From a virus: 64,000 nucleotides of DNA. The notes beneath the pieces are model-generated. The model saw only the letters and a list, made by a program, of their open reading frames with translations. It had not been told where the DNA came from and ran no database searches. Both the position numbers and the translations under genes were made by a program. This document shows, one piece after another, positions 1-64,000 of the stretch. The stretch is from positions 1-64,000 of the IMG/VR virus record IMGVR_UViG_3300037230_000036, one strand, 5' to 3'. Positions within the stretch are counted from its first letter, which is position 1; every line of letters begins with the position of its first letter.

Positions 1-1627
1 CACCGGCACGACATGGGTGATCGTCGGCAGCCTCGATTACGTCAACAACATCTGGTCCCCTCCGGCGGGGGGCGCCGGCATTGCGACGCTCGCCAGCGCT
101 CCGACGACGGACCTCGGATCGGTCAGCAATTCTGTCGTCGCGATCACCGGTTCGGCGAACATCACCTCATTCGGCACAACGGCCGTCGCCGGGACGATCC
201 GCTTCCTCCGGTTTATCGGCACGCCGACGCTCGCCTACAACTCGTCGACCCAGTTGATCCCGGGGGCGGCGAGCATCGTGACCGCGATGAACGATACGGC
301 GGTCGCCATCGCGCTCGGCGGGGGTGCCTGGCAGATCGCCTCCTACCAGCCGGCGCTTTCGCTTTATGCGTCCCTGGTCTCCCCGGTCTTCAGCGGGACT
401 CCCACGGCGCCAACGGCATCTCCCGGCACCGATACGCTGCAGCTTGCGACGACCGCCTTCGTGGCGACCTCGTTTGCGCCGATCAATTCGCCGACCTTTA
501 CCGGAACCCCGACAGCGCCGACGCCGGGGGCCGGCGACAACTCGACCAAACTCGCGACCACCGGGTTCATCACGCCGACCTTCGCGCCGCTGGCATCTCC
601 TGCCCTCAGCGGCATCCCAACGGCCCCGACTGCGGCGCAGGGAGACAACACGACGCAGATCGCGACTGATGCCTTCGTTACTGGTGGCGCCTTCGCGCCG
701 CTCGCGTCGCCAGCATTCACCGGCATTCCGACGGCCCCCACCGCCGTCCTGGGCACCAACACGACGCAACTCGCAACGACCGCCTTTGTGATCGCCAACG
801 CGGCCACCACTGTCTCCCCGACCTTTACCGGAACTGTGACGCTGCCGGATGGATCGACGTGGGGATCCGGGGGGCTCACGGCGACGGGAAACCCGATCGC
901 CACCAGTGCGTTGGGGCAGATTTCGACGCTGACGCTTCTTGGAAACGCGACAGGGGGGACTGCAAATGTCGCGTCTCTAACCGGGGGCGCGGTATCCGGC
1001 ATCCTCTGCCAGCGCCAGCGTGCTGTCGAGACGAGTGGCACCGGAACCTACACGACCCCGACCTGCAATGGCGTCACGGCAACGTGGGTTTCCGTCTGGG
1101 CGTGCGGCGCCGGCGGCGGCGGCGGGGGCTCTGGCTCCGGTTCTACCAATGGCGGCACTGGCGGAGCTACGACGTTCGGACCGCTGACCGCAAATGGCGG
1201 GATCGGGTCCGTGGCTAGTTCGTCCAACGGAGGAGGTGGGGGAACTGCCTCCGGCGGTGATGTCAATGTCACTGGAGCGGCCGGCGGTCCCGCCGCCGTC
1301 ACAGCGACGACCAACCTATTCTCCGGCGGATCGGGCGGCAGTTCGGTCTTAGGAGGGCGCGGGGCCGGCGGAAATGATGCGGGAGCCGGCCTAGCGGCCG
1401 CTGCTAATTCTTGCTCTGGCGGCGGAGGGCCAGGATCAAACGGAACAGGGTTCGCAGTGGGGGGAGGCGGAGCCGGCGGGTTTTCTGAGTTGTTGATTTT
1501 GGCCCCCTCTGCGACCTATTCCTACGGCGTGGGGGGCGCCGGAAGCGCTGGGAGCTCCGGCTCTGGCGGTCTGGCTGGCGGAGCAGGCGGCGCGGGTCTC
1601 ATCCTCGTCGACGCCGGATGGCAGTGA
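1..1627 (+). CDS. Tail fibre protein (5' truncated by window edge)
   Basis: Frame is open from the window start; four repeats of SPxFTGxPTAPT...NTTQLATTAFV typical of phage fibres; Gly-rich C-terminal domain. Confidence 0.8.
   Translation, partial: TGTTWVIVGSLDYVNNIWSPPAGGAGIATLASAPTTDLGSVSNSVVAITGSANITSFGTTAVAGTIRFLRFIGTPTLAYNSSTQLIPGAASIVTAMNDTAVAIALGGGAWQIASYQPALSLYASLVSPVFSGTPTAPTASPGTDTLQLATTAFVATSFAPINSPTFTGTPTAPTPGAGDNSTKLATTGFITPTFAPLASPALSGIPTAPTAAQGDNTTQIATDAFVTGGAFAPLASPAFTGIPTAPTAVLGTNTTQLATTAFVIANAATTVSPTFTGTVTLPDGSTWGSGGLTATGNPIATSALGQISTLTLLGNATGGTANVASLTGGAVSGILCQRQRAVETSGTGTYTTPTCNGVTATWVSVWACGAGGGGGGSGSGSTNGGTGGATTFGPLTANGGIGSVASSSNGGGGGTASGGDVNVTGAAGGPAAVTATTNLFSGGSGGSSVLGGRGAGGNDAGAGLAAAANSCSGGGGPGSNGTGFAVGGGGAGGFSELLILAPSATYSYGVGGAGSAGSSGSGGLAGGAGGAGLILVDAGWQ
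370..840 (+). repeat. Four tandem ~37-codon repeats within the tail fibre gene
   Basis: SPVFSGTPTAPT / SPTFTGTPTAPT / SPALSGIPTAPT / SPAFTGIPTAPT, each followed by an LATTAFV-like segment. Confidence 0.85.
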
Positions 1628-1631
1628 CGCG

Positions 1632-2405
1632 ATGTCCTATGACTACACCGAGTTCGTAACCTCGCTCCAGACGGAGCTCGTCATCCAGGACCCCAGCGGC
1701 ATCGCCAATCTCGCCATCGTGCTGCCGCGGATCATCGAGTACGCCGAGCTTCGGATGTACCGCGAGTTCGACTTCCTCGCGACGCGGACTCGGGACAGCA
1801 CGCAGCAGAGCACCATCGGCATCCGGCAGGTGCCGATCCCGCCGCAGCTTCTCGTCATCGAAGAGGTCTCCGTTGTCATCCCCGCCGGTGCACAACCGGC
1901 CGATGCTGGCGCCGAGCGGGTTACACTGCTGCGGACCTCGCGCCAGTTTCTCGACCTGACCTGGCCGCAGGAGAGTCTGACATCCCCGCCGGTGCCGTTC
2001 GAGACCTACTACGCCATCTTCAGCGAGCAGGAGCAGGCCGACGAAGGAACCGGCAATATCCCGAACGCCGTCCTCATCGGCCCGACGCTTGATGGCAACT
2101 ACCACGTCGAGTTCGCCGGCACCTTCCGGCCGCAGCCGCTGTCGGAGGGGAACCCGAACACGATCCTGACGGCGCTCTTCCCCGATGCGTTTTTTGCTGC
2201 GGCGATGATTTCGGCCGCGGGCTACCAGCGCGACTACGGGCGCCAGTCGGATGACCCGCAGATGGCGATGTCGTGGGAGGCTATCTACCAAGGCCTGAAG
2301 CCTGGGATCACGATCGAAGAGGGCCGCAAGCTCTCGCTTTCAGTCAATGCGACTACGGCCCAGCCACGCCTGGCGAACTCCGCCGCGCCACCTGCTGGGC
2401 AATGA
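1632..2405 (+). CDS. Head-tail adaptor / tail tubular-like protein
   Basis: Position in the structural operon; IIEYAELRMYRELDF-like segment typical of podovirus adaptors. Confidence 0.55.
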   Translation: MSYDYTEFVTSLQTELVIQDPSGIANLAIVLPRIIEYAELRMYREFDFLATRTRDSTQQSTIGIRQVPIPPQLLVIEEVSVVIPAGAQPADAGAERVTLLRTSRQFLDLTWPQESLTSPPVPFETYYAIFSEQEQADEGTGNIPNAVLIGPTLDGNYHVEFAGTFRPQPLSEGNPNTILTALFPDAFFAAAMISAAGYQRDYGRQSDDPQMAMSWEAIYQGLKPGITIEEGRKLSLSVNATTAQPRLANSAAPPAGQ

Positions 2406-3246
2406 GCGCTGCAAGATGACGTTCGACAGCCCCCAGAAACGCCACGGCAGCAGGTGCGGACTCGTCGAAGGTGCCAAGAAACACGGAGTGTCGATCCAGC
2501 TTTATGTTGGCCTCCCATCGTCCACGCCGGAACCGGACGCCCTTGATTCCAGAGGCCCCGGCCGCACGGAGATCGCTAAGGCGACGCCGGGTCATCTCGA
2601 TTTTCGCATCCAACGAAATCGGCACCGCTGGCTTCCCCTTCTTCGCACGGCTGATCTTCTCGCCGGTTCCAGGTCGACGCTTCCGCCCGCGATTGGCGGC
2701 GGCTGTCTTGGCAATGGCAGCGAGCGAGCGTTTTCGTCCCCGCCTCGTTTCCGCGCCGCGCTCGATTGCCTCTCGCGACTGCTTTTTGCGCGGAGCCCCC
2801 GGCAGCTTGCGAGGCCGCTTAGGTCCGTCTACACCTTTCCAGTGGGCTCTCCCCATTCGCTCGCGCTGCTCCAGGGTGAAGATGCGACCCTTATTCGCGC
2901 GCGATATCCGGTCCCTGCTCTCTTGGGCCATTCCGTCGGACCCTTCGCCACCGAGCGTCATGTTGTAGCCGTAGGGGATAAAAGACCGATAGGACGCGAT
3001 CATGGCGCGCTCGACCGCAACGGCCTCGCGCAGGTTCACGGCCTCATAGATCATCTCAACATAGAATCGTTTAGCCCCGTACTTCATGATGGCTCGGTGA
3101 AATACCGCAGCGTGCCGGCCCTTTTTGTGGCTGTGCCGCGCGTTGTAGACATGCCACTTCCAGCGGACGGCGATCATCTGCCTCGTGATCCCGAAATAGA
3201 GCTTTCCGTTGTCGAGATTGAGCGCTCGGTAAACGCGCCAGAGCAT
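2353..3246 (-). CDS. Free-standing GIY-YIG homing endonuclease with NUMOD3 repeats and C-terminal AP2 domain
   Basis: VYRALNLDNGKLYFGIT (GIY-YIG), GYNMTLGGEG, several S..TR.KIS.A.KG-type NUMOD3 repeats, SGIKGVRF..GRWEANI..VFLGTF (AP2); start at 3246 or 3282. Confidence 0.85.
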   Translation of the reverse strand: MLWRVYRALNLDNGKLYFGITRQMIAVRWKWHVYNARHSHKKGRHAAVFHRAIMKYGAKRFYVEMIYEAVNLREAVAVERAMIASYRSFIPYGYNMTLGGEGSDGMAQESRDRISRANKGRIFTLEQRERMGRAHWKGVDGPKRPRKLPGAPRKKQSREAIERGAETRRGRKRSLAAIAKTAAANRGRKRRPGTGEKISRAKKGKPAVPISLDAKIEMTRRRLSDLRAAGASGIKGVRFRRGRWEANIKLDRHSVFLGTFDESAPAAVAFLGAVERHLAALIAQQVARRSSPGVAGP

Positions 3247-3280
3247 ATCATCATGTCTCTTCGCCGTTTCGGTGGCGATC

Positions 3281-4759
3281 ATGTTCACTAGGCTCCAAAT
3301 TCCTCCAGGGGTGAACGTAGAAGCTAGCGCTAGCGCGGCTGATGGACAATGGAATATCAGCAACTTAATAAGATTTTTCGCACCGGGTGGCTTCGCGGAA
3401 AAAATCGGCGGCTGGGCCAAGCTCTGCAACACCGCCGTCTTGGGGGTCTGCCGCGCGCTGCACTACTGGGTCGACCTCTCCTCGATCCGATGGTTTGCAG
3501 CCGGGACCAACAGCAACCTCTATGTCGAGTCCAGCGGGGCGCTGACCAGCATCACGCCGGCGGGGTGGCCTGGCGGTGCGGCATCAAGCGGCGCTGTCCC
3601 GTACTCGCTCCTCATCTGGAGCCTCGACAATTTCGGCGAGAACCTGCTGGCGTGTCCGAGCGGCGGCGGCATCTACAACTGGGTGCCACCTGATACCGCA
3701 GTTCCGGCGGCGATCATCGCGACGGCGCCAGCCGCGAACCAGGGCGTCTTCGTCTCGGCGTCGCAGCAGATCGCCATCGCCTTCGGGGCGACGCCGCTGG
3801 GCGGCTCCGAGATGGACCCGATGCTGGTGCGGTGGTCGGATCAGAGCGACGATACCGACTGGATCCCGAGCACGACGAATCAGGCCGGCTCCTTCCGATT
3901 GAGCCGCGGCAGCCGGATCGTTTCCGGGCTATCGGCCCAGCTCAGCAACTTCATCTGGACCGACCTCGACCTCTGGCAGATGCAGTACATCGGCTTCCCG
4001 CTGGTCTACGGCTTCATCCCGGTCGGGCTGCAATGCGGGCTTCTTGCACAGAACGCCGTCGTCGTCCTCGGCGAAACGGTCTACTGGATGTCGGATCACG
4101 GCTTCTTTGTCTACTCCGGCTCCGGGGTGACGCCGATCCCCTGCTCGGTCTGGGATGTCGTCTACAAGAACCTCGACGACGCCAATGCCGACAAGTGCGT
4201 CACGCTTTCCAACTTCCTCTTCAACGAAATCTGGTTCTTCTATCCGTCGCTGAGCGGGGGAACCGGCGAGATCGACTCCTACGTCAAATACAACATCGTG
4301 ACGCAGGCATGGGATTACGGTTCCCTCATTCGCACCGCCGGCACCGATGCCAACAAGCCGAGCGGCCCGGTCTGGGTCGATCAGAACGGCTACCTGCAAC
4401 AGCACGAGAACGGGGTCGACGCCGATGGCGAGGCGATGACCGGAGTGCTGATCCGCAGCGGGTACACGCATCTGTCGCAGGGGCAGGACTTCCTTTTCAT
4501 CGACAGCTTTATCCCCGACTTCCTCTGGACTAATTCGACGGCTAACCCACCATCGGTCACCGTTACGCTGTACTTCCGGAACTGGCCCGGCGACACCCCG
4601 ACGACCGAGGGACCCTTCACCGTGACCCCAACGACCGAGTACATTACGTTCCGAACCCGCGCCCGCGAGGTCGCCATCGAGGTCGAGTGCAGTGCGCTCG
4701 GGGTCTGGTTCCGGCTCGGGCTGCCGTTTCTCCGGACACAGCCGGCAGGGAGGGTCTGA
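3281..4759 (+). CDS. Tail nozzle / packaged-DNA stabilisation protein (P22 gp10-like)
   Basis: Trp-rich beta protein with WSLDNFGE, VRWSDQ, NQAGSFRL and EIWFFYPS motifs; follows the adaptor. Confidence 0.7.
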   Translation: MFTRLQIPPGVNVEASASAADGQWNISNLIRFFAPGGFAEKIGGWAKLCNTAVLGVCRALHYWVDLSSIRWFAAGTNSNLYVESSGALTSITPAGWPGGAASSGAVPYSLLIWSLDNFGENLLACPSGGGIYNWVPPDTAVPAAIIATAPAANQGVFVSASQQIAIAFGATPLGGSEMDPMLVRWSDQSDDTDWIPSTTNQAGSFRLSRGSRIVSGLSAQLSNFIWTDLDLWQMQYIGFPLVYGFIPVGLQCGLLAQNAVVVLGETVYWMSDHGFFVYSGSGVTPIPCSVWDVVYKNLDDANADKCVTLSNFLFNEIWFFYPSLSGGTGEIDSYVKYNIVTQAWDYGSLIRTAGTDANKPSGPVWVDQNGYLQQHENGVDADGEAMTGVLIRSGYTHLSQGQDFLFIDSFIPDFLWTNSTANPPSVTVTLYFRNWPGDTPTTEGPFTVTPTTEYITFRTRAREVAIEVECSALGVWFRLGLPFLRTQPAGRV

Positions 4760-5229
4760 TGACCGGTACGCCTTATGGGACAGCCGCCGGTCCGGGCTCC
4801 GCTGCGGCCAACCAAGTCATCAACGCCTCGCAGGTCGCGCAGACCCTGCAGAACCTCGTGATATCGGTCAACGCGATCCTGGCGCAGCTGACGCAGATCA
4901 CGCCGGCGCTGGTGCGGGGCAGTGGGCAGGGCGGCTTCACCGCGCACGCCGGCGGCGGACAGGGCAGCGCCGTTGTTCTCACCGCGCAATTCAACGAGGT
5001 CGCCACCGTCGCCACCGCAGCGGACAGCGCCGCGCTGCTGACCTCGACGCCGGGACTCTGGCAGGGCGTGCAGAATGCGGGCGCCCATGCGCTGCAGCTG
5101 TTCGGCCAGGGCGCCGACACCATCAACGGATCGCCGGCCGGCACCGGCGTCTCGATCCCGGCCGGACATTCGGCGATCTGCTTCTGCGCGGTCGCCGGCA
5201 AATGGGCGATGGTGCCGTTCGCGCCATGA
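4759..5229 (+). CDS. Hypothetical virion protein
   Basis: TGATG overlap with the upstream gene; high GC at third codon positions. Confidence 0.6.
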   Translation: MTGTPYGTAAGPGSAAANQVINASQVAQTLQNLVISVNAILAQLTQITPALVRGSGQGGFTAHAGGGQGSAVVLTAQFNEVATVATAADSAALLTSTPGLWQGVQNAGAHALQLFGQGADTINGSPAGTGVSIPAGHSAICFCAVAGKWAMVPFAP

Positions 5230-5465
5230 ACGCGCTGGATCCGATCCTCGCTGAGGCCTACTCGCTGGCGCACCAAAACCGGGCGCAGGCGATCGCGTTC
5301 CTGTCGAAGGCGATCGCGGATCTGGAGATGCGCACTGCGGCGGAGAAGCGACGGCAGGAGTTGGCGCAGATCATTGCTGTCCGCACCGTGGGCGATGTCT
5401 GCGGCTGCTACGTCTCGAAGTTCTACCTCGACCTGCTGGATGGCGCGCTGGCGCCGCCATCGTGA
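5226..5465 (+). CDS. Hypothetical protein
   Basis: ATGA overlap; MNALDPILAEAY... Confidence 0.55.
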   Translation: MNALDPILAEAYSLAHQNRAQAIAFLSKAIADLEMRTAAEKRRQELAQIIAVRTVGDVCGCYVSKFYLDLLDGALAPPS

Positions 5466-5485
5466 TAGGATAGCGGCGCTGGCGT

Positions 5486-5572
5486 GCCCGCTTGGCGGAA
5501 TGGGAAGACGCGACGGATTTAAAATCCGCTGTCCTCCGGGGCTTACCGGTTCGAGTCCGGTAGCGGGCCCCA
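5486..5572 (+). tRNA. tRNA-Leu (anticodon UAA), long variable arm, encoded CCA
   Basis: Acceptor GCCCGCT/AGCGGGC, D arm GCGGAATGGGAAGACGC, anticodon loop TTTAAAA, T arm ACCGG-TTCGAGT-CCGGT, 3' C-CCA. Confidence 0.9.
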
Positions 5573-5634
5573 GCAAACTCCTGAGGTAGACGCCGCCGCG
5601 AATTGTGATACAAAGGGTCATCCGGAGGTAGCCG

Positions 5635-6195
5635 ATGGCCGATCCCATTCAGACGCAGCCGTTGATGAGCCAGGGGCGCGCTGTCCGCACCTCTCCCGCG
5701 CTACCGGTTCACGCCCGCCGCGGAGCCTTCATGCCGGAGCCCGGGGGCTTCCTTCTGGTGACGCTGCCGGGTGAGGCGGTCCGGGCAACGGTCGAGGAAA
5801 TCTTCGGCGACGACATTGTGACGGTGCGGCTCATCGGGACCGTCATGGCGAAGACCGGCCACGCCTACAAGACCAACGACCTCATCGCAGTCCGTCGCAT
5901 GGATCGCGAGCTCAAGGAGACCTGGGAGCCCGTCACCGACCGCGAGGGACGGGAGCAGGAGGAGCGGGAGCGCGCCGTTACCGCGGCCCGGAGGGATGCC
6001 GCGCAGGTTGCCGCAGCCCCGGAGCCGGTAGCCGTCGCTGCCCCGGTTGCGCCGGCACCAGACCTTGCGGACTCAGCGTCGTTTCCGCCGCGGCCAGTGG
6101 TTGCCGAGCCGGTGCGCGCGGTCGAGCCGGTTCCGGCGCTCGCTCCGCGGCGTGTGCTGGGGCCGCGGCGCAGCAAAATCGCGAGGTCGGCATGA
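5635..6195 (+). CDS. Hypothetical protein
   Basis: GGAGG RBS; coding-like codon bias. Confidence 0.6.
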   Translation: MADPIQTQPLMSQGRAVRTSPALPVHARRGAFMPEPGGFLLVTLPGEAVRATVEEIFGDDIVTVRLIGTVMAKTGHAYKTNDLIAVRRMDRELKETWEPVTDREGREQEERERAVTAARRDAAQVAAAPEPVAVAAPVAPAPDLADSASFPPRPVVAEPVRAVEPVPALAPRRVLGPRRSKIARSA

Positions 6196-6473
6196 GCGAG
6201 GGGGTGAATCCTGGCGGCTTTTGCGAAAAGCACGGCCACTCATTCGTCCTGTGCTGCAAAGATTGCGGCATGGAAGCCTCGGCTTTCCATGACGCGCTCG
6301 ACGACCAACTTTACCGCAACTCGGACTACGCGCATCTCGCCATCACCGACGAGAAGGGCGAGAGCCGTTGCATCAAGGTCCCGGTGTGGTTCGGCGGCGA
6401 GGGGGAACAGTTGAAGCCCTCGTCATTTGGCGTCTCGTCATTCAAACTCCTGCGGTTCGAGTCTGCGAGGTAA
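6192..6473 (+). CDS. Hypothetical Cys/His-rich protein
   Basis: ATGA overlap; CEKH...CCKDC. Confidence 0.5.
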   Translation: MSEGVNPGGFCEKHGHSFVLCCKDCGMEASAFHDALDDQLYRNSDYAHLAITDEKGESRCIKVPVWFGGEGEQLKPSSFGVSSFKLLRFESAR

Positions 6474-6476
6474 GCC

Positions 6477-7394
6477 ATGCCGTGGGCCACAGGTGATGAG
6501 TTCGCTGACCGGCACAACCACAAGCTGATGGGGCCTGCCGCGACGAAGGCCGCTCATATGGCGACGGCGATGGTCAGCTCCGGGGTCCCCGAGGGCGAGG
6601 CGATCGCCACGGCAAATAAGCATGGCAACGGCATGATGCACGATCAGCGCGCCCTCGGCGGCGGCCTCAAAAGCGAATCCTTCCACCTCGGCTCACCCGG
6701 CACGATGAAGCTCCCGACCGATCCGGGGTTCGGCAAGACGACCAGCCCGAGTCAGGGGTCGCCGTGGTGGACGCGGTCGGAGGCCCGCAGCGGGACACAT
6801 GCCGGGTTCCAGTACGGTGGCGATATCGGCATGGGTATGGGCCTCTCCTCGGCGGCCGGTGAGCAGCGGTATCCGGACCAGCAGTTCGACTCGGGGCTGA
6901 TCGGGGGCGGCGGGTTTGGTCGCACCGATCGGCTCCCTTTGAGCGTAGCTGCCGGGAGTCATGTTCTTCCGGCTGATGTCGTAAGCGGGCTCGGCCAGGG
7001 CAATACGCTCGCTGGAGCAAAGGTTCTTGAGGCATCGCTTGCGACCGGTCCCTGGGGTATGCGCATCCCACATGAGGATCGTGGGCATGGGCCGCCTCGC
7101 GCGCCCACGGTGCCATCGTTCCTGCAGCCGCAGGCCGGTGGCGGCGATCCGCACTCGACCTCGATCCTTGCGGCGGCTGGCGAAATTGTCGTCCCGAGCC
7201 GTGATGTTGTTGCCCTCGGCGAGCGTGCCATTGCGCAGGGTCTCGGCAAAAAGGGCCAGTCTGCTGCCGATGTCGGTCACGATCTCCTTGACCGGATGAT
7301 CCACAACGTCCGCCAGTTCAACATCGCGTGGCTTCAGAAGGCACCGCCGCCGAAAAGGTCTATGGGCGGCGCGGTCTTCGGGGCTGCGGTATAG
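6477..7394 (+). CDS. Putative internal virion protein
   Basis: GRTDRLP..GSHVLPADVVSGLGQGNTLAGA motif typical of podovirus internal proteins; GG motifs shared with 8039..12967. Confidence 0.6.
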   Translation: MPWATGDEFADRHNHKLMGPAATKAAHMATAMVSSGVPEGEAIATANKHGNGMMHDQRALGGGLKSESFHLGSPGTMKLPTDPGFGKTTSPSQGSPWWTRSEARSGTHAGFQYGGDIGMGMGLSSAAGEQRYPDQQFDSGLIGGGGFGRTDRLPLSVAAGSHVLPADVVSGLGQGNTLAGAKVLEASLATGPWGMRIPHEDRGHGPPRAPTVPSFLQPQAGGGDPHSTSILAAAGEIVVPSRDVVALGERAIAQGLGKKGQSAADVGHDLLDRMIHNVRQFNIAWLQKAPPPKRSMGGAVFGAAV

Positions 7395-7397
7395 GGC

Positions 7398-7979
7398 ATG
7401 GATGTGCTCACACAGAAGCCGAGGGCACCGCTGTCGGCCAAACCCGAGAACGTCCGCGCCGCCACCCCCGCCGACGAGGCCGCGCTGTACGACCTGCTGG
7501 TGCGCCTGCACCACCATAATTCCGATGGATGGAGCTATCCCTTCAACCCGGTGCTCGTCTCCCGGCAGATCGAGGTCGGCACGCGCCCGAACCCGGACAC
7601 CCGCACGGAACCCCGCGACAAACGCCTCGGCATGATCGGGATCATCGACGACCCGATGTATGAGGGGTTCGCCGGCACCGTGGGGATCTTCCTGCAGCAG
7701 CCGATGTGGTTCTCCGATGTGCTGGTGCCGACCGAGCTCTGGCTGTACGTCGAGCCGCGGCACCGCGGGCACGGCAACCACTACGAGGCCGATCTGATGG
7801 CCTTCGCGAAGTGGGTGCAGGCGACGATGAAGGCGAGCGCCGCGATGGCGGAGTACGGGGCGCCGTTCCCGTTGCTGACCGGGTTCATGCACCTCGGCGC
7901 CCGTTACCCCGCAATGCAGCGGCGCTGGCTACGGCTCTGCGGCGGGAAACAGGTCGGCTCGCTGTTCATGGTGGAATGA
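7398..7979 (+). CDS. GNAT-fold acetyltransferase-like morphogenesis protein
   Basis: VRAAT..D..AL, ELWLYVEPRHRG; lies before the ejection genes as in many podoviruses. Confidence 0.7.
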   Translation: MDVLTQKPRAPLSAKPENVRAATPADEAALYDLLVRLHHHNSDGWSYPFNPVLVSRQIEVGTRPNPDTRTEPRDKRLGMIGIIDDPMYEGFAGTVGIFLQQPMWFSDVLVPTELWLYVEPRHRGHGNHYEADLMAFAKWVQATMKASAAMAEYGAPFPLLTGFMHLGARYPAMQRRWLRLCGGKQVGSLFMVE

Positions 7980-8038
7980 CAGCCTGACCATTCTGCCGTA
8001 ATCTACACCGGAATTTCGGGAAATCCGGCGAGGGCGCG

Positions 8039-11000
8039 ATGAGCGGCGGCAGTTCCGGCGGTACGACCACCACCACGAGTCAGCCACCCGCCGCGGTCCA
8101 ACAGGCCTATGGCGAGCTGACCAATGCCGCCTTCAACCAGTCGCAGCAGCCTCTCAGTCAGTATTCCGGAAGCTTGGTTGCCGGTTTTACGCCGCAGCAG
8201 CAGCAGGGTTTCCAGACCGTCGCGAACTCGGCGGGCGTCGCCGACCCCTACATCAACTCGGCGGCGCAGGAGTTCGGGTCCGCGACGACCCCGCTCTACG
8301 ACACGGTGCAGAATTACGAGAGCCCCTACACCACCGATGTCACGAATGCGACCCAATCCCTCTTCAACCAGCAGAACGCGACCCAGCTGCAGCAGGTGCA
8401 GGGGCAGGCGACGCAGGCCGGAGCCTATGGCGGCGACCGCGAGGCTGTGGCGCAGGCGTTGACGGCGCAGCAGCAGCAGCTCGCCGAGGCTCCGACCCTC
8501 GCAAACACGGAGCAGCAGGGCTACCAGACCGCGCTTTCGGCGGACGAGGCACAGGGCTGGCTCGGTAGCCAAGCCGGGTTCGGGATGTCGTCGCTCGGCA
8601 CCGAGGCGCAGAACACCGCGCTCACCGGGGCCTCCGCGAACATCTCGGCCGGCGGGATGCAGCAGCAGCTCGCGCAGGAAGAGCTCAACGTCCCCTACGA
8701 GGAGTACACGCAGCAACAAGCCTACCCCTACCAGCAGCTTCAGTTCCTGGCCCCCATTGTCGAGGGCACCGGGTCGCTGTCGGGCGGCACTGGCACGACA
8801 ACGACGCCGGCCCCGAGCACGCTGTCGCAGCTCGGCGGTCTCGGGATGGCCGGGCTCGGGGCCTACGGGCTCTACAACAGCGCAACGAGCGGAGCGAGCA
8901 CGGGTGCCGGCGTCGCGGCCGACTATGCGGATGCTGATTTCGGCAGCAAGAAAGGTGGCCGGATCGGCTTCGCGGGCGGCGGCGCTCCGATGACGAACAA
9001 CGGGATGGTGCCGAACCTATCGATCTCGGTGATCCCGCCGACCCAGATGTTGCCGGCGAACCCGTCATCGCCGATGTCGCCGTTCGCGCCGGTGACGACG
9101 CAGAGCAGCACCGCCGCCAGTTCCGGCATCCTCGGCGATCTCGGTCCGCTGGTGCAGATCGCGGGCCTCGCATCGAAGTTCCTGAAATCTGGTGGTCGGA
9201 TCAGTTTCCAGGATGGTGGCACCACGCTTCTCACACCGCAGACGACGTCGACGACATACGGCCTCCCGGCGGTTCCGCAGATCAGCATCGGGCAGATCAT
9301 CCAGCCGGCGACCGGCCCTGCGATCAAGGGCAGCGGTCCGCCGCATCCGCCGGCCGCGGCGCCAGCCGATAACCCGGAAAAGGATGCCTCCGGGCTCGTC
9401 TCCGGGATGCAGTCGCTGGAGAAATCCGGCCTCCTCGGTTCCGGGAACACTGCGGGTTCGGGCAGCAAAGCCGGGGGCCGGCTCGGCTTCCAGGACGGTG
9501 GGGAGTCGCTGGGGCCGTCGACGGGGACGATCGAGGGGGCGTCACCGAACACGCAGAACTATTTCCAGCAGCTCATGCAGATGTCGACCGAGCAGCTGCA
9601 GGAGCTGTCGGTGCGGATGCCGCCGAGTTCGCCCTACGGGGCTATGGTACAGCGCGCGCTGGCATCGAAGCGGATGAACCCCAGCAGCGCGGCGACGCCA
9701 TCGCCGAGTTACGCGCAGGGGGCGCAGCAACCCTCGGGGGCCGGCACCGTTCCGGGGATCTCTGCGCCCGCCCAGGCGGCCACACCGACCGCCGGCACCA
9801 CGCTCGCGGACGGCGGGATAGCATCGGGCATCGCGGTGCCCTCGGTTTCGGAAAGTGAGATCGATCCGGTTCCGGTTGTCGATCACAGCGGCGATACCGT
9901 GAAGATCCGGTATCCGTCGGAAGGGAAGACCCTCGACCTCGGGCTCCCGTCGATTCGTCCGCGGTCGCCGGGGTTCGCCGCTGGGGGATCGCCGGGGCCG
10001 GCCAGCGCATCATCGACATTTACGGCGCCCCCGCTGTCCTCGTTCTACGCCAACCCGTCGGCGAGCGGATACCAGTGGAACCTGCCGAGCCCGACTGGGA
10101 CCGGGGCCAACGCGGCGTCACCCGCGAATTTCCCATCGACGACGCAAGCCGGGTCGCCGGCGGGGATGTCATTTCTACAGGCACCGAACGGGGTCGCTAT
10201 CCCGCAGCTCAACGCGAACACGTTGACCGGCGGTCCCGGCGTCGGCGGCAATCCAGCCGTCGCGGCCGGGGGTGGTCTTGCTGGCTGGAACCAGCCGTTG
10301 GCGCAGTTGCCAAACCCCGGCGGTTCCCCGGTGACGACGCCGCCGCTCAATTTCGGCACACCGAGCCTCAACGGTATTGCGGCGACTACGACGCCGGGGG
10401 CAACGACGATCGCCATTGATCCTGAAATTGAGGCCGTGGAAAATTCTCCAAGCGGGGGCAGCAAGCGCGGTGGCCGCACCGGGTTCCAGGATGGCGGCGA
10501 TGCGGCTGGGCTTGGGGTTGACGACGGCACGGATGCCGGGGGCGGAGCGGCTCTGTTCCCTCCCGACGACCAGGTGCAGACCGACGTCTTCGCGCTTCCC
10601 AGCATCGGCCTCGGGACCCCCGCCGGGAGTACGAATTTCGCACCGCCATCGGGGCCGAAGTTCGCCCCCTCGTTCGGAATGGGTGATCCGGCTTCGGCCC
10701 TCGTGTCCGGGGCCAAGACGCTGGCGAGCGAAGCGACGACGCCCGACATGCCGGCCGGGTCGCCGAATACCTACGAGCCGCCGTTTACGCCGAAGCCGCT
10801 ACCGCCGATGCCGTCCAAATCGTCGGTGCCCGCCGCTGCGGCACCGGATACGACGGCACCGGATACGACGAAGGACGGGATGGTGTCCGGGTTGCCGAAG
10901 CCAGGCGCGGCTCCCGCGCCGGACCTCTTTGCGCCCGCAGCCGGGGATGCCGGGCTTGGTCTCCGCGACACCGGCTCGCCGGCAACATCAGCCGGTCCAG

Positions 11001-12967
11001 GTCAGGGTCCCGCGCCGAAGGATGCCGCCCCGGCCCCGATCTACGCCACCGGCGATAGTCACGCATGGGGTCTCATCGCGCATGGCGGCCTTCAGGGAAC
11101 GACCAGTGCGACGCCGCTTGACCCGAATGTCGACGGCTCGATCGGTCGGTCGCCGCGCGCTGAGTACGACTACATCACCTCGCGACCAGAGGGATATTGG
11201 AAAGGCAAGAGCGTCGTCTTGTCGACGGGCGTCGCCAACGATCCCTCCCAGGTTGATCTGGTGCCGTGGCAGATATCGGCGCTCAAGGAGCGCGGGGCGA
11301 GCGTGACTGGAATCGCTGGTTTCACCAAGACCGGCGCCAAGGGAACCGACATGACCCCTGTTGCGGCGCAGATCGACAAGATCGCTGGAGACGCCGGGAT
11401 ACCGTTCGGCGGTATTTGGCAACAGGATGTGAGGCCACAGGACCCGGTGCATCTGACGAACACCGGATATCAGAAGGTTGGTCAATGGTTTCAGGGAACG
11501 CCCGAGGCATCGGGGGTTTCCGCTCAACCGGCAGTACCGCCCCAAGGAAGTGCAGCAGAACAGCAGACCGCCGCGAGCACCGCAACGGGACCGATCGCAG
11601 ATTATATTCGCCAAGGATCCATTGCACGCGGTCTCGATCCTACGCTCGCGGAAAAAACGGTGGGGTCAGAAGGTGGCTTCGGAGCGTTCAAACTCGGGGA
11701 TAGTGGATCGTCGGGGGGTGCCTTCCAACTTCACCTCGACGATCCGAGTCGTCCGGGCCAGGGAACGTCGCTGGGTGACCAGTTCTACCGCGATACCGGC
11801 AAAAATCCGCTGGACCCCGCGAACCACCTCGCCACCATCGACTATTCACTCGACTACGCGAAGGCGCATGGGGGCACCTTTGATCCGAACATCTGGCACG
11901 GGTTGCGCAGCGGCAATCTTGTCGCTGGCGGAGGTTTGCAGCTTGGCCAACGCGCGGTGGGCGCAGGGGGCGGCGCACCTGCGGACCAGGTCGTTACCGG
12001 AGGGGCCGCCACTCCGCAGCAGCAGGCGACGGAGATCGGCAATCGCGCGCTCTCACAGGTGCCGCCGGAGCACCAGAGCGCGATGCGGCAGTGGATGCAG
12101 TCACCGTACTACATGGCATTCCTCACCGGGGCCGGCATGCTGGCGTCGCGGTCGCCGTATCCTGGGGTCGCGCTGGGCCAAGGGCTCGAGCTCGCGGCGA
12201 AGGGGATGCAGACGGAGGAGGCGCAGGACAATAAGCAGCAGCTCGCCGAGGCGCAGGTGCTCCGGCAGTCCGACCTCAACGATTACCGGATGCAGCGCGC
12301 CGGCGATCAGCACCAGGCCGCACTCAACACGGCAGCCAACAACACGCAGATGATGCAGTACCGCTACGACAACCTGCAGCGTCAAATCCAGCAGGGCAAC
12401 GACACGCTCGCGCTGCGGCAGGAGATCGCCACCACCTCGGCCGGAGTGCAGGCGTCCAAGCTCGAGGAGCAGCGCATCCGTGACCAAGCGACCCGGGATT
12501 ACCACACCGCCATCGCAAACCGGCCTCCTCCCGGCCTCGCCGTCATCCAGGCGCTGATGAACGACCCCAACGATCCGAACCGGCCGACCACGGTCGCCGA
12601 GGCACAACAGCGGCTGACGGCGGCGAAGGCGAATCCGGATGCCGCAGCCAAGCTCAACCTCTCGATCGAAACACAGGCGCGAACCTGGACGACCGAAGAC
12701 CAGCACGCATTCATGATGGACCCCTCGAACATCGGCCGCAGCTTCGATGCCAACGGGGCCTACCGGCAGCACCTCGACACGCTCAAGGGTGGGCTCGGGG
12801 TTACGCCTCAGCCGGGAGCGCCAGCCACTCAACCGACCCCGCAGGCAGCCGCGCCCTCAGGTCCGCCTCAGGCCGCCGTCAGCGCACTACAAGCTCATCC
12901 GGAAATGCGCGGGCAGTTCGACGCGAAGTACGGGGCCGGGGCTTCGTCGCAGTATCTCGGGCAGTAG
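8039..12967 (+). CDS. Large internal virion / DNA ejection protein with SGNH-hydrolase and lysozyme-like domains
   Basis: Gln/Ala-rich pilot-like N-terminus; GDSH...GVAND...DPVH (SGNH); EGG...GDSGSSGGAFQLH (lysozyme/transglycosylase-like); C-terminal FDAKYGAGA motif. Confidence 0.75.
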   Translation: MSGGSSGGTTTTTSQPPAAVQQAYGELTNAAFNQSQQPLSQYSGSLVAGFTPQQQQGFQTVANSAGVADPYINSAAQEFGSATTPLYDTVQNYESPYTTDVTNATQSLFNQQNATQLQQVQGQATQAGAYGGDREAVAQALTAQQQQLAEAPTLANTEQQGYQTALSADEAQGWLGSQAGFGMSSLGTEAQNTALTGASANISAGGMQQQLAQEELNVPYEEYTQQQAYPYQQLQFLAPIVEGTGSLSGGTGTTTTPAPSTLSQLGGLGMAGLGAYGLYNSATSGASTGAGVAADYADADFGSKKGGRIGFAGGGAPMTNNGMVPNLSISVIPPTQMLPANPSSPMSPFAPVTTQSSTAASSGILGDLGPLVQIAGLASKFLKSGGRISFQDGGTTLLTPQTTSTTYGLPAVPQISIGQIIQPATGPAIKGSGPPHPPAAAPADNPEKDASGLVSGMQSLEKSGLLGSGNTAGSGSKAGGRLGFQDGGESLGPSTGTIEGASPNTQNYFQQLMQMSTEQLQELSVRMPPSSPYGAMVQRALASKRMNPSSAATPSPSYAQGAQQPSGAGTVPGISAPAQAATPTAGTTLADGGIASGIAVPSVSESEIDPVPVVDHSGDTVKIRYPSEGKTLDLGLPSIRPRSPGFAAGGSPGPASASSTFTAPPLSSFYANPSASGYQWNLPSPTGTGANAASPANFPSTTQAGSPAGMSFLQAPNGVAIPQLNANTLTGGPGVGGNPAVAAGGGLAGWNQPLAQLPNPGGSPVTTPPLNFGTPSLNGIAATTTPGATTIAIDPEIEAVENSPSGGSKRGGRTGFQDGGDAAGLGVDDGTDAGGGAALFPPDDQVQTDVFALPSIGLGTPAGSTNFAPPSGPKFAPSFGMGDPASALVSGAKTLASEATTPDMPAGSPNTYEPPFTPKPLPPMPSKSSVPAAAAPDTTAPDTTKDGMVSGLPKPGAAPAPDLFAPAAGDAGLGLRDTGSPATSAGPGQGPAPKDAAPAPIYATGDSHAWGLIAHGGLQGTTSATPLDPNVDGSIGRSPRAEYDYITSRPEGYWKGKSVVLSTGVANDPSQVDLVPWQISALKERGASVTGIAGFTKTGAKGTDMTPVAAQIDKIAGDAGIPFGGIWQQDVRPQDPVHLTNTGYQKVGQWFQGTPEASGVSAQPAVPPQGSAAEQQTAASTATGPIADYIRQGSIARGLDPTLAEKTVGSEGGFGAFKLGDSGSSGGAFQLHLDDPSRPGQGTSLGDQFYRDTGKNPLDPANHLATIDYSLDYAKAHGGTFDPNIWHGLRSGNLVAGGGLQLGQRAVGAGGGAPADQVVTGGAATPQQQATEIGNRALSQVPPEHQSAMRQWMQSPYYMAFLTGAGMLASRSPYPGVALGQGLELAAKGMQTEEAQDNKQQLAEAQVLRQSDLNDYRMQRAGDQHQAALNTAANNTQMMQYRYDNLQRQIQQGNDTLALRQEIATTSAGVQASKLEEQRIRDQATRDYHTAIANRPPPGLAVIQALMNDPNDPNRPTTVAEAQQRLTAAKANPDAAAKLNLSIETQARTWTTEDQHAFMMDPSNIGRSFDANGAYRQHLDTLKGGLGVTPQPGAPATQPTPQAAAPSGPPQAAVSALQAHPEMRGQFDAKYGAGASSQYLGQ

Positions 12968-12973
12968 CCGGCT

Positions 12974-13423
12974 TTAGGACGCTCGCCAGTTCCAGAATCC
13001 CTGTGCACCCCGCGCGGGAGCCGGAATGTCGAACCGTTCGATCTCCGTCAGCGGCCACGCATATTTCGAATGATCGACGCGGTCGCTGTCGAGAAATCCC
13101 GGCGCGTGGGAACGCAGCCAATCCATGACGGGGATCGGTTCGCCGACGATCGCCGTTCCGAGCACCGATGACAGCGGCCAGGAAAGCCGGTGAACGCCGG
13201 TCAACAGCGGTCGCGCGATCTCCCCGACCAGCGAGGTTTCGGCGTCATCGATCCGGCTGATGATGTCGGCGATCTCGTACGGCTTAACGGCCCGCGAACC
13301 GGCGTGGATCGCGATACGCTGCCCCTGGACATATTTCGGACATGGCCAGCCTCGCCACTCGACCGGCTTTGCGCCGGCCATAATAAGCGTCGCCCAGGGT
13401 TGCCAAATCGTCAGGGCCTTCAT
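12974..13423 (-). CDS. ASCH domain protein
   Basis: MKALTIWQPWA..I..G.K.VE.R.W, IAIHAG, PARGAQGFW. Confidence 0.9.
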   Translation of the reverse strand: MKALTIWQPWATLIMAGAKPVEWRGWPCPKYVQGQRIAIHAGSRAVKPYEIADIISRIDDAETSLVGEIARPLLTGVHRLSWPLSSVLGTAIVGEPIPVMDWLRSHAPGFLDSDRVDHSKYAWPLTEIERFDIPAPARGAQGFWNWRAS

Positions 13424-14151
13424 GCTGCAAGCGCTGGCGGGAAGTGCTTGTGCTCGACCCCGTCGACCAGACAGCCGGAATCCTTGCCGCGCCGGCCGCC
13501 GTTCTGCTTGTGGTGGAAGGTGATGTCATTCCGCGCGCACTGATCCCGCAGGGAGCGCACGGCATCCATGTCGAGCGGGCGAAATCCGGCCCCGCTCTCG
13601 CCGCCCGAGATGATCCAATCAGGCTTCGCGTTGCCGATATCGATATGCCCAAGCAGGGGCTCAGCCGAGACGCCGTGCCACGCCGCCGGCACCGCCATCA
13701 GCTTGTGGAAGTCGCGATCCCAAACCTCTTGGTTTTCGAGGGTGGACATAAGCCCAGCGTTCGCGAAGGGCCAATCGGCGGGCAGCATCTTCGGCGCGTT
13801 GCCGATCCGCTTCGTCAACAATATCCACCGTAAGTTTGGCGTCTCGCGGAGAAGCTGCCACAGGTCATCACGCCATGCTTGCTCGACTTCGTTGTCGAAA
13901 ACGTCAGCGAGGGAGGCGCAGAAAACACGAGGACGATATCCGGTAAGCGCGGCCTTCCGGTTCCATTTTAGCGGATCTCTCCAGGTCTTGGTACGGATGC
14001 GAACTTCTCCTGGTCCCCATATCACTCTGCCGTAGCGGTCCTGCATCAGCGCCCGCGCATAGCACTTGTCACAGGCTGGCGAGACGGCGGTACATCCGAT
14101 CCAGGGGTTGAACGTGGCGTCTGTCCAGGATATCGCCGATGCCTCCGCCAT
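13420..14151 (-). CDS. DUF5131 / phage Gp37-Gp68 radical-SAM-like protein
   Basis: ISWTDATFNPWIGCT.VSPACDKCYA, VFCASLADVF, LLTKR, SAEPLLG, WIISGGESG. Confidence 0.9.
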   Translation of the reverse strand: MAEASAISWTDATFNPWIGCTAVSPACDKCYARALMQDRYGRVIWGPGEVRIRTKTWRDPLKWNRKAALTGYRPRVFCASLADVFDNEVEQAWRDDLWQLLRETPNLRWILLTKRIGNAPKMLPADWPFANAGLMSTLENQEVWDRDFHKLMAVPAAWHGVSAEPLLGHIDIGNAKPDWIISGGESGAGFRPLDMDAVRSLRDQCARNDITFHHKQNGGRRGKDSGCLVDGVEHKHFPPALAA

Positions 14152-14169
14152 ATTGCGCTCTCCGTTTTT

Positions 14170-14556
14170 GTGACCCATATGCGTATCACACATCCGCGCC
14201 CTGTGCTACAAGGTCGGCGTGGTCACGTACCGGGGATCGGGCAGTTGCAGCATCGCTTCGTCGTGAAGGCCGAAACGCACGAGGGCAATATCCTGCCGCT
14301 TCGGTATTTTCAAACCCTGGAGTCGGCGGAAAGCCACCCGGTCAAGATGTCTTTGTGGAAGCGCGTCTGGGTCGAAGAAATCGCGATGCCGGTTCCGGCA
14401 GAGCCCAGTTCACTATCTTTCCCGTGGACATCCGAGTGGCCCCACGGAAGCGCCTTCACATATATCCGCGCCGCCGATGGCCGCCGAATCATGTCCCTCC
14501 TTGGGACGGCTGAACAAAGAAAGCGGCTGGCGAAACTATTGGAGGGACTGAGATGA
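14170..14556 (+). CDS. Hypothetical protein (start uncertain)
   Basis: First ORF of a rightward chain of overlapping genes. Confidence 0.4.
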   Translation: MTHMRITHPRPVLQGRRGHVPGIGQLQHRFVVKAETHEGNILPLRYFQTLESAESHPVKMSLWKRVWVEEIAMPVPAEPSSLSFPWTSEWPHGSAFTYIRAADGRRIMSLLGTAEQRKRLAKLLEGLR

Positions 14557-14819
14557 CGAAGCTCGAAGAAGCCACCCGCGCGCTCTATCGGGCATCAACT
14601 GGGAACAACCCGCCTGACCGTGCGCCAGATGCGAAGATCGGTGAAGATGCCTCCTGGACCAAATGGTGCCGGCTGACCCGGGCGGTCGTCGAGACGCTGC
14701 GGGAGCCAACGGAAGCCATGAAGGCTGCTGCCGCTCGCATCCCTCATGCGCAGGACAAGGAAATCTACCAAGCGATGATCGACGCGATCCTGAAAGAGGC
14801 AGAGGAGGCCGGGCTGTGA
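14553..14819 (+). CDS. Hypothetical phage protein
   Basis: GGAGG RBS; LREPTEAM..A...YQAMIDA motif common in alphaproteobacterial phages. Confidence 0.65.
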   Translation: MTKLEEATRALYRASTGNNPPDRAPDAKIGEDASWTKWCRLTRAVVETLREPTEAMKAAAARIPHAQDKEIYQAMIDAILKEAEEAGL

Positions 14820-15151
14820 GCGCGGCGATCGACTGCGGCTCCTGTCACGGCTGCTGCCATCAGATCGTCCTCATCATGCCATCCGACAAGCCGCCGCCGG
14901 CAGGCTGGCGCTTGGATGTTGGTGCCCCGATGTCGATCTTGGAGCGAAAGCCGAGCGGCGCTTGCACCTATCTCGATCCCATGATCGGCTGCACGATCTA
15001 CCAGAACCGCCCCGCTATCTGCCGGGAGTTTCACTGTGGGGAATGGTTCAAGGGTACGACCGCCGATCTGAAGCGGGAAATTCTACTCGCCGGGTCGAAG
15101 GCTGACCGGGAGATGCTGGCGTCGGGCCAGAAACATGGAGAACCGAAATGA
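14816..15151 (+). CDS. YkgJ-family Cys-cluster (Zn/Fe-chelating) protein
   Basis: CGSCHGCC...CTYL...CTIYQNRPAICREFHC; GTGA overlap. Confidence 0.85.
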   Translation: MSAAIDCGSCHGCCHQIVLIMPSDKPPPAGWRLDVGAPMSILERKPSGACTYLDPMIGCTIYQNRPAICREFHCGEWFKGTTADLKREILLAGSKADREMLASGQKHGEPK

Positions 15152-15426
15152 GCGTCGTCGACGTCGTCCAGGAAACATGGCGTGCGCTCACGCCGGACGA
15201 ACGCCGCGCTATCCTCACCGGTATCCAGGCGATCTCGCCAGCATTCAACGGGGCCGGTAAAAGCGCTGCCGTTCTTTCCTATATCGACGATGCCGACGAT
15301 CTTCCGGCGGATGTCTTCGGGCGGCTCATCCTCGCGACGACCGATATAGGATTCGATCTCGACGAGTACCGTCGCACCCGCAGCATCTTGCTGACCCCAG
15401 CCGACCCAACGGGAGAGCCGAAATGA
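15148..15426 (+). CDS. Hypothetical protein
   Basis: GGAG RBS, ATGA overlap. Confidence 0.55.
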   Translation: MSVVDVVQETWRALTPDERRAILTGIQAISPAFNGAGKSAAVLSYIDDADDLPADVFGRLILATTDIGFDLDEYRRTRSILLTPADPTGEPK

Positions 15427-15716
15427 CGAAGCTGAACAAGATGGCGCTTGCCTGCATCGCGACCGGCGCGCTGGTTTTCGGTGCCGGCAACGCGCTGGCG
15501 CAAATCTCGTATGACCAATACGGCAACCGGGACGACGACTACCGCGGCACGATCACGCCAAACCCGGCGTTCGCGCCACCGCCGCCGTTCTACGTGCCGT
15601 CGCTGCCGCAGATCCCGGATGTTTCCGGCGGCGTCGGTGATGGCGGCGAACCTTATGGCTCGTCGTCGGCATCGGAGCCGACCTATCTTCCCTGCACGAT
15701 GCCGGGCTGCCGCTGA
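15423..15716 (+). CDS. Small secreted Pro-rich protein
   Basis: Sec-type signal ending ALA-Q. Confidence 0.55.
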   Translation: MTKLNKMALACIATGALVFGAGNALAQISYDQYGNRDDDYRGTITPNPAFAPPPPFYVPSLPQIPDVSGGVGDGGEPYGSSSASEPTYLPCTMPGCR

Positions 15717-15721
15717 TCCTC

Positions 15722-15916
15722 ATGAGCGAACTCGTCGGCGGCGGCACAGTCGCGGTCAGCATCCGGGGCAGAACGGTCACGCTCGAAATCGAGCTCAAGG
15801 ACACCTACGCGGCAATCGCGCTGCATGAGGAGATCACCGAGCACCTACGGGCTGGCGAGGGGCTGCGGCTTGGTCTCGGGCAGGAAAACGTCGATCCGGT
15901 GGCGGAATTATCGTGA
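15722..15916 (+). CDS. Hypothetical protein
   Basis: In operon; coding-like codon bias. Confidence 0.5.
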   Translation: MSELVGGGTVAVSIRGRTVTLEIELKDTYAAIALHEEITEHLRAGEGLRLGLGQENVDPVAELS

Positions 15917-15928
15917 TGGGCTGACCCG

Positions 15929-16825
15929 ATGCCGAACCCCTTCCGCGTCACCGGCCCCGCCGCAATCAACGTCAGCGGCGGACGCACATCTGGGATGATG
16001 CTGCACCACATCCTCGATGCTCATGACGGCAAGCTGCCCCCGGATGTGTTCGCGTTCTTCTGTAATACCGGGCGAGAGATGCCGGCGACGCTCGACTTCG
16101 TCCGCGACATGGGCGAGCGCTGGGGCGTCCATATCCAGTGGCTCGAATACCGCCGCGATCCCGAGACTGGGCGACAGTGGGCTGAGCCGGTGAGTCACAA
16201 CAGCGCCAGTCGCCATGGCGAACCCTTTGAGATGCTGGTGGGAGGAAAGGCCTTCCTCCCAAATCCGGTCACTCGCTTCTGCACGATCGAGTTAAAAATC
16301 CGGACGACGCGCCGCTGGATTGATGCCGAATTAGGCTGGTCGCGGTGGATCAGCCTCGTCGGATTCCGCGCCGACGAAATGAACCGCGTCATCCGCGCCG
16401 GTATCCGCAATGCCGCGCACAAAGAGCGTTTCCGCACCTCCTGTCCGCTCGTCAAGGCGCGGATGACAAAGGCCGCGCACATCACGCCGTTCTGGCAGGC
16501 GCAGCCGTTCGACCTGGATCTCGCCGGCTCATGGGAGGGGAATTGCGATGGCTGTTTCCTGAAGAAGCGAGCCGCGATCGAGCGGATGTTCGCGGATCAC
16601 TATGAGCGCATGACATGGTGGCCCGCGATGGAAAGCGGGCGCGGCAAGGAACTCGGCGTGAAGGTCGGAGCCCTCGATCCGACCTCCGCGCTGTTTCGGG
16701 CGGATCGGGACAGCTACCGTGAGATCGCCGAGCATGTGCGTCGGAGCCCGCGGTTGCCGGGCCTTGATCCCGATGAGTCCGGGTGGGATGTGTTCGCCGA
16801 CTGCGAGGGCGGCTGCGGGACCTGA
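15929..16825 (+). CDS. PAPS-reductase-family (adenine nucleotide alpha-hydrolase) protein
   Basis: SGGRTSG PP-loop, FCNTGRE, RFCTIELKI, GFRADE, GNCDGCFLK. Confidence 0.88.
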   Translation: MPNPFRVTGPAAINVSGGRTSGMMLHHILDAHDGKLPPDVFAFFCNTGREMPATLDFVRDMGERWGVHIQWLEYRRDPETGRQWAEPVSHNSASRHGEPFEMLVGGKAFLPNPVTRFCTIELKIRTTRRWIDAELGWSRWISLVGFRADEMNRVIRAGIRNAAHKERFRTSCPLVKARMTKAAHITPFWQAQPFDLDLAGSWEGNCDGCFLKKRAAIERMFADHYERMTWWPAMESGRGKELGVKVGALDPTSALFRADRDSYREIAEHVRRSPRLPGLDPDESGWDVFADCEGGCGT

Positions 16826-17371
16826 TCCTTCGAGCTAGATGCGCGGGTGGTGAGGGCACAGGCTCCCCCAGCCGGAGCCGGGGGAAAATCTTATGCGCGG
16901 TATGGAGCCGCGACACAGTGCGATCTGGCGCTCCCTCGCGGGACCGGACGGGCCTTGCATCGCCCGGCTTTCGGCGCTGTTCCACATAGCGGGGTGTCTT
17001 AACGGTGTCTCTGGGCAGCCGATCGCATCGACATCCCAGAGCGGCGTCTATCGGCGCCTCGCGGTTTGCGGACGCGCGTTCCCGGTAAGCCGCTAAACCC
17101 GGTTTCCGCGCGTGCGGCGCCTCGCAGGCCACCCGAGCGCTGCCCTGCGGCACACGCCCTCTGCCTCGGCTAAAGCCGCTATGACAGATCGCACGCCGGT
17201 TTTGATGAGGGAGATATTGCGGAAAGGTTGTCAGGTGCGCTTTGGCGGCGCTATAACCCCCGCAAGATCGCCGTCGCCCGAACGACATTCGATCCAGAGG
17301 GCCGGGGAGTTATCGCTCTCCGGCCTTCGCCTTTCTGATACACCTTCCGCATCTCGCGTTCAACGAAGTTC

Positions 17372-17390
17372 CGCCGTAGTATCGCCGCGC
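17372..17390 (+). promoter_or_regulatory. Repeated upstream motif CGCYGTAGTATCKCCGCGC, copy 1 (candidate late promoter -10 region)
   Basis: 17/19 identical to 28799-28817; both lie just upstream of virion genes. Confidence 0.5.
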
Positions 17391-17406
17391 GGCAACGGGG
17401 CGCTCG

Positions 17407-20400
17407 ATGGACGGCTGGCAGCATTTCGCCGAGGGTGGCGACACCGACGCGCCGGACCAGGTGGTAGCGCCGGCCGGGAACGTCTTCGACCAGTTCGACC
17501 AGCCCGCAAAGCCGAGCGCACCCGCCGCGACACCGATCCCCTCGGCGCCGCCGGGCAACTTCTTTGACCGCTTCGACGCGGGCACGAAGGCCGCGGCACC
17601 ACCTGCCACCGGCGGCAATTTCTTCGACAAATTCGACGCGCCGAAACCCGCGGCCGCCGCAGCCTTCACCCGCGAATCGCCGCTCCTCCCGAAGTCACAG
17701 GCGGACATCGACGCGGCGGCGCCGGGCTCCTGGATCAAAGACCCGACCCGCGGCGACCTCTACCAGATGCCGGCGAAGGCCGAACCAGCAGCGCCTCCGG
17801 CCCCCGCGCTCGACTTCTCGAGGCTGACCCCGGGGCCGAAAGCGCCGACCGCAGGGCAAGCGGCACTCCATGCCGCCGAGCGCAGCGTCGTGCCGGCTGC
17901 TGGCGGTCTCGTTGGGGCCGGAGCCGGGGCGGAACTAGGTGCGGCGATCGGTGCATTCGGGGGGCCGCTGGACTGGCTGACGGTGCCGGCGGGCGCGATT
18001 ATCGGCGGCGGCATCGGCGCTATGGGGGCCGGGTATGGCACCGAGAAGGCGCAGGAGGCAGTCACATCGAAAATCCCGGAGTCGGTCAAGGAAGCGGTCG
18101 GCCAGGGAACCGAGCAGCAAGAGGCGGAGACCAAGGCGCACCCGGTCGCCCAATGGATCGGCGAGAATGCCCCGTACCTTGCCGCGCTGTCTCCGTTCGG
18201 AGCCGCCGAGCATGCGCTTCCGGAAGGGGCTGGAGCATTCGCTCGGGCGATGCAGAACCCCGTGGCGCAGCGCGCTCTCCCCGCCGCGATCATGGGTGGC
18301 CAGGAGGCCGTTAATGAAAAGGTGCAGGGCGAGCCGCTGAATCCGTGGGAGATCGCCGGCGCCGCTGGGGTCGGCGGTCTCTTCAACAACGAGACTCGCG
18401 TCGGTTCGGCGCTGACCGGGGCCGGCTCGGCCGTGGCTCGGCCGCTGGCGGGTCCCGCCGCGCGGCTTGCCGGACACGCGCCGCCGTCGGAAACCGGGCC
18501 AGCGGCCCCGCCAGCGCCGCCAGGGCCCGGCGCAGCGGCCGCAGCCGCGCCAGCATGGCCGCCAGCCATCGGCGAGACGTTCGGCCTCAACATGGGCGAC
18601 GCCGGCGTGCAGCCGGTCACGGTCAGCCGCTATACCCCCGACGGCGACATCGTGCTCAAGGACGCCGACGGCACCGAGCACCCGATGACCCCGGAGGACG
18701 TCGCCCGGTTCCGTGCCCCGCTGCCGACAGGAGAAGCTGATGCCCCGACACCGGAAGCCGCAGGAGCGCCGCCAGCAGTCGAAGCGCCTCCCGCCCAAGG
18801 TTCAGCGCGCGCAGCAGTACCGCCAGCGCCAGCGGAAGCGCCTCGCCCGGAAGTGACGGCGGCGCCGCAGATGGCCGGCGAAGGCCAGCCAGCGACGATG
18901 GAAGATCTCGAGCACGTCGCCGCGCTGGAGCGTGCCGCCGCAACTGGGGCGCCGGTTACCCCGCAGCCCGCGCTTGCCACGGCGGAGGCGACGTTGGGGC
19001 GCGAGGCGCAGGGCGAGCCGATCGAACCACCGCGGCCCGCTGCCGCCCCCACAGAGTCTGACGCCGGGACGACGGCAAGCGTGCCGTTCATGATAACGGG
19101 CGCCATGCGCGCGGAGCTCGGCCGCCGCGGCTACACGCAAGAGCAGATTCGCAGCCTGACGCCGGCCGTTGCGCACTCCATTCTTTCTGCTGCGGCGCCC
19201 GTTGCGGAACCGGCAGCACCACCCCGATCCCAATTTGTATACGACGGCACTCCGCGGCCCGAAAACATCGGTACATGGGAAGATGTCCCTGAGACTCCGC
19301 CCGAGCCAGAAGCGACCCGAGTCACAGCGCAAGCCCCGGAGACTGCGGGAGAACCCGCGCCGGCCGTTGCGACAAATATTCCCGAAAATATTCCGGCGCC
19401 GCCCGATCCCTACCAGCGCGCGGTCGAATTGCTCCAGAACCGCGGCGTCGGCAATCCGATCAACGCCGGCATCCTCCGCTCGCAACTCGGGCTCAGCCTG
19501 CCTGACACGCGGAGCGTGATCGACAGATTGTCGGCCGAGGGATATTTGGCCGGCACCGGGCGCAACATGACGATCGCGGAGCCCGGTGCAGTGCCGCCGG
19601 TGGGAAATGAACCGGGGACTGCCGCTGCTACTCCGTTGCCTCAAGCCGCAGATGTCGGAAATGAGCGCGCCATTCCGCAGGCTGCTGAGACCGAATTGGC
19701 AACGGAACCGGAACGAGCGCCGGAACCTCTTCCTACGCCGGCACCTCAGCCGCAGCGCGCCCCAACCGAGGCGGACATCGGCCGCGCGTCCGAGCAGATC
19801 TTCGCCGCGTACCAACAGGGCGGACCAGACGCCGCACGGGGGGTGTACCAGAACCTCGTTGAGACCTGGCCTGGCGGTGCGGTGGAGAATGCCCGCGCCA
19901 GGTTTCAGAGCCTCGTTGAGGGCAGCGGAAAGCCGTGGGAACAAGCGCAGCAGGAGGCCGGAAACCGCGCCAAGGTCACCGAGGGCAACCACACCAAGAC
20001 CGGAGCGCCGATCGTCACGGTGCAACTCGCGCAGAAGGTCGGGTCGGACGAGTTCAAGGGGCTCGGGGCGCAGGCCCGGAAACTCGGCGGCTACTACTCG
20101 TCCTATCGGGGCCGCGGGGCACTACCGGGGTTCGTGTTTCCAGAAAAAGAAGGGTTGGCGGCGGCACGCGATCGGGCAAACGACTTCGCCGCCCTGGCCG
20201 AAGGGAAAGCGCAGGTGCCGGCGGCGATAAAGCCCGAACCTCCTCTCGCGGCGGACGAACATCTTGGCCTCGTCTCAACGTCGCTGGAGAGTCCGGCCAC
20301 CCCGCATTCCGACAATCCGCAGGTGCAGATGGCCGATACCATTGCGCTTCGGCTGGAGCAGGGCGGCACGCCGATCTCTGCCCGCGAGTTGCAGCAGCTT

Positions 20401-23400
20401 GCGGAGGGCGTCTACGGCAGCAAGCTCGCCGAGGGAAAATTCGACCGCGCCACGATGTACGATGCGCTCGAACTCGGGGTGAACAAGTTCATCGCCGCGC
20501 ACCCGGAGCGCTTTGATCCATCGGTAGACCTCAGCCGCGCCCTTAGCACCGCCGCAGAACTCCGTGCACTGAAAGAGAAATTGCCGACGCAGACGGTGCG
20601 TGCCGGGGAAAAGGAAACGCTTCAGCAGTTCTCGACGCCGCCGGACTTCGCCTATGCCGCCGCTTGGGCCGCCCGCCTCGACCGCGACGACTCCGTTCTG
20701 GAGCCTTCCGCCGGTACCGGCAGCCTCGCGGTCTTCGCAATGAACGCGAAACCGCGCGAGGTCACCGTCAACGAGATCTCCGCAAATCGCGCCCCGCTGG
20801 TCGAAAGCCTTCGGCCGACCCGGGCCTTCCGTGAGAATGCGGAGCAGATCAACAACATCCTGCCGCGCGAGGTGCGCCCGACTGCCGTGCTGATGAACCC
20901 GCCGTTTTCGTCGGCCGGGACGCGGCTCGCCGGTCGACGCCAGATCAACATCGGCGCGCAGCACGTCGAGCAGGCGTTGGAGCGGCTGGAGTCCGGCGGC
21001 AGGCTCGTCGCGATTGTTGGCCGCGGCATGGGGCAGAATATGGAGGCCGCGTACCGTCAGGGCACCGGGGCGCACTTCGCGGATTGGTGGCGACGGATCG
21101 GCCAGCAATACGACGTCCGCGCCAACATCGGCGTGCCGGGCGAGGTCTACAACAAGTACGGCACCAATTTTGAAACTCGGCTCCTCGTCATCGACAAGGT
21201 GCCACCAACGGGTCGCGCGCCGCTTATTGCGGAATCGACCGGCGTCACCGATCTTATGCAGAGGCTACAGGAGGTGCGGGATGATCGACCGCAACCCGTT
21301 GCCGGCGCTGAACCGGCTGCCGGTCAACCAAGCGGCGCAGCGGTGCATGGCGAAGGGGCAGTTGAGCCCGGACCCGAACCGGCTTCACGCGATCGAACTG
21401 CTGCAACTGGGGTTCCAGTTCCGCCTGCCGATACCGGGACAGGCCGAGGGCTATCGGTCGGACCTGGAGAGCGCGGCGGAGCAGCTGGACAGCCCGCGGC
21501 TCGCCCCAGCGGACGTGATGAGGTGGCTCCTCAGCAACCCGAACGCGGGGTCGACGGAGGAGCAGAGCAGCACCCTGTCGGAGGAGCTGCTGGACGCCCC
21601 GACGTGGCAGGCGGGAGCGCAGCGCCTGATGCAATGGTTCTACGACCTGAAGGCGAGCCTGGAGCCGTTCTACCGCCCGGCGCCACATCTCCAGACGTAG
21701 TTCCGTCGCCCGCTGTCGTCAGCGTCGACGAGACCGGCGCGAACCCGGAGACTGCGGGGCCGATCACCGAGCAGGTCTACGAACCGTACCGGCCACAGCG
21801 GATCACGGTCGCCGGCGCAAAGAGCCACCCGACAAAACTGGTGCAGACCGCCGCGATGGCATCGGTGATGCCGCCGGAAACGAGTTACGCACCGAGACTT
21901 CCGAAAGCGCTGATCTCGGCCGGGAAGCTCTCCGACGCGCAGCTTGAAGCCATCGTCTACGCCGGACACGCTCATGCGCAGATGTTGCCCGCGATCGAGG
22001 GCGAGGTGCCTCAGCGCCGCGGCTACTTCATAGGGGATGGGACCGGCGTCGGAAAGGGCGCTCAGGTCGGCGGCATTATCCTCGACAACTGGAACCAGGG
22101 CCGCACCAAGGCGGTATGGCTCAGCGAAAGCCGCACCCTCATCAACGATGCGCGCCGGGACTGGCGCTGGATGGACCGCGATCCGAAGGAAATCTTCGAC
22201 TTCGGGAAGACCGCGAAGCCGGGCGAGGATGTCAAGGTCGGGAAGGGGATCGGCTTCCTCACCTACGACACGCTCAAAGGCTATGAGCGGCAGGGGAAGG
22301 ACGCCGAGGGGAGGACGCTCAAAGGGCGTACCCGCGTCGACCAGCTCGTCGACTGGCTCGGCCCCGAGTTCGACGGGGTTATCGCCTTCGACGAATCGCA
22401 CAACCTCGCGAACAGCATTCAGACCAAGGGCTCCCGCGGCTTGCAGGACGCCGCGCAGAAGGCGCTGTCCGGGATCGAGTTGCAGCAGCGGCTACCGAAC
22501 GCCAGGGTCGTCTATGTGTCCGCAACCGGCGCGACAGAGGTCAGCAACCTCGCCTATGCGGAGCGGCTCGGGCTCTGGGGACATGGATCCGCCTTCCCGA
22601 ACAAGGGTGAGTTCATCAACCAGATCGGGGCTGGGGGAGTCGCGGCGATGGAGCTCGTCGCTCGCGACATGAAGGCGATGGGTTCCTACATCTCCCGCAA
22701 CCTCAGCTATGACGGCGTCGAGTACGACCGCCTCGAACACAACCTGTCGCCGGATCAGCGCCGCATTTACGATGATCTGGCCGACGGCTGGCAGAGCGTC
22801 CTCAACAACATGGAGGAAGCGCTGCTCGCGACGACCGGGACCCGTGACAACAATGGCAACCCGAAAGCTGATTCGCGGCAGCGGTCCAATGCGCTGTCGG
22901 CGTTCTGGTCGGGACACCAGCGCTTCTTCAACCAACTCATCACGACACTGCAGATGCCGTCGGTGATCCGCGGGATCGAGGGAGACCTGAGGGCCGGGCG
23001 CCAGTCCGTCCTGCAACTCGTCAACACGAACGAAGCCTCGCAGGAGCGCGCGATCTCCCGGGCGCGAGCCGAGGAAGGCGACCTTGAAGACCTCGACATG
23101 ACCCCACGGGATCAGTTGATGCAGCTGGTCGAGAAGTCATTCCCGGTTCACCAGATGGAGGGGTACGTCGACGAGAACGGCAACACGCGGAGCCGCCCGG
23201 TGCGGGACAGCGCCGGAAACCTCGTCGAGAACGCCAAGGCCGTAACTATGCGAGATCAGCTGCTGTCGCGGCTCGGCAGCATCCGTGTGCCGGACGGCCC
23301 CCTCGAACTGTTGATGAACCACTTCGGCACCGACAAGGTCGCCGAGATCACGGGCCGGAAGCAACGCGTCGTCCGGAAGGCTGATGAGCGCGGCCAAGTC

Positions 23401-26400
23401 CGCAACCAGATCGAGTCCCGGCCGGCGAGCGCGAACGTGACCGAGGCGGACGCCTTCCAGAATGCCAAGAAGCCGATCCTCGTGTTCTCGCAGGCTGGCA
23501 TGACGGGCCGCAGTTATCATGCCGACCTCTCATCGGAGAGCGCGGGTGCGCGGCGGTCGCACTACCTAGTGCAGGCTGGGTGGCGAGCCGATAAGGCGAT
23601 CCAGGGTTTCGGCCGCACGCACCGGACCAACCAGGCGTCGGCGCCGATCTTTCATCTCGTCACGACCGACCTCCAGGGACAGCGTCGGTTCATCTCTTCG
23701 ATCGCCCGCCGCCTGGCGCAACTCGGGGCTCTGACTAAGGGAGAGCGGCGCGCAGGGGAGTCCGGGATGTTCAGCGCCCGCGACAACCTCGAAAGTACGG
23801 AAGCCCGCTCGGCCCTGTCCGCCTTCTGGCGCGACATGCAGCATGGCCGCATCCCGGCGATCGAACCCCGCGACTTTGAACAGCAGACCGGTCTCAAACT
23901 GGAGAACAGCAACCACGAGAGTACCGAGGCACCAGAGATCACGCAGTTTCTGAACCGACTGCTGTCGCTGAAATTCGACACGCAGAACGCGGTCTTCGGT
24001 GCTTTCGAGGAACGGTTGAACACGGCGATCGACCGCGCTTCCGCTGCGGGCACGCTGGATGTTGGAACGGAAACCCTCAAGGCGGATCGGATCGCCAAAC
24101 AGGAGGAGCGCACCGTCCACCGCGACCCGCAATCCGGAGCAGAGACCAAGTACGTGCGGCTTCGGGTCGACAACCGGGTGAACCCGCGCACCTTCGATCA
24201 GGTATCCCGCAATGCCAGCCGCGGCGAGGCGCCGGCTTTCTATGTGCGCTCAAAGCGGTCCGGCAAGGTGATGGCGGTGTCGCCGTCGAACGATGTCACC
24301 GACGCTAAGACCGGGCGCATCATCCCGGAATACCGGCTCACCGATCCGCTGCGGTACACCTTCCTTTCCCGCGACAAGATCGACGGCTACGGCGCCGAAC
24401 GGAACTGGGAGCGCATCGATGACCCCGGCCAAGCCCGCGATCTCTGGAACGCGCAGGTGGCGGCACTCCCCGAGTTCCAGAGCCACGACGAACATCTCAT
24501 CACCGGCGCGCTGCTGCCAATCTGGGATCGCCTCAAGGGGTTCCCGAAGGTTTATCGGCTGCAGACCGACACCGGCGAGCGTATGCTGGGGCGCACTATC
24601 TTTCCGTCCGACCTAGATGCAACGCTGAAGGCCCTCGGGGCCGAAAGCAGCGGCCGCACCTACGAGCCGGCCGAGGTCGCGGCTGGCGTCGCGCAGGGAG
24701 CCCGCGCCTCGCTAGCCAACGGGTGGTCGCTGCGGCGATCAATGGTCGCCGATCAGCCGCGCATCGAATTGATCGGCCCCGACTACAGCAACGATGCCGA
24801 ATTGCGCTCAGCGGGGGTGTTCTCCGAGCGCATCGGCTACCGGACCCGCTACTTCGTGCCGACTGGAGATGACGCGGCCGGGTCGATCGCTAGGATCACC
24901 GAACGCCGCCCGGTCGTCGACATGATGCGCGGAACCGATGACGAGGAAGGGTTGGAGGAACCCGGGGCGACTTCGTCCAGCGCGCCAGGCGCACGGGACA
25001 CCACCGACGAATATCACCAGTTCGCCTCGGCCTATCCGCAGACCCCGGACGCCCAGACCGCTGCGGCCGCACACTACGTCTCCTATTCGGGAGCGCAGAC
25101 TGGAAACGAGCACCTCGCCATCGTCGACCGCAGCGGTCAGCCGATCGGAGCCGGGACCAGCGATGCGCCGGACCGCGTCAGCTTTGATGTGCCCGGGCTC
25201 AACGAGCGGCTGGCTGATCCGGCGTCTGACCTCGCCATCCACCACAACCATCCCCGAGACCTCGCGCTGAGCGGCAGCGACGTGGCGACGCTCGGCTATC
25301 CCGGCGCGGCCACCGTGGTTGCGCACGGGCCGCATGGCGACATCTTCGCAGCGCACCTGACGCCCGAGGCGAAGGTCGCATTCGACCAGCACATCGAGCG
25401 TCCCGGAAATCTATCCGCAGCCCGCGCGCCCTACGAAGCCGCGAACCGGATCGTCCGGAGCGCCCTCACGATGCAGGTGCTCGGCGACAAGTTGGCCCCG
25501 GACGCTGCGGAACGCCTGCAGGCCGACATGGTGAACCGCGCCCTTGATGCGGCGGGGCTCACCGATTATGTGAGTACACGCGGTTCCGAGGGGCTCCCGG
25601 ATCGCGTCTACCGCTCGATCGTCGCCCGCGCCGCGCGGGAAGCCCAGGACGCGATGGCGCAGTCGCCGCGCACCGCCGCACTCAGGGGAGATGTCAGTGC
25701 TCGACTTGATCGATCCACCGTCGTCCTTCAGCCCGACGCCGCAATGGCAGCAATTTCTCGATTCGCTGCCGGCGCAGAGCGCGGACCCGCAGACGCAGGC
25801 GCTGCGGACCGAGGCGCAGGACGAGTTGGCGCGGAGGCAGGGCGCGGGGAAGCCGTGGTGGGTGCAGGAGGACTCCGCGAAGAACCCGCCGACTTCGGCA
25901 GCGGAGCCGTCGACGAAGCCGTAGACGAGGCCGGAACGCCAGAGGACACCCGCGGCTATTTCCAGCGCCTCGGCGACTCGCTCGGCATGGGGCGCGCGGC
26001 GCCGGGCAGGGGCGACCACTTCTTCAACATCCTCAACAAGGACTTCACGTTTCCGCGGTCGAAGGCGTCGCTGGACCCGCGGTCATCGCAGAAGTGGCAG
26101 GCCGAGCTCGCGAAGAAGCGGTACGCGACGGCGCTCGCCGACGGCTACCACGATGGCCTCGCCTCCTGGACCGGGAAGCCGCCGGAGACCTGGCGCAAGG
26201 TCTTCGGGGCGATGGAGATCCTGACGCTGGAGGGCCGGCAGGTGCCGCTCGATGGTCGCGCCGTGATCGCCGAGAACTCGCGGTTCCCCTTCGCGGCCCA
26301 TTCGAAGATCGGCGATACCATCCGCCTGACGACCCCCGACGAAATCGGCATGTTCACCGACTACCGCCGCACGATGGACAAGGTGTGGAAGGATGTCGTC

Positions 26401-28770
26401 GGGGAGACGGCGCGGCAGTTCGGCTGGGAGGGCGAACCCAGCGCGGCGGCGATCTACAAGGCGGCCGAGGATGCCGGCGGCGATACCCGCGAGGGGAAGC
26501 GGTTGCGTCGCGCCGCGCAGCTGGTCGCCGCGATCGAGTACCAGCACCGCAACGCCTATCTGCCGCTGATGCGGCAGGGCGACTACTTCCTGCGGGTGAA
26601 GCCGCTGGAGGGAACCGCCGACAAACCCGGCATCCCCGGCTGGACCGAAGGCTTCCCGCCGACGGTCATGTATCGGCTTCTCGATTCGATGACCCCGTTC
26701 GAGCGCACCGTGGGCGGCGTCCGCAGCGGGACGCCGAAGACCGCCGCGGCCGCAATCGACGAGTTGCGGAAGAGTTTCCCCGAGAACGAATACAGCATCG
26801 ACCACGGCTACGCCTTCCGGTCGGCCGACGCTTTGCGCGACCTCGACATCCCGGCGATCGACAAGCTGATGATGCTGGTCTCGAACGATGTCCGCGGGCA
26901 GATGGAGGATCGCCTCACCCGGAGCGGCTACTCCAAGGGTGACGCCCGGGACGCCGCGCAGGGCGACTACGACAAGCTGGTCGACTCCGTGCTGGACCGC
27001 CTCTACGAGGAGCGCGTCGCCGGGTTCAAGCGGCAGCGGTTGGGGGTGGCCGGCTACAGCGGCGACTTCGCCCGCAGCACGGGCCAGTACACGCACTGGC
27101 TGGCGAACCACATCTCGACGATGAAGCACCAGCCGGAGATCGATGCGGCGGATCAGGCGATCGAGCATCACCCGGACCCGCAGACCCGTGCCTTCTGGCG
27201 GGACTGGGATCGCCGGCAGGAGGACTTCGGCAACCAGCTCCACGGTCCGCTGATGCGGCTGCGCCAGGGCGCCTTCTACTGGATGCTGGGGGCGAACGCC
27301 GCGACCACCGCCAAGATCATGCTGCATGGACCTCTCCGCGGCGTCCCGATCCTGACCACCGGACTCGGCGTCACCGGCCGGGCCCGTGCCGCGGCAACCT
27401 ATCTCGGGGCCAGCAAGGACATCCTCAAAGGTTTCCGGATCGGCCGCGACGGGCTCCAGGTCGATATCGCTGCCGGCGCTCGAGACGGGGCCGAGCGTGC
27501 CCTCGTCGCCGACGCGGAGCGCCAAGCCATCGTTCATCCGCAGACCACCGACGAAATGGCCGCAGTGCGCCAGCGGGGCGAGGATGCGCTGTCGCCGCGC
27601 GCCAGGGGAATGCGCCGGTTCCTCAACATCTGGTCCTCGAACGTCTCCGCCGCGGACCGATTGACCCGGGGGGCCGTGCTGCTCTCCGGCTACCGCACCG
27701 CTAAGGCCGAGGGCATGGAGACCATCAACCGGGTCTGGGATCGCGACCTGAATTGGCGGGACAACCCGGAGCGCACCCCGGAAGGTTTCGCGAAGTTCCT
27801 CGTCGACCAGACCGTTGGTATCTGGGGCGACATCAACCGGATGCCGTTCATGCGGTCGCAGCTCGGCGGGATGCTGGGCCAGTTCCGCCAATACGAGGTC
27901 GGCTATCTCTCGAACCTGCACCAGATGCTGACCCGCATGGGGCCGGAGGGGAAGGTGACGGCGGCGCTGATGCTCGGCGGCCTCGGCATGATGGGTGGCC
28001 TCGTCGCGCTGCCCTTTGCGAAGGACGCCATGCAGGCCGGGCAATGGGCCTATGGCGCCATTACGGGGACGACGCCGGATTGGCAGGATGATCTCCGCGA
28101 ATCGATGGATTGGATGATGCCGGGGGCCGGCGCCGAAATCATGCAGGGGACGCGACCGCTCGGCATCGACTGGTCCGGGATCGGCTTCGGCGACCTCATC
28201 GGCCGCAACGCGCAGTCGCCGCTCGATCTCCTCGGTGCCGCCGGGTCGATGGCGGTTGGTGCCCCGCAGCGTGCGATCCAGCGGGAGCGCAGCGGCCAGA
28301 GCGATCTCGCAGCCTTCGCCGAACTGACCCCGAACGCGGTCAAGCACATGCTGCAGGCGCTGTATCCGGAAATCAGTCTCTACTCGGCGAGCGGATCGAC
28401 GAAGATCGCAGAAGCCCCGACCGAAGCGGATCGCGTCCGCACCGGGCTCGGGTTCCAGTTGGGCTCCCGCGCCGAGCATTTTCAGCAGAGCAGCGAAGCC
28501 TATCGCCGCAGCGACGCTGCGCATGCTGCGCTCACTATGGCGGAAAACCGGATCGCGAACCTGCGGGACCGCGGGGAGCCGATCAACGATGCCCTCGTCG
28601 ATGCCGAGCATGTGATCCAGCAGGGAGAGCGCAGCGGCGTCTTTTCGCCGACGGAAGTCAGCACCTTCCGCCGCGATCTCCAGCACAAGTTCCAGCAGCG
28701 CGCCAATCCCCAGGCGGGATCGCCGACGATGCGGAGAATTCAGGCGATGCAGCCGACAGTCCAGCAATAG
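17407..28770 (+). CDS. DarB-like giant polyvalent protein (FtsK-gamma-like wHTH, N6-adenine methyltransferase, Strawberry-notch SF2 helicase, JAB/RadC-like, PLxRFG-like, C-terminal helical region)
   Basis: QQFSTPP, LEPSAGTG, MNPPF (MTase, ~20620-21200); GDGTGVGKG, FDESH, SATGA, QGFGRTHRTNQ (helicase, ~21770-24100); NEH...HHNHP...LS..D (JAB, ~25100-25350); YLPLMRQGDY (~26555). Confidence 0.88.
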   Translation: MDGWQHFAEGGDTDAPDQVVAPAGNVFDQFDQPAKPSAPAATPIPSAPPGNFFDRFDAGTKAAAPPATGGNFFDKFDAPKPAAAAAFTRESPLLPKSQADIDAAAPGSWIKDPTRGDLYQMPAKAEPAAPPAPALDFSRLTPGPKAPTAGQAALHAAERSVVPAAGGLVGAGAGAELGAAIGAFGGPLDWLTVPAGAIIGGGIGAMGAGYGTEKAQEAVTSKIPESVKEAVGQGTEQQEAETKAHPVAQWIGENAPYLAALSPFGAAEHALPEGAGAFARAMQNPVAQRALPAAIMGGQEAVNEKVQGEPLNPWEIAGAAGVGGLFNNETRVGSALTGAGSAVARPLAGPAARLAGHAPPSETGPAAPPAPPGPGAAAAAAPAWPPAIGETFGLNMGDAGVQPVTVSRYTPDGDIVLKDADGTEHPMTPEDVARFRAPLPTGEADAPTPEAAGAPPAVEAPPAQGSARAAVPPAPAEAPRPEVTAAPQMAGEGQPATMEDLEHVAALERAAATGAPVTPQPALATAEATLGREAQGEPIEPPRPAAAPTESDAGTTASVPFMITGAMRAELGRRGYTQEQIRSLTPAVAHSILSAAAPVAEPAAPPRSQFVYDGTPRPENIGTWEDVPETPPEPEATRVTAQAPETAGEPAPAVATNIPENIPAPPDPYQRAVELLQNRGVGNPINAGILRSQLGLSLPDTRSVIDRLSAEGYLAGTGRNMTIAEPGAVPPVGNEPGTAAATPLPQAADVGNERAIPQAAETELATEPERAPEPLPTPAPQPQRAPTEADIGRASEQIFAAYQQGGPDAARGVYQNLVETWPGGAVENARARFQSLVEGSGKPWEQAQQEAGNRAKVTEGNHTKTGAPIVTVQLAQKVGSDEFKGLGAQARKLGGYYSSYRGRGALPGFVFPEKEGLAAARDRANDFAALAEGKAQVPAAIKPEPPLAADEHLGLVSTSLESPATPHSDNPQVQMADTIALRLEQGGTPISARELQQLAEGVYGSKLAEGKFDRATMYDALELGVNKFIAAHPERFDPSVDLSRALSTAAELRALKEKLPTQTVRAGEKETLQQFSTPPDFAYAAAWAARLDRDDSVLEPSAGTGSLAVFAMNAKPREVTVNEISANRAPLVESLRPTRAFRENAEQINNILPREVRPTAVLMNPPFSSAGTRLAGRRQINIGAQHVEQALERLESGGRLVAIVGRGMGQNMEAAYRQGTGAHFADWWRRIGQQYDVRANIGVPGEVYNKYGTNFETRLLVIDKVPPTGRAPLIAESTGVTDLMQRLQEVRDDRPQPVAGAEPAAGQPSGAAVHGEGAVEPGPEPASRDRTAATGVPVPPADTGTGRGLSVGPGERGGAAGQPAARPSGRDEVAPQQPERGVDGGAEQHPVGGAAGRPDVAGGSAAPDAMVLRPEGEPGAVLPPGATSPDVVPSPAVVSVDETGANPETAGPITEQVYEPYRPQRITVAGAKSHPTKLVQTAAMASVMPPETSYAPRLPKALISAGKLSDAQLEAIVYAGHAHAQMLPAIEGEVPQRRGYFIGDGTGVGKGAQVGGIILDNWNQGRTKAVWLSESRTLINDARRDWRWMDRDPKEIFDFGKTAKPGEDVKVGKGIGFLTYDTLKGYERQGKDAEGRTLKGRTRVDQLVDWLGPEFDGVIAFDESHNLANSIQTKGSRGLQDAAQKALSGIELQQRLPNARVVYVSATGATEVSNLAYAERLGLWGHGSAFPNKGEFINQIGAGGVAAMELVARDMKAMGSYISRNLSYDGVEYDRLEHNLSPDQRRIYDDLADGWQSVLNNMEEALLATTGTRDNNGNPKADSRQRSNALSAFWSGHQRFFNQLITTLQMPSVIRGIEGDLRAGRQSVLQLVNTNEASQERAISRARAEEGDLEDLDMTPRDQLMQLVEKSFPVHQMEGYVDENGNTRSRPVRDSAGNLVENAKAVTMRDQLLSRLGSIRVPDGPLELLMNHFGTDKVAEITGRKQRVVRKADERGQVRNQIESRPASANVTEADAFQNAKKPILVFSQAGMTGRSYHADLSSESAGARRSHYLVQAGWRADKAIQGFGRTHRTNQASAPIFHLVTTDLQGQRRFISSIARRLAQLGALTKGERRAGESGMFSARDNLESTEARSALSAFWRDMQHGRIPAIEPRDFEQQTGLKLENSNHESTEAPEITQFLNRLLSLKFDTQNAVFGAFEERLNTAIDRASAAGTLDVGTETLKADRIAKQEERTVHRDPQSGAETKYVRLRVDNRVNPRTFDQVSRNASRGEAPAFYVRSKRSGKVMAVSPSNDVTDAKTGRIIPEYRLTDPLRYTFLSRDKIDGYGAERNWERIDDPGQARDLWNAQVAALPEFQSHDEHLITGALLPIWDRLKGFPKVYRLQTDTGERMLGRTIFPSDLDATLKALGAESSGRTYEPAEVAAGVAQGARASLANGWSLRRSMVADQPRIELIGPDYSNDAELRSAGVFSERIGYRTRYFVPTGDDAAGSIARITERRPVVDMMRGTDDEEGLEEPGATSSSAPGARDTTDEYHQFASAYPQTPDAQTAAAAHYVSYSGAQTGNEHLAIVDRSGQPIGAGTSDAPDRVSFDVPGLNERLADPASDLAIHHNHPRDLALSGSDVATLGYPGAATVVAHGPHGDIFAAHLTPEAKVAFDQHIERPGNLSAARAPYEAANRIVRSALTMQVLGDKLAPDAAERLQADMVNRALDAAGLTDYVSTRGSEGLPDRVYRSIVARAAREAQDAMAQSPRTAALRGDVSARLDRSTVVLQPDAAMAAISRFAAGAERGPADAGAADRGAGRVGAEAGRGEAVVGAGGLREEPADFGSGAVDEAVDEAGTPEDTRGYFQRLGDSLGMGRAAPGRGDHFFNILNKDFTFPRSKASLDPRSSQKWQAELAKKRYATALADGYHDGLASWTGKPPETWRKVFGAMEILTLEGRQVPLDGRAVIAENSRFPFAAHSKIGDTIRLTTPDEIGMFTDYRRTMDKVWKDVVGETARQFGWEGEPSAAAIYKAAEDAGGDTREGKRLRRAAQLVAAIEYQHRNAYLPLMRQGDYFLRVKPLEGTADKPGIPGWTEGFPPTVMYRLLDSMTPFERTVGGVRSGTPKTAAAAIDELRKSFPENEYSIDHGYAFRSADALRDLDIPAIDKLMMLVSNDVRGQMEDRLTRSGYSKGDARDAAQGDYDKLVDSVLDRLYEERVAGFKRQRLGVAGYSGDFARSTGQYTHWLANHISTMKHQPEIDAADQAIEHHPDPQTRAFWRDWDRRQEDFGNQLHGPLMRLRQGAFYWMLGANAATTAKIMLHGPLRGVPILTTGLGVTGRARAAATYLGASKDILKGFRIGRDGLQVDIAAGARDGAERALVADAERQAIVHPQTTDEMAAVRQRGEDALSPRARGMRRFLNIWSSNVSAADRLTRGAVLLSGYRTAKAEGMETINRVWDRDLNWRDNPERTPEGFAKFLVDQTVGIWGDINRMPFMRSQLGGMLGQFRQYEVGYLSNLHQMLTRMGPEGKVTAALMLGGLGMMGGLVALPFAKDAMQAGQWAYGAITGTTPDWQDDLRESMDWMMPGAGAEIMQGTRPLGIDWSGIGFGDLIGRNAQSPLDLLGAAGSMAVGAPQRAIQRERSGQSDLAAFAELTPNAVKHMLQALYPEISLYSASGSTKIAEAPTEADRVRTGLGFQLGSRAEHFQQSSEAYRRSDAAHAALTMAENRIANLRDRGEPINDALVDAEHVIQQGERSGVFSPTEVSTFRRDLQHKFQQRANPQAGSPTMRRIQAMQPTVQQ
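18740..18856 (+). CDS. Candidate nested 38-aa basic peptide in the +1 frame of the polyvalent gene
   Basis: AGGAGA RBS 5 nt upstream; nearly all third positions are G/C in this frame. Confidence 0.45.
   Translation: MPRHRKPQERRQQSKRLPPKVQRAQQYRQRQRKRLARK
21281..21700 (+). CDS. Nested 139-aa protein in the +1 frame of the polyvalent gene
   Basis: AGGAGGTG RBS; third-position G/C bias shifts to this frame; globular-looking sequence while the host frame is a low-complexity linker. Confidence 0.8.
   Translation: MIDRNPLPALNRLPVNQAAQRCMAKGQLSPDPNRLHAIELLQLGFQFRLPIPGQAEGYRSDLESAAEQLDSPRLAPADVMRWLLSNPNAGSTEEQSSTLSEELLDAPTWQAGAQRLMQWFYDLKASLEPFYRPAPHLQT
25691..25924 (+). CDS. Nested 77-aa protein in the +1 frame of the polyvalent gene
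   Basis: Purine-rich AGGGGAG upstream; third-position G/C bias shifts to this frame; MSVLDLIDPPSSFSPTPQWQQFLDSLP. Confidence 0.7.
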   Translation: MSVLDLIDPPSSFSPTPQWQQFLDSLPAQSADPQTQALRTEAQDELARRQGAGKPWWVQEDSAKNPPTSAAEPSTKP

Positions 28771-28798
28771 CCGGCGCATCTTCCTTTTCACGAAACGT

Positions 28799-28817
28799 CG
28801 CTGTAGTATCTCCGCGC
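28799..28817 (+). promoter_or_regulatory. Repeated upstream motif, copy 2
   Basis: See 17372-17390. Confidence 0.5.
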
Positions 28818-28841
28818 TCAACCCTGCGTCTGGAGATGGCG

Positions 28842-30263
28842 ATGTCGCGCAAACTCACGAAGCTCTTTGCGGGTGCCCTGTTTGCGGCGTCGCTGTTCCT
28901 GCTCCCGCTGACCGCCGCCATTGCCCAGAGCGGGTCTGTCGGCTGCCCGATTTCGAGTACCATCGAAAAGACGGTCGCCGGAACGTCCTACACGGTCTTG
29001 CTGTCCGACCAGTGCAAGTTGCTCGCCTTTACGAACAGCGGCTCCGTTGCGGTCACGCTGCCCAATGCGGCAGCGACCTTCCCGGTCGGGTTCCGCGTCA
29101 GCATGCGGGCGCAAGGGGCCGGCACCGTCACCGTGACACCGACCACATCGACGATCAATGCCGGCTCGACCGTCTCGGCGGCGTCCGGCTTCGGCTTCGA
29201 TATCTGGACCGACGGCGTCAACTACTGGACCCAGGGCGGCGGCGCCCCCGGCGGCTCCGGCTCCTTCAACACCGTGACCTTCGGTGCGTCCTCGACGATC
29301 GGTGGCACTCTTGCTGGCGGCTCGACGGCCGCAACGATCGCCGCCACCGGCGCTTCCGGAAACCTGATCGTCGGCACGGCGGATCAGAGCGGCGGCGTCT
29401 ATCTCGGGGGCGGCGCGACCACCGTCGGCAATGCGGCTCTCCAGGCTGCTCCGGGCACCGGCACGATCGTCAACCAGGTCGTCGTTACCCCTGGCGCGAC
29501 GGGCACGGCCCCTTCGGTTCTCGCCGGCGGATCGCTCGCCGATGCCGGAGAGGGGGCCGTCTTCGGAACGAACGGCACCGGCACGCTCAGCTTCGATACC
29601 AGCGGATCGACGGTCCAGTTTCAGGTTCTCCGCACGGCTTCGGCGGTCAACAATCTGACCGTCACGGGGTCCACCGGAACCGGCGCCGTCACGCTCGGCA
29701 CGAGCGGCACCGGGGGGACGATCCCGATTGTCATCGCACCGAAATCGACGGGTATTCTTGCGCTCGGCGGCACGACAGTCGCGAACTCCGCCGTGCAGAT
29801 TACGCCGGTCGCGAGCAGCGTCGACTTTCTCGCTGCCACGGGCTCCGCCGCGGGTACGCCCGGCTCGGTTAGCCTCTACGCTGCCGGCACGGACACCAAT
29901 GTCCTGCTCAATCTCGGTCCGAAGGGGTCGGGATATCTCAACCTCGCGTCGTCGGCCGGCACCCCGGCGCACATCGTCACCACGCAGACGACGCCGCCAG
30001 CGTTGACCTCATGCGGCGGCGGTTCACCGGCTATCACCGGGTCCGATACCGCCGGCATCGTCACGATGGGGACGTCTGCCACGGGTTGCGTGATTACGTT
30101 CAACGTTGCCTACACGACGGCGCCGTATTGCATCGTGAACTGGATCGCGACGCCGCTCGCTTCGCAAAGCTGGGCGACAACCAACACGGCAATCACGCTG
30201 ACGCAGACTTCGGCCAGCACCAACAAGGCCGTGTATTTCTGCTCTGGCACCACCGGCGGCTGA
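28842..30263 (+). CDS. Fibre/spike-like Gly/Thr/Ser-rich protein with N-terminal signal peptide
   Basis: GGAG RBS; MSRKLTKLFAGALFAASLFLLPLTAAIA-Q; TVTLP...WTDG.N fibre domain; PKGSG motifs; CVITFNVAY..APYC C-terminus. Confidence 0.65.
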   Translation: MSRKLTKLFAGALFAASLFLLPLTAAIAQSGSVGCPISSTIEKTVAGTSYTVLLSDQCKLLAFTNSGSVAVTLPNAAATFPVGFRVSMRAQGAGTVTVTPTTSTINAGSTVSAASGFGFDIWTDGVNYWTQGGGAPGGSGSFNTVTFGASSTIGGTLAGGSTAATIAATGASGNLIVGTADQSGGVYLGGGATTVGNAALQAAPGTGTIVNQVVVTPGATGTAPSVLAGGSLADAGEGAVFGTNGTGTLSFDTSGSTVQFQVLRTASAVNNLTVTGSTGTGAVTLGTSGTGGTIPIVIAPKSTGILALGGTTVANSAVQITPVASSVDFLAATGSAAGTPGSVSLYAAGTDTNVLLNLGPKGSGYLNLASSAGTPAHIVTTQTTPPALTSCGGGSPAITGSDTAGIVTMGTSATGCVITFNVAYTTAPYCIVNWIATPLASQSWATTNTAITLTQTSASTNKAVYFCSGTTGG

Positions 30264-30334
30264 TCCGAAGTATTTGAATGCTGAAGCCGGGAGGGCTAGG
30301 TTCAGTCCTCCCGGACACCATCGGAGATGCCTCG

Positions 30335-30646
30335 ATGCGACTCATATTGACCGCGAGCGCGGTATTGTTCCTCGGCGCGGCCGGCGTATCAGCCGCCGCC
30401 GATTCCAACACCCCGAAGCAATACACGCTTACCGTGACCTCGGATGAGGTGAACGAGATCGGCGCCGCTCTCGGCAACGAACCCTTCAACAAGGTCTCCG
30501 CGCTGATGGAGAAGCTGAAGGCCCAGGTCACCGAGCAGACGCTGAAGGCCTCGGCGGCGGCATTGCCGAAATCTGACCCCGACAAGGCCGCGGGGGCGCC
30601 GGCCGCAGTTCCCGCGAAGCCCGACGAGACCGCACCCGTGAAATAG
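30335..30646 (+). CDS. Small fibre-associated helical protein with signal peptide
   Basis: LTVTSDEVNEIGAALGNEPFNKVSALMEKLKAQ resembles small proteins found downstream of fibres; hydrophobic N-terminus. Confidence 0.55.
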   Translation: MRLILTASAVLFLGAAGVSAAADSNTPKQYTLTVTSDEVNEIGAALGNEPFNKVSALMEKLKAQVTEQTLKASAAALPKSDPDKAAGAPAAVPAKPDETAPVK

Positions 30647-30672
30647 TCCTGGGCCCTGTTGGAAGTCCATAA

Positions 30673-31200
30673 ATGAGCACCTGCGCCTCTCTCCCGGACT
30701 CTGCCGCGAATGCCGTTCTCGACTTTGTGTCGGTCGAGGAGAGCGACGGCAATTACGACGCCTATATCGGGCACGCCGGGGCACCGGCCGGGACGATCAC
30801 GGGCAAAACGATCGCCGAGGTCTATGCATTCCAGCGGCAACTCGTCGACGATGGGGAGCCATCCTCGGCGGCTGGCCGATATCAGTTCATCCAGGTCACG
30901 TTGGAAGAATGCGTCCAGACCGCTGGCCTGCCATTGACCACCCTATTCACGCCGGCCGTACAGGATCAGCTTGCCCTTCAGCTGTTGAACACCCGCGGCT
31001 TTGCTCGCTGGAGGGTCGGGGAGTTGTCGGACGCGGCGTTCGCCCACAACCTGTCATGCGAGTGGGCATCGCTTCCAGACCCGCAGAATGCAGGGAAGTC
31101 GCATTATGACGGTGTGGGACCGAATCATGCCGGGCGCACGCTCAGCGAGGTCTATGCAGCCCTGGCCGCGGCACGAGCCTCGACGGTGTCCCCGACGTAA
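30673..31200 (+). CDS. Endolysin (lambda-R / GH104-like muramidase)
   Basis: ES.GNYDA, AAGRYQFI..TL, F.PAVQD.LA..LL..RG, EWASLP. Confidence 0.85.
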   Translation: MSTCASLPDSAANAVLDFVSVEESDGNYDAYIGHAGAPAGTITGKTIAEVYAFQRQLVDDGEPSSAAGRYQFIQVTLEECVQTAGLPLTTLFTPAVQDQLALQLLNTRGFARWRVGELSDAAFAHNLSCEWASLPDPQNAGKSHYDGVGPNHAGRTLSEVYAALAAARASTVSPT

Positions 31201-31222
31201 AAGACCCCGCCGGAGCGGGGTC
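31199..31222. terminator. GC hairpin after the endolysin (U-tract on minus strand)
   Basis: GACCCCGC-CGGA-GCGGGGTC preceded by AAAA. Confidence 0.5.
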
Positions 31223-31354
31223 AAGGTCGGGAGGAAACGCCTAAGAGACGTACAGCACGAGCGCATGCGCCCTCATACCGTGAGCGGCAATGTAGACTTT
31301 GGGATCAATTTCCGGTAGCCCTTATTGCAGAGTTCTTACCTCGCGGAGCCGGTC

Positions 31355-31726
31355 ATGGATTCAACGCATGCGGCTGTTGGCGTCAGCGCTGGCGGTGCTG
31401 TCGGCATCCTGACGGGGCTCATCGCCGGGACCTGGAAGCTCGACCCGACGCTCGCATCCGATTGGGCGATGGCGGTTGTCGGCACCGCAGGATTCGCAGG
31501 GGGTTGGCTGACCTGGTTCATCCGCTGGAAATGGCCGAGCGCCCCGCCGTTGCCGGGCGATACAATCACTCTCGCCGGCCCCGTGACCGCAACCGTGGCC
31601 GAGCCGGCACCTGTGCCGCCGCTCGCAATGGCTGCAGCGAGCCCGATCCGACCGCTGGCACCCGCGCCGCTGCCGTCTACCATTATCGGGATCGGCGGCC
31701 AGCCTATTCCGGAACAGGGGCACTGA
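31355..31726 (+). CDS. Holin-like two-TM protein
   Basis: Two hydrophobic segments; adjacent to the endolysin. Confidence 0.5.
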   Translation: MDSTHAAVGVSAGGAVGILTGLIAGTWKLDPTLASDWAMAVVGTAGFAGGWLTWFIRWKWPSAPPLPGDTITLAGPVTATVAEPAPVPPLAMAAASPIRPLAPAPLPSTIIGIGGQPIPEQGH

Positions 31727-31727
31727 A

Positions 31728-31895
31728 ATGAGCATCCTCCTCATCGTCGTTCTGGTCCTCGTGCTCGGTGGGGGCGGCTGGGGCTATTCCCGCTATGGCT
31801 ACTCCCGATACGGCTACGGCGGCGGGTTCGGCATCGGCGGAATCCTGCTGCTGGTCCTGATCGTGTACCTCATCTTCGGTCGCCTGCGGTTCTAG
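31728..31895 (+). CDS. DUF3309-like small membrane protein
   Basis: MSILLIVVLVLVLGGGGWGYSRYGYSRYGYGGGFGIGGILLLVLIVYLIFGRLRF; not in the ORF track. Confidence 0.75.
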   Translation: MSILLIVVLVLVLGGGGWGYSRYGYSRYGYGGGFGIGGILLLVLIVYLIFGRLRF

Positions 31896-31904
31896 GGGTG
31901 GCGC

Positions 31905-32243
31905 ATGCTGGACCTCGGGGGAGTAGGAGAATTTCTTCTCGGCATCGCCGCCATAACGCCGACCGTAGTGTCCGGATTCGGAGCATTCGCGGCGTGGGGT
32001 GCGCGAACCGAGGCGAGGGCAGCGCACCGCTTTGGGAAGGCCGCGGCCGTGATCGCCGATGAGGTCCGCGTCGACATGAAGGAGCTTGCCGTCAACACGA
32101 ACAGCAAGATGGACGCGACGATCGAGGCGATAAAAGCCGAGGGTGCCGCGCACGCGATTGTCACCGGGCTTGAGGGTGAGAAGGCAGGAATTGCAACAGG
32201 TGTCGCGCAGGAAGTGGCGCGGCAGAACAAGGAGACGACGTGA
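31905..32243 (+). CDS. Membrane-anchored coiled-coil protein (lysis region)
   Basis: N-terminal TM segment; VNTNSKMD motif. Confidence 0.55.
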   Translation: MLDLGGVGEFLLGIAAITPTVVSGFGAFAAWGARTEARAAHRFGKAAAVIADEVRVDMKELAVNTNSKMDATIEAIKAEGAAHAIVTGLEGEKAGIATGVAQEVARQNKETT

Positions 32244-32806
32244 TGCACAATTTACTGAACCCGTATCTTCCCGCTCGCGCCGCCGCTTGGTCGCTCAAGC
32301 TGGCCGGGGCGACGATTCTTGCTGTTGGGCTCGTGCTGGCTACGAGCGGATGCACGCTCCCCGTTGCCCCAACACCCCCGTCATCGGAGCAGGCCACATT
32401 TACGAAGGTGCTGAACCAACTCGGCAGCACGCAAATCCCGTCCCTACAAGATCAGGCCAACGCGGCGATGGCTGAGACGCCGCCGAACACACACATCGCG
32501 CAATGCGCAGGCACGCTGCCCGACCCGGCCAATCCGCAAACCGGGACTGGCGCCATGTCGGTTGCGGGGGCCATTCAGAAGCTCGCCGCCGCTGCCGGGC
32601 CAAATCCGAGCGCGCTGGTGCAGACGACCGTTGCGCTCGCTTTTGCGCCCCACAGCGCGCAGTTTGATTGGGCGGCCGGGCAGATCGAGCAGGGTTGTGT
32701 CCAGGCTCTTCAGGACGCTATCAATGCCGGAAAGGCGACGGCGGCTGATCTCCAGACCATGAACATCGCGACCGTTCTTGCGCTTGCGCAGGCGGGCACT
32801 CTCTGA
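32243..32806 (+). CDS. Lipoprotein
   Basis: Lipobox LATSGC. Confidence 0.6.
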   Translation: MHNLLNPYLPARAAAWSLKLAGATILAVGLVLATSGCTLPVAPTPPSSEQATFTKVLNQLGSTQIPSLQDQANAAMAETPPNTHIAQCAGTLPDPANPQTGTGAMSVAGAIQKLAAAAGPNPSALVQTTVALAFAPHSAQFDWAAGQIEQGCVQALQDAINAGKATAADLQTMNIATVLALAQAGTL

Positions 32807-32955
32807 TGACGAGGCGCCCCAAACTGCATGCGGCGGTCCTCATTCTGGGACTGCTGGCGCTCGCCGGCTGCAACCAACTTGCGGCGGTGCAAGCCCAGGT
32901 CGATCAGCGGGCGCTTGTGCTTCCGCCGGAGCCTGGAAAGGACGTAGCGCCATGA
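32806..32955 (+). CDS. Small lipoprotein (o-spanin-like?)
   Basis: TGATG coupling; lipobox LAGC; 49 aa. Confidence 0.55.
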   Translation: MTRRPKLHAAVLILGLLALAGCNQLAAVQAQVDQRALVLPPEPGKDVAP

Positions 32956-33098
32956 AAACCATCGTGATCCTCGCTCTCCTGGCACTGGCAGCATGTGCGT
33001 CCGCTAGCGGAGGAGCCCCGCTGCCGCAAGGTTCGACCATCGAGCCGGGGTTCTCGCTCTTCTGCGACACGCACCCGCATCAGGGAACATGCCAATGA
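32952..33098 (+). CDS. Small lipoprotein resembling the N-terminus of BTLCP proteases
   Basis: MKTIVILALLALAAC lipobox; PGFSLFCDTHPHQGTC. Confidence 0.6.
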   Translation: MKTIVILALLALAACASASGGAPLPQGSTIEPGFSLFCDTHPHQGTCQ

Positions 33099-33147
33099 CC
33101 CCCGTCCAGGCCGTCAACCTCGCCGCCACGAGCTACGGAGAATTTTG

Positions 33148-33477
33148 ATGGGAAGCATGTACCGGGATCAATCTCAGGCAGAGATTGAGAAAGAGCGGAG
33201 GCGGTACGAGAAAGAACTGGAGAAGGAGCGCATCGAGGACATCGATGGAGAAATCAACTGGGCCTACTCGCAGATGCGGATCATCGAGGCCTGGTTGGAA
33301 GGCGCGATCGAGCGGAACGAGGCGCTGCTATCCGACAAGGACCAGAAGCGGATCGACAAGGCGATTGTCGTAACCCGGACCGGACTGAAGATGCTGAAGA
33401 AGGTCGTCAAGAGCCGCGCGCCGCATTTGGATACGGCGGCGTGGAAGGCTGAAGCCAAACAAACGACTCAGCAATGA
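33148..33477 (+). CDS. Hypothetical coiled-coil protein
   Basis: GGAG RBS; charged helical sequence. Confidence 0.55.
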   Translation: MGSMYRDQSQAEIEKERRRYEKELEKERIEDIDGEINWAYSQMRIIEAWLEGAIERNEALLSDKDQKRIDKAIVVTRTGLKMLKKVVKSRAPHLDTAAWKAEAKQTTQQ

Positions 33478-33860
33478 TCCCCGATCAGATCGCCCAACTC
33501 AGCACCGTCAACACGCAGATCAACGCCGAGCCGTTTGTTCTCGACTCGCCGATGGAGCTGCCCGACACCTGGAAATGCAAGCCTGACGGCAAGGGCTGGC
33601 TCTGCCGGGACTACGTGCAGTGCAAGGCCGAGACGTTGCGTGAGGCCGGATGGGACAACGCGGCTATCCCGCTGCTGACGATCCTCTGCTACGACGAACT
33701 CGGCGATTACCATGCCGTTCTTGGTGTCGCCGATGGGCCGGACGTGATGATCCTCGACAACCGCGCGCCCGATATCTACCGCCGCTCGACCCCGCCCTTC
33801 GCCTATCGATGGGATCGGATACAGATCGTCGGTAGCGACGAGTTCGAGCCGCTGACGTGA
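33474..33860 (+). CDS. Transglutaminase-like cysteine protease (BTLCP / peptidase C93, LapG-like) catalytic domain
   Basis: VN..IN, C.DY...K...L..AGW, HAVL, ILDN (Cys-His-Asp triad). Confidence 0.75.
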   Translation: MIPDQIAQLSTVNTQINAEPFVLDSPMELPDTWKCKPDGKGWLCRDYVQCKAETLREAGWDNAAIPLLTILCYDELGDYHAVLGVADGPDVMILDNRAPDIYRRSTPPFAYRWDRIQIVGSDEFEPLT

Positions 33861-34162
33861 ACACGAGTGTCAGACTTAACGATGCCGTTTTACTTCTCGC
33901 GCACGATCTTGTGCGACCGGAAGATGGCGGGGATCACTTGCCAGTGAAGTTGGCGTCAGCTCGATCGTCTGCCGATACCATCGCGGTCGCTACCGAAATC
34001 CAAGCTGTCGTCGATGGTCTGAGGCAATCCGAGCGCGAGGCGATCGTCAACTTCATCGAGCGCTGCGCCGATAAGAGCGGCCAGCCGGCAAAGAACGTCC
34101 TCGAAAACATGGCAAGCACGATCCAGGCGCTGACCGATGGGGAAATGGAGGAGTTTCGGTGA
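33857..34162 (+). CDS. Hypothetical protein
   Basis: GTGA overlap. Confidence 0.5.
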   Translation: MNTSVRLNDAVLLLAHDLVRPEDGGDHLPVKLASARSSADTIAVATEIQAVVDGLRQSEREAIVNFIERCADKSGQPAKNVLENMASTIQALTDGEMEEFR

Positions 34163-34785
34163 CGCGAGTTGCCGCGCTCTTTGTGGAGGTTGGCGGCTGC
34201 TATTTCGGCCATCCAGACGTTGATCCATGGGATGAAACGCGCGACGCCAGAAAATATCATGGGCCGCATCCAGTCGTGGCGCATCCGCCCTGTCAACGCT
34301 GGGGACGGTTCTGGCACGGCTCGACCAGGAAGCCGCATCAATTCACACTCGGCGACGACGCCGGTTGCTTTGCTACTGCGTTGAATGCCGTTCGCACTTA
34401 CGGCGGTGTGTTGGAGCACCCTGCCGACAGTCGGGCGTTCGGGCATTTTGGACTACCGATCCCTAAGCGCGGATCGGGGTGGACCATCGCCGACGATCAT
34501 GGCGGGCGATCCTGCTACGTCGAGCAGGGTCACTATGGCCATGAGGCGCGCAAGGCAACGTGGCTCTATGCGGTCGGCGTAGAGTTCCCTGCGCTGAATT
34601 GGGAACGTGGCGAACAGAAAATCCCGCAGTGGATGACCGACCGCTACGGCTATGCCAAGGCTCGCAAAATAGGCGTCGTCGCGATGGTTGGCGGCAAGGA
34701 CAAGACCGCAATCCGCAACCGGACACCCGAACCGTTCCGAGACATACTGCTCAGTATCGCTAGGAGTGTGACGGCATTCCGATGA
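34159..34785 (+). CDS. Conserved phage protein with a C5-methyltransferase-like HPPC motif
   Basis: VAALFV, VVAHPPCQRWG, GGVLEHP, YGH.ARKATWLY, TPEPFRD. Confidence 0.55.
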   Translation: MTRVAALFVEVGGCYFGHPDVDPWDETRDARKYHGPHPVVAHPPCQRWGRFWHGSTRKPHQFTLGDDAGCFATALNAVRTYGGVLEHPADSRAFGHFGLPIPKRGSGWTIADDHGGRSCYVEQGHYGHEARKATWLYAVGVEFPALNWERGEQKIPQWMTDRYGYAKARKIGVVAMVGGKDKTAIRNRTPEPFRDILLSIARSVTAFR

Positions 34786-35447
34786 TAACCCCCGTCCAAG
34801 CCGTCACCCTCGCCAAAGCGATTTACAACCCAGGCCCGAGCGACTTCGACTGGCACGGCGGCTGTGGCTTCGTCACCCTCGGCGTGAGGCATCTACCGGA
34901 CTGCGATGTTGTCGTGCCGGAAGGATCGATCACGACGCTGGATTGGTTCCGAGACGCGCTGTCTGAGGCTGGCGCGGCGATCCCCGGTTTTGAGGCGCTG
35001 GGGCCGATCCCGTTCGGATTCGCGCTGAAGCTGCCCGAAGCGCACCGGGATTTGGAGCCGTTGCTGCGGCCGGGAATCCCGACAGTCTACAGCGGGCACA
35101 GCCTTGGAGCCGTGACGGCCATTCTGCTAGCCGGGATGCATGTCTTAGCCGGCGGAAACCTCGGCGGGGTCTTCGCATTCGAGCCGCCTCGGGCCGGAAC
35201 CGCGCTGCTAACGAAACTGCTCGCCCCGTATCCGCTCTACCTGACGATCAACGGGATGGACCCCGTGCCGCATCTCCCCACCCCGCCGTGGGAGCGCCCG
35301 CGCGAGGCTGTGCGGCTGGACGCGGCACCGGCGGGGATCCTGGCCTACGATCCAATCAAGTGGCACGCGATCGGGCTCGTTGCGGCTGGCGTCGCGGCAT
35401 ATGAGGCGTCTAACTCGGCGGCGCTCTCCCCGCCGGACCGCGCGTAG
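34782..35447 (+). CDS. Lipase class 3 (alpha/beta hydrolase)
   Basis: GHSLG nucleophile elbow, FEPPR, DPVPHLP, terminal His. Confidence 0.85.
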   Translation: MITPVQAVTLAKAIYNPGPSDFDWHGGCGFVTLGVRHLPDCDVVVPEGSITTLDWFRDALSEAGAAIPGFEALGPIPFGFALKLPEAHRDLEPLLRPGIPTVYSGHSLGAVTAILLAGMHVLAGGNLGGVFAFEPPRAGTALLTKLLAPYPLYLTINGMDPVPHLPTPPWERPREAVRLDAAPAGILAYDPIKWHAIGLVAAGVAAYEASNSAALSPPDRA

Positions 35448-35495
35448 CGGCATACCACAGAATCGCGGCGACGATCGGAAGCCAGGGCCAGAGGG

Positions 35496-35951
35496 TCATG
35501 GTCTGGTGGTTAGGGCGCGGATAACCGCCGAGGCGCCGTAGATTTCAGCAGCGTCCAATTCCTGCGCGCACCGCTCTCGCTCGGCGGTGGCTACTTCGGC
35601 CCGAAAGTCGTCGAGGGTGATGGCCAACTCCTCGATCATGCCATGAACGGTCGACTGTGTCGTGATCCGTTCGTACCATGCCTTGCTCGCAGCCTCTCTC
35701 GCCTCAGCGGTCGTCGGCTCGTTGGACTTGGCACGTCCGGCATCGACCAATACGCTTACTGCTCGGTCGATATTGTATGGCGCTGATGTACGGGCTTGGG
35801 CAGCGAAGTCGTCGAGATAGGCAAACAGCTCGTCTCGTGTGATCAACGCCATATCGGGATAGTCTGCCGGGCTCGTGCGATCGTCCTTCTCCAACAATCC
35901 CCGCCAGATTGCCTCTCGCGTCTCAACGCTCGGTTCACGATCTTGCGTCAT
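35496..35951 (-). CDS. Hypothetical protein
   Basis: Purine-rich RBS; LLEKDDRTSPADYPDMALIT motif. Confidence 0.55.
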   Translation of the reverse strand: MTQDREPSVETREAIWRGLLEKDDRTSPADYPDMALITRDELFAYLDDFAAQARTSAPYNIDRAVSVLVDAGRAKSNEPTTAEAREAASKAWYERITTQSTVHGMIEELAITLDDFRAEVATAERERCAQELDAAEIYGASAVIRALTTRP

Positions 35952-35969
35952 TACTCTCTCCCTCTCATC

Positions 35970-36001
35970 CATGCTTATCCGGTTAGGACACACAGGAGCT
36001 A
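35970..36001 (+). mobile_element. Solo or degenerate end of the TIR mini-cassette family (copy A)
   Basis: CATGCTTATCCGGTTAGGACACACAGGAGCTA, close match to the cassette B and C ends; no intact partner end found. Confidence 0.65.
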
Positions 36002-36144
36002 CCAGTTGCCCCTATCCGCACTCAACCCACCCGCGCCACGCCGGGTCCGGGTTTTCTCGACAGTCCCACCTGTCCATCCTGACGCAGGCGCTCAAGATGA
36101 GGCAGAGGAGGAATAGGGCGGTTAGTTTTGTAATGTGTGCCATA

Positions 36145-36786
36145 TCAGCTTACCGCGTGTTTTTCGATGGCGACTGAAGCTTCTCGGCCCTTAAGTTCGG
36201 CCACTGAAAATTCATACGCCGCCAACAACGCTGCATCATCTGCCGTGCGCCAGTCATCTACATATCCAGCGACGGTTCCGATCTTCTTGTCGCCGATATC
36301 CCATTTCACGCGCGCACCTAACCTCGCCTCGAAATTGTCAGGATCGCGGCTGAACTCCGCGTAAAGAGGGGGATAAATATATCCGTCGTTATGGTCACGA
36401 CATAAGCGAAACCAATGATCATTCAGCGCGTGTTGTTCGTCAGTCCAGCGCCATTCAGGATGACTGGCAACTTGGCCCGGATCGTAGATCAAGAACGAAA
36501 TGTTGCACCAATCACAGACTTCGCCATCCTCGATGCTTTCCAGCCCATAAGATGGGCATGTATGGCCCGCAGGCCACTTCTGATCGACCACCCAAGACAG
36601 ATACCACTTGCTCGGTGGAGCCGCCTGCATGGCCACCAATGACCCATTAGGTGCCGTATCACTAATTCTGAACGCCATATCCTCCATAGGAGGAAATGGA
36701 TGTCCGCTCGCATGAATTCGGCCCAGCGAGAACTGCGCTATGTAACTCAGCAGAAGGATTCGCGCGCGTTCTTTCTTCACAGTCAA
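36145..36786 (-). CDS. Hypothetical low-GC moron-like protein
   Basis: GGAGG RBS, TTG/GTG start; AT-richer than its neighbours. Confidence 0.55.
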   Translation of the reverse strand: MTVKKERARILLLSYIAQFSLGRIHASGHPFPPMEDMAFRISDTAPNGSLVAMQAAPPSKWYLSWVVDQKWPAGHTCPSYGLESIEDGEVCDWCNISFLIYDPGQVASHPEWRWTDEQHALNDHWFRLCRDHNDGYIYPPLYAEFSRDPDNFEARLGARVKWDIGDKKIGTVAGYVDDWRTADDAALLAAYEFSVAELKGREASVAIEKHAVS

Positions 36787-36918
36787 AATCCTCCAAATGC
36801 GTGTTTGGGCACAACCCAAAATCCAGCCGCAGCGTATGGTCCTAACATCAACAAAGCGGCTATGTAGGGGGCCATAGATAATCCTCCTCGGCGGCGGTGC
36901 ACGCGTGGTCGTCAGCGG

Positions 36919-37188
36919 TCATTGCTCGTGAAACCCAAGCCGCACCATCGCCTCCAGGAACCGGCGCGCAACGTCTCGCGGCTCCATCTTCGGGTCCATC
37001 TTGATCGTCGGCGGGGCGCCGGCGCAGATCGTCAGGCCGGGGATCGAGACGCACGCCGGCTCCAGGTTCACCGGCCCACTGATGGGCGCCACCCAGTTCT
37101 TCAGGTCAAAATGGGAGGTTTCCGCGCTCTGCCCCCACGCTGCCGGAGCGGCGAGACACAGGGCGGCGATGAGGGCGAGGCGGGTCAT
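36919..37188 (-). CDS. Small secreted protein
   Basis: Signal peptide MTRLALIAALCLAAPAAWG. Confidence 0.55.
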   Translation of the reverse strand: MTRLALIAALCLAAPAAWGQSAETSHFDLKNWVAPISGPVNLEPACVSIPGLTICAGAPPTIKMDPKMEPRDVARRFLEAMVRLGFHEQ

Positions 37189-37709
37189 GGCATCGGCAAC
37201 CTTTTCGGGTTTTCACAGGTCGGGCACGGCTGGTAATGCCCACGAGTACACCGCGGGCACTTGATCCAACCGTCTCCAGCGCAGGTCTCGCATCCTTGTC
37301 GAATATCGGACGCGGCACCATTCCCGCCCATCCGCGCCCGGATCGCATCGAAATCGTCGGCGGCTCTAGTGGCCATCACTCTTTCTCCGACCCAGACCGC
37401 CATCCTCCGCGACGCCGGGGGCTCATGCGTTAGCGCGATATGATCCGGAGTTTCCGATGGTGGATTGCCGCTCTCACAGGCCGGGGGTTCGTCGGTCGCG
37501 GGGTCGACCACGAACGGAATGCGAGCGCGTCGCTCAAACAAAGTCTCTATCCATCCCTGCTTCCGCCGCTCGTCGCGATAGGCGGTGATGCACGCGGTCG
37601 CGGTCTCGGCGAGCTCCTGACCCGTGAAGCATCCCATGATGATCGGGTCGTCGCGCACCATTGCGGTCATCGCCGCTTCTAGGGCGGTGGGGTCGATAGG
37701 ATCGGTCAT
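37185..37709 (-). CDS. Hypothetical protein with C-terminal CxxC motifs
   Basis: CETC..CPRC..CPTC. Confidence 0.55.
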   Translation of the reverse strand: MTDPIDPTALEAAMTAMVRDDPIIMGCFTGQELAETATACITAYRDERRKQGWIETLFERRARIPFVVDPATDEPPACESGNPPSETPDHIALTHEPPASRRMAVWVGERVMATRAADDFDAIRARMGGNGAASDIRQGCETCAGDGWIKCPRCTRGHYQPCPTCENPKRLPMP

Positions 37710-37731
37710 GTGGTCTGCCCTTCCTGGTTGC

Positions 37732-39333
37732 CTATTCCGCCGCCTCCCACGCCGCGACGTGCTGCCACTGTCGCTCGATCGCCGTATTGGCCAGCACTCC
37801 CTCGTTCGCTCCGGCTTCTCGCTGGTACTGCTGGATCAGATCCGCGTTACGCCCGAGCAGGCGCGCGAGGTCGGCGGTGTTTTGCGCGGTCTTGAGCCGA
37901 GGCAGAAACTGCGCCGCGTACCAGGCGGACCAGTTCGCGCGGCCGGCGTGGCGGGTGGGCTCCAGGCGCAGGCTCTCCCGGTCGTACCAGTCGCTGCGGT
38001 GGGGACGCTGCGGGGGCGCCACAGCGCGGGGAGCCGAGGCGGGCGTTGGAGCAAGCGGCAACTCGGCTTCGCGGGCTGGTGCGGCTGGCGCCGGGCTTCC
38101 ACCGGCCTCCCCGTGCGATACCGGGTTCGTCAGCAAGTCTGGTGCTGTGCGTGGCCGCTCGTCCTCCGCAGGGACGTACTGCCGGGCATTGGTCTCACTA
38201 AAGGTTCCAGGCGGATCATCGACGGGTTCGCCATCGGCTGTCTCCCCGCGTTTTCCCTTCGGTTCATCGGCCTCTGCCCGCTCTGGGATGGGGTCGGCCG
38301 GGGGCGGAGGGGAGCCCGCTGATCCCGGCCGCTGCACCGGGTCGCCCGGCGGCAGCTTGTGCGCGAAGGCTTCCTCGACCGCGCGGACGTGATCGGGGAA
38401 CTCGCCGCGATATTGTGACAGGAGGTCGGCGCTGGCGTCGCGCATCCGCGCCACGGACTCCGGTCGACCATCCTCGATGTTGTGCATCATCCGGCCGCGC
38501 CATTCCTCGATCGTGCCGAGCTCGATCTGCTTGGTGCCGGTGTCGATCACAAATTTGCGATGGTCGAGATCGGTGGCAGTCGGGGCGCCGGCGCGTTCGT
38601 CCGGGGCTGGGGACGCCATGCCCTCAATCACCACGCCGCGCATCGGATCGATGTAGCTGTGTTTGCCGCGCTCCTCGTGGGCCTCTTCCATGACGGCGGC
38701 GTTGACCATCAGGTTAACCGGCATGTCGCGGGCGAGGCGACGGCGCGGCGTCTTCTCGCACATTGCCGGGAAACCAATCTCCGCGTCGTTCCACGGCGAA
38801 TCGGATTTCTTCGCGCCAGGGCTGCGGCCTTTGACGAACATCAGCTCGTCGATGTCCATGACGCGGACAATGCTGCTGTGGCCGGGCCGGCTCGCGGTGG
38901 CCCACGCGCCGAGGATGCGCCGGCCGCGACCTGCGCCGAGTTCCGGCTTGTGGTGCACGTAGGCAGTGCTGCCGAGCTCGAAATCGAATTGATCGCCTTC
39001 CCGCACGACGGCGCCATTGATCGTGAAGCCGGATCGGCCCGCGAGGGTCGCGTAGCCGCGGTAGCCGATTACAGGCTGAGCCTTCCCGGCGAAGGGGATC
39101 ATGTAGAACTGGCCGAGCGCCCCATCGGCCTCGAGCCCGAGGACGGCCGCCGTCATCGCCGCCTGGATGATCGATGGCACCGAGCAGTTCTGCAGGCTCG
39201 GCGTCTTCTCCAGCGAGACGAGGATCGTGCGTAGCAGCTTTTCGGGGGCGAGCCCGCTACCCCTCAGAGCCTCGGCAAAATGGGGCATCAGCGGGGTAAG
39301 CTGCCGTTCGATGACGGCGAGTTCCTGGGGCAT
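37732..39333 (-). CDS. recT: RecT-family single-strand annealing protein with long C-terminal extension
   Basis: LQNCSVPSI..A.M.AA.LGL, YMIPF, IGYRG...LA.RSG, VREGD.F, SPW..F.AM..KT..RRL. Confidence 0.88.
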   Translation of the reverse strand: MPQELAVIERQLTPLMPHFAEALRGSGLAPEKLLRTILVSLEKTPSLQNCSVPSIIQAAMTAAVLGLEADGALGQFYMIPFAGKAQPVIGYRGYATLAGRSGFTINGAVVREGDQFDFELGSTAYVHHKPELGAGRGRRILGAWATASRPGHSSIVRVMDIDELMFVKGRSPGAKKSDSPWNDAEIGFPAMCEKTPRRRLARDMPVNLMVNAAVMEEAHEERGKHSYIDPMRGVVIEGMASPAPDERAGAPTATDLDHRKFVIDTGTKQIELGTIEEWRGRMMHNIEDGRPESVARMRDASADLLSQYRGEFPDHVRAVEEAFAHKLPPGDPVQRPGSAGSPPPPADPIPERAEADEPKGKRGETADGEPVDDPPGTFSETNARQYVPAEDERPRTAPDLLTNPVSHGEAGGSPAPAAPAREAELPLAPTPASAPRAVAPPQRPHRSDWYDRESLRLEPTRHAGRANWSAWYAAQFLPRLKTAQNTADLARLLGRNADLIQQYQREAGANEGVLANTAIERQWQHVAAWEAAE

Positions 39334-39559
39334 CAGTCGGATTCTCCCGCGCGGACGATTTTTGAAAATGACGCAAACTCTCCCCGCTTTTCCATGAGTT
39401 TCATTCCATGAGGAAAGTTGAAATTGCAGCAGATTGCGCCACCGTGAACCGTATACGACCTGCGCCATGTCCAGCACGCCGTTATCTGCCATAGTCGCGC
39501 TACAAGCCGGTCACCTTCGCATAGGTCGCTGTCGTGGATTTCGGCCATGAGAATCCGCC

Positions 39560-40834
39560 TCAGTACGCAATGGAAACGTGCGGGACGTGGCCCTTGGCAA
39601 TCGCGACGATCGCCGCCTCAGCCGCCTGCGCGGAGAGCCCGGCCGCCATCAGCGCAGCCTTGGCCTCGCCGTTGAACTTCGCCCGGTGCTGGCGGTTCTC
39701 TTCGCGCTTCCGGGTCTCCTCGCGCTCCTGCGCCGCGGCCGCAACCTTCGCCTGCCGTTCGGCCTCGACCGCCTCGTCGCGCGCCTGCGTCAAAGCTTCT
39801 GCATGCCGACGCTCTGCGGCCGCGGCTTCCTCGCCGGCCCGGCGTTCGCCTTCCCGCCGCGCGGCCTCGGCCTCCTGTGCCCGGCGAGCCTCTGCTGCGG
39901 CGCGCTCTTCTGCTTCGCGCTTCGCCTGCTCCTGGCGTGCGGCTTCTGCCTGTAGGGCAGCCTCCCGCTTCCGGGCGCCCTCCGCAGCGGCTTCGGCTTC
40001 CTGCCGGAACCGCTCCTCGGCGGCGACGCGCTCCTGCTCGACGAGCGCAGCCGCGGCCCGCAACTCATCCTCGCGGCGCTTGGCCTCCGCGGTGGCTTCC
40101 TCTTCCCGGCGCCGAGCTTCTGCCGCAGCGGCCTCGGCCTCACCCGCCGCCTTTTCCTCGGCTTCGATCCTGGCGCGCTCCGCAGCCTCCCGCGCGATCT
40201 GTTCCTCGCGCTCCCGCCGCTGCTGGGCTTCCGCCTCGACCCGGCGCAGCACCTCGGCTTCACGCTCGGCGTAGAGCGCGGCAAAGCTCTCCCGCATGTC
40301 CTTGAGCATCGTCAGCGCCGCGTCAACCGCGCGGACGCCCTTGATCTCGAATTCCTGCCAGTCCCGTTCGTAGCCGGTCAGGGAGGCGATCCGGGCGTCG
40401 ATCTCATGCAGCGGCGGCTCGTCGACGTCGAAGCGAACCATCGAGGCGATCCTGGTGACCTCGGCCTCGTGCCCTTCGATCCGCGCCGCCTCACGGGCTT
40501 CCCAGCGGTCGAGCGGGCCGCGGACCTCGTCCCTGAGCGCATCGAGGTCCTCGCGGATGCGGCGGCGGTCGGCGTTGATCGCGTCGACCTGTTTCCGCAT
40601 CTCGTCGCCGAGGGACTTCCCCATGTCGTCGAGCGCGGTTTTCGACCTCGCGATCTTGTAGGCGAGCGAGGCGCAGGCGGTGCGGCCAGCCTTCGTCGAG
40701 ATATCGATATCGACAGCCTTTGCCTCGGCCTTGACCTTGTCGAGGATGGCGTCGACCCCGCCGGGACCGAAGACAACCGCCGGCACCAGCGCCGACGAGA
40801 CGACCAGCATTCCGCCTTCGCGCGTTTCGCTCAT
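39560..40834 (-). CDS. Coiled-coil phage protein (often labelled TolA-like)
   Basis: DIST.AGR...ASLAYKIARSKTALDD.GK; E/A/R-rich coil; C-terminal IAKG.VPHVSI.Y. Confidence 0.75.
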   Translation of the reverse strand: MSETREGGMLVVSSALVPAVVFGPGGVDAILDKVKAEAKAVDIDISTKAGRTACASLAYKIARSKTALDDMGKSLGDEMRKQVDAINADRRRIREDLDALRDEVRGPLDRWEAREAARIEGHEAEVTRIASMVRFDVDEPPLHEIDARIASLTGYERDWQEFEIKGVRAVDAALTMLKDMRESFAALYAEREAEVLRRVEAEAQQRREREEQIAREAAERARIEAEEKAAGEAEAAAAEARRREEEATAEAKRREDELRAAAALVEQERVAAEERFRQEAEAAAEGARKREAALQAEAARQEQAKREAEERAAAEARRAQEAEAARREGERRAGEEAAAAERRHAEALTQARDEAVEAERQAKVAAAAQEREETRKREENRQHRAKFNGEAKAALMAAGLSAQAAEAAIVAIAKGHVPHVSIAY

Positions 40835-40845
40835 AGTTTCCCCTT

Positions 40846-41064
40846 TCAGATATCGTGCGCTCGTGAGGCGCTGTCATTTCCGTCGCCGCGGTAGCCGTAC
40901 CTCGTCGACATGATCGTATCGACCCAGACCGAGTGCTTCGTCGCGTCGTAATGCCGGGCAGCAACGGCGAGCGTGTTCTTCCCGTTCCACGCTTTGCCGC
41001 AGTCAAAACAGCCACCTTGCTGCTGACTGATGAAGCTAAAGCCGTCGCGGTCATTGCGGGCCAT
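40846..41064 (-). CDS. Small Zn-finger-like protein
   Basis: CFDC...H....H. Confidence 0.5.
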   Translation of the reverse strand: MARNDRDGFSFISQQQGGCFDCGKAWNGKNTLAVAARHYDATKHSVWVDTIMSTRYGYRGDGNDSASRAHDI

Positions 41065-41066
41065 CC

Positions 41067-42026
41067 CTACGCCCCCAGGTAGTCGGCAGGATCGCGTGTC
41101 GCCTTGGCGGTATCCGCCACGGGCGCGCTGTTCTCCTCGACGATCTCGATGTTGATCCGGGTCGACGCCTTCCGCGTGACCTTCGGTTCGAGGTGCGGTT
41201 CGCACATCCCGGCGGCGACCTCGGTCCGCTTGATGAACGCGGTGAAGCCATCGGTCTTGAGGATGCCCGCCGGCCCGGCGCGACCCAGCAGTTTCGCCTT
41301 CATCTGCTCCGCCAGTTTCTTCGCGAAGGACTCATCGCTCTTGGCTCTGGCGTACTGCCGCAGCACCAGCGACATTTCCTCGTCGCCGAACGCCTCGACG
41401 ATCGACGCCTTCTCGCTGAGCGGGTAGAGCGCGGCGAGCATCGGCAGCTCGAGCGGCGACCCCAGCGGGTCCGGCTCCTTCCCGGTCTTCAGGCTGTCGA
41501 AGAACGATGCCGCCTCGTCGCGCAGCCGCTCCTGCATCTCGCGGTTAGGCTCCCGCTCCAGGACGCGGAGGTCGTTGCCGCCGATCAGCACCGCGATCAT
41601 CCCGAGCTCGGCCTTGTCGACCATGACTTGCGTCTGCACCTGGATCTCGACGTGCATCGCGGCGGCGGTTTCGGTCCAGGTCTGTTTCCAGCGCAACCAA
41701 TCGACGCACTTCGCCTCGACAATGACCTTTCCTCTGTCCGGCATCACCATCCGGCCGTCGACCGTCGCGCCGAGGAGCCCGTCGCGGACATACTCGTCGG
41801 CGTCGTTGTGCTGCATCTCCAGCCGGTACTGCTTGGCGACGGCTTCGAGGATCGGGTGCTGTAGGGCCGTGCCCCAGTCGATCCGGTCGTCGGCGTCTGG
41901 CTCGATCATGGAGAGGTCGCGCTTGCGGAAGCAGTGGAACAGCATCCACCTGGTGCAATATGGACTCCGGTCGAAGAGGGCCGGCGCTTGACTGGCGCTG
42001 ACGGTCTCAAAGCTCTTATCGGGCAT
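41067..42026 (-). CDS. YqaJ / lambda-exonuclease-family recombination nuclease
   Basis: SASQ..AL...SPY, WG..L...I, ATVDG, VEAK, QVQ.Q. Confidence 0.85.
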   Translation of the reverse strand: MPDKSFETVSASQAPALFDRSPYCTRWMLFHCFRKRDLSMIEPDADDRIDWGTALQHPILEAVAKQYRLEMQHNDADEYVRDGLLGATVDGRMVMPDRGKVIVEAKCVDWLRWKQTWTETAAAMHVEIQVQTQVMVDKAELGMIAVLIGGNDLRVLEREPNREMQERLRDEAASFFDSLKTGKEPDPLGSPLELPMLAALYPLSEKASIVEAFGDEEMSLVLRQYARAKSDESFAKKLAEQMKAKLLGRAGPAGILKTDGFTAFIKRTEVAAGMCEPHLEPKVTRKASTRINIEIVEENSAPVADTAKATRDPADYLGA

Positions 42027-42475
42027 CGCCTCGTTCTCCCATAGCTCGGCCCTTTTCCGCCTCCCGATCTGGCACTTGGCCTCGGAAGAGAGCCTTGTCC
42101 TTTGGCTCTAGGGCAGGATGCCCCGCGTACTCAGGTCCCTCCGGCTCTCGCCGCTCTGCCATAGCAGGTCCGCTGGGTGCTTTTTTCGGCGCACCCCGGC
42201 TTGGGTTCGGACTATCCCCTTGCCGTCCGTCACCGCCCTCTGGGAGGCCGCCGGTTGGAATGGGCTCACCAGAGCCGGCGATTTTTACAGGGACGCTTTT
42301 GCTCCACCGGCTTTTTGGGAGACGGAAGCCGGGCAACGCTGGGTGGCGATCGGGCATCCGGGGATTGTGGATTGCGCTGGGCTGCGCTATATCCCCGGCA
42401 GGAATGCAGGTCGCTACCACGACTGCGATCCAGAAGGCCGGTAGACGGTTGGTGCCGTCCCGGCCTTCGCTCATT

Positions 42476-42787
42476 TCAGGATGCCGCATCGACTTCCTCG
42501 GCGCAAGGGGTTTTGTCAGCATCGTAAACCCCGCGCAGAACGATCCAATCGCGAGGAATGCGGCTCGGCGCTGGTGCCAGAGCGGCGGGAGATGTCAGCA
42601 GGGCGCCGGCGATATCGTAGAGATGATGCACGAGCATGCTTTGCCGCCCTTGCTCGATATTCACGATCGAAGGCCGACTCACCCCGACGCGCGAAGCCAA
42701 CTGGCTCTGTGTGAGTGCCATGAATTTCCGACGCTCGCGAACAAGGCGGCCGATCTCGCGATAAAGCGCGACGTGCTGCTCATTCAT
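42476..42787 (-). CDS. XRE-family HTH regulator
   Basis: RERRK...LTQSQLA.RVGVSRPSIVNIEQGRQ. Confidence 0.85.
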   Translation of the reverse strand: MNEQHVALYREIGRLVRERRKFMALTQSQLASRVGVSRPSIVNIEQGRQSMLVHHLYDIAGALLTSPAALAPAPSRIPRDWIVLRGVYDADKTPCAEEVDAAS

Positions 42788-42848
42788 TCCGGTGTTCCGT
42801 TCCTGCGACGGCACACCTCGATCACACCTTCGAGTTCGTCGTCAGCCA

Positions 42849-43093
42849 TCACGCCACCGCCGGCAACGCAAGCCCGCAGAACCCGCTGTCCCTGGTCCCC
42901 ATGATCCAGCGCCACGCCATGCAATCGGAGGCGAGACAGCGACATGATGCGAGCGCTTTTGGGCCAGCAGTTTCAGGGTCAAAGCGATTGGCCGCGCCCG
43001 AAGCGGTTTTCCATTGAACCGCATCGCCCCGAATTTCCGGATGGTAGCGTGCGAAAGGACACCACTTCTGCCGCGCTTGATCCTCGGTCATCA
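42849..43093 (-). CDS. Hypothetical Cys-rich phage protein
   Basis: KWCPFAR...CLASDCMAWRW...GFCGLA. Confidence 0.65.
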
Positions 43094-43291
43094 GTCTCGC
43101 TCCCATTCCTTCGCGTTGGCGCACTCGGCTAGAAACTCCGCATCATCCCGCCGCATCCCGTAGCCCTCGTGACCGCAATCCGTGTTCCAGCCGGGCTGAT
43201 CGGGCTCTTGCGACAGCGTCCAGATGCGGGCGTGGGGATCAGCTTTTGCCTCTACATCAGCGTCGGGATCAGCGACCACGAACCACGCCAT
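43091..43291 (-). CDS. Hypothetical protein
   Basis: Overlapping operon gene. Confidence 0.5.
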   Translation of the reverse strand: MAWFVVADPDADVEAKADPHARIWTLSQEPDQPGWNTDCGHEGYGMRRDDAEFLAECANAKEWERD

Positions 43292-43320
43292 CGAAGCCCC
43301 CCCCTATCGTCGTCCTGGCT

Positions 43321-43740
43321 TCATTCCGGCGCACTCTCCACGCGCACGTAGCCGCCGATGAGCCCGGCCCCGGCCAGATGCGGCGCGGCCTTCCCGGCTT
43401 CGACGAGCCGCTTCAGCGCGGCCTCGATCTGCCCCGGCTTGACGTTGCCGATCTTCTCGACCAGCGCATCCAGCGACTGCGGCTCGGTGGTCAGGCGGTC
43501 CAGCGTCGCGGCTTCGAGGTTCCGGCGCTGGCGACTCGGCGCGTCGTGGCCGTTGGGCGCGGGCGAGCCGGCGTCCTCGCGCATGGCCTCGACGGCGCGA
43601 TCGTGCGCAGCAATCGCGGTTCGCGCGACGTCAATGCTGGACTCGGCATCGGCCAAAATCAGCTTTGCCCGCTGGTAAGCCTCTACCGCGTGCTGTTGCC
43701 TGCCCAGCAGTTCGGCGCGGATATCGTCGATCTTGCTCAT
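43321..43740 (-). CDS. Coiled-coil plus winged-helix hypothetical protein
   Basis: GGAGAGAG RBS; ATGA overlap. Confidence 0.55.
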   Translation of the reverse strand: MSKIDDIRAELLGRQQHAVEAYQRAKLILADAESSIDVARTAIAAHDRAVEAMREDAGSPAPNGHDAPSRQRRNLEAATLDRLTTEPQSLDALVEKIGNVKPGQIEAALKRLVEAGKAAPHLAGAGLIGGYVRVESAPE

Positions 43741-44996
43741 GCTGTTTCTCTCTCCGGTATAAGTGCGAAAAATCTGCGGAGGCGCGGAGCCTGGCGACGC
43801 CACACCATGTCTTCGATCTCTCGGCCGTAGTGGTTGCCATAGGCGCGCTCATAGGCCTTTCGCATCTGATCTTGGCGCGTCATGTCGTACCCAGGCTGGC
43901 GTCGCGCGAAGAAAGGACGCCCTGCGGCGACCGTCGCCGGTGCCCTTCCGGTTAGCGCCGGATGCGCCGTTCCAGCGGTGGTCATGTTGAATAGGTTTCC
44001 CGTGTTGAGAAGTTCGCCAGCATTCCCCGCCTCGACGTGGAGCGCGATGGCGACCAACTGGTCGAGCGGCGGCGTCTCGTCAAAATAGAGGCAGAGATCG
44101 GCGAGCTTCTCGCCGCGGATCGCGGTCAGCCCGACGCGGATCCCACTATGCCCCAGCGCCGTCACGTTTTCCGACCGCACCTGGAAAATAAGATCGTTCG
44201 TCGTCGGGATCGCGACAGTCTCGCCGCGAACAAATGCCTGCACCGGCGCGGGACCGAGGATCTGCGCCGCCGTTGTCGCCGATCGCGCAAGGCGCTTCCG
44301 GTTGTCGCGGATCATGCGGCGCAGCGGCTGCCCGATTCGTTTCGCTTCCTGCTCGATGAGGAATTGGTTCAGCGCCTCCGTGCGGCGCCGGCCGCGCTCT
44401 TCATCCGCAGAGGTGAAGAGCGCGTCGAGCAGTTTCACTTCGTCCGGGTGCGCCGGCCACGGCAGCGAGCAGATACCCTTCGCGAGGCGCGCATGGTGGC
44501 CAACCGCGCGGCCGGGATCGGTGCGGACGTAGCGGCGGATTGCGGCTGGCGACCGGAGCCGACGCAGCACGCGGGGCCTCGGGCTGCCATCGGCGCGGAG
44601 GCGGATGTCGCTGCCACGGCGCCAGTGTTCCAGCGCCCCGCCGATCGTCGAATCGTCGTAGTTCCAGGCGGCCAGGACCTCGGCGAGTTCGTGGATACGA
44701 TAGCGTTCGCGGATAAGGGCTGCCGCCACAAAGGCACGCTGATGAGGCGCATCGAGTTCCGTAACGATCGCCCGGGCATAGTCGCAGAGGCCGAAACACA
44801 TTGCTTGGCGTCTACCGAGGTGCGTGTCGCTGTAGTCGCCATTGCGTTTAGGGCGCTCGACCAGATTGTCGATGACCCCTCGGTCGCCCAGCAGGTTGAG
44901 TGCGGCGTGGGACAGGCCGTCGAGCTCGCCGTACTCCACCGCCCCATCAAGGACGTATTGGATGTCGGGGGGAAGCGGCGACGGCCTGATCTGCAT
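43737..44996 (-). CDS. Hypothetical protein with C-terminal LCLY...PPLDQ...L....GN domain
   Basis: 419 aa; coupled by TGATG to the upstream GG-ending gene. Confidence 0.65.
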   Translation of the reverse strand: MQIRPSPLPPDIQYVLDGAVEYGELDGLSHAALNLLGDRGVIDNLVERPKRNGDYSDTHLGRRQAMCFGLCDYARAIVTELDAPHQRAFVAAALIRERYRIHELAEVLAAWNYDDSTIGGALEHWRRGSDIRLRADGSPRPRVLRRLRSPAAIRRYVRTDPGRAVGHHARLAKGICSLPWPAHPDEVKLLDALFTSADEERGRRRTEALNQFLIEQEAKRIGQPLRRMIRDNRKRLARSATTAAQILGPAPVQAFVRGETVAIPTTNDLIFQVRSENVTALGHSGIRVGLTAIRGEKLADLCLYFDETPPLDQLVAIALHVEAGNAGELLNTGNLFNMTTAGTAHPALTGRAPATVAAGRPFFARRQPGYDMTRQDQMRKAYERAYGNHYGREIEDMVWRRQAPRLRRFFALIPERETA

Positions 44997-45382
44997 CAGC
45001 CGCCCCTGGCAGGACGTACCGCGACGGTTGCGGGCGATGCGACGATCTCTTGGGCATTGTGCGCGATGCGGCCTTGGCGCTTGCGTGGCGCCTCCGCAGT
45101 CTCGTTGTCGGTCTTGACGACTGTCACGTCGCCAATCCCGACAAGTGCGGCGAAATCTTTATCCGCCATCGCGAGGGCCCGCCGCTCGCGCACTTCAGCA
45201 ACGTCCTGCAGCGGCACGCGCCGCGGCGGGGCAAGACCGCCCGCGACCGGTTCGAGGAGGAAGAAGACGACGCCCTCGGCCAGCTTCTTTTCGATCACCG
45301 GCAAAACCGCAGCATCGCTCGACTCGTCCCAGATCAGAGTGGTATCGCCGGTGCGGTCAAGCATCGTGAGTGAGCGTTGCAT
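44996..45382 (-). CDS. Small protein ending in -PARGG
   Basis: LD.TGDT.L.W...K...G..FF; C-terminal diglycine. Confidence 0.7.
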   Translation of the reverse strand: MQRSLTMLDRTGDTTLIWDESSDAAVLPVIEKKLAEGVVFFLLEPVAGGLAPPRRVPLQDVAEVRERRALAMADKDFAALVGIGDVTVVKTDNETAEAPRKRQGRIAHNAQEIVASPATVAVRPARGG

Positions 45383-45383
45383 C

Positions 45384-45548
45384 TTATCTTGCCCCTTTGC
45401 GGTCGAGTTCGTCTTCCAGCCGGACGATCTGCTGCGTGATCGGGCCGCGCCGCTTGTCGTTCATCGGCAGAGATTTCAGCTTCGCACGGAGGTCCGCCAG
45501 CGCTTCGGAAAGGCTGCGGGGTTCGTGCCGGACAAGCGGGCTTAGCAT
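45384..45548 (-). CDS. Small hypothetical protein, first gene of the leftward operon
   Basis: AGGAG RBS; 54 aa; not in the ORF track. Confidence 0.55.
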   Translation of the reverse strand: MLSPLVRHEPRSLSEALADLRAKLKSLPMNDKRRGPITQQIVRLEDELDRKGAR

Positions 45549-45573
45549 CGTGGTTCTCCTAAATTCTCACTTC

Positions 45574-45654
45574 ATAGTGGGTATTCTCGGATGGGAAGGC
45601 AAGAAATAAATTATCACCACCAGGCTTGAGTTTTTCTGAAAGCGCGCCCATCGT
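45574..45654. promoter_or_regulatory. Back-to-back sigma70-type promoters
   Basis: Minus: TTGCCT-17-CACTAT (45602..45574); plus: TTGAGT-17-CATCGT (45626..45654); AT-rich spacer. Confidence 0.6.
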
Positions 45655-45663
45655 TATGAAACT

Positions 45664-45918
45664 ATGAACCTGGAACAACGAGCCTCCCAGATCGTCGATG
45701 CCGTCCGCCTGTGGATGGACGAGCATCGCGTCACGCCGTATCGCCTGGCGAAAATGGCCGGCATAGCTGAGTGGCAGGTGCGCTGGATCCGACGGGACGA
45801 TTTCACCGCGTCAGTCGAAGTGCTCGACAGGATCGACGAGGCGCGGCGGCGAAATCCTGCGCCGACGATTCCAAGGCCCGGCCGACCGCGCATTGCCGAT
45901 AAAGCCACAGCCCAATAG
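45664..45918 (+). CDS. Cro-like HTH regulator
   Basis: VTPYRLAKMAGIAEWQVR; first gene after the divergent promoter. Confidence 0.6.
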   Translation: MNLEQRASQIVDAVRLWMDEHRVTPYRLAKMAGIAEWQVRWIRRDDFTASVEVLDRIDEARRRNPAPTIPRPGRPRIADKATAQ

Positions 45919-45926
45919 GAGAAGGC

Positions 45927-46502
45927 ATGGACACCATCGCCACCGACCAGAACCCAGGCGAAGCCGAGCCCACACCGGCACCGGGATCCAACGTCACGTC
46001 CGAAACCGCGCTGCTCCTGCACTCAAGGATGACGGTGCTGGAGAGCGAGAAGGCCGAGGCGGCTGCGGGTGTCCGCGCCTGCAGCCGCGCGATCAAGACG
46101 CTGAAAGGCGAGGTCGAGGCCGCCGGGATCGACCTCAAGGGTTTCATGCGGGCGCGCGAGGATGCCGAACTCGCCGGCTCCGAGCGGGAGCGCATGATCG
46201 CCGAGCACCAGCGGCAACTGGCCTGGTTGAAGAAACCGATCGGGTTCGAGCCGACGCTCACCCTGGCGGAGCCGATCACCTTCACACCGACCGAACTCGA
46301 ATTGATCGGGCAGAAGGGGCACGGCGCCGGCAAGAGCAACCGGAACCGCGACGCCAACCCGGAGAATGTCGGCACCGAGGCCTACGTCGCCTGGGACAAC
46401 GGTTGGATGAAGGCGCAGAAGGAGCTCGCCGCTGAGATGGGCGAGGCTCCGGCGTCGGAGAAGAAGCGGAGGCCGACAGTTGCCGGCAGCGGGCGCGCGT
46501 GA
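45927..46502 (+). CDS. GapR (DUF2312)-like DNA-binding protein with RMF-like tail
   Basis: LESEK....IK.LK.E..A.G.D.K; NP...T....W..GW. Confidence 0.5.
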   Translation: MDTIATDQNPGEAEPTPAPGSNVTSETALLLHSRMTVLESEKAEAAAGVRACSRAIKTLKGEVEAAGIDLKGFMRAREDAELAGSERERMIAEHQRQLAWLKKPIGFEPTLTLAEPITFTPTELELIGQKGHGAGKSNRNRDANPENVGTEAYVAWDNGWMKAQKELAAEMGEAPASEKKRRPTVAGSGRA

Positions 46503-46747
46503 TGCTCACCGATCAGCAGGGGTCTCGGCTCTACGTCATTCGCCATTCGCGAAGTCAGACGGAGGACGAGCGGTTCTTGATTTCGATTATCGACGCGCTC
46601 AGCGAGGGATCGGCGCGAGAGCTCGCTGGCGAGATCGACGCGCGCCACAAACTCGAACTCGCCCTTTCCGGCAAGGATAGAGCGATGGGCGTGTTGTTCG
46701 ATCGTCTCGGAAAAGCCGGCATCGACTGCTCCGACCTCATCCCCTGA
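46499..46747 (+). CDS. Hypothetical protein
   Basis: GTGA overlap. Confidence 0.55.
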   Translation: MMLTDQQGSRLYVIRHSRSQTEDERFLISIIDALSEGSARELAGEIDARHKLELALSGKDRAMGVLFDRLGKAGIDCSDLIP

Positions 46748-46782
46748 ACCATGCCTATCCGGTTGTCGCACACAGGAGCTAG

Positions 46783-46920
46783 ATGTTGATGACCAAACAG
46801 CAGTTACGAATGGAGCCACTGAGATGGTGGCAGTGGCCGGCGGTGCTCTGCGGCCTTCCGCTGTTTCTCTTGCTGGCGTGGGTCGTTCTCGGGCCGTTTG
46901 GCGTGCAGAGTAAATATTGA
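46783..46920 (+). CDS. Cassette B cargo 1: 45-aa membrane peptide
   Basis: RBS and ATG from the cassette end (AGGAGCTAGATG); one TM segment. Confidence 0.6.
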   Translation: MLMTKQQLRMEPLRWWQWPAVLCGLPLFLLLAWVVLGPFGVQSKY

Positions 46921-47096
46921 TGCAATACCCGGCGTTTAGCGGCCTGCCCGGAGGGGTTCTTTGGGACTTTATCTACGCCCATCCCTGGCTTTTGGCCCCG
47001 TTGATGTGGGTCGCTTGCGTAGGGCCATACGTCATCGGCCTCGGCGCTATCTGCTACGTTCTCTACAGGTGGTGGCGATGGGTAACAACCGGATAA
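46920..47096 (+). CDS. Cassette B cargo 2: 58-aa membrane peptide
   Basis: TGATG coupling; TAA stop lies inside the right TIR. Confidence 0.55.
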   Translation: MQYPAFSGLPGGVLWDFIYAHPWLLAPLMWVACVGPYVIGLGAICYVLYRWWRWVTTG

Positions 47097-47110
47097 GCAC
47101 GCCCTGAACC

Positions 47111-47764
47111 ATGTCTGGCGACGAAACTCCTCTTCCGATCGCTGGGCTGCTGGCCCTCGATATCGCCACAGTGTCCGGATTTGCCGCCTGTTTACCCGGC
47201 GGTCAGCCGATCTGGGGTCACCGCCGTATGGGGACGCCAGAGGCACCGATGGGAGAGACGCTGCATTTCTTCGGCACATGGATCGGCATGACGCTCGATA
47301 AGCTGCGACCGAAGCATGTGATGATCGAGCAGCCCTACGTCCCGACGGGTGCGCCTGCGGGACGCCGCGCCAGGCTCGCCAACTCGAGCATGACATTGCC
47401 GATCGCCGGATTACCCCTTGACCTCGTTCCATCGATGGCGGCCCCGATCAATTTAGCGACGATCTGGCGGCTCCTGGCCATGACGGGGCGCGTCTACGAA
47501 GCCTGCTTCGAGCGCGGGATCGAGTGCCGCCATGTGCCAACGCAAACATGGTCGAAGTTCTTCGTTGGACGCGGCTCCGGGTTCAAGACGAAGCAGGCAA
47601 AGAAGCAGGCGGCTATCGACACGGCGCTCCGTTATGGCTGGGTGGCGACGAATGACGAAGCCGACGCCTTAGGGATTCTCCTTTACGCGGAGCACATCTT
47701 CTACCCGCAGATCGCGGCAAAGCGCCGGCCGACCGGGCCGCTGTTCGCGAGGGGCGGCCGATGA
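47111..47764 (+). CDS. RuvC-like Holliday junction resolvase
   Basis: LALDIAT.SGFA, VMIEQP, NDEADALG. Confidence 0.8.
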   Translation: MSGDETPLPIAGLLALDIATVSGFAACLPGGQPIWGHRRMGTPEAPMGETLHFFGTWIGMTLDKLRPKHVMIEQPYVPTGAPAGRRARLANSSMTLPIAGLPLDLVPSMAAPINLATIWRLLAMTGRVYEACFERGIECRHVPTQTWSKFFVGRGSGFKTKQAKKQAAIDTALRYGWVATNDEADALGILLYAEHIFYPQIAAKRRPTGPLFARGGR

Positions 47765-47910
47765 CGATTGATTTTGCGCCGTTCGCGATTCGGCCCCTTG
47801 AACGGGCGCCCATGGTAAGCGTAGCGTAGGGACCAAGAAAGCCGAACGCCCCGGTTCGCGTCCAACGATCCGAGGCGTTCTCGCCGACCCCGATGATCTG
47901 GATCGAGGAA

Positions 47911-48153
47911 ATGGCTTGCCGCGTATTTAACTCACGGAAATGGCAGTTTCAAGGCGGCGGCGGTCATCGCGCCCGCATTGCGCTGCTGTCCGAGATCGCG
48001 CGCATCGACGAGACGATCGCCGAGATCGAGGAGTTCGATCCGGAACCCGACGAGCCGATCATGCTGGCGCACGTCCAGGTATCGACCCGGGCCGAGGCTG
48101 TGGCGCTGCTGCGGCGGTGCCGGCGCGAGATCGAGCGGCGGATGGCGGCATGA
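47911..48153 (+). CDS. Hypothetical protein
   Basis: GAGG RBS. Confidence 0.45.
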   Translation: MACRVFNSRKWQFQGGGGHRARIALLSEIARIDETIAEIEEFDPEPDEPIMLAHVQVSTRAEAVALLRRCRREIERRMAA

Positions 48154-48322
48154 GGGCGATCCGCCACGATTTTGACTGGTCGAAGGCGCCGACGCCCTGG
48201 CGCTGGATCGGCCCCGCGTGGCGGGACGAGTGCGGGGCACGTCCGCCATCCCGTCTAAACGCAGCGCCGCTAAAAGCCGGTGACCTGCCGGAACCCCATC
48301 ACCTCCGCAAAAGAGAGAAGTT

Positions 48323-50113
48323 ATGAGCGACATCTACGGTCCGCGCAGCGATTTCGGCCAACTGATGCACGCGATGAAGTACCGCGCGCCCGAAGAGTCG
48401 TTCGACGATTACTGCGTCCGCTACGCCCGCACGACCGCCAACGACAACCAGGCTCATTTCCGCCGGCTCCTCGCATACCTGCGGGATCAGTCGATCCTGC
48501 CCGGCGGTCGGCAGCAGCTGGCCGTCGGCCGGCCTCGCGAGACGACCGCCTACCAGTGTTTCGTGATGGGGGAGATCCCGGACAGCACGCGCGGCATTTT
48601 CGACTCGGTGCGCGATACCGCGCTGACATTGCGGTCTGGCGGCGGGACCGGCATGGACTTCTCACCGTTGCGGCCGGCGGGCGAGCCGATCCGCGGACTC
48701 GGGCACGGCGCCTTCGCGAGCGGCCCGGTCAGCTTCATGGGCGTCTGGCACTCGGCCTGCGGCACGATCATGTCCGCCGGCGAGCGCCGCGGGGCGATGA
48801 TGGCGACCCTGCGCATCGACCATCCCGACATCCTTCTTTTCATCAAGGCGAAGCAGAACACGGGCGCGCTGACCAACTTCAACATCTCGGTCACGGTCAC
48901 CGACGAGTTCATGGAGGCGCTGGCGGTGGACGGTCTCTACACGCTGCGGTTCGGCGGGGTGGAGTTTGGCCAACTCCGGGCGCTCGATGTGTGGTCGATG
49001 ATAATGGAGTCGAATTGGGATTGGGGCGAGCCCGGCACGATCTTTATCGACAGGATCAACCGGCTCAATCCTCTCGCTTATTGCGAAACGATCCATTCGA
49101 CCAACCCATGCAGCGAGCAACCCCTGCCGCCTTGGGGCGCCTGCCTTCTGGGCTCGCTCAACATGGTCAAGTTCCTCGTCCCGATCCACGAGGCGGCCGA
49201 CGGGCTGAAACTCGCCGCGGAGTCCGGCCATCAGACGGTTCGGTACGAGATCGACTTCGAGCGGCTCGACGATGCGGTCGACGCTGCGGTGCGCGCTTTC
49301 GATGCGGTGATCGAGCGCACCATCTATCCGCTCGAGCAGCAGCGCGCCGAGGCTATTGCGAAGCGGCGCATGGGCGTCGGCGTGACCGGCATGGCCAATG
49401 CGATCGAGGTCTGCGGCGCCCCCTACGGAACGCCCGCCTACCTTGACCACCAAGACATCCTCCTCGAGCGCATCAACACGCAGGCCTATCGAACCTCGGC
49501 GGCACTGGCGCGGGAGAAGGGCACCTTCCCGCTGTGGAATGCCGAGCGCTATTGCGAGGGGGAGTTCTTCCGCACCCGGCTTCCGGATGACCTGCAGGAC
49601 GAAATCCGCCGCAACGGTCTCCGCAACGGTCTCCTGACATCGATTGCCCCGACCGGCACGATCAGCATGGTCGCCGATTATGTGAGCTCGGGGATCGAGC
49701 CGGTGTTCTCACCGCGGCTTTCCCGCACGATCAAGACGCCCCAGGGCGAGCGCCAATTCGAGGTCGTCGACTATGCGACCCAGTATTACGGCGTGAAGGG
49801 GCGCGCGGCCTCGGATGTGTCTGCCGAGGAGCACATCGACGTGCTGTGCCGGGCGCAGCGCTGGGTCGATAGCTCGATCTCGAAAACCTGCAACGTCACC
49901 GGCCAGATTGCCGGCGAGGGCTCCGGCATGAGTTTCGCCGACTTCAAGAACCTGTACCTGCGAGCGTGGGAGGGTGGCGCCAAGGGGTGCGCGACTTTCA
50001 ACTCGAACGGAAAGCGCCGCGGCATCCTGGCGCCGCTGCCCGATGCCGAGGCTGCGGATGGAGCCGCATGCTTCATTGACCCGGAGACCGGCAACCGCGC
50101 CTGTGGGGATTAG
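48323..50113 (+). CDS. nrdJ: Class II (adenosylcobalamin-dependent) ribonucleotide reductase
   Basis: PGGR, QCFV, GGGTG.DFS.LRP, RRGAMM, TNPCSEQPL, ACLLGS, IAPTGTIS, SISKTCN; no beta-subunit gene nearby. Confidence 0.92.
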   Translation: MSDIYGPRSDFGQLMHAMKYRAPEESFDDYCVRYARTTANDNQAHFRRLLAYLRDQSILPGGRQQLAVGRPRETTAYQCFVMGEIPDSTRGIFDSVRDTALTLRSGGGTGMDFSPLRPAGEPIRGLGHGAFASGPVSFMGVWHSACGTIMSAGERRGAMMATLRIDHPDILLFIKAKQNTGALTNFNISVTVTDEFMEALAVDGLYTLRFGGVEFGQLRALDVWSMIMESNWDWGEPGTIFIDRINRLNPLAYCETIHSTNPCSEQPLPPWGACLLGSLNMVKFLVPIHEAADGLKLAAESGHQTVRYEIDFERLDDAVDAAVRAFDAVIERTIYPLEQQRAEAIAKRRMGVGVTGMANAIEVCGAPYGTPAYLDHQDILLERINTQAYRTSAALAREKGTFPLWNAERYCEGEFFRTRLPDDLQDEIRRNGLRNGLLTSIAPTGTISMVADYVSSGIEPVFSPRLSRTIKTPQGERQFEVVDYATQYYGVKGRAASDVSAEEHIDVLCRAQRWVDSSISKTCNVTGQIAGEGSGMSFADFKNLYLRAWEGGAKGCATFNSNGKRRGILAPLPDAEAADGAACFIDPETGNRACGD

Positions 50114-50118
50114 GTGCG

Positions 50119-51036
50119 ATGCGTCTCAGCGACGAGCAGATTGCCCGCGCCCGCGCCCGCACGGACATCTACGCAAAGGCCACGACGCTGCGTCCGCACG
50201 GAAGCTGGCTCACGGGCCGGTGTCCGCTCCACGATGATTCGAAGCCCAGCTTCGGGATCAAGAACGGTCGGTGGACGTGCTTCTCGGGATGCGGAGGCGG
50301 CGACCCGATCGCCTTCCTGCAGCGCTGGCATGGCCTCTCATTCGAGGAGGCCGTGCGCGAGCTCACCGACGACGGACCCCTGCGCGGCACGCCGGTCGCG
50401 CCAGTGCAGGGCGCCCCACGCCGGGAGGAGGATACGACAGCGGTGCGCGACATCCTCCGCGGCTGCGAGCCGATCACCCCGACGACAGCGGCGCACCTCT
50501 ATTTGTGGTCCCGCAACCTGCCGACCCGACAGCCTGGACTCCTTGCGCACCGCGGCCTGATGTGCGTGGAGCAACGCCGCCCACTGCCGGCTTTGGTGGC
50601 GCCGATCTCCGACGCCGAGGGCAACGTGACGGCGCTGCAGCGGATCTGGTGCCGGTCCAGCTTCGACAGCGACGAGAAGGATGGCCGCGCGCTCCTAGAG
50701 ACGCGCCGGAAATCGTTGGGCTCGATGGGGCGCGGCGCCGTGCAGCTGAGCCGGCCCGGCCCGATCCTCGGGATTGCCGAGGGTGTCGAGAAGGCCATCG
50801 CGGCGTCGGCCATGTTCGGGGTTCCGGTGTGGGCCTCCTGCGGGGCGCAGCGGATGGCGCGGCTTGATCTGCCGCCGATCGCCGAAAAGGTTCTGCTGTT
50901 CGCCGACAATGATGACGCCGGGCGCGCGGCGGCGCGGGACGCCGTTGACGCCTATCGTCCCCGCCGGATCGTGCCGATGTTCCCGGAGCCCCGGTTCAAG
51001 GACTGGGAAGACCAGTACCGGGAGCAGGCATCGTGA
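50119..51036 (+). CDS. DNA primase (CHC2 zinc finger + TOPRIM)
   Basis: CPLHDD.KPSF...CFSGC; IAEGVE, FADND.AG, KDW.D. Confidence 0.88.
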   Translation: MRLSDEQIARARARTDIYAKATTLRPHGSWLTGRCPLHDDSKPSFGIKNGRWTCFSGCGGGDPIAFLQRWHGLSFEEAVRELTDDGPLRGTPVAPVQGAPRREEDTTAVRDILRGCEPITPTTAAHLYLWSRNLPTRQPGLLAHRGLMCVEQRRPLPALVAPISDAEGNVTALQRIWCRSSFDSDEKDGRALLETRRKSLGSMGRGAVQLSRPGPILGIAEGVEKAIAASAMFGVPVWASCGAQRMARLDLPPIAEKVLLFADNDDAGRAAARDAVDAYRPRRIVPMFPEPRFKDWEDQYREQAS

Positions 51037-51300
51037 GCACGGCAAGCCTATTCCCGGCCGCGCCTCGGGGCGAAGACCGCATCCGGGTCGACCATGCCCG
51101 CGTGAGATCAGATTGGTATGTGGAGCCGTCATGGAGTGTGGGGCTGCTGCTCGATGCGGTTTCGTTTCACGGCCCGGTGCATGATCCTTGTTGTGGGGGA
51201 GGGACGATCCCGAGAGCGGTGCTCGCGCATGGGGGAACGAGGTTTGTCTCGGCCTCCGATCTGGTCGACCGCGGATACGGCGAGGGTGGTCGATCAAATG
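51033..51300 (+). pseudogene. N-terminal fragment of a phage adenine methyltransferase
   Basis: DWYVEP.W....L, DPCCGGGTI, SDLVDRGYG; no NPPY/F motif follows. Confidence 0.6.
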
Positions 51301-51363
51301 GGATCCCCGGAAGCGCAGGGCGCCGCACCGGTTTGAGGACAGCGCCCGCCGGGAGGGTGCCGC

Positions 51364-51669
51364 GTGAGGCCGCGGGTCGCCGAAATCCAGTACGCCGTCG
51401 CAGGTCGGTTCCGCATCAAGATGAGCGATATGGTTTCCCGTCGGCGCGCCCGGTGCGTGGCGAGGCCGCGCCAGGTCGCGATGTATCTGTCCCGCCAGCT
51501 GACGTCGCTGAGCCTGCCCCAGATCGGCCGGCATTTCGGGGACCGCGACCACACCACGGTCATGCATGCCTGCCGGGTCATCGAGACGCTGCGGGAAAGC
51601 CACGCCGACCTCGACGCCGCCATCACCGAGATCATCGCCACCCTATCCGAGGAGCACCCACCGATATGA
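51364..51669 (+). CDS. DnaA C-terminal (domain IV) HTH protein
   Basis: RPRQVAMYLSRQLT.LSLPQIGRHFG.RDHTTVMHA. Confidence 0.9.
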   Translation: MRPRVAEIQYAVAGRFRIKMSDMVSRRRARCVARPRQVAMYLSRQLTSLSLPQIGRHFGDRDHTTVMHACRVIETLRESHADLDAAITEIIATLSEEHPPI

Positions 51670-52076
51670 GCGAGCAGCATTTTGCGTGGAACGAGGAGAC
51701 CCTGGCCGCGCTTCGGCGCCTGGTCTGCGTCGAGGGGAAGACTTTTGCGGCGGCCGCGGAGAAACTCGGCACCTCCAAAAATGCGGTCGTCGGCAAGGCG
51801 CACCGGCTCGGGATCTATCCGTCCGATGCCGTGGCCTCGCCGCGGTCGGCGGCTTCGCGGCAAGCGCAGGAACGGCGCTGGAATCCGCCTCGGCCACCGG
51901 CAGCCGATCGCTTCCCACCAAAGGGATGCTGTCTCTTCCCAATTGGCGATCCCCGCGCAGATGACTTCCACTTCTGCGGCGACAAGATCGCGGCCCCTGG
52001 GGAACCCTACTGCGATGACCACCACCGGCTCTGTTGGCAGCCGGCGCGGGTGCAGCGTCTCGACGCCGCGGAATAA
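51666..52076 (+). CDS. gcrA: GcrA-like cell-cycle regulator
   Basis: W.EE....L.....EG......LG.SKNAVVGKAHRLG; C.FPIGDP...FHFCG....PYC..H. Confidence 0.88.
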   Translation: MSEQHFAWNEETLAALRRLVCVEGKTFAAAAEKLGTSKNAVVGKAHRLGIYPSDAVASPRSAASRQAQERRWNPPRPPAADRFPPKGCCLFPIGDPRADDFHFCGDKIAAPGEPYCDDHHRLCWQPARVQRLDAAE

Positions 52077-52104
52077 TGAACGAGATCAGGGTAAGGACGG
52101 CACG

Positions 52105-53256
52105 ATGGCACGCGGCGCAGAGGTCTTCCGGCCCCCGCAATGGAACGACGCGCCGGCGGCACCTCGCCCGTTCCGCCCCTTCTTTGCGGCCAGCCTTGAC
52201 GGCGAGCCCGACACCAAGCCGGAGTGGTTAATCGACGGTTTGCTGATGCGGGGAACGATCGCGCTCTTCGCCGGCGTGCCGAAGGTGGGAAAATCCCTCC
52301 TGATGCAGCAACTCCTTTCCGCCGTGGCGCTGGGCAAGGATTGGCTGGGCCGGGAAACGGTCTCGGCGCGGTGCTTCGGCCTCTTCTGTGAGGACAACCA
52401 CAAGACGCTCGTGAAGCGGCAACGCGACATCAACACTCATTTCGGGGTCGAGGCGCCGGACTACGAGACGGGACTGTCCTGGGAAAGTCACGACACCGAG
52501 GATGCCACGCTGGTCGCCTTCGAGAACTGGAGCGACAAGCCGCTTTTCACCGATCTCTGGCATCAGCTCTGGCGGCACGTCGACGAGAACGGCATCGAGC
52601 TTCTGGGGCTGGACCCCGCCGGGCGCATCTTCGGAGGCAACGAGAACTACAAGCGGCAAACCTCTAATTTCATTCTCGAATTGCACAAGAAGATATCGGA
52701 GCGCAACGGCGGTCTGATCCTTGCCGCGCACCCTCCGAAGAACGATCCCCGCGGCTATGCGGGCTCCGTGGCGTGGCACGGCTCGGTGCGGCTCGGCATG
52801 TCGCTGCAGCGGCCAAAGGGCTACAACGAGGACAAGGACGAGCCGCGGGACAGCCGCGTGCTGAAGAGTCTCGGCGGCAACTACGTGCCGGGCCGGTCGT
52901 CGGACAACATCCGCTACGAGCATGGGGTTTTCGTTGTCGACGAGCCGGAAGAAACCGAAAGACCAGAACGCTTTAGCATGGACGAGTTGAAGTATCGCGT
53001 CATGCAGGGGATGCGGCGAGTGATTGATAACGGCGGCTTGGTCCTGGCCGACGAGATGCACCCGAAATCGATGCCGATGCGGGCCCGGCGCAGCGGCGAC
53101 GCGGTGCTGTTAAGAACGCCCTTTAACTCGTTGTATATCGCGCAGGAAACGCTGCTGCGTGAGGGGAAGGTGGTCCGGGTCAAGGTGCGGGGGCAGTGCG
53201 TGCTGCGCCCCGCTGACGCCTCGGCTTACGACAACGAGCAGCCCTGGGAAGGCTAG
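52105..53256 (+). CDS. AAA_25 / RepA-like replicative helicase
   Basis: WLIDG....G...LFAG.PKVGKS Walker A, CED, LDP...FGGNEN, AHP, GS.AW. Confidence 0.85.
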   Translation: MARGAEVFRPPQWNDAPAAPRPFRPFFAASLDGEPDTKPEWLIDGLLMRGTIALFAGVPKVGKSLLMQQLLSAVALGKDWLGRETVSARCFGLFCEDNHKTLVKRQRDINTHFGVEAPDYETGLSWESHDTEDATLVAFENWSDKPLFTDLWHQLWRHVDENGIELLGLDPAGRIFGGNENYKRQTSNFILELHKKISERNGGLILAAHPPKNDPRGYAGSVAWHGSVRLGMSLQRPKGYNEDKDEPRDSRVLKSLGGNYVPGRSSDNIRYEHGVFVVDEPEETERPERFSMDELKYRVMQGMRRVIDNGGLVLADEMHPKSMPMRARRSGDAVLLRTPFNSLYIAQETLLREGKVVRVKVRGQCVLRPADASAYDNEQPWEG

Positions 53257-53500
53257 GGGCCGGGATTGACCGCGCCGCCGTCGTCTTCCCAGCGCGGCAG
53301 GTCGATGGTGGCGATTCAGAAGCTGATTTCCGCAACATGCGAGTTTACGTAAAGTGTAAAATCGTGTTGACGATTGAGGAGCACTTAGAACTGATCCGGC
53401 TGTCGCGCATAAGGGTTTGACCAGGAACCGGAACCACGTTCAAAGGCTCGCTCACCAGCGCGCTCCGCTTCCCAGCGGGTAGGGCAATCCCAACGATGAC

Positions 53501-56488
53501 TCATGGCGATCTCAGTCCTTCGGGGTTGTTACAGGAAGGGCACTCGCGGAAATGTGGGTCGGCCACGCCGAGCGCGTAACATTCCCAGCCGCTCCCCTCA
53601 CAGACGGGGCATGGATCGTCCTGGTAGCCGCCGCCCTCCGGCAGCAAACCTCCGCCGACGCCGCGACCGTCGCAGCAGGAGCAGAGGAAGCGCTTGCACA
53701 CACCGCAGCATGCAATCTGGTCAGCCAGCGCATCGGCCATCGGCGCCCTCGTTGATGAGCCGGTCGAGCTCGCCGCAGAGCGCGCCCATCTCGCTCCACA
53801 GCCGCTCCCGGTCGTCTGGATCGCGCGCCGCGGAGATCCGACCCCCGACGTCGACGATGGCCTCCCGCACGGCTGCGGCGCGGTCCTGTGGCGCCCGCGC
53901 GGGGAACGGGATCACGGTCATTCGTCAGCCTCTTCGAGTTCGAGCAGGTCGGCTACCGCCTCTGCCTCGGTCGAGCCCCATCCGACCTTGGCGCCGAGAT
54001 CGTAGTCGCCGCGCGTGGCAGACCAGTCGGCGCTGCGGTACGGGATCGGCGGGTAGACGTGTTCGGTAACGATCTTTTCGGCCTCGATCTCGGTCATTCT
54101 ATCACCGAGAAATCGACGCCGAGGGCAACGAGTTCCTCCCGCAGCCGCGCCGCGTAGCGCTCGGCGATCTCGCGAGCCTCGATCGTAGTGATGCGCAGCG
54201 TGAGGTGGGGGCCGGCCGGCATGTCAAGATCGATCGCCGCTGAATTACCCCTCCTCGAGGCGCGCACGAACGTCTCGACCGCCTTCAACTCGTCATCCAG
54301 TTTCATTGCGGCAGTAAGGTTGTAGCGCTTCATCGGGATTCTCCCCTCTCCGCGAGTTTCCTGCACCGATCCCGCCACTGGAACAGAGCGTCCAAGATCG
54401 GGTCTGAGGCGCCGATGTCCTCGCGCTTTATCCGCCGCATGAACGCGAGGATCAGGTCGTTGGCGATCACGCTCGTCTGCTGAGCGTGGCGGCGGAGGTC
54501 AGAGGGCTTCATGGCTTGTCTCCGGGCGAGGGCGAGCGAACCACAATCGTCTCGACGTGGTCGGGAACGCCGTCAGTCGGCAGCATCGCCGTCAGCCCTG
54601 ACCCTTTGCGGATCGTCTGGGTCGGGCCGAACTCCGCAAGCATCTCGACGAGTTTTTCGCGCCAGTTCTCGGAGGTGATCTGGTCCGCGCGCGCTAGCAT
54701 ACCGGGGGATTGTTGTTCCACCATCGCGCGCATATCTGCCATAAGCTGTTTATCGGCGAAATGATGCGTCCAGATTGGGTGTCCCATCAGGTATTCGGCC
54801 GCTTCATGGATTTCTGAAAAGCTTTTGCAGAGCATGACCCCACTCGCAATTGAAGCGATGACGCCAGTAGGAAATTCGCGAGCTTCGGGTTTCATCGGAT
54901 CGCCACCAGAAAGAGGACGATCGCGCCGAACAGAAACGCCATCGCGATCCAACCGAGCAGCGAGACAGCCGCGCGCTCGCCCTGTGGCGCGATGCTGACC
55001 GGCCCACCGACAACCGCGATGTCGCTGATGTGCCGAGCCATCGCATCGCGCTGGAACTCGCCGTCGCGCGCATCCAGTTGCGCCGGCCATGGGCGCGTGA
55101 TGCCTTTGTCCATTTCCAATTCCTCCGTCAAACATCATTTCGTCCCCAGCGCCCGGAGATGCTCCTGCGCGTCGGCCAGGAACAGCCTTGCATGGGCATA
55201 GTCGCCCGCTTCTGCCGCTGCATGTGCGGTCTTGAGCGCGGCGAGCATGGCGATCTTGCGAGCGGCCGGCAGCGGGGGCCGCAGCCCGAGCACGTCGACC
55301 AATTCCCGCAGCGGCTTATTCAGATAGTCCGATTGAGCGTCAACCATTGGTCATCTCCTTGGCGTTGACGGCTTCGATCTCAGTGCGCCATTTCTCGATC
55401 AGGGCATGGATGGCGGCGATGGCGTCCTCCGCAGTGTAAAAGGCCCCATGCCGGCTCGTAACCTCTTCGCGACGGAACCGGCCGCCCGCGCTTTGATAGG
55501 CGATCCAGCCATCGGCGGTCGCGCAGACCTCGGCATCGAGGCGCCCCAGGAACGGCGCGGCGGCATAGATCGCGTTCAGCTCATCGAGGGCCTTTGGGAT
55601 CAGCGTCGAGTCCGCAAGCGCGGGGCCGGCATCTCGACAAAAGCAATGCAGGACACCGCCAGCGTGCGGACCAGGGCGAGGTTGGCCGCATCCTCGGCCA
55701 GGACGATGATTGCCCTCAAGGCGGCGTCCATCAGCGGGAGAGCCCGCATCGCCATCGCGATCTGCCCCTCGGTTTCGTCATCGATATCCCCACGCGGGTT
55801 GACCAGCGCGACCTCGCGACCGCCCCACACGATCGAGCGCGTAACGGTCCCCTCTTCTGCGGCACAGGTCCATTCGCCCCCAGGCGGGGTAGCGGCGTTG
55901 ACGATCGCCTCGTCCTGGCTGTAGGGGCGCCGGGATTGGGCGGCGAAGAATGCCTGCCTGATAGCGTTCGCGTCGCTCATCGGATTCACTCCTTGTTACG
56001 GTGTCTCTGCGCGGCCTCGACGTCGCGCCAGTATTGGCCCCAATCCGCAACCACGTCGTCGAGGCGTAGGGTGCGATCGCCCCGCAGCCGGATGCCGATC
56101 GCGTTGAGGCGCTGCTCGGCCTCGCGCCACGGGGTTTCGTTGGTTCGCGCCTGTACGAAGCGGCGCTCTTCGGCGAGGACTTCGGGGAAGTGTTCGGCGA
56201 GGTAGCGGTTGGGGCGGGCGTAGGGGGCGGTCATCCTCGGCTCCGCTCGTTGCGATCGTTCCACACCACCCGGCAGTTCGCCGGCGCGTTGTTGTTCCGG
56301 TTGCCATCGATGTGGTGAATGCTGAAGGCTCCAAGCAGCGTGTGCATGTAGTCGGCGCGCTCGGTGTCGCCGCGAGCGCGGTAGAACTTCTCCAGCGCCC
56401 GCAGGCTCACTAAAGCCTCGAGGAAGTCCTGCGACGCGACGAGGGGGTCGGCTTCGCGTTCCTCGGCTGGGGTGGTGGGTTTCGGCAT
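53501..56488 (-). other. Chain of ~11 small overlapping hypothetical genes (53501-53740, 53721-53921, 53918-54097, 54094-54333, 54330-54512, 54509-54895, 54892-55131, 55135-55347, 55600-55980, 55986-56234, 56231-56488)
   Basis: Head-to-tail overlaps with RBSs; 56231-56488 has an HNH-like HHIDGNRNNN..NC tail. Confidence 0.6.
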
Positions 56489-56497
56489 GGGCTTTTC

Positions 56498-56986
56498 CTA
56501 GAGCTTTTGGGCGTCGGGATGAGGGAGGCACGGGATAAGAGCCTCGATCTCTCTCTTGGTTTCCCGCTCCGAAACGTCTTTTGACGGGGGCGCAGACGCT
56601 TTTGCGAGTCCGTCTTTGCCATACCTCTCGTCGATGCGCTGGGTATCGTAATCGAGCCAGCCCTGGAACATGCCGCGGGTACGGCTGTCGTCCACGGACG
56701 ATACCCACGGCTGCAGCGCGGCGATCTTGGATCGGCATTCCTGCACAAAAGCGGCCGGAGCGCCCTCGTCTCCGCACTGTAAATTTAATCCTGCGTTGGC
56801 CAATATCTCCAGCGCAGAACGCCTTAGCACCTCGTCGGATGGTTCTGTCGGACCGCAGAAGGTGGAAATTTCGTCGGTGAGCCGGTGGCGCACTGCGTCG
56901 CGCGCCTCAGGCGACAGAAACCATGTTGCCGAGGAAATGCCCGCAATCGTCACGATCGTCCCGGCGACAAGATATCCGGTCTTCAT
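56498..56986 (-). CDS. Membrane-anchored hypothetical protein
   Basis: GGAGG RBS; N-terminal TM segment. Confidence 0.55.
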   Translation of the reverse strand: MKTGYLVAGTIVTIAGISSATWFLSPEARDAVRHRLTDEISTFCGPTEPSDEVLRRSALEILANAGLNLQCGDEGAPAAFVQECRSKIAALQPWVSSVDDSRTRGMFQGWLDYDTQRIDERYGKDGLAKASAPPSKDVSERETKREIEALIPCLPHPDAQKL

Positions 56987-57059
56987 CTCAGAAATCCTCC
57001 AGAGGCGTGGCGCTTCCCGAGCGGCAAGCCGGAGCCTGCCGCCACGGAAGAACCCGCGT

Positions 57060-57302
57060 TCAGCACTCGACGCCGAGTTCCCTCAATTCCCGGCGGTAAT
57101 GGTTGGCACGCTCGACCAGCCAATCGACCCCGGCGTCAGTGGTGGGGAACAAAGCCTCGGTGACCCGCTGATTATCCAATTGCACGATTACGAAAACGTT
57201 GGCGCGTACCGGCGTGTTTTTGTCGAGAGCCTTCAGACCGGCGTTGATCTCTTGCAGCAGGGCGTTCAACCCCACGACGCGGGAGAGATTGGATAATTTC
57301 AT
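57060..57302 (-). CDS. Hypothetical protein
   Basis: Preceded by the start-associated repeat. Confidence 0.55.
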   Translation of the reverse strand: MKLSNLSRVVGLNALLQEINAGLKALDKNTPVRANVFVIVQLDNQRVTEALFPTTDAGVDWLVERANHYRRELRELGVEC

Positions 57303-57335
57303 CGTGTTCTCCTATGGCACGGGAAGGGTCGGTGC

Positions 57336-58067
57336 TTAGTCTCTATAAGCGTGTTCCCATCTTGCCCAACGGTCGATCGCGCCGAGTTGATGAAGGTCAA
57401 GATCGGGCTGAATGCCCTTTGCGTGGTCGGATTTGATGACCTCAAGCCACGCGAGCATTGCCGCGTAGATGAGGTGCGTGCACTCGTCTCGCGTCGCCTC
57501 CTGTAGCGCGATCGGTTCATCCAGAAGGTTGCTGCGCCAGTCGAGCGGGTGACTGGTTGCCTCGAACCCTTCGGGCCACTTCTTTCGACCCCAGTGGCAA
57601 CCGCCATTGTCGTCGACGGCAGGCCAAGCGCAGCCGGCATCAAGATCCTCTTGGGCTTCGCACCCTTCCTGGTCGCAGACCGGCGGATTGGCCTCGCGCC
57701 ACTCCTCGGGCGAATACATTGACAGGCTCTGGCCGCAATACCCGCATCGAGCAGTCCCTAATTCTTCTTCAAGATGCGTGATGATCTCCTCGATGAATTC
57801 GCCGATGTAAAACTCATCGTCTTCGCGGCCAGGATAATCGTTTCCACAATCCCATCCGCTGTCGCCACGGATCACCCAGTATCGGGGGCGCTGATTGATG
57901 GTCCCGACATAGAAGAGGGCGCGACCGTCACCGTAGATTGTGTTCATCAGATAGGGGGTGAAGGTGATCGCACCGCTCGGTGTCCAAAGATGAGCCGTGG
58001 TCTCGATCTCGATCGCAGCCTTCAGGCGCGCGTGGATCGTGTCGGGCTTTCGTCTGATAAGGTCCAC
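57336..58067 (-). CDS. Hypothetical protein
   Basis: GTG start after the repeat RBS. Confidence 0.6.
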   Translation of the reverse strand: MDLIRRKPDTIHARLKAAIEIETTAHLWTPSGAITFTPYLMNTIYGDGRALFYVGTINQRPRYWVIRGDSGWDCGNDYPGREDDEFYIGEFIEEIITHLEEELGTARCGYCGQSLSMYSPEEWREANPPVCDQEGCEAQEDLDAGCAWPAVDDNGGCHWGRKKWPEGFEATSHPLDWRSNLLDEPIALQEATRDECTHLIYAAMLAWLEVIKSDHAKGIQPDLDLHQLGAIDRWARWEHAYRD

Positions 58068-58094
58068 GGGACAGTCTCCTACGCCACGGAAGGG

Positions 58095-58253
58095 TCAGTG
58101 ATTAGCCTCGTAGGCCGATTGAAGCGCCTCGGCGATAACGCGAACCACATCCTCGCGCGGAGGATCAGTCAGCTTACGAGCCGGGTCATAAGCGAGCGCA
58201 ATAATCCGCGCCAACGCCTCCGCCTCTTTCTGGAAACAGGCAAGAATTTTCAT
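58095..58253 (-). CDS. Small hypothetical protein
   Basis: 52 aa; RBS is the duplicated target GGAGAAAC; stop lies within the repeat. Confidence 0.5.
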   Translation of the reverse strand: MKILACFQKEAEALARIIALAYDPARKLTDPPREDVVRVIAEALQSAYEANH

Positions 58254-58263
58254 CGGTTTCTCC

Positions 58264-58743
58264 CATGCTTATCCGGTTGTTGCCCACGGCTGCTACCTAT
58301 AGCGCCGGAATATCCGACAGCGCGAAGACGATGCCTCGGCAGTATTTTTCGCCGTCCTCTAGAACCTCGAAGGACGCGTGCGGGATCGCCGTCTCGTAGA
58401 CCCAAGAGTAGCCCTCAACATCCCACTTTGCCTTAATCGGCGTTGCCGTCTTCATCAGCCGCTTGAAGTGCGGGCAGTCCTCGTTGTCGCATTCGTTGAC
58501 CAGTAGACCGCTTCTCGTGAAGAAGGCTTCACCACCTTCATAGCAACCCATCTCATCGTTCACAGCGCCCCGAAATTCCATCAAGTCATCGCTGGCACCA
58601 AACACGACTACCAGGCCGCTTTTTTTGGCGATCTGATTATCGGCTGGACCCGTCTCTTTCCCGTATTCGCACCCGTTGAGGGCGATAGCGAGTTCCTGGC
58701 TATTCATCATCTAGCTCCTGTGTGCGACAACCGGATAGGCATG
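58264..58743 (-). mobile_element. TIR mini-cassette C (480 bp), 8-bp TSD GTTTCTCC
   Basis: CATGCTTATCCGGTTGT at 58264 and ACAACCGGATAGGCATG ending at 58743; GTTTCTCC at 58256-58263 and 58744-58751. Confidence 0.9.
58297..58710 (-). CDS. Cassette C cargo: conserved phage hypothetical protein
   Basis: ATG supplied by the cassette end; GLVVVFGASDDLMEFRGA...IPHA.F.V.EDGE.YCRGIVF. Confidence 0.75.
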   Translation of the reverse strand: MMNSQELAIALNGCEYGKETGPADNQIAKKSGLVVVFGASDDLMEFRGAVNDEMGCYEGGEAFFTRSGLLVNECDNEDCPHFKRLMKTATPIKAKWDVEGYSWVYETAIPHASFEVLEDGEKYCRGIVFALSDIPAL

Positions 58744-58766
58744 GTTTCTCCTATGGCACGGAAGGG

Positions 58767-59204
58767 TCAGGCGTTGAGGTTGCGGTAGTACGCGCTTCTG
58801 GCGGTTGCCGGCGCTGGAGCGACCCGATAAATAATATGACCGTCAATCGGCCCCCATTCGGTCTCCGGGGTGTATCGAGAGTTGTCCGTCGCCTCCCGCT
58901 GCACCCGCGCGATCTCGTTGCACCGCGCCAGCTTGTCGAGGATGGCAGGCGATGCAAACACGGGTTCGGCGCAGTCGCCGCACGTTGTCCGATCCCAGCA
59001 GCCGCCCTGCGCCTCACATAGCCGGCTCCATTCGAGATCGCACGGCTCATGCCCACAGCACATGCCGGCGAGATCGACAGTGGGGTATTGGCAATCCCCA
59101 TGCGGGCGCGTGGCGCCAGTGCGCGCGGGCTCAACCTCGGTCTCGACGCCGGACGGGAATAGGCGCTCGGTTACGTGGTCGCCACGGTCCGCTAGGTATC
59201 TCAT
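58767..59204 (-). CDS. Hypothetical Cys-rich protein
   Basis: GGAGG RBS. Confidence 0.5.
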   Translation of the reverse strand: MRYLADRGDHVTERLFPSGVETEVEPARTGATRPHGDCQYPTVDLAGMCCGHEPCDLEWSRLCEAQGGCWDRTTCGDCAEPVFASPAILDKLARCNEIARVQREATDNSRYTPETEWGPIDGHIIYRVAPAPATARSAYYRNLNA

Positions 59205-59207
59205 CGC

Positions 59208-59396
59208 TCAGCCCTCCGCCGGAACTACGTGAAACCGCATCGCCTCCGTGGCGACCTCTGGCCTCAAGATTCCGCCTTGCTCCAGGAAGATCACCAGCCG
59301 CGCAGCCCACAGTGCTGCCTCGGCGTCTTTCCCGCAGTCATGGTAGGAGAGGCATTTCGCCAGCGCCCGGTTGACCTCGCGGCGATCGAAACTCAT
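59208..59396 (-). CDS. Hypothetical protein
   Basis: ATGA overlap. Confidence 0.5.
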   Translation of the reverse strand: MSFDRREVNRALAKCLSYHDCGKDAEAALWAARLVIFLEQGGILRPEVATEAMRFHVVPAEG

Positions 59397-59791
59397 TGCG
59401 CAGCCTCCGCGCCGGCCGACAGCGCCTCGAACTGCAGCACCGACGTCCGCACCATCTTGCGCAGGGTCGCCGGCAGCCGCGCGATGCGCCCGGCGATCTC
59501 GATGGCGTCCGCGGTCGCCGCGGGGTCGCTGTCCTGCGGCAGGCTGATGTCGTCGAGGAAGAACTGCAGCGGCAGCTTGGCGGCTGCAGCGATCGAGACG
59601 AGGCGCGAGATGCTGACGCGGTTCTGGGCGGTCTCGTTCTTGTGAACCTGCGCCAAGCTGAGCCCGAGCAACTTGCCGAGGTCGCCTTGCGTCATGCTCT
59701 GGAGAGACCGCGCTGCCCGGATGCGGCGTCCCACCGCAATGTCGATCTCATGTTCGGTCTTGGTGGCCCGCGGCCTTCCGACTTTTCTCAT
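59393..59791 (-). CDS. XRE-family HTH repressor-like protein
   Basis: D..VGRRIR..R....MTQ..LG..LGLS..QV.K.E...NRVS. Confidence 0.85.
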   Translation of the reverse strand: MRKVGRPRATKTEHEIDIAVGRRIRAARSLQSMTQGDLGKLLGLSLAQVHKNETAQNRVSISRLVSIAAAAKLPLQFFLDDISLPQDSDPAATADAIEIAGRIARLPATLRKMVRTSVLQFEALSAGAEAAQ

Positions 59792-59847
59792 ACCGTAGTC
59801 TCCATAGCGAGCAAGCGGCAATATGCGCTGTACGGTTATCTCTACGG

Positions 59848-59876
59848 TATATACGTGGTTGTGATACGCGATGCAA
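59848..59876 (-). promoter_or_regulatory. Sigma70-type promoter of the leftward operon
   Basis: TTGCAT-17-TATATA; TACGGT direct repeats at 59831 and 59843. Confidence 0.5.
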
Positions 59877-59900
59877 GGGAGTTGACCGCAGAGACGCCGG

Positions 59901-59933
59901 AAACAGAAACGCCCCGCCTGTTGGGGCGGGGCG
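59901..59933 (-). terminator. Rho-independent terminator
   Basis: CGCCCCGCC...GGCGGGGCG followed by TTTCTGTTT on the minus strand. Confidence 0.7.
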
Positions 59934-60804
59934 CTCTGCGAAACGGTTGACGCGGGCACGGCGGCTCGCGTATATCGCTTCGGTGATCAAGCGAAGTTTG
60001 CCGCTTCGCGAAGATCGTCGGCCGGGACGAACGGCCTTTCCGCGAAATAGCGCAGAAACCCGTCCCTCGGCAAGTGCTTTGAGGATATCGGGCGTGGGCG
60101 CAACGATCATTCATCCCCCGAAATGGTGGCTCCGCCGTCGGAGGAAGATTTCCGCGAAAGCGGTTCAGCGCGCAAATCGCCAGCTCTTGACCGCGCGCCA
60201 GGAACGCGAAACGGCCTTGGCACGGTGCGATGAAATCGGTATCGGTTTAAGGAAGCGAAGCGAGCAATAGCGGCTTTGGCCGTCCGCGAGGACTAGGGCA
60301 GATCTGACCGGTATCCCAGGTCGTGGAAGCCCGAACGGCGCCGCACCATTCTAGAAAAGGACGCGCACGAGCTGCGCGGACTGCCGCACCAGGGGCCTGC
60401 CATGATCGGCCCGCGGCAGTTGTTGACACCGTCATACGAGGGCAGAGGAAGCGAAAGCCAGCGGGTACAGGATGACCGCCCGCCGCCACCGCTGGGGTGC
60501 CCTGCGAAGCCAAGCGACGCAATGCAAACCCCAGCACCAGGCGCCTCCGATCATGGAGTGTCGAGCCGGCGACCGCGCCGATTTTTCGACCTCACCGACC
60601 TCGTAGGGCGGAGTGCGTCCGGAGACACGCCTGGCGGATGTCGCTCCGCTACGCTGCGCTCTCCTACGGCCTTCGGCCTCCGGGTCTGCGATGCGCAGAC
60701 TCATCCTTGGCTGAATAAGTCTCCAGATGGTGTTGAGAAATATATCGTAAATGGAATGTCATTAGGACGCGCGCGAATCGCAATCTTTGCACGGAGGACA
60801 AGAA

Positions 60805-61272
60805 ATGGCCGGCAGCGTGAACAAAGTCATCGTTCTGGGTAACCTCGGGCAAGACCCGGAAACCCGCATATTTCAAAACGGCGGATCGGTCACAAACCTG
60901 TCCGTCGCTACGTCGGAAAGCTGGAAAGACAAGTCGTCCGGCGAACGCAAAGAGCGAACCGAATGGCACCGTGTTTCGATTCTCAACGATACCCTCGGCG
61001 AGATCGTCACGAAGTACGCCCGCAAAGGGGATAAAATCTACATCGAGGGACAGCTGCAGACCCGTAAATACACAGATAACGCGGGCGTCGAGCGCTTCAG
61101 CACCGAGATCGTCGTCAAGGGCTTCAACAGCACCGTGCAGCTGCTCGGCGAGCGCCGCAGCAACGGAAATTCCAGCACCGACCGACAGAATGGACGCGAC
61201 GACGAATACCAGCCGCCACAGCCCCGCTCGCGTCCCGCGGGCAATGACCTCGACGATGAGATTCCGTTCTAG
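60805..61272 (+). CDS. ssb: Single-stranded DNA-binding protein
   Basis: MAGSVNKVIVLGNLGQDPE...TEWHRV...LDDEIPF. Confidence 0.97.
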   Translation: MAGSVNKVIVLGNLGQDPETRIFQNGGSVTNLSVATSESWKDKSSGERKERTEWHRVSILNDTLGEIVTKYARKGDKIYIEGQLQTRKYTDNAGVERFSTEIVVKGFNSTVQLLGERRSNGNSSTDRQNGRDDEYQPPQPRSRPAGNDLDDEIPF

Positions 61273-61417
61273 GGCGCGCATTGTCCGTTACCGCGCAAAC
61301 CTCGGAACCAACTCCCCAAAACCCCCGCGAGCCGTTGAAATCCACACCGCAACGATGTAGAACCGACGCGGAACCCTTTGCGCCGCCCCGGCGTACCGAG
61401 TAGGAGAACAACGCACC

Positions 61418-61687
61418 ATGTCGATCTGGGGCCGCATGCAAAAGATCGAAGACAGGGTCGAGCAGCACGGTACCGCCCTCACGCAAGCCGTCACCCTCCT
61501 CACCTCGCACGTCCAATCCTGCGACAAGCGCGGCGCTCGCACCGAAAAACTCGGCTATATCGCCATATCCCTCGTCATCGCCGTCCTCGGCTTCCTCGTG
61601 AAACCGTACTTCGAACAAACCCCCAGACTTCCCCCAGGGTATTACCTCGAAGTCCCCACAAGCCCCGGAACTCCGAAGCAGCCTTGA
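61418..61687 (+). CDS. Small coiled-coil + TM protein
   Basis: AGGAG RBS; one TM segment. Confidence 0.55.
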   Translation: MSIWGRMQKIEDRVEQHGTALTQAVTLLTSHVQSCDKRGARTEKLGYIAISLVIAVLGFLVKPYFEQTPRLPPGYYLEVPTSPGTPKQP

Positions 61688-61723
61688 CGGATAGCCGTAC
61701 TGAACGCGACTATCCCCCGTACT

Positions 61724-62326
61724 ATGTCGGTACTGAAAAACGCTAAACACGAAGCCTTCGCCCAGGCAGTCGCCGCCGGGAAATCCCTGGTCGATGCCCA
61801 TGAGATGGCCGGATATCCACGACATCGCGGCAATGCCTACTCGGTAGCGCAGCGTCTCGACATTAAAGGGCGAGTGGCTGAACTACTCAATCGCAGGGAT
61901 CAGCGAGAGTTCGCGTCGACCGAGCGCGCGATCGAGAGAACGGCGATCACAAAGACCCGTGTTGCGACCGAATTGGCGAAGATCGCCTTTGCCAGCATGG
62001 GCGATTATACGCGGGCTGAGGGCACGTCGAGGGTTCTTGACTTGACCAATGTGACGGAAGACCAACTCGCTGCTGTTCAGCAACTTGAGACTGACGTTTA
62101 TGTTCAGGGTAAGGGCGAAACGGCAAAGGCGGTGGTGCGGGTCAAGAAGTTCCGGCTGCACGACAAGCGCCAGGCCCTCATGGATATCGCGGCGCTGTTC
62201 GGCTACGTCATCAAGCGGACCGAGGTTCGGGAGGTCGACGAGTTCGAGACGATGGACGCCGACGCGCTGAAGGAGCGGGTATCGGAGATCATCGCGGGGG
62301 GGCGGGCTGAGCCGACGCGGCATTGA
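61724..62326 (+). CDS. terS: Terminase small subunit
   Basis: LKNAKHEAFAQ.V..G....DA...AGY; V..EL.KIAF; K.RLHDK..AL. Confidence 0.85.
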   Translation: MSVLKNAKHEAFAQAVAAGKSLVDAHEMAGYPRHRGNAYSVAQRLDIKGRVAELLNRRDQREFASTERAIERTAITKTRVATELAKIAFASMGDYTRAEGTSRVLDLTNVTEDQLAAVQQLETDVYVQGKGETAKAVVRVKKFRLHDKRQALMDIAALFGYVIKRTEVREVDEFETMDADALKERVSEIIAGGRAEPTRH

Positions 62327-62336
62327 AGGAGTGGGA

Positions 62337-63287
62337 ATGATGGACGCAAGCAAGCCTGACGAGTTCGCGGCCGAGCTGGTCGACGCCTGTGCGCCTGGGA
62401 TGGTCAAGAGCAAGGCGGAGGCTTTGGCGCTGTACGATCGCCACGACAGCTCCGAGGCTGCGCAGAAGCGACGGGACGAGTGGGGTGAGCAGGAACAGGG
62501 CGACCCGGCGCTTGAGGCTTTGCGGCGCGCGCTGCTGCCGGGATTGCTGATGATCGAGGAGTGCTCCAGGCAGCTCACGCGGCAGTGGACACGGGTCTTC
62601 CGGAAGGTGGCAACGGCACCCATTGGGTTCGTGGAGATTCAGTATCGCGGAGCGCTTCACCGCCTCTGCTCGATGGATAGCAAGGGAGGTGTGGCGCTTA
62701 GGACAGTGCTGGCGCCGGAGAGGGGCCTGGAGGGGTTTGTCGTTCAGGCTATTGGGATGTCGGAGTGCTCCCTCCAAGTTGAGGAAATGCGCCACGCCAA
62801 CGTACTGGATGCCGGCCGGGTTGCGGACGCCGCGGAGGGTGGTGGAACTCCGCTGTTCTCGCTCAAACACCAGATCGACACCGGCGTTTACTCGAACATG
62901 CTCGACCCGGCTTCGGAGCTCAACGAGATGGCGGTGGAGATGGCGGCTGTGGCGGTTCGCAAGCTGCCAGACCAAGCTGGATCGCGGGCGTTGGCCAATC
63001 CGAAGCTGCTCGTGGTGCCGACAGGGTTGGAGTTCAGCGCCCATCGGCTCTGCAAGGGCGACCACGCCGCGAGTTGGCCGCAGGATGGCTATTGCGTTCT
63101 CGATTATCTCGTAAATCCGAAGGCGTGGTTTCTGACTACCACGATCAAGGGGCTCGTCAGCATCGAGAAGGCACCGTTCAAGCTGGACCTCAAGGTCGAG
63201 GGTGATGCGCTGGTGCTGGAAGGTTCGCAGTCCTACGCCGCCGGCTACATGAACCCGCGTGGGGTCTTCGGGAGCTTCCCCGGCTGA
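62337..63287 (+). CDS. Divergent Mu-gpT-like major capsid protein paralogue
   Basis: LLPGL, PLFS..H, SN....ELNE, PKLLVVP.GL.F.A.RL, YL..P.AWFL.T, Y..G..NPRGVFGS.PG. Confidence 0.6.
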   Translation: MMDASKPDEFAAELVDACAPGMVKSKAEALALYDRHDSSEAAQKRRDEWGEQEQGDPALEALRRALLPGLLMIEECSRQLTRQWTRVFRKVATAPIGFVEIQYRGALHRLCSMDSKGGVALRTVLAPERGLEGFVVQAIGMSECSLQVEEMRHANVLDAGRVADAAEGGGTPLFSLKHQIDTGVYSNMLDPASELNEMAVEMAAVAVRKLPDQAGSRALANPKLLVVPTGLEFSAHRLCKGDHAASWPQDGYCVLDYLVNPKAWFLTTTIKGLVSIEKAPFKLDLKVEGDALVLEGSQSYAAGYMNPRGVFGSFPG

Positions 63288-63418
63288 GGTGCGCGGCGAC
63301 TGCGGATGTGATACAAACCTCGTCTCTGAGGCTGTTCGTCGTAGCCGAGTGCGGTTGTCGGCAACGAGCTCGCTCACAGACGAGGTCTATTTTCCATAAT
63401 CGCGGCACGGATGGGGAA

Positions 63419-63622
63419 ATGAGCGAGGAAGTCTGCGATATCGGCTACATCAACCCCGAGAGGAAGCACGCGCTGATCAGCATCAAGGCACCGTCGCTGA
63501 ATAGCTGCCACTGCTCATGGCAGCGCAATATGGCGCAATTTGCGATCACCATCGAGAGCGCGATCGTTCTCCGCGCGAAGCTGAATGCGTTTCTCGCCCA
63601 GCACGGAGTCACATTTCAATGA
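63419..63622 (+). CDS. Hypothetical protein
   Basis: GGGG RBS; ATGA overlap with the next ORF. Confidence 0.4.
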   Translation: MSEEVCDIGYINPERKHALISIKAPSLNSCHCSWQRNMAQFAITIESAIVLRAKLNAFLAQHGVTFQ

Positions 63623-64000
63623 GCGACGCACCGCAGGAATGGCACCCGTGGGCCGATTATGGGGGAAGCCCGGATGAGCCTCCCGTAGCGGAAGCCGGGA
63701 TCGATCTCGCCGGCCCTCCCTGTGCGGGCTGCCGTTCCTGGGCTGAGTCGACTCCTCCATCGCGCTCTGAGGAGGAGATGCCGTTTTGACCAAAGCCCGG
63801 CGCCCCACCGCAGCAGATCGTGACCTCGCCGATCACATTCGCCGGCTCCCGTTCGGCTCGTACAGGATCGATTCGATCGATGAGGCGGCGTCCGATGGGA
63901 CCGCACCGATGCGGTACTGTGGTCTGGCTCGTATGAAGCGCGAAGGGCAGCTCACGCTCGAAATTGGCGTGAAACGCATCGATATCTATCCGTCCGAGCC

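What the first reader, a model, noticed from the sequence alone, without database searches (positions are those of the whole stretch)
25683..25924. Second nested +1-frame gene directly after the JAB/RadC-like region
77-aa ORF MSVLDLIDPPSSFSPTPQWQQFLDSLP... shows the same codon-bias shift, and the host frame turns into linker. The RBS spacing is short. Together with the 21281 gene, this suggests a repeated design: enzyme domain followed by an overprinted small partner, like toxin-immunity pairs packed inside a polyprotein gene.
Basis: partly seen in the sequence, partly recalled or inferred. Interest (0 to 1): 0.78.

Follow-up and report, generated by a model that had tools for sequence, protein, structure and literature searches.

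The report
Hidden partner gene inside phage giant gene
A small, widely conserved protein gene is written in a second reading frame inside a phage's 3787-residue injected-type protein gene, always right after its JAB/JAMM enzyme domain; it is therefore a real hidden gene and probably that enzyme's dedicated partner.

Summary
The window comes from a 91-kb phage genome with terminal repeats. At 25697 (or 25691) to 25924, a +1-frame ORF lies inside the 3787-aa polyvalent gene (17407..28770).

- Host-frame GC3 falls to about 0.55, against 0.79 expected, while the +1 frame takes on the coding signature.
- The same peptide (M-x3-IDPPSPFxP-x3-W-x2-FL, then two helices) is found in every homologous locus, with a Shine-Dalgarno site and a start codon about 4 codons before IDPP.
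- With the host protein held fixed and codons redrawn, peptide conservation has z = 12 (0 of 2000 draws).
- A profile search finds 389 clusters of 50-75-aa proteins. None matches a Pfam, NCBIfam or PHROG family.
- In a peptide-blind sample of viral contigs anchored on the JAB motif, 37 of 39 assessable JAB domains are followed within 272 nt by this gene. Twenty are nested (all +1), 16 are separate genes at the stop of a JAB-domain gene (MuF-JAB in the eight scanned with Pfam), and one is fused in frame.

So it is a real overprinted gene and a genetic partner of the JAB domain. Whether it inhibits, activates or chaperones that domain is untested.

The 21281 nested gene is also conserved and nested in a relative, and one natural protein fuses the two families.

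The parts
17407..28770 (+). Host gene: a 3787-aa polyvalent protein. It has an MTase-like region, a Strawberry-notch helicase (AAA_34 and Helicase_C_4), a JAB-like domain, and a roughly 930-aa C-terminal domain with no Pfam match.
   Evidence: Homologues span the JAB domain and the C-terminal part as one protein. The gene lies among tail-fibre, virion-structural and DNA-ejection protein genes.
24994..25692 (+). JAB/JAMM-like domain (host aa 2530-2762). Catalytic-type residues are E2568 (25108), HHNHP at 2612-2616 (25240-25254), S2622 and D2625.
   Evidence: E, H-x-H-P, S and D are invariant in 18 sequences. The AF2 model has pLDDT 93. The best structural matches are JAMM deubiquitinase-type enzymes: BubCD Z 8.2, PfJAMM1 7.7, an Rpn11 homologue 7.5, RadC 6.5.
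25684..25690 (+). Shine-Dalgarno-like site AGGGGAG for the nested gene. In the host frame it encodes R-G-D.
   Evidence: Seen in the sequence. An equivalent purine-rich site lies 5-7 nt before the start in homologues. It is present in 18 of 20 further nested copies.
25697..25924 (+). Nested +1-frame gene, 75 aa from GTG 25697 (77 aa if ATG 25691 is used), ending at stop TAG 25922-25924. Landmarks are IDPP at 25709-25720, the invariant Trp at 25745-25747, and the KPWW motif at 25850-25861.
   Evidence: The family profile hits this place alone in the 91-kb genome (E 1.8e-28).
25693..25956 (+). Host-frame linker (aa 2763-2850) that overlaps the nested gene. It starts with ARLDRST (the same bases as IDPP in +1), continues as a G/A/R/E-rich stretch of variable length, and ends with GLxEEPxDF.
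   Evidence: Alignment with seven homologues. Separate JAB-domain genes stop exactly where the peptide gene starts. This stretch is therefore not part of the JAB domain.
25957..28767 (+). C-terminal domain of the polyvalent protein, conserved in the closest homologues but replaced by unrelated sequence in other nested loci (for example L029).

Best explanation
The +1 ORF is a real, independently translated gene. It encodes an acidic protein of about 8 kDa (pI 4.4). The protein has an extended, nearly invariant N-terminus (M-x3-IDPP-S/G-P-F-x-P-x3-W-x2-F-L) followed by a two-helix hairpin. It is the dedicated partner of the JAB/JAMM-type metalloenzyme domain encoded just upstream. In simpler phages the pair is two coupled genes in the head module: a MuF-JAB gene, then the small gene at or overlapping its stop codon. 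In polyvalent genes, the JAB gene has been fused to whatever follows by reading through the small gene in the -1 frame relative to the small gene. That reading gives the host protein a G/A/R/E-rich linker, while the small gene survives as an overprinted ORF with its own SD and start. Shown here: the gene is conserved and under the same purifying selection whether nested or free; it has its own start signals; it is tightly linked to the JAB domain; in-frame JAB-peptide fusions exist. Inferred: the peptide binds the JAB domain and regulates it. The leading sub-hypothesis is inhibition in the producing cell or in the virion, with the extended IDPP segment lying in the active-site cleft as a pro-peptide-like or immunity-like inhibitor. 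An activating or targeting subunit is nearly as likely.
For: The +1 peptide is present in every homologous locus found through the host protein: L002, L003, L004, L005, and a divergent copy in L001. A synonymous-codon null model gives z = 12 for peptide conservation, and host GC3 is far below expectation. The profile finds 389 clusters at E <= 1e-3, mostly 50-75 aa and matching from residue 1. A peptide-motif DNA scan gave 20 of 20 true members, both nested and free-standing. A peptide-blind, JAB-anchored scan found the peptide within 272 nt after the JAB domain in 37 of 39 assessable cases: 20 nested (all +1), 16 separate, 1 in-frame fusion. The free-standing copies examined in detail follow MuF (PF04233)-JAB genes in portal-MuF-x-scaffold-capsid order. 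SD and start are conserved about 4 codons before IDPP. In L005, L051, L052, L082 and L086 an in-frame stop sits just before the start. Mean peptide identity is 0.40 in both the nested and the free sets. In-frame fusions L079 and P0162 link the JAB domain and the peptide in Rosetta-stone fashion. The JAB domain keeps an intact E/HxH/S/D site and a JAMM fold. On the JAB tree, eight nested loci form a clade (98/93) and two nested loci lie elsewhere, so the arrangement is old and arose or was lost more than once.
Against: There is no direct evidence of translation and no evidence of binding. The peptide has no detectable relative of known function in Pfam, NCBIfam, PHROGs, PDB sequences or Foldseek. 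Orphan copies without an adjacent JAB domain exist (L016, L013-type). Some family members are membrane-anchored, tandemly repeated or fused to other proteins, so the family is not strictly tied to the JAB domain. Two JAB domains lack the peptide (L053, L071). In-frame fusions sit awkwardly with a classical immunity protein that stays behind in the producer cell. P0181 fuses this family to the 21281 family. That hints at a shared role for both nested proteins, such as handling of the giant protein, rather than domain-specific inhibition.
Confidence: 0.68

Rival explanations
1. The gene is real but functionally independent of the JAB domain. It could be a small early or anti-defence protein, or a packaging or ejection chaperone for the giant virion protein, that merely occupies a conserved slot after the JAB gene.
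For: Orphan copies occur without a JAB domain (L016, 84% nucleotide identity to the L011 copy). Membrane-anchored, tandem and other fusion forms exist. P0181 fuses it to the 21281-family protein, which in the window follows the MTase rather than the JAB domain. The protein is small, acidic and helical, as many chaperones and mimic proteins are.
Against: In a peptide-blind sample, 95% of assessable JAB domains carry the peptide within 272 nt. This holds across the sampled JAB-gene contexts: eight MuF-JAB head-module genes verified in the first set of loci and several unrelated polyvalent architectures. In-frame fusions to the JAB C-terminus occur (L079, P0162). The region after the peptide is variable while the JAB-peptide pair is constant.
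Confidence: 0.17
2. The +1 sequence is not initiated on its own. It is reached by programmed ribosomal frameshifting from the host frame, giving a truncated MTase-helicase-JAB protein that ends in the peptide.
For: The +1 frame is open for 41 codons upstream of the start in the window. Natural in-frame JAB-peptide fusions exist (L079, P0162), so a covalently attached form is viable.
Against: In L005, L051, L052, L082 and L086 an in-frame stop lies directly before the start Met of the peptide. An SD-like site and a start codon are kept at a fixed distance from IDPP in 18 of 20 further nested copies. In 16 loci the peptide is a separate gene beginning at the stop of the JAB gene. No conserved slippery site was seen in the aligned junctions.
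Confidence: 0.06
3. This is not a gene. The open +1 frame and its apparent conservation are by-products of a conserved host frame in a GC-rich genome.
For: Openness of the +1 frame alone is expected (P = 0.75 in the window). The window holds many long off-frame ORFs. The host frame does carry conserved motifs here (ARLDRST, GLxEEPxDF).
Against: With the host protein held fixed, the observed +1 conservation was never reached in 2000 codon redraws (z = 12), and host GC3 is about 5 SD below expectation. The same protein exists as a free-standing gene where the other frames are closed. 389 clusters were called independently. Other +1 ORFs of the same gene (19169, 19586) translate to Arg-rich junk, unlike this one.
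Confidence: 0.03

Closest known systems
Embedded phage genes such as lambda Rz1 inside Rz (+1 frame) and phiX174 E inside D (named from general knowledge)
   Same: A short gene lies wholly inside a longer same-strand gene in another frame. It has its own ribosome-binding site and start, and both products are functionally linked.
   Different: Here the longer gene's frame, not the small gene, looks like the newcomer. The small gene also exists free-standing, carries the normal codon signature, and the host reads it as a low-complexity linker. The arrangement seems to come from fusing flanking genes across an intervening gene, and it recurs twice in one 11-kb gene.
MuF polymorphic toxin plus downstream small immunity ORF (Jamet et al. 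2017, PMC5576092; Zhang et al. 2012, PMC3482391)
   Same: In the free-standing relatives checked with Pfam, a MuF head-protein domain carries a C-terminal enzymatic domain (here the JAB domain). It is followed at once by a small ORF of under 150 aa with no known domain. The paper reports such an ORF after 89% of MuF toxin genes.
   Different: Toxicity of this JAB domain and protection by the peptide are untested. The peptide has a strongly conserved N-terminal motif across JAB domains only 20-35% identical. It is sometimes fused in frame to the JAB domain. In the window no MuF domain is detected, and the small ORF is inside the effector gene rather than after it.
Polyvalent proteins of phages and conjugative elements (Iyer et al. 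2017, PMC5512222)
   Same: The host gene is a typical member, combining MTase, helicase and a RadC/JAB-type domain in one giant protein encoded among virion genes.
   Different: In that paper's text, a search for the word stems 'overlapping' and 'frameshift' found neither. It treats the linkers as plain linkers. Here at least two linkers encode conserved proteins in the +1 frame.
JAMM/MPN+ enzymes that work with an obligate partner or an inhibitory segment (Rpn11-Rpn8, BRCC36-KIAA0157, CSN5-CSN6; bacterial Bil/Bub JAMM enzymes), named from general knowledge and the PDB titles
   Same: The upstream domain has the JAMM motif and fold. Its best structural matches are such enzymes, and a dedicated partner polypeptide is genetically tied to it.
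   Different: The partner here is a 55-75-aa helical hairpin with an extended N-terminus. It is not an MPN- domain or a ubiquitin-like protein. No activity or substrate is known for this JAB subfamily.

Membership tests
Overprinted (fully nested, same-strand) phage gene | An ORF wholly inside a longer ORF of the same strand, in another frame | tested here: met
   25697..25924 lies in frame +1 of 17407..28770. The same holds in 20 of 20 nested relatives.
Overprinted (fully nested, same-strand) phage gene | Its own translation-initiation signals | tested here: met
   AGGGGAG, a 6-nt spacer, then GTG 25697. SD and start are conserved about 4 codons before IDPP. They are present in 18 of 20 further nested copies, some with a stop directly upstream. 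This is sequence-level evidence only.
Overprinted (fully nested, same-strand) phage gene | The nested frame is under purifying selection beyond what the host frame imposes | tested here: met
   Codon-redraw null: z = 12, 0 of 2000. Peptide identity is equal in the nested and free sets. Free-standing homologues exist.
Overprinted (fully nested, same-strand) phage gene | The product is detected in cells | not testable with these tools
No proteomic data were available.
MuF polymorphic toxin / immunity module | An N-terminal MuF domain carrying a C-terminal effector domain | tested here: not met
   P0001 has no MuF hit. The feature is met only in free-standing relatives: PF04233 in 8 of 8 scanned.
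MuF polymorphic toxin / immunity module | A small ORF immediately downstream of the effector domain | tested here: met
   37 of 39 JAB domains are followed within 272 nt by the peptide gene.
MuF polymorphic toxin / immunity module | The effector is toxic and the small protein neutralises it | not testable with these tools
   This needs co-expression assays.
JAB/MPN+ (JAMM) metalloenzyme (the upstream domain) | The E ... H-x-H ... S-x-x-D metal-site motif | tested here: met
   E39, H84, H86, S93 and D96 of the domain are invariant in 18 sequences.
JAB/MPN+ (JAMM) metalloenzyme (the upstream domain) | The JAB/cytidine-deaminase-like fold | tested here: met
   The AF2 model has pLDDT 93. Top Foldseek and VIA matches are JAMM enzymes with Z 6.5-8.2 and Foldseek probability 0.96-0.99. 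The Z values are moderate.
RadC family (PF04002) | A sequence match to the RadC profile | tested here: inconclusive
   P0001 has no Pfam hit at E <= 0.01. The RadC structure 2qlc matches at Z 6.5, below several deubiquitinase-type JAMM enzymes. The motif spacing is P-x8-D in all family members. The expectation that typical RadC has P-x9-D rests on recall and was not tested.
Programmed-frameshift C-terminal extension | No own start; the product is reached from the upstream frame at a conserved slip site | tested here: not met
   In-frame stops lie directly before the start in five loci, and SD and start are conserved.

The most novel reading that the evidence does not exclude
Phage polyvalent genes may routinely hide their own regulators in the +1 frame of their inter-domain 'linkers'. 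In this case the IDPP protein would be a trans-acting, pro-peptide-like inhibitor. Its invariant Asp-Pro-Pro N-terminus would plug the zinc site of a virion-delivered JAMM isopeptidase, which after injection strips bacterial ubiquitin-like (Bil/Bub/CBASS-type) defence conjugates. The 21281 protein would play a matching role for another domain. Giant effector genes would then have grown by fusing neighbours across such small genes.
Probability: 0.15. Interest if true: 0.9.

Novelty: new variant of a known kind. Interest (0 to 1): 0.76.

Why it matters
Gene callers forbid nested same-strand genes, so this family is visible in databases only on short contig fragments. It has at least 389 clusters at 50% identity and matches no Pfam, NCBIfam or PHROG family.

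It marks a previously unrecognised two-component module, a JAB/JAMM domain plus a small partner. Phages carry this module in the head (MuF) or inside injected-type polyvalent proteins, where counter-defence enzymes are expected.

It also gives a concrete example of how giant multidomain effector genes can be built. Neighbouring genes are fused across an intervening gene that stays functional in another frame, so a stretch annotated as a disordered linker can hold a second gene. The same 11-kb gene does this twice.

If the partner is an inhibitor or cofactor, it offers a handle for finding the still unknown substrate of this JAB subfamily.

Tried and rejected
- **Cultured phages and plasmids.** tblastn of the host region and of a family member (P0097) against the phage and plasmid collections gave no match.
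- **GTDB genome contigs.** Two scans with the host region found no relative.
- **Family and structure libraries.** Pfam, NCBIfam, PHROGs, PDB-sequence and Foldseek searches of the peptide gave nothing meaningful. The ESM Atlas gave no usable hit.
- **Failed scans.** The search for related loci with the broad alignments A3 and A4 failed for lack of conserved stretches. One DNA pattern scan had one N too many. All 16 of its hits were random, and it was repeated correctly.
- **Idea tested and not supported.** I asked whether the host-type frame is automatically stop-free across the peptide gene because of high GC3, which would explain why all nested copies are +1. Only 2 of 22 free-standing genes are open in that frame, the same as in the other frame. 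The '+1 only' rule remains unexplained, or reflects few origins.
- **Confounded result.** Divergence at peptide third positions is lower in nested copies (0.46) than in free copies (0.66). This is confounded by GC3 and is not used as evidence for selection on the host frame.
- **Other +1 ORFs.** The ORFs at 19169 and 19586, in low-GC3 stretches of the host gene, translate to Arg-rich junk. They were not pursued.
Full report
**Setting.** The window is bases 1-64000 of a 91,268-bp virus record with direct terminal repeats, at about 65% GC. The ORF 17407..28770 encodes a 3787-aa protein. It has an MTase-like region and a Strawberry-notch helicase (AAA_34, Helicase_C_4). It lies among tail-fibre, virion-structural and DNA-ejection protein genes. 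This is the polyvalent-protein architecture described by Iyer et al. 2017 (PMC5512222).

**Observation.** The +1 ORF runs from 25691/25697 to 25924.
- Codon-position GC shifts sharply across 25640-25880. Host position 1 rises to about 0.9 and host position 3 falls to 0.52-0.60, against 0.8-0.95 elsewhere. The +1 frame therefore carries the normal coding signature.
- I redrew synonymous codons from the gene's own usage while keeping the host protein. Expected host GC3 is 0.79 +/- 0.05 and the observed value is 0.55.
- Openness of the +1 frame by itself is not informative (P = 0.75).

**Host frame.** Seven homologous giant proteins (40-51% identity) span the JAB region and the C-terminal part as one chain.
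- In the host frame they share ARLDRST at the start of the overlap.
- A G/A/R/E-rich stretch of variable length follows.
- GLxEEPxDF ends the overlap.

So the giant ORF is genuinely continuous.

**The +1 peptide in relatives.** DNA of relatives was obtained through the host protein only: L001-L005.
- All of them carry an open +1 ORF at the same place, encoding M-x3-IDPP(G/S)(P)F-x-P-x3-W-x2-FL followed by helical sequence. L001 has a divergent copy.
- Host GC3 dips in the same stretch in L002, L004 and L005 (0.33-0.5), the three relatives profiled for it.
- With host proteins fixed and codons redrawn, the summed pairwise score of the +1 peptides is 565 against 226 +/- 28 (z = 12, 0 of 2000).
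- A purine-rich SD lies 5-7 nt before a start codon that sits about 4 codons before IDPP.
- In the window this points to GTG 25697, 6 nt after AGGGGAG at 25684-25690, rather than ATG 25691.
- In L005, L051, L052, L082 and L086 an in-frame stop lies directly before the start. This excludes a frameshift-fusion product there.

**A large, unnamed family.** A four-sequence profile finds 389 representative clusters at E <= 1e-3 among 1.84 billion representatives. Most are 50-75 aa and match from residue 1.
- Some share the window's C-terminal KPWW motif. Some are tandem, membrane-anchored or fused forms.
- The family has no match in Pfam, NCBIfam, PHROGs or PDB sequences.
- All ten members looked up are singletons or near-singletons on short contigs. 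This is what one expects if gene callers report the ORF only when the enclosing gene is truncated. That reading is an inference.
- AF2 predicts an extended N-terminus (residues 1-13) and two helices (14-23 and 31-49), with pLDDT 74. No informative fold match was found.
- The window's product is acidic (pI 4.4).

**Linkage to the JAB domain.** The upstream domain (host aa 2530-2762) keeps E, H-x-H-P, S and D invariant in 18 sequences. It folds with pLDDT 93. Its best structural matches are JAMM enzymes: BubCD Z 8.2, PfJAMM1 7.7, an Rpn11 homologue 7.5, RadC 6.5.
- A peptide-motif DNA scan of viral contigs returned 20 loci, all true members.
- Where the peptide is free-standing, it starts at or over the stop codon of a 470-635-aa MuF (PF04233)-JAB gene. 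The surrounding order is portal, MuF/JAB, peptide, scaffold, capsid.
- The decisive test was a peptide-blind scan anchored on the HHNHP...D motif. It gave 43 family JAB domains, 39 of them with at least 300 nt of downstream sequence.
- Of those 39, 37 are followed within 272 nt by the peptide: 20 nested (all in frame +1), 16 separate genes, 1 in-frame fusion (L079), and 2 without it.
- P0162 is a second in-frame JAB-peptide fusion.
- Orphan copies also exist (L016, L013-type).

**Evolution.** Separate JAB-domain genes end where the peptide gene begins. The overlap region has the peptide's codon signature, and the host reads it as low-complexity sequence. The simplest history is that the small gene is the older reading. 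On this view the polyvalent gene arose by reading through it to join the next gene.
- On a JAB-domain tree, eight nested loci including the window form a clade (98/93). Two other nested loci lie elsewhere, so at least two changes of state are required.
- Peptide identity is 0.40 in both the nested and the free sets, so nested copies are not decaying.
- The region after the peptide differs between nested loci, whereas the JAB-peptide pair is constant.

**The 'repeated design'.** The +1 ORF at 21281-21700 encodes a normal-looking 139-aa protein.
- It has 15 homologues at 52-57% identity.
- In L030, from the same contig as L029, it is again nested in +1 between the MTase and the helicase, with host GC3 at 0.40-0.50.
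- P0181 joins an IDPP-family domain to a 21281-family protein (E 1.4e-9).
- Other low-GC3 stretches of the host gene give Arg-rich +1 translations where I looked.

**Mechanism.**
- Shown: a conserved, separately initiated small gene, genetically coupled to a JAMM-type domain in three configurations (separate, nested, fused).
- Inferred: the peptide binds and regulates that domain.
- An inhibitory role fits the MuF toxin/immunity layout, in which 89% of MuF toxin genes are followed by an ORF of under 150 aa (PMC5576092). It also fits the extended, invariant Asp-Pro-Pro N-terminus and the existence of orphan copies.
- An accessory or targeting-subunit role fits the in-frame fusions, and the general habit of JAMM enzymes of working with partners (general knowledge).
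- A chaperone role for the giant virion protein fits the P0181 fusion.

**Literature.** In the text of Iyer et al. 2017, a search for the word stems 'overlapping' and 'frameshift' found neither. My searches for overlapping genes in polyvalent proteins found nothing relevant.

**Verdict.** This is a real hidden gene and a new small-protein family. It forms a new two-part JAB module, and it is a clear case of gene fusion across a retained gene. Its function is unproven.

Noticed in passing
window 21281-21700 (+1 frame of the host gene); L030:3980-4415: A second nested gene (139 aa) lies between the MTase and the helicase. It has 15 homologues at 52-57% identity. It is nested in +1 at the same junction in a related 105-kb viral contig, where host GC3 is 0.40-0.50. 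P0181 (186 aa) fuses an IDPP-family domain to this family.
   Followed up: partly
window 18682-18900, 19132-19430, 19582-19800: Three further stretches of the giant gene have host GC3 below 0.7 and position 1 above position 3. The +1 ORFs at 19169 and 19586 translate to Arg-rich junk, so these look like linker composition rather than genes. The 18.7-kb stretch was not examined.
   Followed up: partly
L013, L017, L023, L026 (four viral contigs from different samples): The peptide gene is broken after about 32 residues. Its 3' half (profile positions 27-51) lies about 160 nt away on the opposite strand, identically in four contigs. This may be an inversion within the gene. No JAB domain is nearby.
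   Followed up: no
L016:1500-1680: An orphan copy of the peptide gene, 84% identical in DNA to the L011 copy, sits in a different context with no JAB gene. This is reminiscent of orphan immunity cassettes.
   Followed up: partly
L061:1949-2101 and 3362-3490; L068:7044-7259: Some polyvalent genes carry a second match to the peptide profile about 1.4 kb downstream (L061), or a partial duplicate next to the first (L068).
   Followed up: no
P0021, P0039, P0102 (tandem); P0052, P0108, P0066 (membrane segments); P0152 (GrpE-like N-terminus): Family members exist as 2-3 tandem repeats, as forms with predicted membrane-spanning segments, and fused to a GrpE-like sequence.
   Followed up: no
20 nested loci: Every nested copy is in frame +1 relative to the JAB frame and none is in +2. 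Free-standing copies are no more often stop-free in that frame than in the other (2 of 22 each), so the rule is unexplained.
   Followed up: partly
window 15929-16825: A PAPS-reductase-like gene (phrog_424, E 6e-41) lies just upstream of the giant gene, inside the structural and ejection module.
   Followed up: no

Follow-up and report, generated by a model that had tools for sequence, protein, structure and literature searches.

A phage gene pair encoding a small protein with a conserved C-terminal Gly-Gly and a partner with an invariant cysteine

Ubiquitin-like (Ubl) conjugation in bacteria has been shown only recently and, so far, on the side of defence, in the Bil (BilABCD), Bub and type II CBASS (Cap2/Cap3) systems. 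In these cellular defence operons an E1 adenylating enzyme and a peptidase are always present, and the Ubl is often synthesised in precursor form (PMC10557695, PMC11601596, PMC10097602). Small proteins with a free Gly-Gly terminus also occur in the ThiS, MoaD and Urm1 systems, which work with E1 enzymes of the ThiF/MoeB/Uba4 type (PMC1779556, PMC9574740). Phages themselves provide a third point of comparison: in lambda and T1, the Ub-like tail assembly protein I is encoded alongside protein K, a JAB and NlpC/P60 protein. That pair belongs to a tail-assembly cluster; another domain comes after the Ub-like one, and the partner is a peptidase (PMC1779556). No description of the two gene families considered here was found in comparative studies of prokaryotic Ubl systems (PMC1779556) or jumbo phages (PMC7824862), or in full-text literature searches.

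The pair comes from a complete virus of 91,268 bp with direct terminal repeats. Bases 1-64000 of that record form the window, the whole stretch of 64,000 nucleotides that was analysed, which has a G+C content of ~65%. As in Bil, Bub and type II CBASS, a small protein with a potentially reactive C-terminal glycine is encoded beside a catalytic-looking nucleophile, and the setting is likewise one of conflict between phage and bacterium. Unlike those systems, the pair is phage-borne, lacks an E1 or Prok-JAB gene, and encodes the small protein in its mature form; neither protein matches the Bil, Bub or CBASS families or any PADLOC model. The ThiS/MoaD/Urm1 systems share with it a small protein that has a free Gly-Gly, and here as well an E1-like enzyme of the cell might in principle serve. 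However, at ~120 aa the small protein is larger than ThiS or MoaD and carries a long insert before its tail, and its partner is a helical protein of 400-470 aa with an unmatched fold, neither a synthase nor an E1. The lambda/T1 proteins are similar in that a small phage domain with a conserved C-terminal glycine has a partner alongside, but the present pair is found in early or accessory regions, its small protein ends at the GG, and no JAB domain was found.

Table 1. The gene pair, its parts and its immediate surroundings, with positions in the window
Feature	Position	Strand	Basis or remark
Small gene, 128 aa	44996..45382	-	ORF; C-terminus ...TVAVRPARGG
Small-gene parts			N-terminal globular part, variable middle, conserved tail TVAVRPxRGG; alignment A5
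Codons of terminal Gly127-Gly128	44999..45004	-	GGC GGC, with stop TGA directly after
TGATG stop/start overlap, small gene/partner	44994..44998	-	one A common to TGA and ATG
Partner gene, 419 aa	43737..44996	-	ORF, AlphaFold2 model, alignment A8
Partner conserved core, residues 225-345	43962..44324	-	alignment and model
Cys302 codon	44091..44093	-	TGC; C-terminal end of core strand 4
54-aa ORF	45384..45548	-	first of the leftward string; stop 1 nt before the small-gene ATG
139-aa ORF	43321..43740	-	ATG overlaps partner TGA (ATGA)
Intergenic gap, 115 nt	45549..45663	.	between leftward string and rightward genes; presumed promoter region

The small gene and its partner are the second and third of four tightly coupled leftward ORFs (Table 1). 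The junction between them reads GGCGGCTGATGCAGA, and the overlap would be expected to couple translation of the two genes. Of the outer members of the string, the 54-aa ORF was not seen to recur beside the pair in other loci, and the 139-aa ORF, whose C-terminal part is winged-helix-like and whose match to DUF5805 is weak, is not kept with the pair elsewhere. No sigma-70-like site was found in the gap upstream of the string. The sequence-only reading had noted the VRPARGG-stop end of the 128-aa protein, the TGATG overlap with the 419-aa ORF and a lone cysteine in the C-terminal domain of the latter, all of which are present as it described them. It had also placed the pair near the start of a leftward early operon; the placement is borne out, while the word "early" depends on position, the string having as neighbours a RecT-domain protein, an exonuclease of the RecE type and an HTH regulator. 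From that position, an early or accessory role for the pair is a reasonable expectation. The start of the small gene is taken as the ATG at 45382. A database entry (P0001) begins at the downstream Met7, but R3, L5 and T6 are conserved, and the upstream start is therefore supported over the shorter version.

A word-based search recovers only four close relatives of the small protein. A profile search of 1.84 billion representatives, clustered at 50% identity, reveals a much larger family: 427 representatives pass E<=0.001, and 338 of these also pass E<=1e-10. Almost every member is 115-145 aa long, and the match extends to the last residue. Among the best 149 of the 427 representatives, 136 (91%) end in GG and 10 in AG or SG; of the remaining three, P0042 and P0141 look like frameshifted reads. 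P0042 (568 aa) was considered as a natural fusion of small protein and partner, and reads as a frameshift artefact. In alignment A5 (135 sequences), G12, W18, F40 and G128 are invariant, D13, G37, D74 and G127 are near-invariant, and residue 127 is G, A or S in 134 of the sequences. The prevalence of the GG terminus in the representatives lies far beyond chance, and the free C-terminal glycine is, to judge from these alignments, under strong constraint. For comparison, only 4 ORFs of at least 50 aa end in GG in the entire 91 kb genome.

A last glycine that alone is conserved, preceded by G, A or S, is the pattern seen in Ubl-type proteins such as Atg8, UFM1 and Urm1, and the consensus tail of the family, TVAVRPxRGG, resembles Ubl tails. 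It is not the pattern of a double-glycine leader cleaved by a C39 peptidase, in which a core peptide follows the GG; here the stop codon comes directly after it. Beyond the tail, the searches link the small protein to no described family. None of the 135 members matches Ubl Pfam families, including ThiS/MoaD, and the protein has no match in NCBIfam, PHROGs or PADLOC, or among PDB sequences at E<=10 in the A5 search; PDB sequence searches started from alignments A3 and A4 also yield no meaningful match. An hhalign comparison of the A5 profile with a ubiquitin sequence returns a probability of 0.2, which is no signal. The AlphaFold2 model, built from an alignment of only five close sequences, is poor (pLDDT 52.6), and the beta-grasp matches to this low-confidence model are weak and no better than those to unrelated entries. 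ESM Atlas models of the small protein and of the partner are also poor and yield no usable look-alikes. A Pfam match to the ManC beta-helix family was set aside as chance, being found in one of the 135 members at 20.5 bits, below the cut-off.

The partner has cysteines at positions 67, 71, 176 and 302, of which only Cys302, within LADLCLYFDETPPLDQLVAIALHVEAGN, falls in the C-terminal half. Alignment A8 comprises 25 partners, some taken from the protein database and others from retrieved loci. Their identity to the window protein is ~14-61%, and their loci range from 36 to 67% G+C. Despite this spread, F255, G258, C302, D312, G324 and N334 are invariant, all of them within the core of residues 225-345, and P309 and Q313 are near-invariant. 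The homologue from a jumbo phage aligns only across residues 227-340 (hhalign probability 98.2, E 3.8e-14). By this alignment, the partner is strongly constrained at one cysteine and at a few polar residues close to it. The AlphaFold2 model, based on the 25-sequence alignment, is confident (mean pLDDT 87.2, pTM 0.69). An N-terminal four-helix bundle (~4-81) is followed by long helices (83-256), then by an alpha/beta core and finally by a long C-terminal helix (372-411). Within the conserved core, a helix precedes a four-stranded sheet (260-302), whose strands span residues 260-264, 269-275, 286-292 and 297-302; Cys302 ends the fourth. The sheet is followed by helices at 310-322, which starts near D312, and 326-332, and then by a short strand at 334-336 that includes N334.

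Searches with this model against the PDB using Foldseek find no match at E<=0.001, and a second structure search returns nothing convincing; in BFVD, only the homologue from Agrobacterium phage Atu_ph07 and one 268-aa viral protein match. None of the 25 members matches E2, E1, Ubl or peptidase Pfam families, and the partner has no match in PHROGs, NCBIfam, PADLOC or PDB sequences. A conserved cysteine, as in an E2 enzyme, is present in 25 of 25 sequences, and the order of secondary-structure elements in the core is compatible with a UBC fold, but the fold matches are no better than those to unrelated entries. Cys302 is not preceded by a conserved HPN-type motif; of the other invariant residues, Asp312 follows it by 10 residues and Asn334 by 32.

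It is also conceivable that the partner cleaves after Gly-Gly, as a cysteine peptidase or deconjugase, with the small protein as a substrate mimic, inhibitor or product. Cys302, Asp312, Asn334 and the mostly conserved His320 can be read as a protease-like set. However, the invariant Cys-His pair of a papain-like or DUB-like enzyme is missing: in place of His320, the low-G+C group has Met, L017 has Glu and L021 has Ala. The small protein, moreover, is encoded with a mature GG end that leaves no need for processing, and there is no protease fold among the fold matches to the partner model, none of which is convincing. A peptidase function is regarded as the least probable of the explanations considered, and as very improbable in itself.

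Both genes are visible in 14 loci (the window, L001-L006, L013, L014, L017, L021, L022, L026 and L027). In all 14 they share a strand, with the small gene upstream, and in 12 of these the junction is tight, with an overlap of 1-4 nt or a gap of no more than 4 nt. A 115-aa ORF separates the genes in L014, and ~350 nt in L021. Pattern-limited scans of metagenomes, genomes and viral contigs added few loci. The carriers include Bradyrhizobium prophages, a Panacagrimonas MAG, three contigs of 455-490 kb and two cultured jumbo phages, Agrobacterium phage Atu_ph07 (AUZ95013, AUZ95012) and Sinorhizobium phage Phosso (XYS97503, XYS97502), in both of which the two genes are annotated as "hypothetical". 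A tblastn search of 50,697 phage records finds the pair only in these last two, and the small gene occurs in none of 400 other Pseudomonadota genomes. By distribution, the gene pair is essentially phage-borne.

The 144 neighbouring ORFs in the 14 loci include four RNase_T-type exonucleases, four DUF87/HerA-like ATPases, all in Bradyrhizobium-type prophages, three integrases and three Dam methylases; no constant third partner gene is among them. Genes for DNA and RNA metabolism and modification are common, including those encoding Dam, N6_N4 methylases and Thg1, and this is one of the points in favour of a sulfur-carrier function. Such a function would have the small protein form a thiocarboxylate, as ThiS, MoaD and TtuB do, with the partner cysteine as a persulfide or sulfur acceptor in the thiolation of a nucleic acid or cofactor. 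The terminal GG and the single invariant cysteine would suit this chemistry. Nonetheless, no ThiF, rhodanese, PP-loop or Fe-S enzyme is found among the 25 neighbour families listed, and not one of the 135 small proteins matches the ThiS/MoaD family. In the partner, too, no nucleotide-binding motif can be recognised, and conservation is confined to a small core. A role in sulfur transfer seems improbable, though slightly less so than a peptidase.

The enzymes that would normally complete a Ubl pathway are missing from the phages. Neither ThiF (PF00899) nor Prok-JAB (PF14464) is found in this genome or in five other carriers, three of which are complete jumbo phages. Of these six genomes, five reach a completeness of at least 90%, among them three of 455-490 kb. 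ThiF is likewise not among the recurrent neighbours of the 14 loci. By comparison, ThiF-like genes were detected in 14 of 14 control cellular genomes. The sequence-only reading, which proposed a candidate conjugation system or a decoy against host defences, had seen no E1/ThiF; the absence is borne out for this genome and extends to the five other carriers. It also looked to conservation of the terminal GG, of the partner cysteine and of the gene order in homologues, and each is conserved: the last glycine is invariant in A5, the cysteine is invariant in A8, and the genes are linked in every locus that shows both. Its further statement that the genome encodes a JAB-like domain does not stand, since PF14464 and PF01398 have no match anywhere in this genome at E<=1. 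The function that it put forward, conjugation or decoy, is plausible as an interpretation and is not itself a finding.

The model favoured here is that the pair forms a self-contained module specific to phages, whose two proteins would be produced early and in about the same quantity, and in which the small protein would act like a ubiquitin-like modifier. A host enzyme of the ThiF/MoeB type would adenylate its C-terminal glycine; a host enzyme is invoked because the phages carry no such E1, and ThiF/MoeB-type enzymes, which are universal in cells, as in the controls, are the only candidate activators. The activated small protein might then form a thioester on Cys302, so that the partner would serve as an E2-like carrier, and from there it could be passed to lysines of host or phage proteins during takeover. 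Acyl transfer from the glycine carboxylate to the cysteine thiol is the simplest chemistry that joins the facts, and it needs prior activation. The invariant Gly and Cys302, the linkage, the missing E1 and JAB genes and the presence of a second pair in the genome count for such a tag; the lack of any family match, the weak fold hits, the missing HPN-type motif and the variable His320 count against it. The tight translational coupling also counts against it, pointing to a 1:1 complex more than to an enzyme supplied with an abundant tag. That a ubiquitin-like tag is loaded onto the partner cysteine after activation by a host enzyme is proposed only tentatively, as the first-ranked reading but a possibility well short of even.

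The same coupling is better suited to a non-covalent, two-subunit early protein, whose GG tail would dock into the partner or into a host enzyme without forming a bond; overlap or minimal spacing in most loci fits equimolar subunits. In one version, the pair would be a decoy or inhibitor of host Ubl defences (type II CBASS Cap2, Bil or Bub), with the GG tail occupying the host E1 and the cysteine partner trapping or draining its thioester. Host antiphage systems based on Ubls do exist (PMC10557695, PMC11601596). The restriction of the pair to phages, its occurrence in accessory or early regions where recombination, methylase and HerA-like genes are close by but no third gene is constant, and the lack of E1 and DUB genes in the carrier genomes searched all agree with a complex of this kind. 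However, an invariant glycine preceded by G, A or S in the A5 sequences is stricter than a docking peptide usually needs, and a pure decoy would leave the invariant cysteine without a reason. Host Bil and type II CBASS are sporadic, yet the pair is found in phages of very different hosts. An arrangement without a covalent bond is rather unlikely, somewhat more so than loading of a tag onto the partner cysteine.

A broader form of the tagging proposal is that phages of very different hosts share a minimal, E1-less Ubl conjugation system. A Gly-Gly modifier would be charged, by a housekeeping ThiF/MoeB-type enzyme or by new chemistry, onto a cysteine carrier of new fold, and attached to host or phage proteins early in infection. 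Taken as a whole this is more doubtful than either a host-activated tag or a non-covalent complex, and still less improbable than sulfur transfer. If true, it would represent a viral tagging system whose parts show no sequence relationship to the known Ubl and E2 families. An invariant glycine at a free C-terminus and an invariant cysteine in the partner are the same chemical handles as in the defence systems, and their presence in a widespread phage module would suggest that phages tag proteins or jam host tagging. The proposal is directly testable, as two carriers, Atu_ph07 and Phosso, are jumbo phages in culture. The window protein and 57 of the 149 small-protein representatives end in R-G-G, and trypsin would therefore leave the standard Lys-epsilon-GG remnant of ubiquitin proteomics on any modified protein. 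Even if the chemistry proves to be different, two protein families, the small one with at least 427 clusters, would gain a first functional handle.

Beyond the window, the head region of the same genome holds the second pair (74680-75828). It consists of a 74-aa protein ending in PALQGG (74680-74904) and, 3 nt on, a 306-aa protein that also bears cysteine. The logic and order are the same as in the first pair, with a small GG-terminated protein followed by a cysteine partner, while the small protein of the first pair is longer (~120 aa against 74 aa) and its partner adds a large helical scaffold. The possibility that the second pair is a diverged copy of the first was considered, and hhalign and HMM searches (1303 ORFs) detect no relationship. 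Since profiles of the first pair miss the second, the two are best described as analogous, with no detectable homology. By eye, and as an anecdotal observation, both pairs share a motif spacing in which a cysteine is followed by an acidic residue and then, 22 residues further on, by an asparagine.

In each of the four Bradyrhizobium-type prophage loci (L001-L004), a gene encoding a DUF87/HerA-like P-loop protein lies directly upstream of the pair formed by the small diglycine gene and its partner, and the P-loop gene and pair are located close to where the integrase lies at the prophage end. The P-loop gene is missing from the remaining pair loci. In the phage studied here, a 139-aa ORF is translationally coupled to the 3' end of the partner gene via an ATGA overlap. 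The C-terminal portion of its product resembles a winged helix but matches DUF5805 only weakly, and the ORF is not kept beside the pair in other loci.

The arrangement of the pair itself varies. In one viral contig (L014), an inserted 115-aa ORF sits precisely at the junction of the small gene and its partner, which shows that the pair tolerates separation. In one Bradyrhizobium prophage (L004), the partner ORF continues into the following gene, while the two are split in the close relative L002; the read-through product is due to a frameshift or else is a genuine fusion. P0042, a 568-aa metagenomic protein, looks like a fusion in which ~40 unrelated residues link the first ~80 residues of the small protein to the full partner. 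In all likelihood it derives from a frameshifted read rather than a natural fusion.

Features of the pair loci and of the phage genome (G000)
Feature	Location	Strand	Length	Remarks
139-aa ORF	window 43321-43740	-	139 aa	
115-aa ORF	L014:6369-6716		115 aa	starts MRPKVYTLCGSSRF...
L004 partner	L004:8001-9698		565 aa	
L002 partner and next gene	L002:8001-9251 and 9275-9727			separate ORFs
P-loop protein	L001-L004, about 5742-7633		572-588 aa	motif GKTGSGKTS
RecT-domain protein	window 37735-39492	-	586 aa	RecT domain, residues 85-277 only
RecE-like exonuclease	window 41070-42026			neighbours RecT-domain protein
Second GG/Cys pair	G000 74680-75828 (L009:10680-11828)			outside window
Second pair, first protein			74 aa	C-terminus MLMVPALQGG
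Second pair, downstream protein			306 aa	starts 3 nt after 74-aa gene; LCAIP...PVEDILIAQLL...AN

Among the recombination genes in the window, the RecT-domain protein is unusually long for a RecT. The same phage also carries a second GG/Cys pair, which is undetected by profiles of the studied small protein and partner and is surrounded by head-region genes.

Follow-up and report, generated by a model that had tools for sequence, protein, structure and literature searches.

Two short elements, designated B and C, lie in the window (the whole stretch of 64,000 nucleotides that was analysed), which belongs to a phage genome of 91,268 bp. Element B (46750-47101, plus strand) reads CCCTGAAC / CATGCCTATCCGGTTGT ... 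ACAACCGGATAAGCACG / CCCTGAAC on the top strand, spanning 46742-47109 with its flanking duplications. The upstream copy of CCCTGAAC (46742-46749, plus strand) includes the TGA stop of an upstream 82-aa gene, and the left inverted repeat with its left-end module (46750-46788, plus strand) is composed of the terminal 17 nt CATGCCTATCCGGTTGT, followed by CGCACAC, an SD sequence (AGGAG) and CTAGATGTTG. The first cargo ORF (46783-46920, plus strand) encodes a peptide of 45 aa that has a single hydrophobic segment and no match in Pfam; its ATG is nt 34 of the element, with an alternative start at the third-codon ATG (46789). The second ORF (46917-47096, plus strand), which encodes a hydrophobic peptide of 58-59 aa, likely starts at the ATG at 46920, overlapping the TGA of the first, and its TAA stop (47094-47096) falls within the right inverted repeat (47085-47101, minus strand; CGTGCTTATCCGGTTGT read inward). 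The downstream copy of CCCTGAAC (47102-47109, plus strand) is followed by the start codon (ATG, 47111) of a gene for a RuvC-like resolvase. B occupies a tight, co-oriented junction between the TGA stop and the resolvase start. The direct repeat at B extends to 12 bp (CCCTGAACCATG) when the element's terminal CATG is included.

Element C (58264-58743) likewise occupies a tight junction between co-oriented genes, with its cargo on the minus strand; the top strand reads GTTTCTCC / CATGCTTATCCGGTTGT ... ACAACCGGATAGGCATG / GTTTCTCC over 58256-58751. In cassette orientation, the upstream duplication copy (GGAGAAAC; 58744-58751, minus strand) precedes the left inverted repeat and left-end module (58708-58743, minus strand), which is identical to the left end of B across 36 nt, running to AGGAGCTAGATG. 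The cargo (58297-58710, minus strand) is a 137-aa protein of phrog_25176 (function unknown; E 1.4e-30) that is unrelated to the peptides of B and has homologues without IS ends in Aeromonas phage ST4 (50% identity) and Ochrobactrum phage ORM_20. Beyond the right inverted repeat (58264-58280, plus strand; CATGCTTATCCGGTTGT read inward), the downstream copy of GGAGAAAC (58256-58263, minus strand) retains the SD of a 52-aa gene (start at 58253), whose ribosome-binding site, GGAGA, was duplicated by the insertion of C.

The end pattern CRTGCYTATCCGGTTGT occurs in the window as four exact matches and one with two mismatches, compared to a mean of 0.24 matches in shuffled controls, and none of 100 shuffles reached five. 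A first-pass annotation had reported the 17-bp inverted ends, the exact but different 8-bp duplications (CCCTGAAC at B; GTTTCTCC at C), the common 36-bp left end, the unrelated cargos, the supply of the last stop codon of B by the opposite repeat, and the placement of both elements at gene junctions, in operon orientation, with the downstream start context intact; all of these were borne out. Its statement that no transposase lies in the window extends to the whole 91,268-bp genome, in which neither tblastn nor a PF12762 profile search of six frames detected an IS1595 transposase. No sigma-70-like promoter was found in B or C.

These ends belong to a large family. The left end of B itself is present in four viral and nine metagenome contigs, and at least 118 stretches from viruses and at least 120 from proteobacteria contain ends of this type. 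Among the matches listed, strict end pairs had exact 8-bp duplications at 34 of 45 viral loci and 33 of 40 bacterial loci, and with relaxed ends at least 64 viral and at least 56 bacterial unique copies did so. The target, among the matches listed, is a symmetric, AT-rich GWWYRWWC in both the viral and the bacterial sets, with a GC content of 35-40% compared to 58% in the flanks, and element length ranges from 207 to 2253 bp. Evidence of mobility came from two sources. One transposase-less 365-bp cassette is present at two phage sites (L014 and L069) at 98.3% identity, with unrelated flanks and different duplications, and empty-site alleles with a single 8-mer were found for two bacterial copies, L137 (compared with L162) and L164 (compared with L200). 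The first-pass annotation had inferred DDE transposition from the terminal repeats and fixed-length duplications, an inference that would have failed if other copies lacked 8-bp duplications; with these counts and the two empty sites, it stands. Empty sites, which it had suggested seeking in related phages, were found for these bacterial copies but not for B and C themselves, for which wobble-degenerate junction patterns gave 0 matches in viral and metagenome contigs. We also found no close relatives of the phage, either by megablast of 16 kb against deposited phages or by a protein search of viral contigs with the resolvase.

The search for an autonomous element with the same ends was successful. 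The longer phage copies, of 1.5-2.3 kb, code for a transposase that has Zn_ribbon_IS1595 and DDE_Tnp_IS1595 domains; three of these (L030, L078 and L086; 1765-1968 bp) have exact 8-bp duplications and transposases of 345-350 aa that match PF12762 (DDE_Tnp_IS1595; E 1e-32 to 1e-34) and PF12760 (Zn_ribbon_IS1595; E 1e-11 to 1e-13). The conserved residues include CxxC...CxxC, D156, D236 and E299-x3-R303-x2-R306, and transposase homologues occur in about 20 viral loci at 56-90% identity. B and C have the same terminal 15 nt (CRTGCYTATCCGGTT) as these three autonomous elements and others. The elements may belong to the ISSod11 subgroup, which has the end consensus nnnGcnTATC (here CATGCYTATC) and the signature DDHK with ER4R7; the conserved E-x3-R-x2-R block would fit that signature. 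The particular helper for B and C remains unidentified, because an AGGAG-type left end was present in none of ten sampled autonomous phage elements; these share the terminal 15 nt with that left end and agree with it at only 19-24 of the first 30 positions.

Phage and bacterial copies differ in what they carry. In bacteria, copies with these ends are plain IS of 1.1 kb or MITEs without ORFs (101-273 bp), whereas phage copies nearly always bear cargo and are mostly cargo-only cassettes (both among the matches listed). In phages, we counted at least 54 cassettes without a transposase gene and at least 10 with one, and passengers lay upstream of the transposase gene in 10 of 10 autonomous phage copies among the matches listed. 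The phage cargo in the same matches falls into about 70 unrelated families and is rich in DNA-modification genes; examples of cargo are C5 and N6 DNA methyltransferases, Mom-like proteins, PAPS-reductase-like proteins, an RNA ligase and TnpB (the literature searched yielded nothing usable on a link between TnpB and IS1595). The cargo is interchangeable, with at least 10 different genes behind one identical 33-nt left end, which agrees with the original proposal of a non-autonomous system.

The first-pass annotation had also proposed that the left end provides a built-in translation start, and this was upheld only in part. An ATG does lie at the cargo start, and among the matches listed 53 of 64 phage copies have their cargo start between nt 24 and nt 64 of the left end. 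However, the ATG belongs to CTAGATGTTG, an ancestral subterminal motif that bacterial IS and MITE ends also conserve, and only 42% of phage left ends have an SD-like sequence, compared to 16% for right ends and 21% for ends in bacteria (among the matches listed). The SD is enriched in the left end but not universal, and the cargo start codon, judged by sequence, falls inside the ancestral IS-end motif or directly behind it. The siting at gene junctions seen for B and C holds more widely: among the matches listed, 21% of elements, compared to 4% of random positions, have a co-oriented gene junction on both sides, and opposite-strand junctions show no enrichment. The flanking genes in this test were crude ORF calls, and selection against gene disruption might by itself account for the enrichment, with no targeting.

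We conclude with high confidence that B and C are transposase-less mobile insertion cassettes derived from IS1595, which entered the phage by DDE cut-and-paste with a transposase inferred to have been supplied in trans. Each consists of two IS1595 inverted ends around one or two ordinary phage accessory genes. The transposase, as we infer, came either from a full-length chromosomal relative in the host or from a co-resident phage; indirect support for such mobilization comes from the transposase-less cassette that lies at two unrelated sites. Insertion would generate 8-bp duplications at AT-rich GWWYRWWC sites, which in GC-rich phage genomes would lie mostly at ribosome-binding and stop/start junctions, and only intergenic insertions along the operon direction would be expected to survive. 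Read-through is the probable source of cargo transcription, as no promoter-like site was seen in the cassettes themselves; translation of the cargo probably begins at the AGGAG and ATG of the left end. Transcription, use of this start and the route by which genes were captured are all inferred. What was observed is how the elements are built, which family they belong to, their duplications and target profile, their mobility, the range of their cargo and the absence of a transposase gene from the genome.

We considered that B and C might be immobile relics of old, perhaps prophage-era insertions, in which the apparent start of the left end is accidental and has no role in expression. This idea draws on the ancestral nature of CTAGATGTTG, on the lack of a sampled helper with matching inner ends, and on the solo end at 35970, which implies that decay does occur in this genome. 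We nevertheless think it improbable: both duplications are perfect, both pairs of 17-nt termini fit the consensus, the left ends of B and C have not diverged over 36 nt, and the sister cassette in two sites moved recently. Moreover, SD-like sequence is about 2.5-fold more common in phage left ends than in right ends (among the matches listed), and in at least 10 different cargos the ATG comes straight after the end module, a placement that suggests selection for expression or for compactness.

Repeats at gene junctions could also be regulatory or recombination modules of the phage, with the genes between them shuffled by homologous recombination, rather than transposon ends. Promoter and stem-loop cassettes of this kind are known as the PeSLs of T4-type phages, and the conservation of the left end well past the terminal repeat, with its SD and start at gene junctions, and the unpaired copy at 35970 would suit such a role. 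We give this reading very little credence, since the repeats are inverted rather than direct, at least 120 copies have exact 8-bp duplications that vary by site, the empty sites contain a single 8-mer, the same ends enclose a transposase gene in phages and bacteria, and B and C lack promoter-like sites. That some other phage-encoded enzyme, such as an unrecognised recombinase, moves the cassettes has almost no chance of being correct: the genome does lack an IS1595 transposase and many window genes have no annotation, but the terminal 15 nt are those of transposase-encoding IS1595 elements, the 8-bp duplication is a hallmark of that family (PMC8101967), and activation in trans is the known rule for transposase-less derivatives (PMC3129680).

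The IS1595-derived cassettes described here can be compared with several known systems. IS1595 elements generate 8-bp duplications and encode a transposase whose N-terminus is a zinc finger and whose C-terminus is DDE_Tnp_IS1595 (PMC8101967); trans-activated cassettes and transporter IS are established concepts (PMC3129680, PMC8496243), and 'transporter IS' with passenger genes are attributed within IS1595 to Siguier, Gagnevin and Chandler 2009, as cited in PMC3129680 and PMC8496243. B and C meet the criteria of family membership by their 8-bp duplications and common inverted repeats, with the zinc ribbon and DDE_Tnp_IS1595 domains found only in autonomous relatives, and passengers occur in some members of the family. 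They differ in that the copies in the window have no transposase and have a left end with an SD and a start at the cargo, the use of which is inferred. IS1595 is a known family, and B and C are not new in kind.

The analogy to IS231-derived cassettes, drawn in the first-pass annotation, is apt. MIC231 of Bacillus cereus derives from IS231 (De Palmenaer et al. 2004, as cited in PMC3129680). Like such cassettes, B and C consist of IS ends around unrelated, modular, non-transposase genes, with no transposase and presumed mobilization in trans, and they satisfy the definition of a mobile insertion cassette; unlike MIC231, which belongs to the IS4/IS231 family, has another duplication length and resides on chromosomes and plasmids, they belong to IS1595 and reside in a phage. 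We know of no translation start within the end of a MIC231-type cassette.

Three other systems were compared. The MPME1 and MPME2 elements of mycobacteriophages have a constant length of 439-440 bp, one ORF and a 6-bp left-end addition, with no target duplication (PMC3029335). They resemble B and C in their sub-kilobase size, inverted repeats and, for the MPMEs, variable presence among related phage genomes, but they have no assigned transposase family, and elements of the B/C type, with variable cargo, lengths of 207-2253 bp, 8-bp duplications and an IS1595 affiliation, do not meet their criteria. MITEs are similarly non-autonomous, with the ends of a parent IS and target duplications, but by definition lack coding capacity, while B has two ORFs and C encodes a 137-aa protein; with intact, apparently functional genes, B and C are not strict MITEs. 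Integron cassettes are likewise promoterless single-gene units with swappable cargo in one orientation and an outside promoter, but they depend on attC and on integrase-mediated insertion at attI, whereas B/C-type elements are not known to have an attC site or an integrase, have inverted repeats, 8-bp duplications, many insertion sites and a DDE transposase, and fail that criterion. Readings of B and C as regulatory repeats, integron-like or MPME-like elements were ruled out by the duplications, the inverted ends and the link to the transposase.

Phage genomes are mosaics in which accessory genes are wedged between conserved genes, an arrangement mostly credited to rare illegitimate recombination followed by selection. 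The family described here represents a defined enzymatic route for such insertion, in which promoterless single genes are placed at junctions, in operon orientation and often with their own ribosome-binding site. DNA-modification genes typically shield phage DNA from restriction, and since the cargo is rich in such genes, the elements may spread counter-defence between unrelated phages. The literature searched contained no relevant description of phage-borne IS1595 cassettes, and we think that the family has probably been overlooked, because environmental viral contigs contain it in abundance and none of 50,697 deposited phage records does. Small cassettes whose insertion causes no polar damage might also be of practical use for adding genes to phages.

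A more ambitious interpretation, which we raise tentatively and consider less likely than not, is that this phage-adapted branch of IS1595 is a general gene-delivery system of phages in which the left end acts as a portable translation-initiation module. In that case, the 8-bp duplication would copy the ribosome-binding site or the stop/start context of the target gene, and the terminal CATG of the element would then assume the copied context. Two of the three incoming frames end precisely at the cargo ATG (at a TAG at nt 31-33, and at a TGA overlapping the ATG), and these stops might relay ribosomes into the cargo, with assistance from the internal AGGAG. If this is true, it would provide a concrete route by which 'morons' and anti-restriction genes, such as those for DNA methyltransferases, Mom-like proteins and PAPS-reductase-like proteins, are inserted precisely between genes and spread among co-infecting phages.

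The fifth end in the window, CATGCTTATCCGGTTAGGACACACAGGAGCTACC (35970-36003, plus strand), is a solo IS end of the right-end type, similar to the right ends of L006 and L007. No second end was found in the genome at up to four mismatches, nor was a second copy of its flanking 8-mer found nearby. An ORF for a lipoprotein-like protein of 43 aa with the lipobox LSAC (36012-36143, minus strand) ends 8 nt before the solo end, and we infer that it was probably carried by a cassette whose left end was lost.

Two small inserts, B and C, lie in the first 64 kb of a viral record that is 91,268 bp long, has direct terminal repeats and is rated complete. B occupies 46750-47101 on the + strand; C occupies 58264-58743 and has its cargo on the - strand. 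Both end in inverted copies of CRTGCYTATCCGGTTGT, and each is flanked on both sides by an exact 8-bp direct repeat, CCCTGAAC at B and GTTTCTCC at C. The 17-mer end pattern has five matches in the window, compared to 0.24 expected. The first 36 nt of the left end, which adjoins the cargo, are the same in both elements (CATGCCTATCCGGTTGTCGCACACAGGAGCTAGATG), and the cargo ORF starts at nt 34 of the element in each. The cargo itself is unrelated: two small hydrophobic peptides in B, the second with its stop inside the right repeat, and one 137-aa protein in C. Within an operon that also holds ribonucleotide reductase and primase genes, B separates the TGA stop of an 82-aa gene from the start codon (ATG) of a RuvC-like resolvase gene. 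The insertion of C duplicated the ribosome-binding site (GGAGA) of the next gene. We note that the direct repeat at B is 12 bp with the terminal CATG counted (CCCTGAACCATG), and that this CATG of the element rebuilds the displaced gene's start context (window positions 46742-46790 and 58705-58751). The first-pass annotation had described B and C as transposase-free cassettes with these shared 17-bp ends, differing duplications, common left end, a last stop codon of B supplied by the other repeat and gene-junction positions that keep the downstream start context. Its observation was correct as written, and the absence of a transposase extends from the window to the whole genome, in which neither tblastn nor a six-frame profile search found an IS1595 transposase gene.

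The exact B/C left end occurs in four other viral contigs, where the elements are also paired and have 8-bp duplications. A pattern spanning all observed ends, CRTGCYTATCCGGTTNNNNCMCA, matched at least 118 stretches in viruses and at least 120 in bacterial genomes; among the matches listed, the bacterial stretches were nearly all from Proteobacteria, including Cupriavidus, Polaromonas and Paracoccaceae. Of the pairs with strict ends, again among the matches listed, 34 of 45 from viruses and 33 of 40 from bacteria were flanked by exact 8-bp duplications; relaxed ends yielded 64 viral and 56 bacterial unique copies with such duplications. Three viral elements of 1765-1968 bp enclose, between the same ends, a gene for a 345-350-aa protein in which Pfam recognises DDE_Tnp_IS1595 (E 1e-32 to 1e-34) as well as Zn_ribbon_IS1595, and homologues of this transposase at 56-90% identity are present in ~20 viral loci. 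A transposase with these two domains and an 8-bp duplication define the IS1595 family (PMC8101967). Membership is met by the 8-bp duplication, the ends common to autonomous copies and the transposase domains of those copies. Since the relatives have IS1595 features and the genome that carries B and C has no such transposase, we infer that B and C are non-autonomous IS1595 derivatives, and we are highly confident that they are IS1595-derived cassettes. Thus, the earlier interpretation of the cassettes as a non-autonomous DDE system is supported: an autonomous element with the same ends exists, and other copies have duplications of the same length. The conserved E-x3-R-x2-R block of the transposases and an end consensus, nnnGcnTATC, which we take to be that of the ISSod11 subgroup, suggest assignment to this subgroup.

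Bacterial copies fell into two size classes, ORF-free MITEs of 101-273 bp and plain ISs of 1071-1190 bp, in which a lone transposase gene begins 43-127 nt from the end. Viral copies with cargo and no transposase covered a continuous range of 207-1191 bp, and viral copies were also found at 1514-2253 bp. In all 10 transposase-bearing viral copies, one to four passenger ORFs follow the left end, and the transposase gene comes last, 15-40 nt from the right end. In a quick, midpoint-drawn transposase tree, phage and bacterial copies grouped by source (5 label changes, compared to ~14 in shuffles), with one main phage clade of 10 and further phage copies within bacterial clades. From this nesting we infer, with the reservation that the tree has no outgroup, that the element switched between chromosome and phage at least twice. 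One viral contig carried two different IS1595-type transposase genes (L125:687-2293 and L125:10373-11290; L-numbers denote the viral and bacterial loci compared here), one in the B/C-type family and the other only ~30% identical, in a separate deep branch with L076 and L083. In a 1112-bp bacterial IS (L140:3378-4489, also in L151, L175 and L217), the transposase frame extends without a stop back to nt 2 of the left repeat, and therefore translation of an upstream gene could enter the transposase.

The 64 viral elements carry ~70 unrelated protein clusters as cargo. Named families include C5 and N6 DNA methyltransferases, Mom-like DNA-modification proteins, PAPS-reductase-like proteins, nucleoside deoxyribosyltransferase, RNA ligase and TnpB; the remainder are mostly phage families without known function. 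The cargo of C matches phrog_25176. Aeromonas phage ST4 and Ochrobactrum phage ORM_20 carry homologues of it as ordinary operon genes, without IS ends close by, and the copy in the window therefore looks like a captured phage gene. A 1156-bp element (L060:1253-2408), bounded by IS1595-type ends and flanked by an 8-bp duplication (ATATCAGA), has as its sole cargo a 367-aa TnpB (OrfB_IS605 and Cas12f1-like TNB domains); thus, an RNA-guided nuclease gene is carried there in a DDE-transposon cassette.

Empty sites, one cassette at two loci and the profile of the duplications all indicate that the family is mobile. Empty-site alleles, which the first-pass annotation had proposed to look for in related phages, were found for two bacterial MITE copies: the copy in L137 corresponds to a single 8-mer in L162 (64 of 68 flank positions identical), and that in L164 to a single 8-mer in L200. 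One 365-bp phage cassette is present in both L014 and L069 at 98.3% identity, with unrelated flanks and different duplications. The duplicated 8-mers have a symmetric AT-rich profile, GWWYRWWC, in viral and bacterial sets alike, and a GC content of 35-40%, compared to 58% in the flanks. On a Chromatiaceae contig (L204:784-1183), two identical 196-bp MITEs lie in tandem, each flanked by GAACAAAC, with the middle copy in common.

We rebuilt the empty sites of 58 viral elements and called ORFs crudely on either side. In 34% of elements (13% of random positions), an ORF on the same strand ended no more than ~20 nt upstream of the site; in 53% (31%), one started no more than ~20 nt downstream; and both were true of 21% (4%). 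Opposite-strand ORF features were not enriched at these sites, given the same crude calls. Thus, the insertion at co-oriented junctions seen with B and C is a trend of the family. This trend can be explained by an AT-rich target, because in GC-rich phages such 8-mers are concentrated at ribosome-binding and stop/start regions, combined with the loss of phages with disrupted genes; the two contributions could not be separated.

The claim of a built-in translation start is subject to two qualifications. The position of the ATG stood: in 53 of the 64 viral elements, the start of the first cargo ORF falls at nt 24-64 of the left end, most often at nt 34, 37 or 44, and at least 10 different cargo genes lie behind the identical 33-nt B/C left end, each with its own ATG directly 3' of CTAGNNG(TTG). 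A second end subfamily likewise combines like ends with different cargo (L020:11729-12205 and L029:4675-5148); in it, unrelated cargo of 125 and 129 aa lies between nearly identical ends (left 54 nt at 94%, right 44 nt at 100%). The cargo ATG is, however, part of a subterminal motif, CTAGATGT(T/A)G, which bacterial IS and MITE ends conserve as well, and is therefore an ancestral part of the IS end put to use rather than a new invention. Nor is the SD-like sequence (GGAG, GAGG or AGGA within nt 16-50) universal; it is enriched in phage left ends (27/64), compared to phage right ends (10/64) and bacterial ends (23/112). In this sample, the AGGAG-type left end was found only on transposase-less cassettes, and the left ends of the 10 autonomous phage copies mostly had a motif of the CTAG type, which was GTGCTAGA in five, and lacked AGGAG. 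No sigma-70-like promoter was found in B or C, which fits read-through transcription, itself inferred, and terminator-like matches in the two elements were at chance level only. On balance we lean toward a functional left-end translation start. Selection for expression and compactness after imprecise events may account for how tightly each cargo ATG fits the end module.

Two of the three incoming frames stop at or across the cargo ATG in the B and C left ends: frame 1 has a TAG at nt 31-33, immediately ahead of this ATG, and frame 2 opens at the terminal ATG (nt 2-4) and closes with a TGA that overlaps it. The stop or ribosome-binding site of the target is copied just ahead of the terminal ATG (CCCTGAAC+CATG at B, GGAGAAAC+CATG at C). 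In 35 of 64 elements, the mini-ORF stops between -4 and +7 nt relative to the cargo start, a count that is not independent evidence because the ends are related to one another. We speculate that the duplicated signal and the mini-ORF could relay ribosomes into the cargo.

Under the mechanism that we consider most likely, a transposase encoded by a full-length relative, resident in the host chromosome or in a second phage sharing the cell, would bind the cassette ends, and insertion would proceed by an 8-bp staggered cut. The resulting duplication would keep the start context of the downstream gene intact, and the cargo would be read off the operon transcript via the SD and ATG of the left end. 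Mobile insertion cassettes can be activated in trans by a cognate transposase (PMC3129680), and transporter ISs, IS copies with passenger genes, were first defined in the IS1595 family (PMC3129680, PMC8496243); elements of this kind are already known, as IS1595 mobile insertion cassettes or transporter ISs. MPMEs have constant content and no target duplication (PMC3029335), which rules out this identity for B/C-type elements; a MITE identity is ruled out by the genes carried, and that of an integron cassette was rejected. What seems undescribed is a large phage-borne IS1595 radiation with nearly obligatory cargo, a left-end translation start and cargo rich in DNA-modification genes. Our literature search found no description of such a radiation, and none of 50,697 deposited phage records had the transposase of this family or B/C-type ends.

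A fifth end, of the right-end type, lies unpaired at 35970-36003, with no partner anywhere in the 91,268-bp genome. A 43-aa lipoprotein-like ORF on the minus strand (lipobox LSAC) has its stop 8 nt from this end, and the TAA of the upstream gene is 7 nt ahead of its ATG. Together, the end and the ORF (window positions 35970-36143) resemble a cassette whose left end has been lost and which has since become fixed in the operon.
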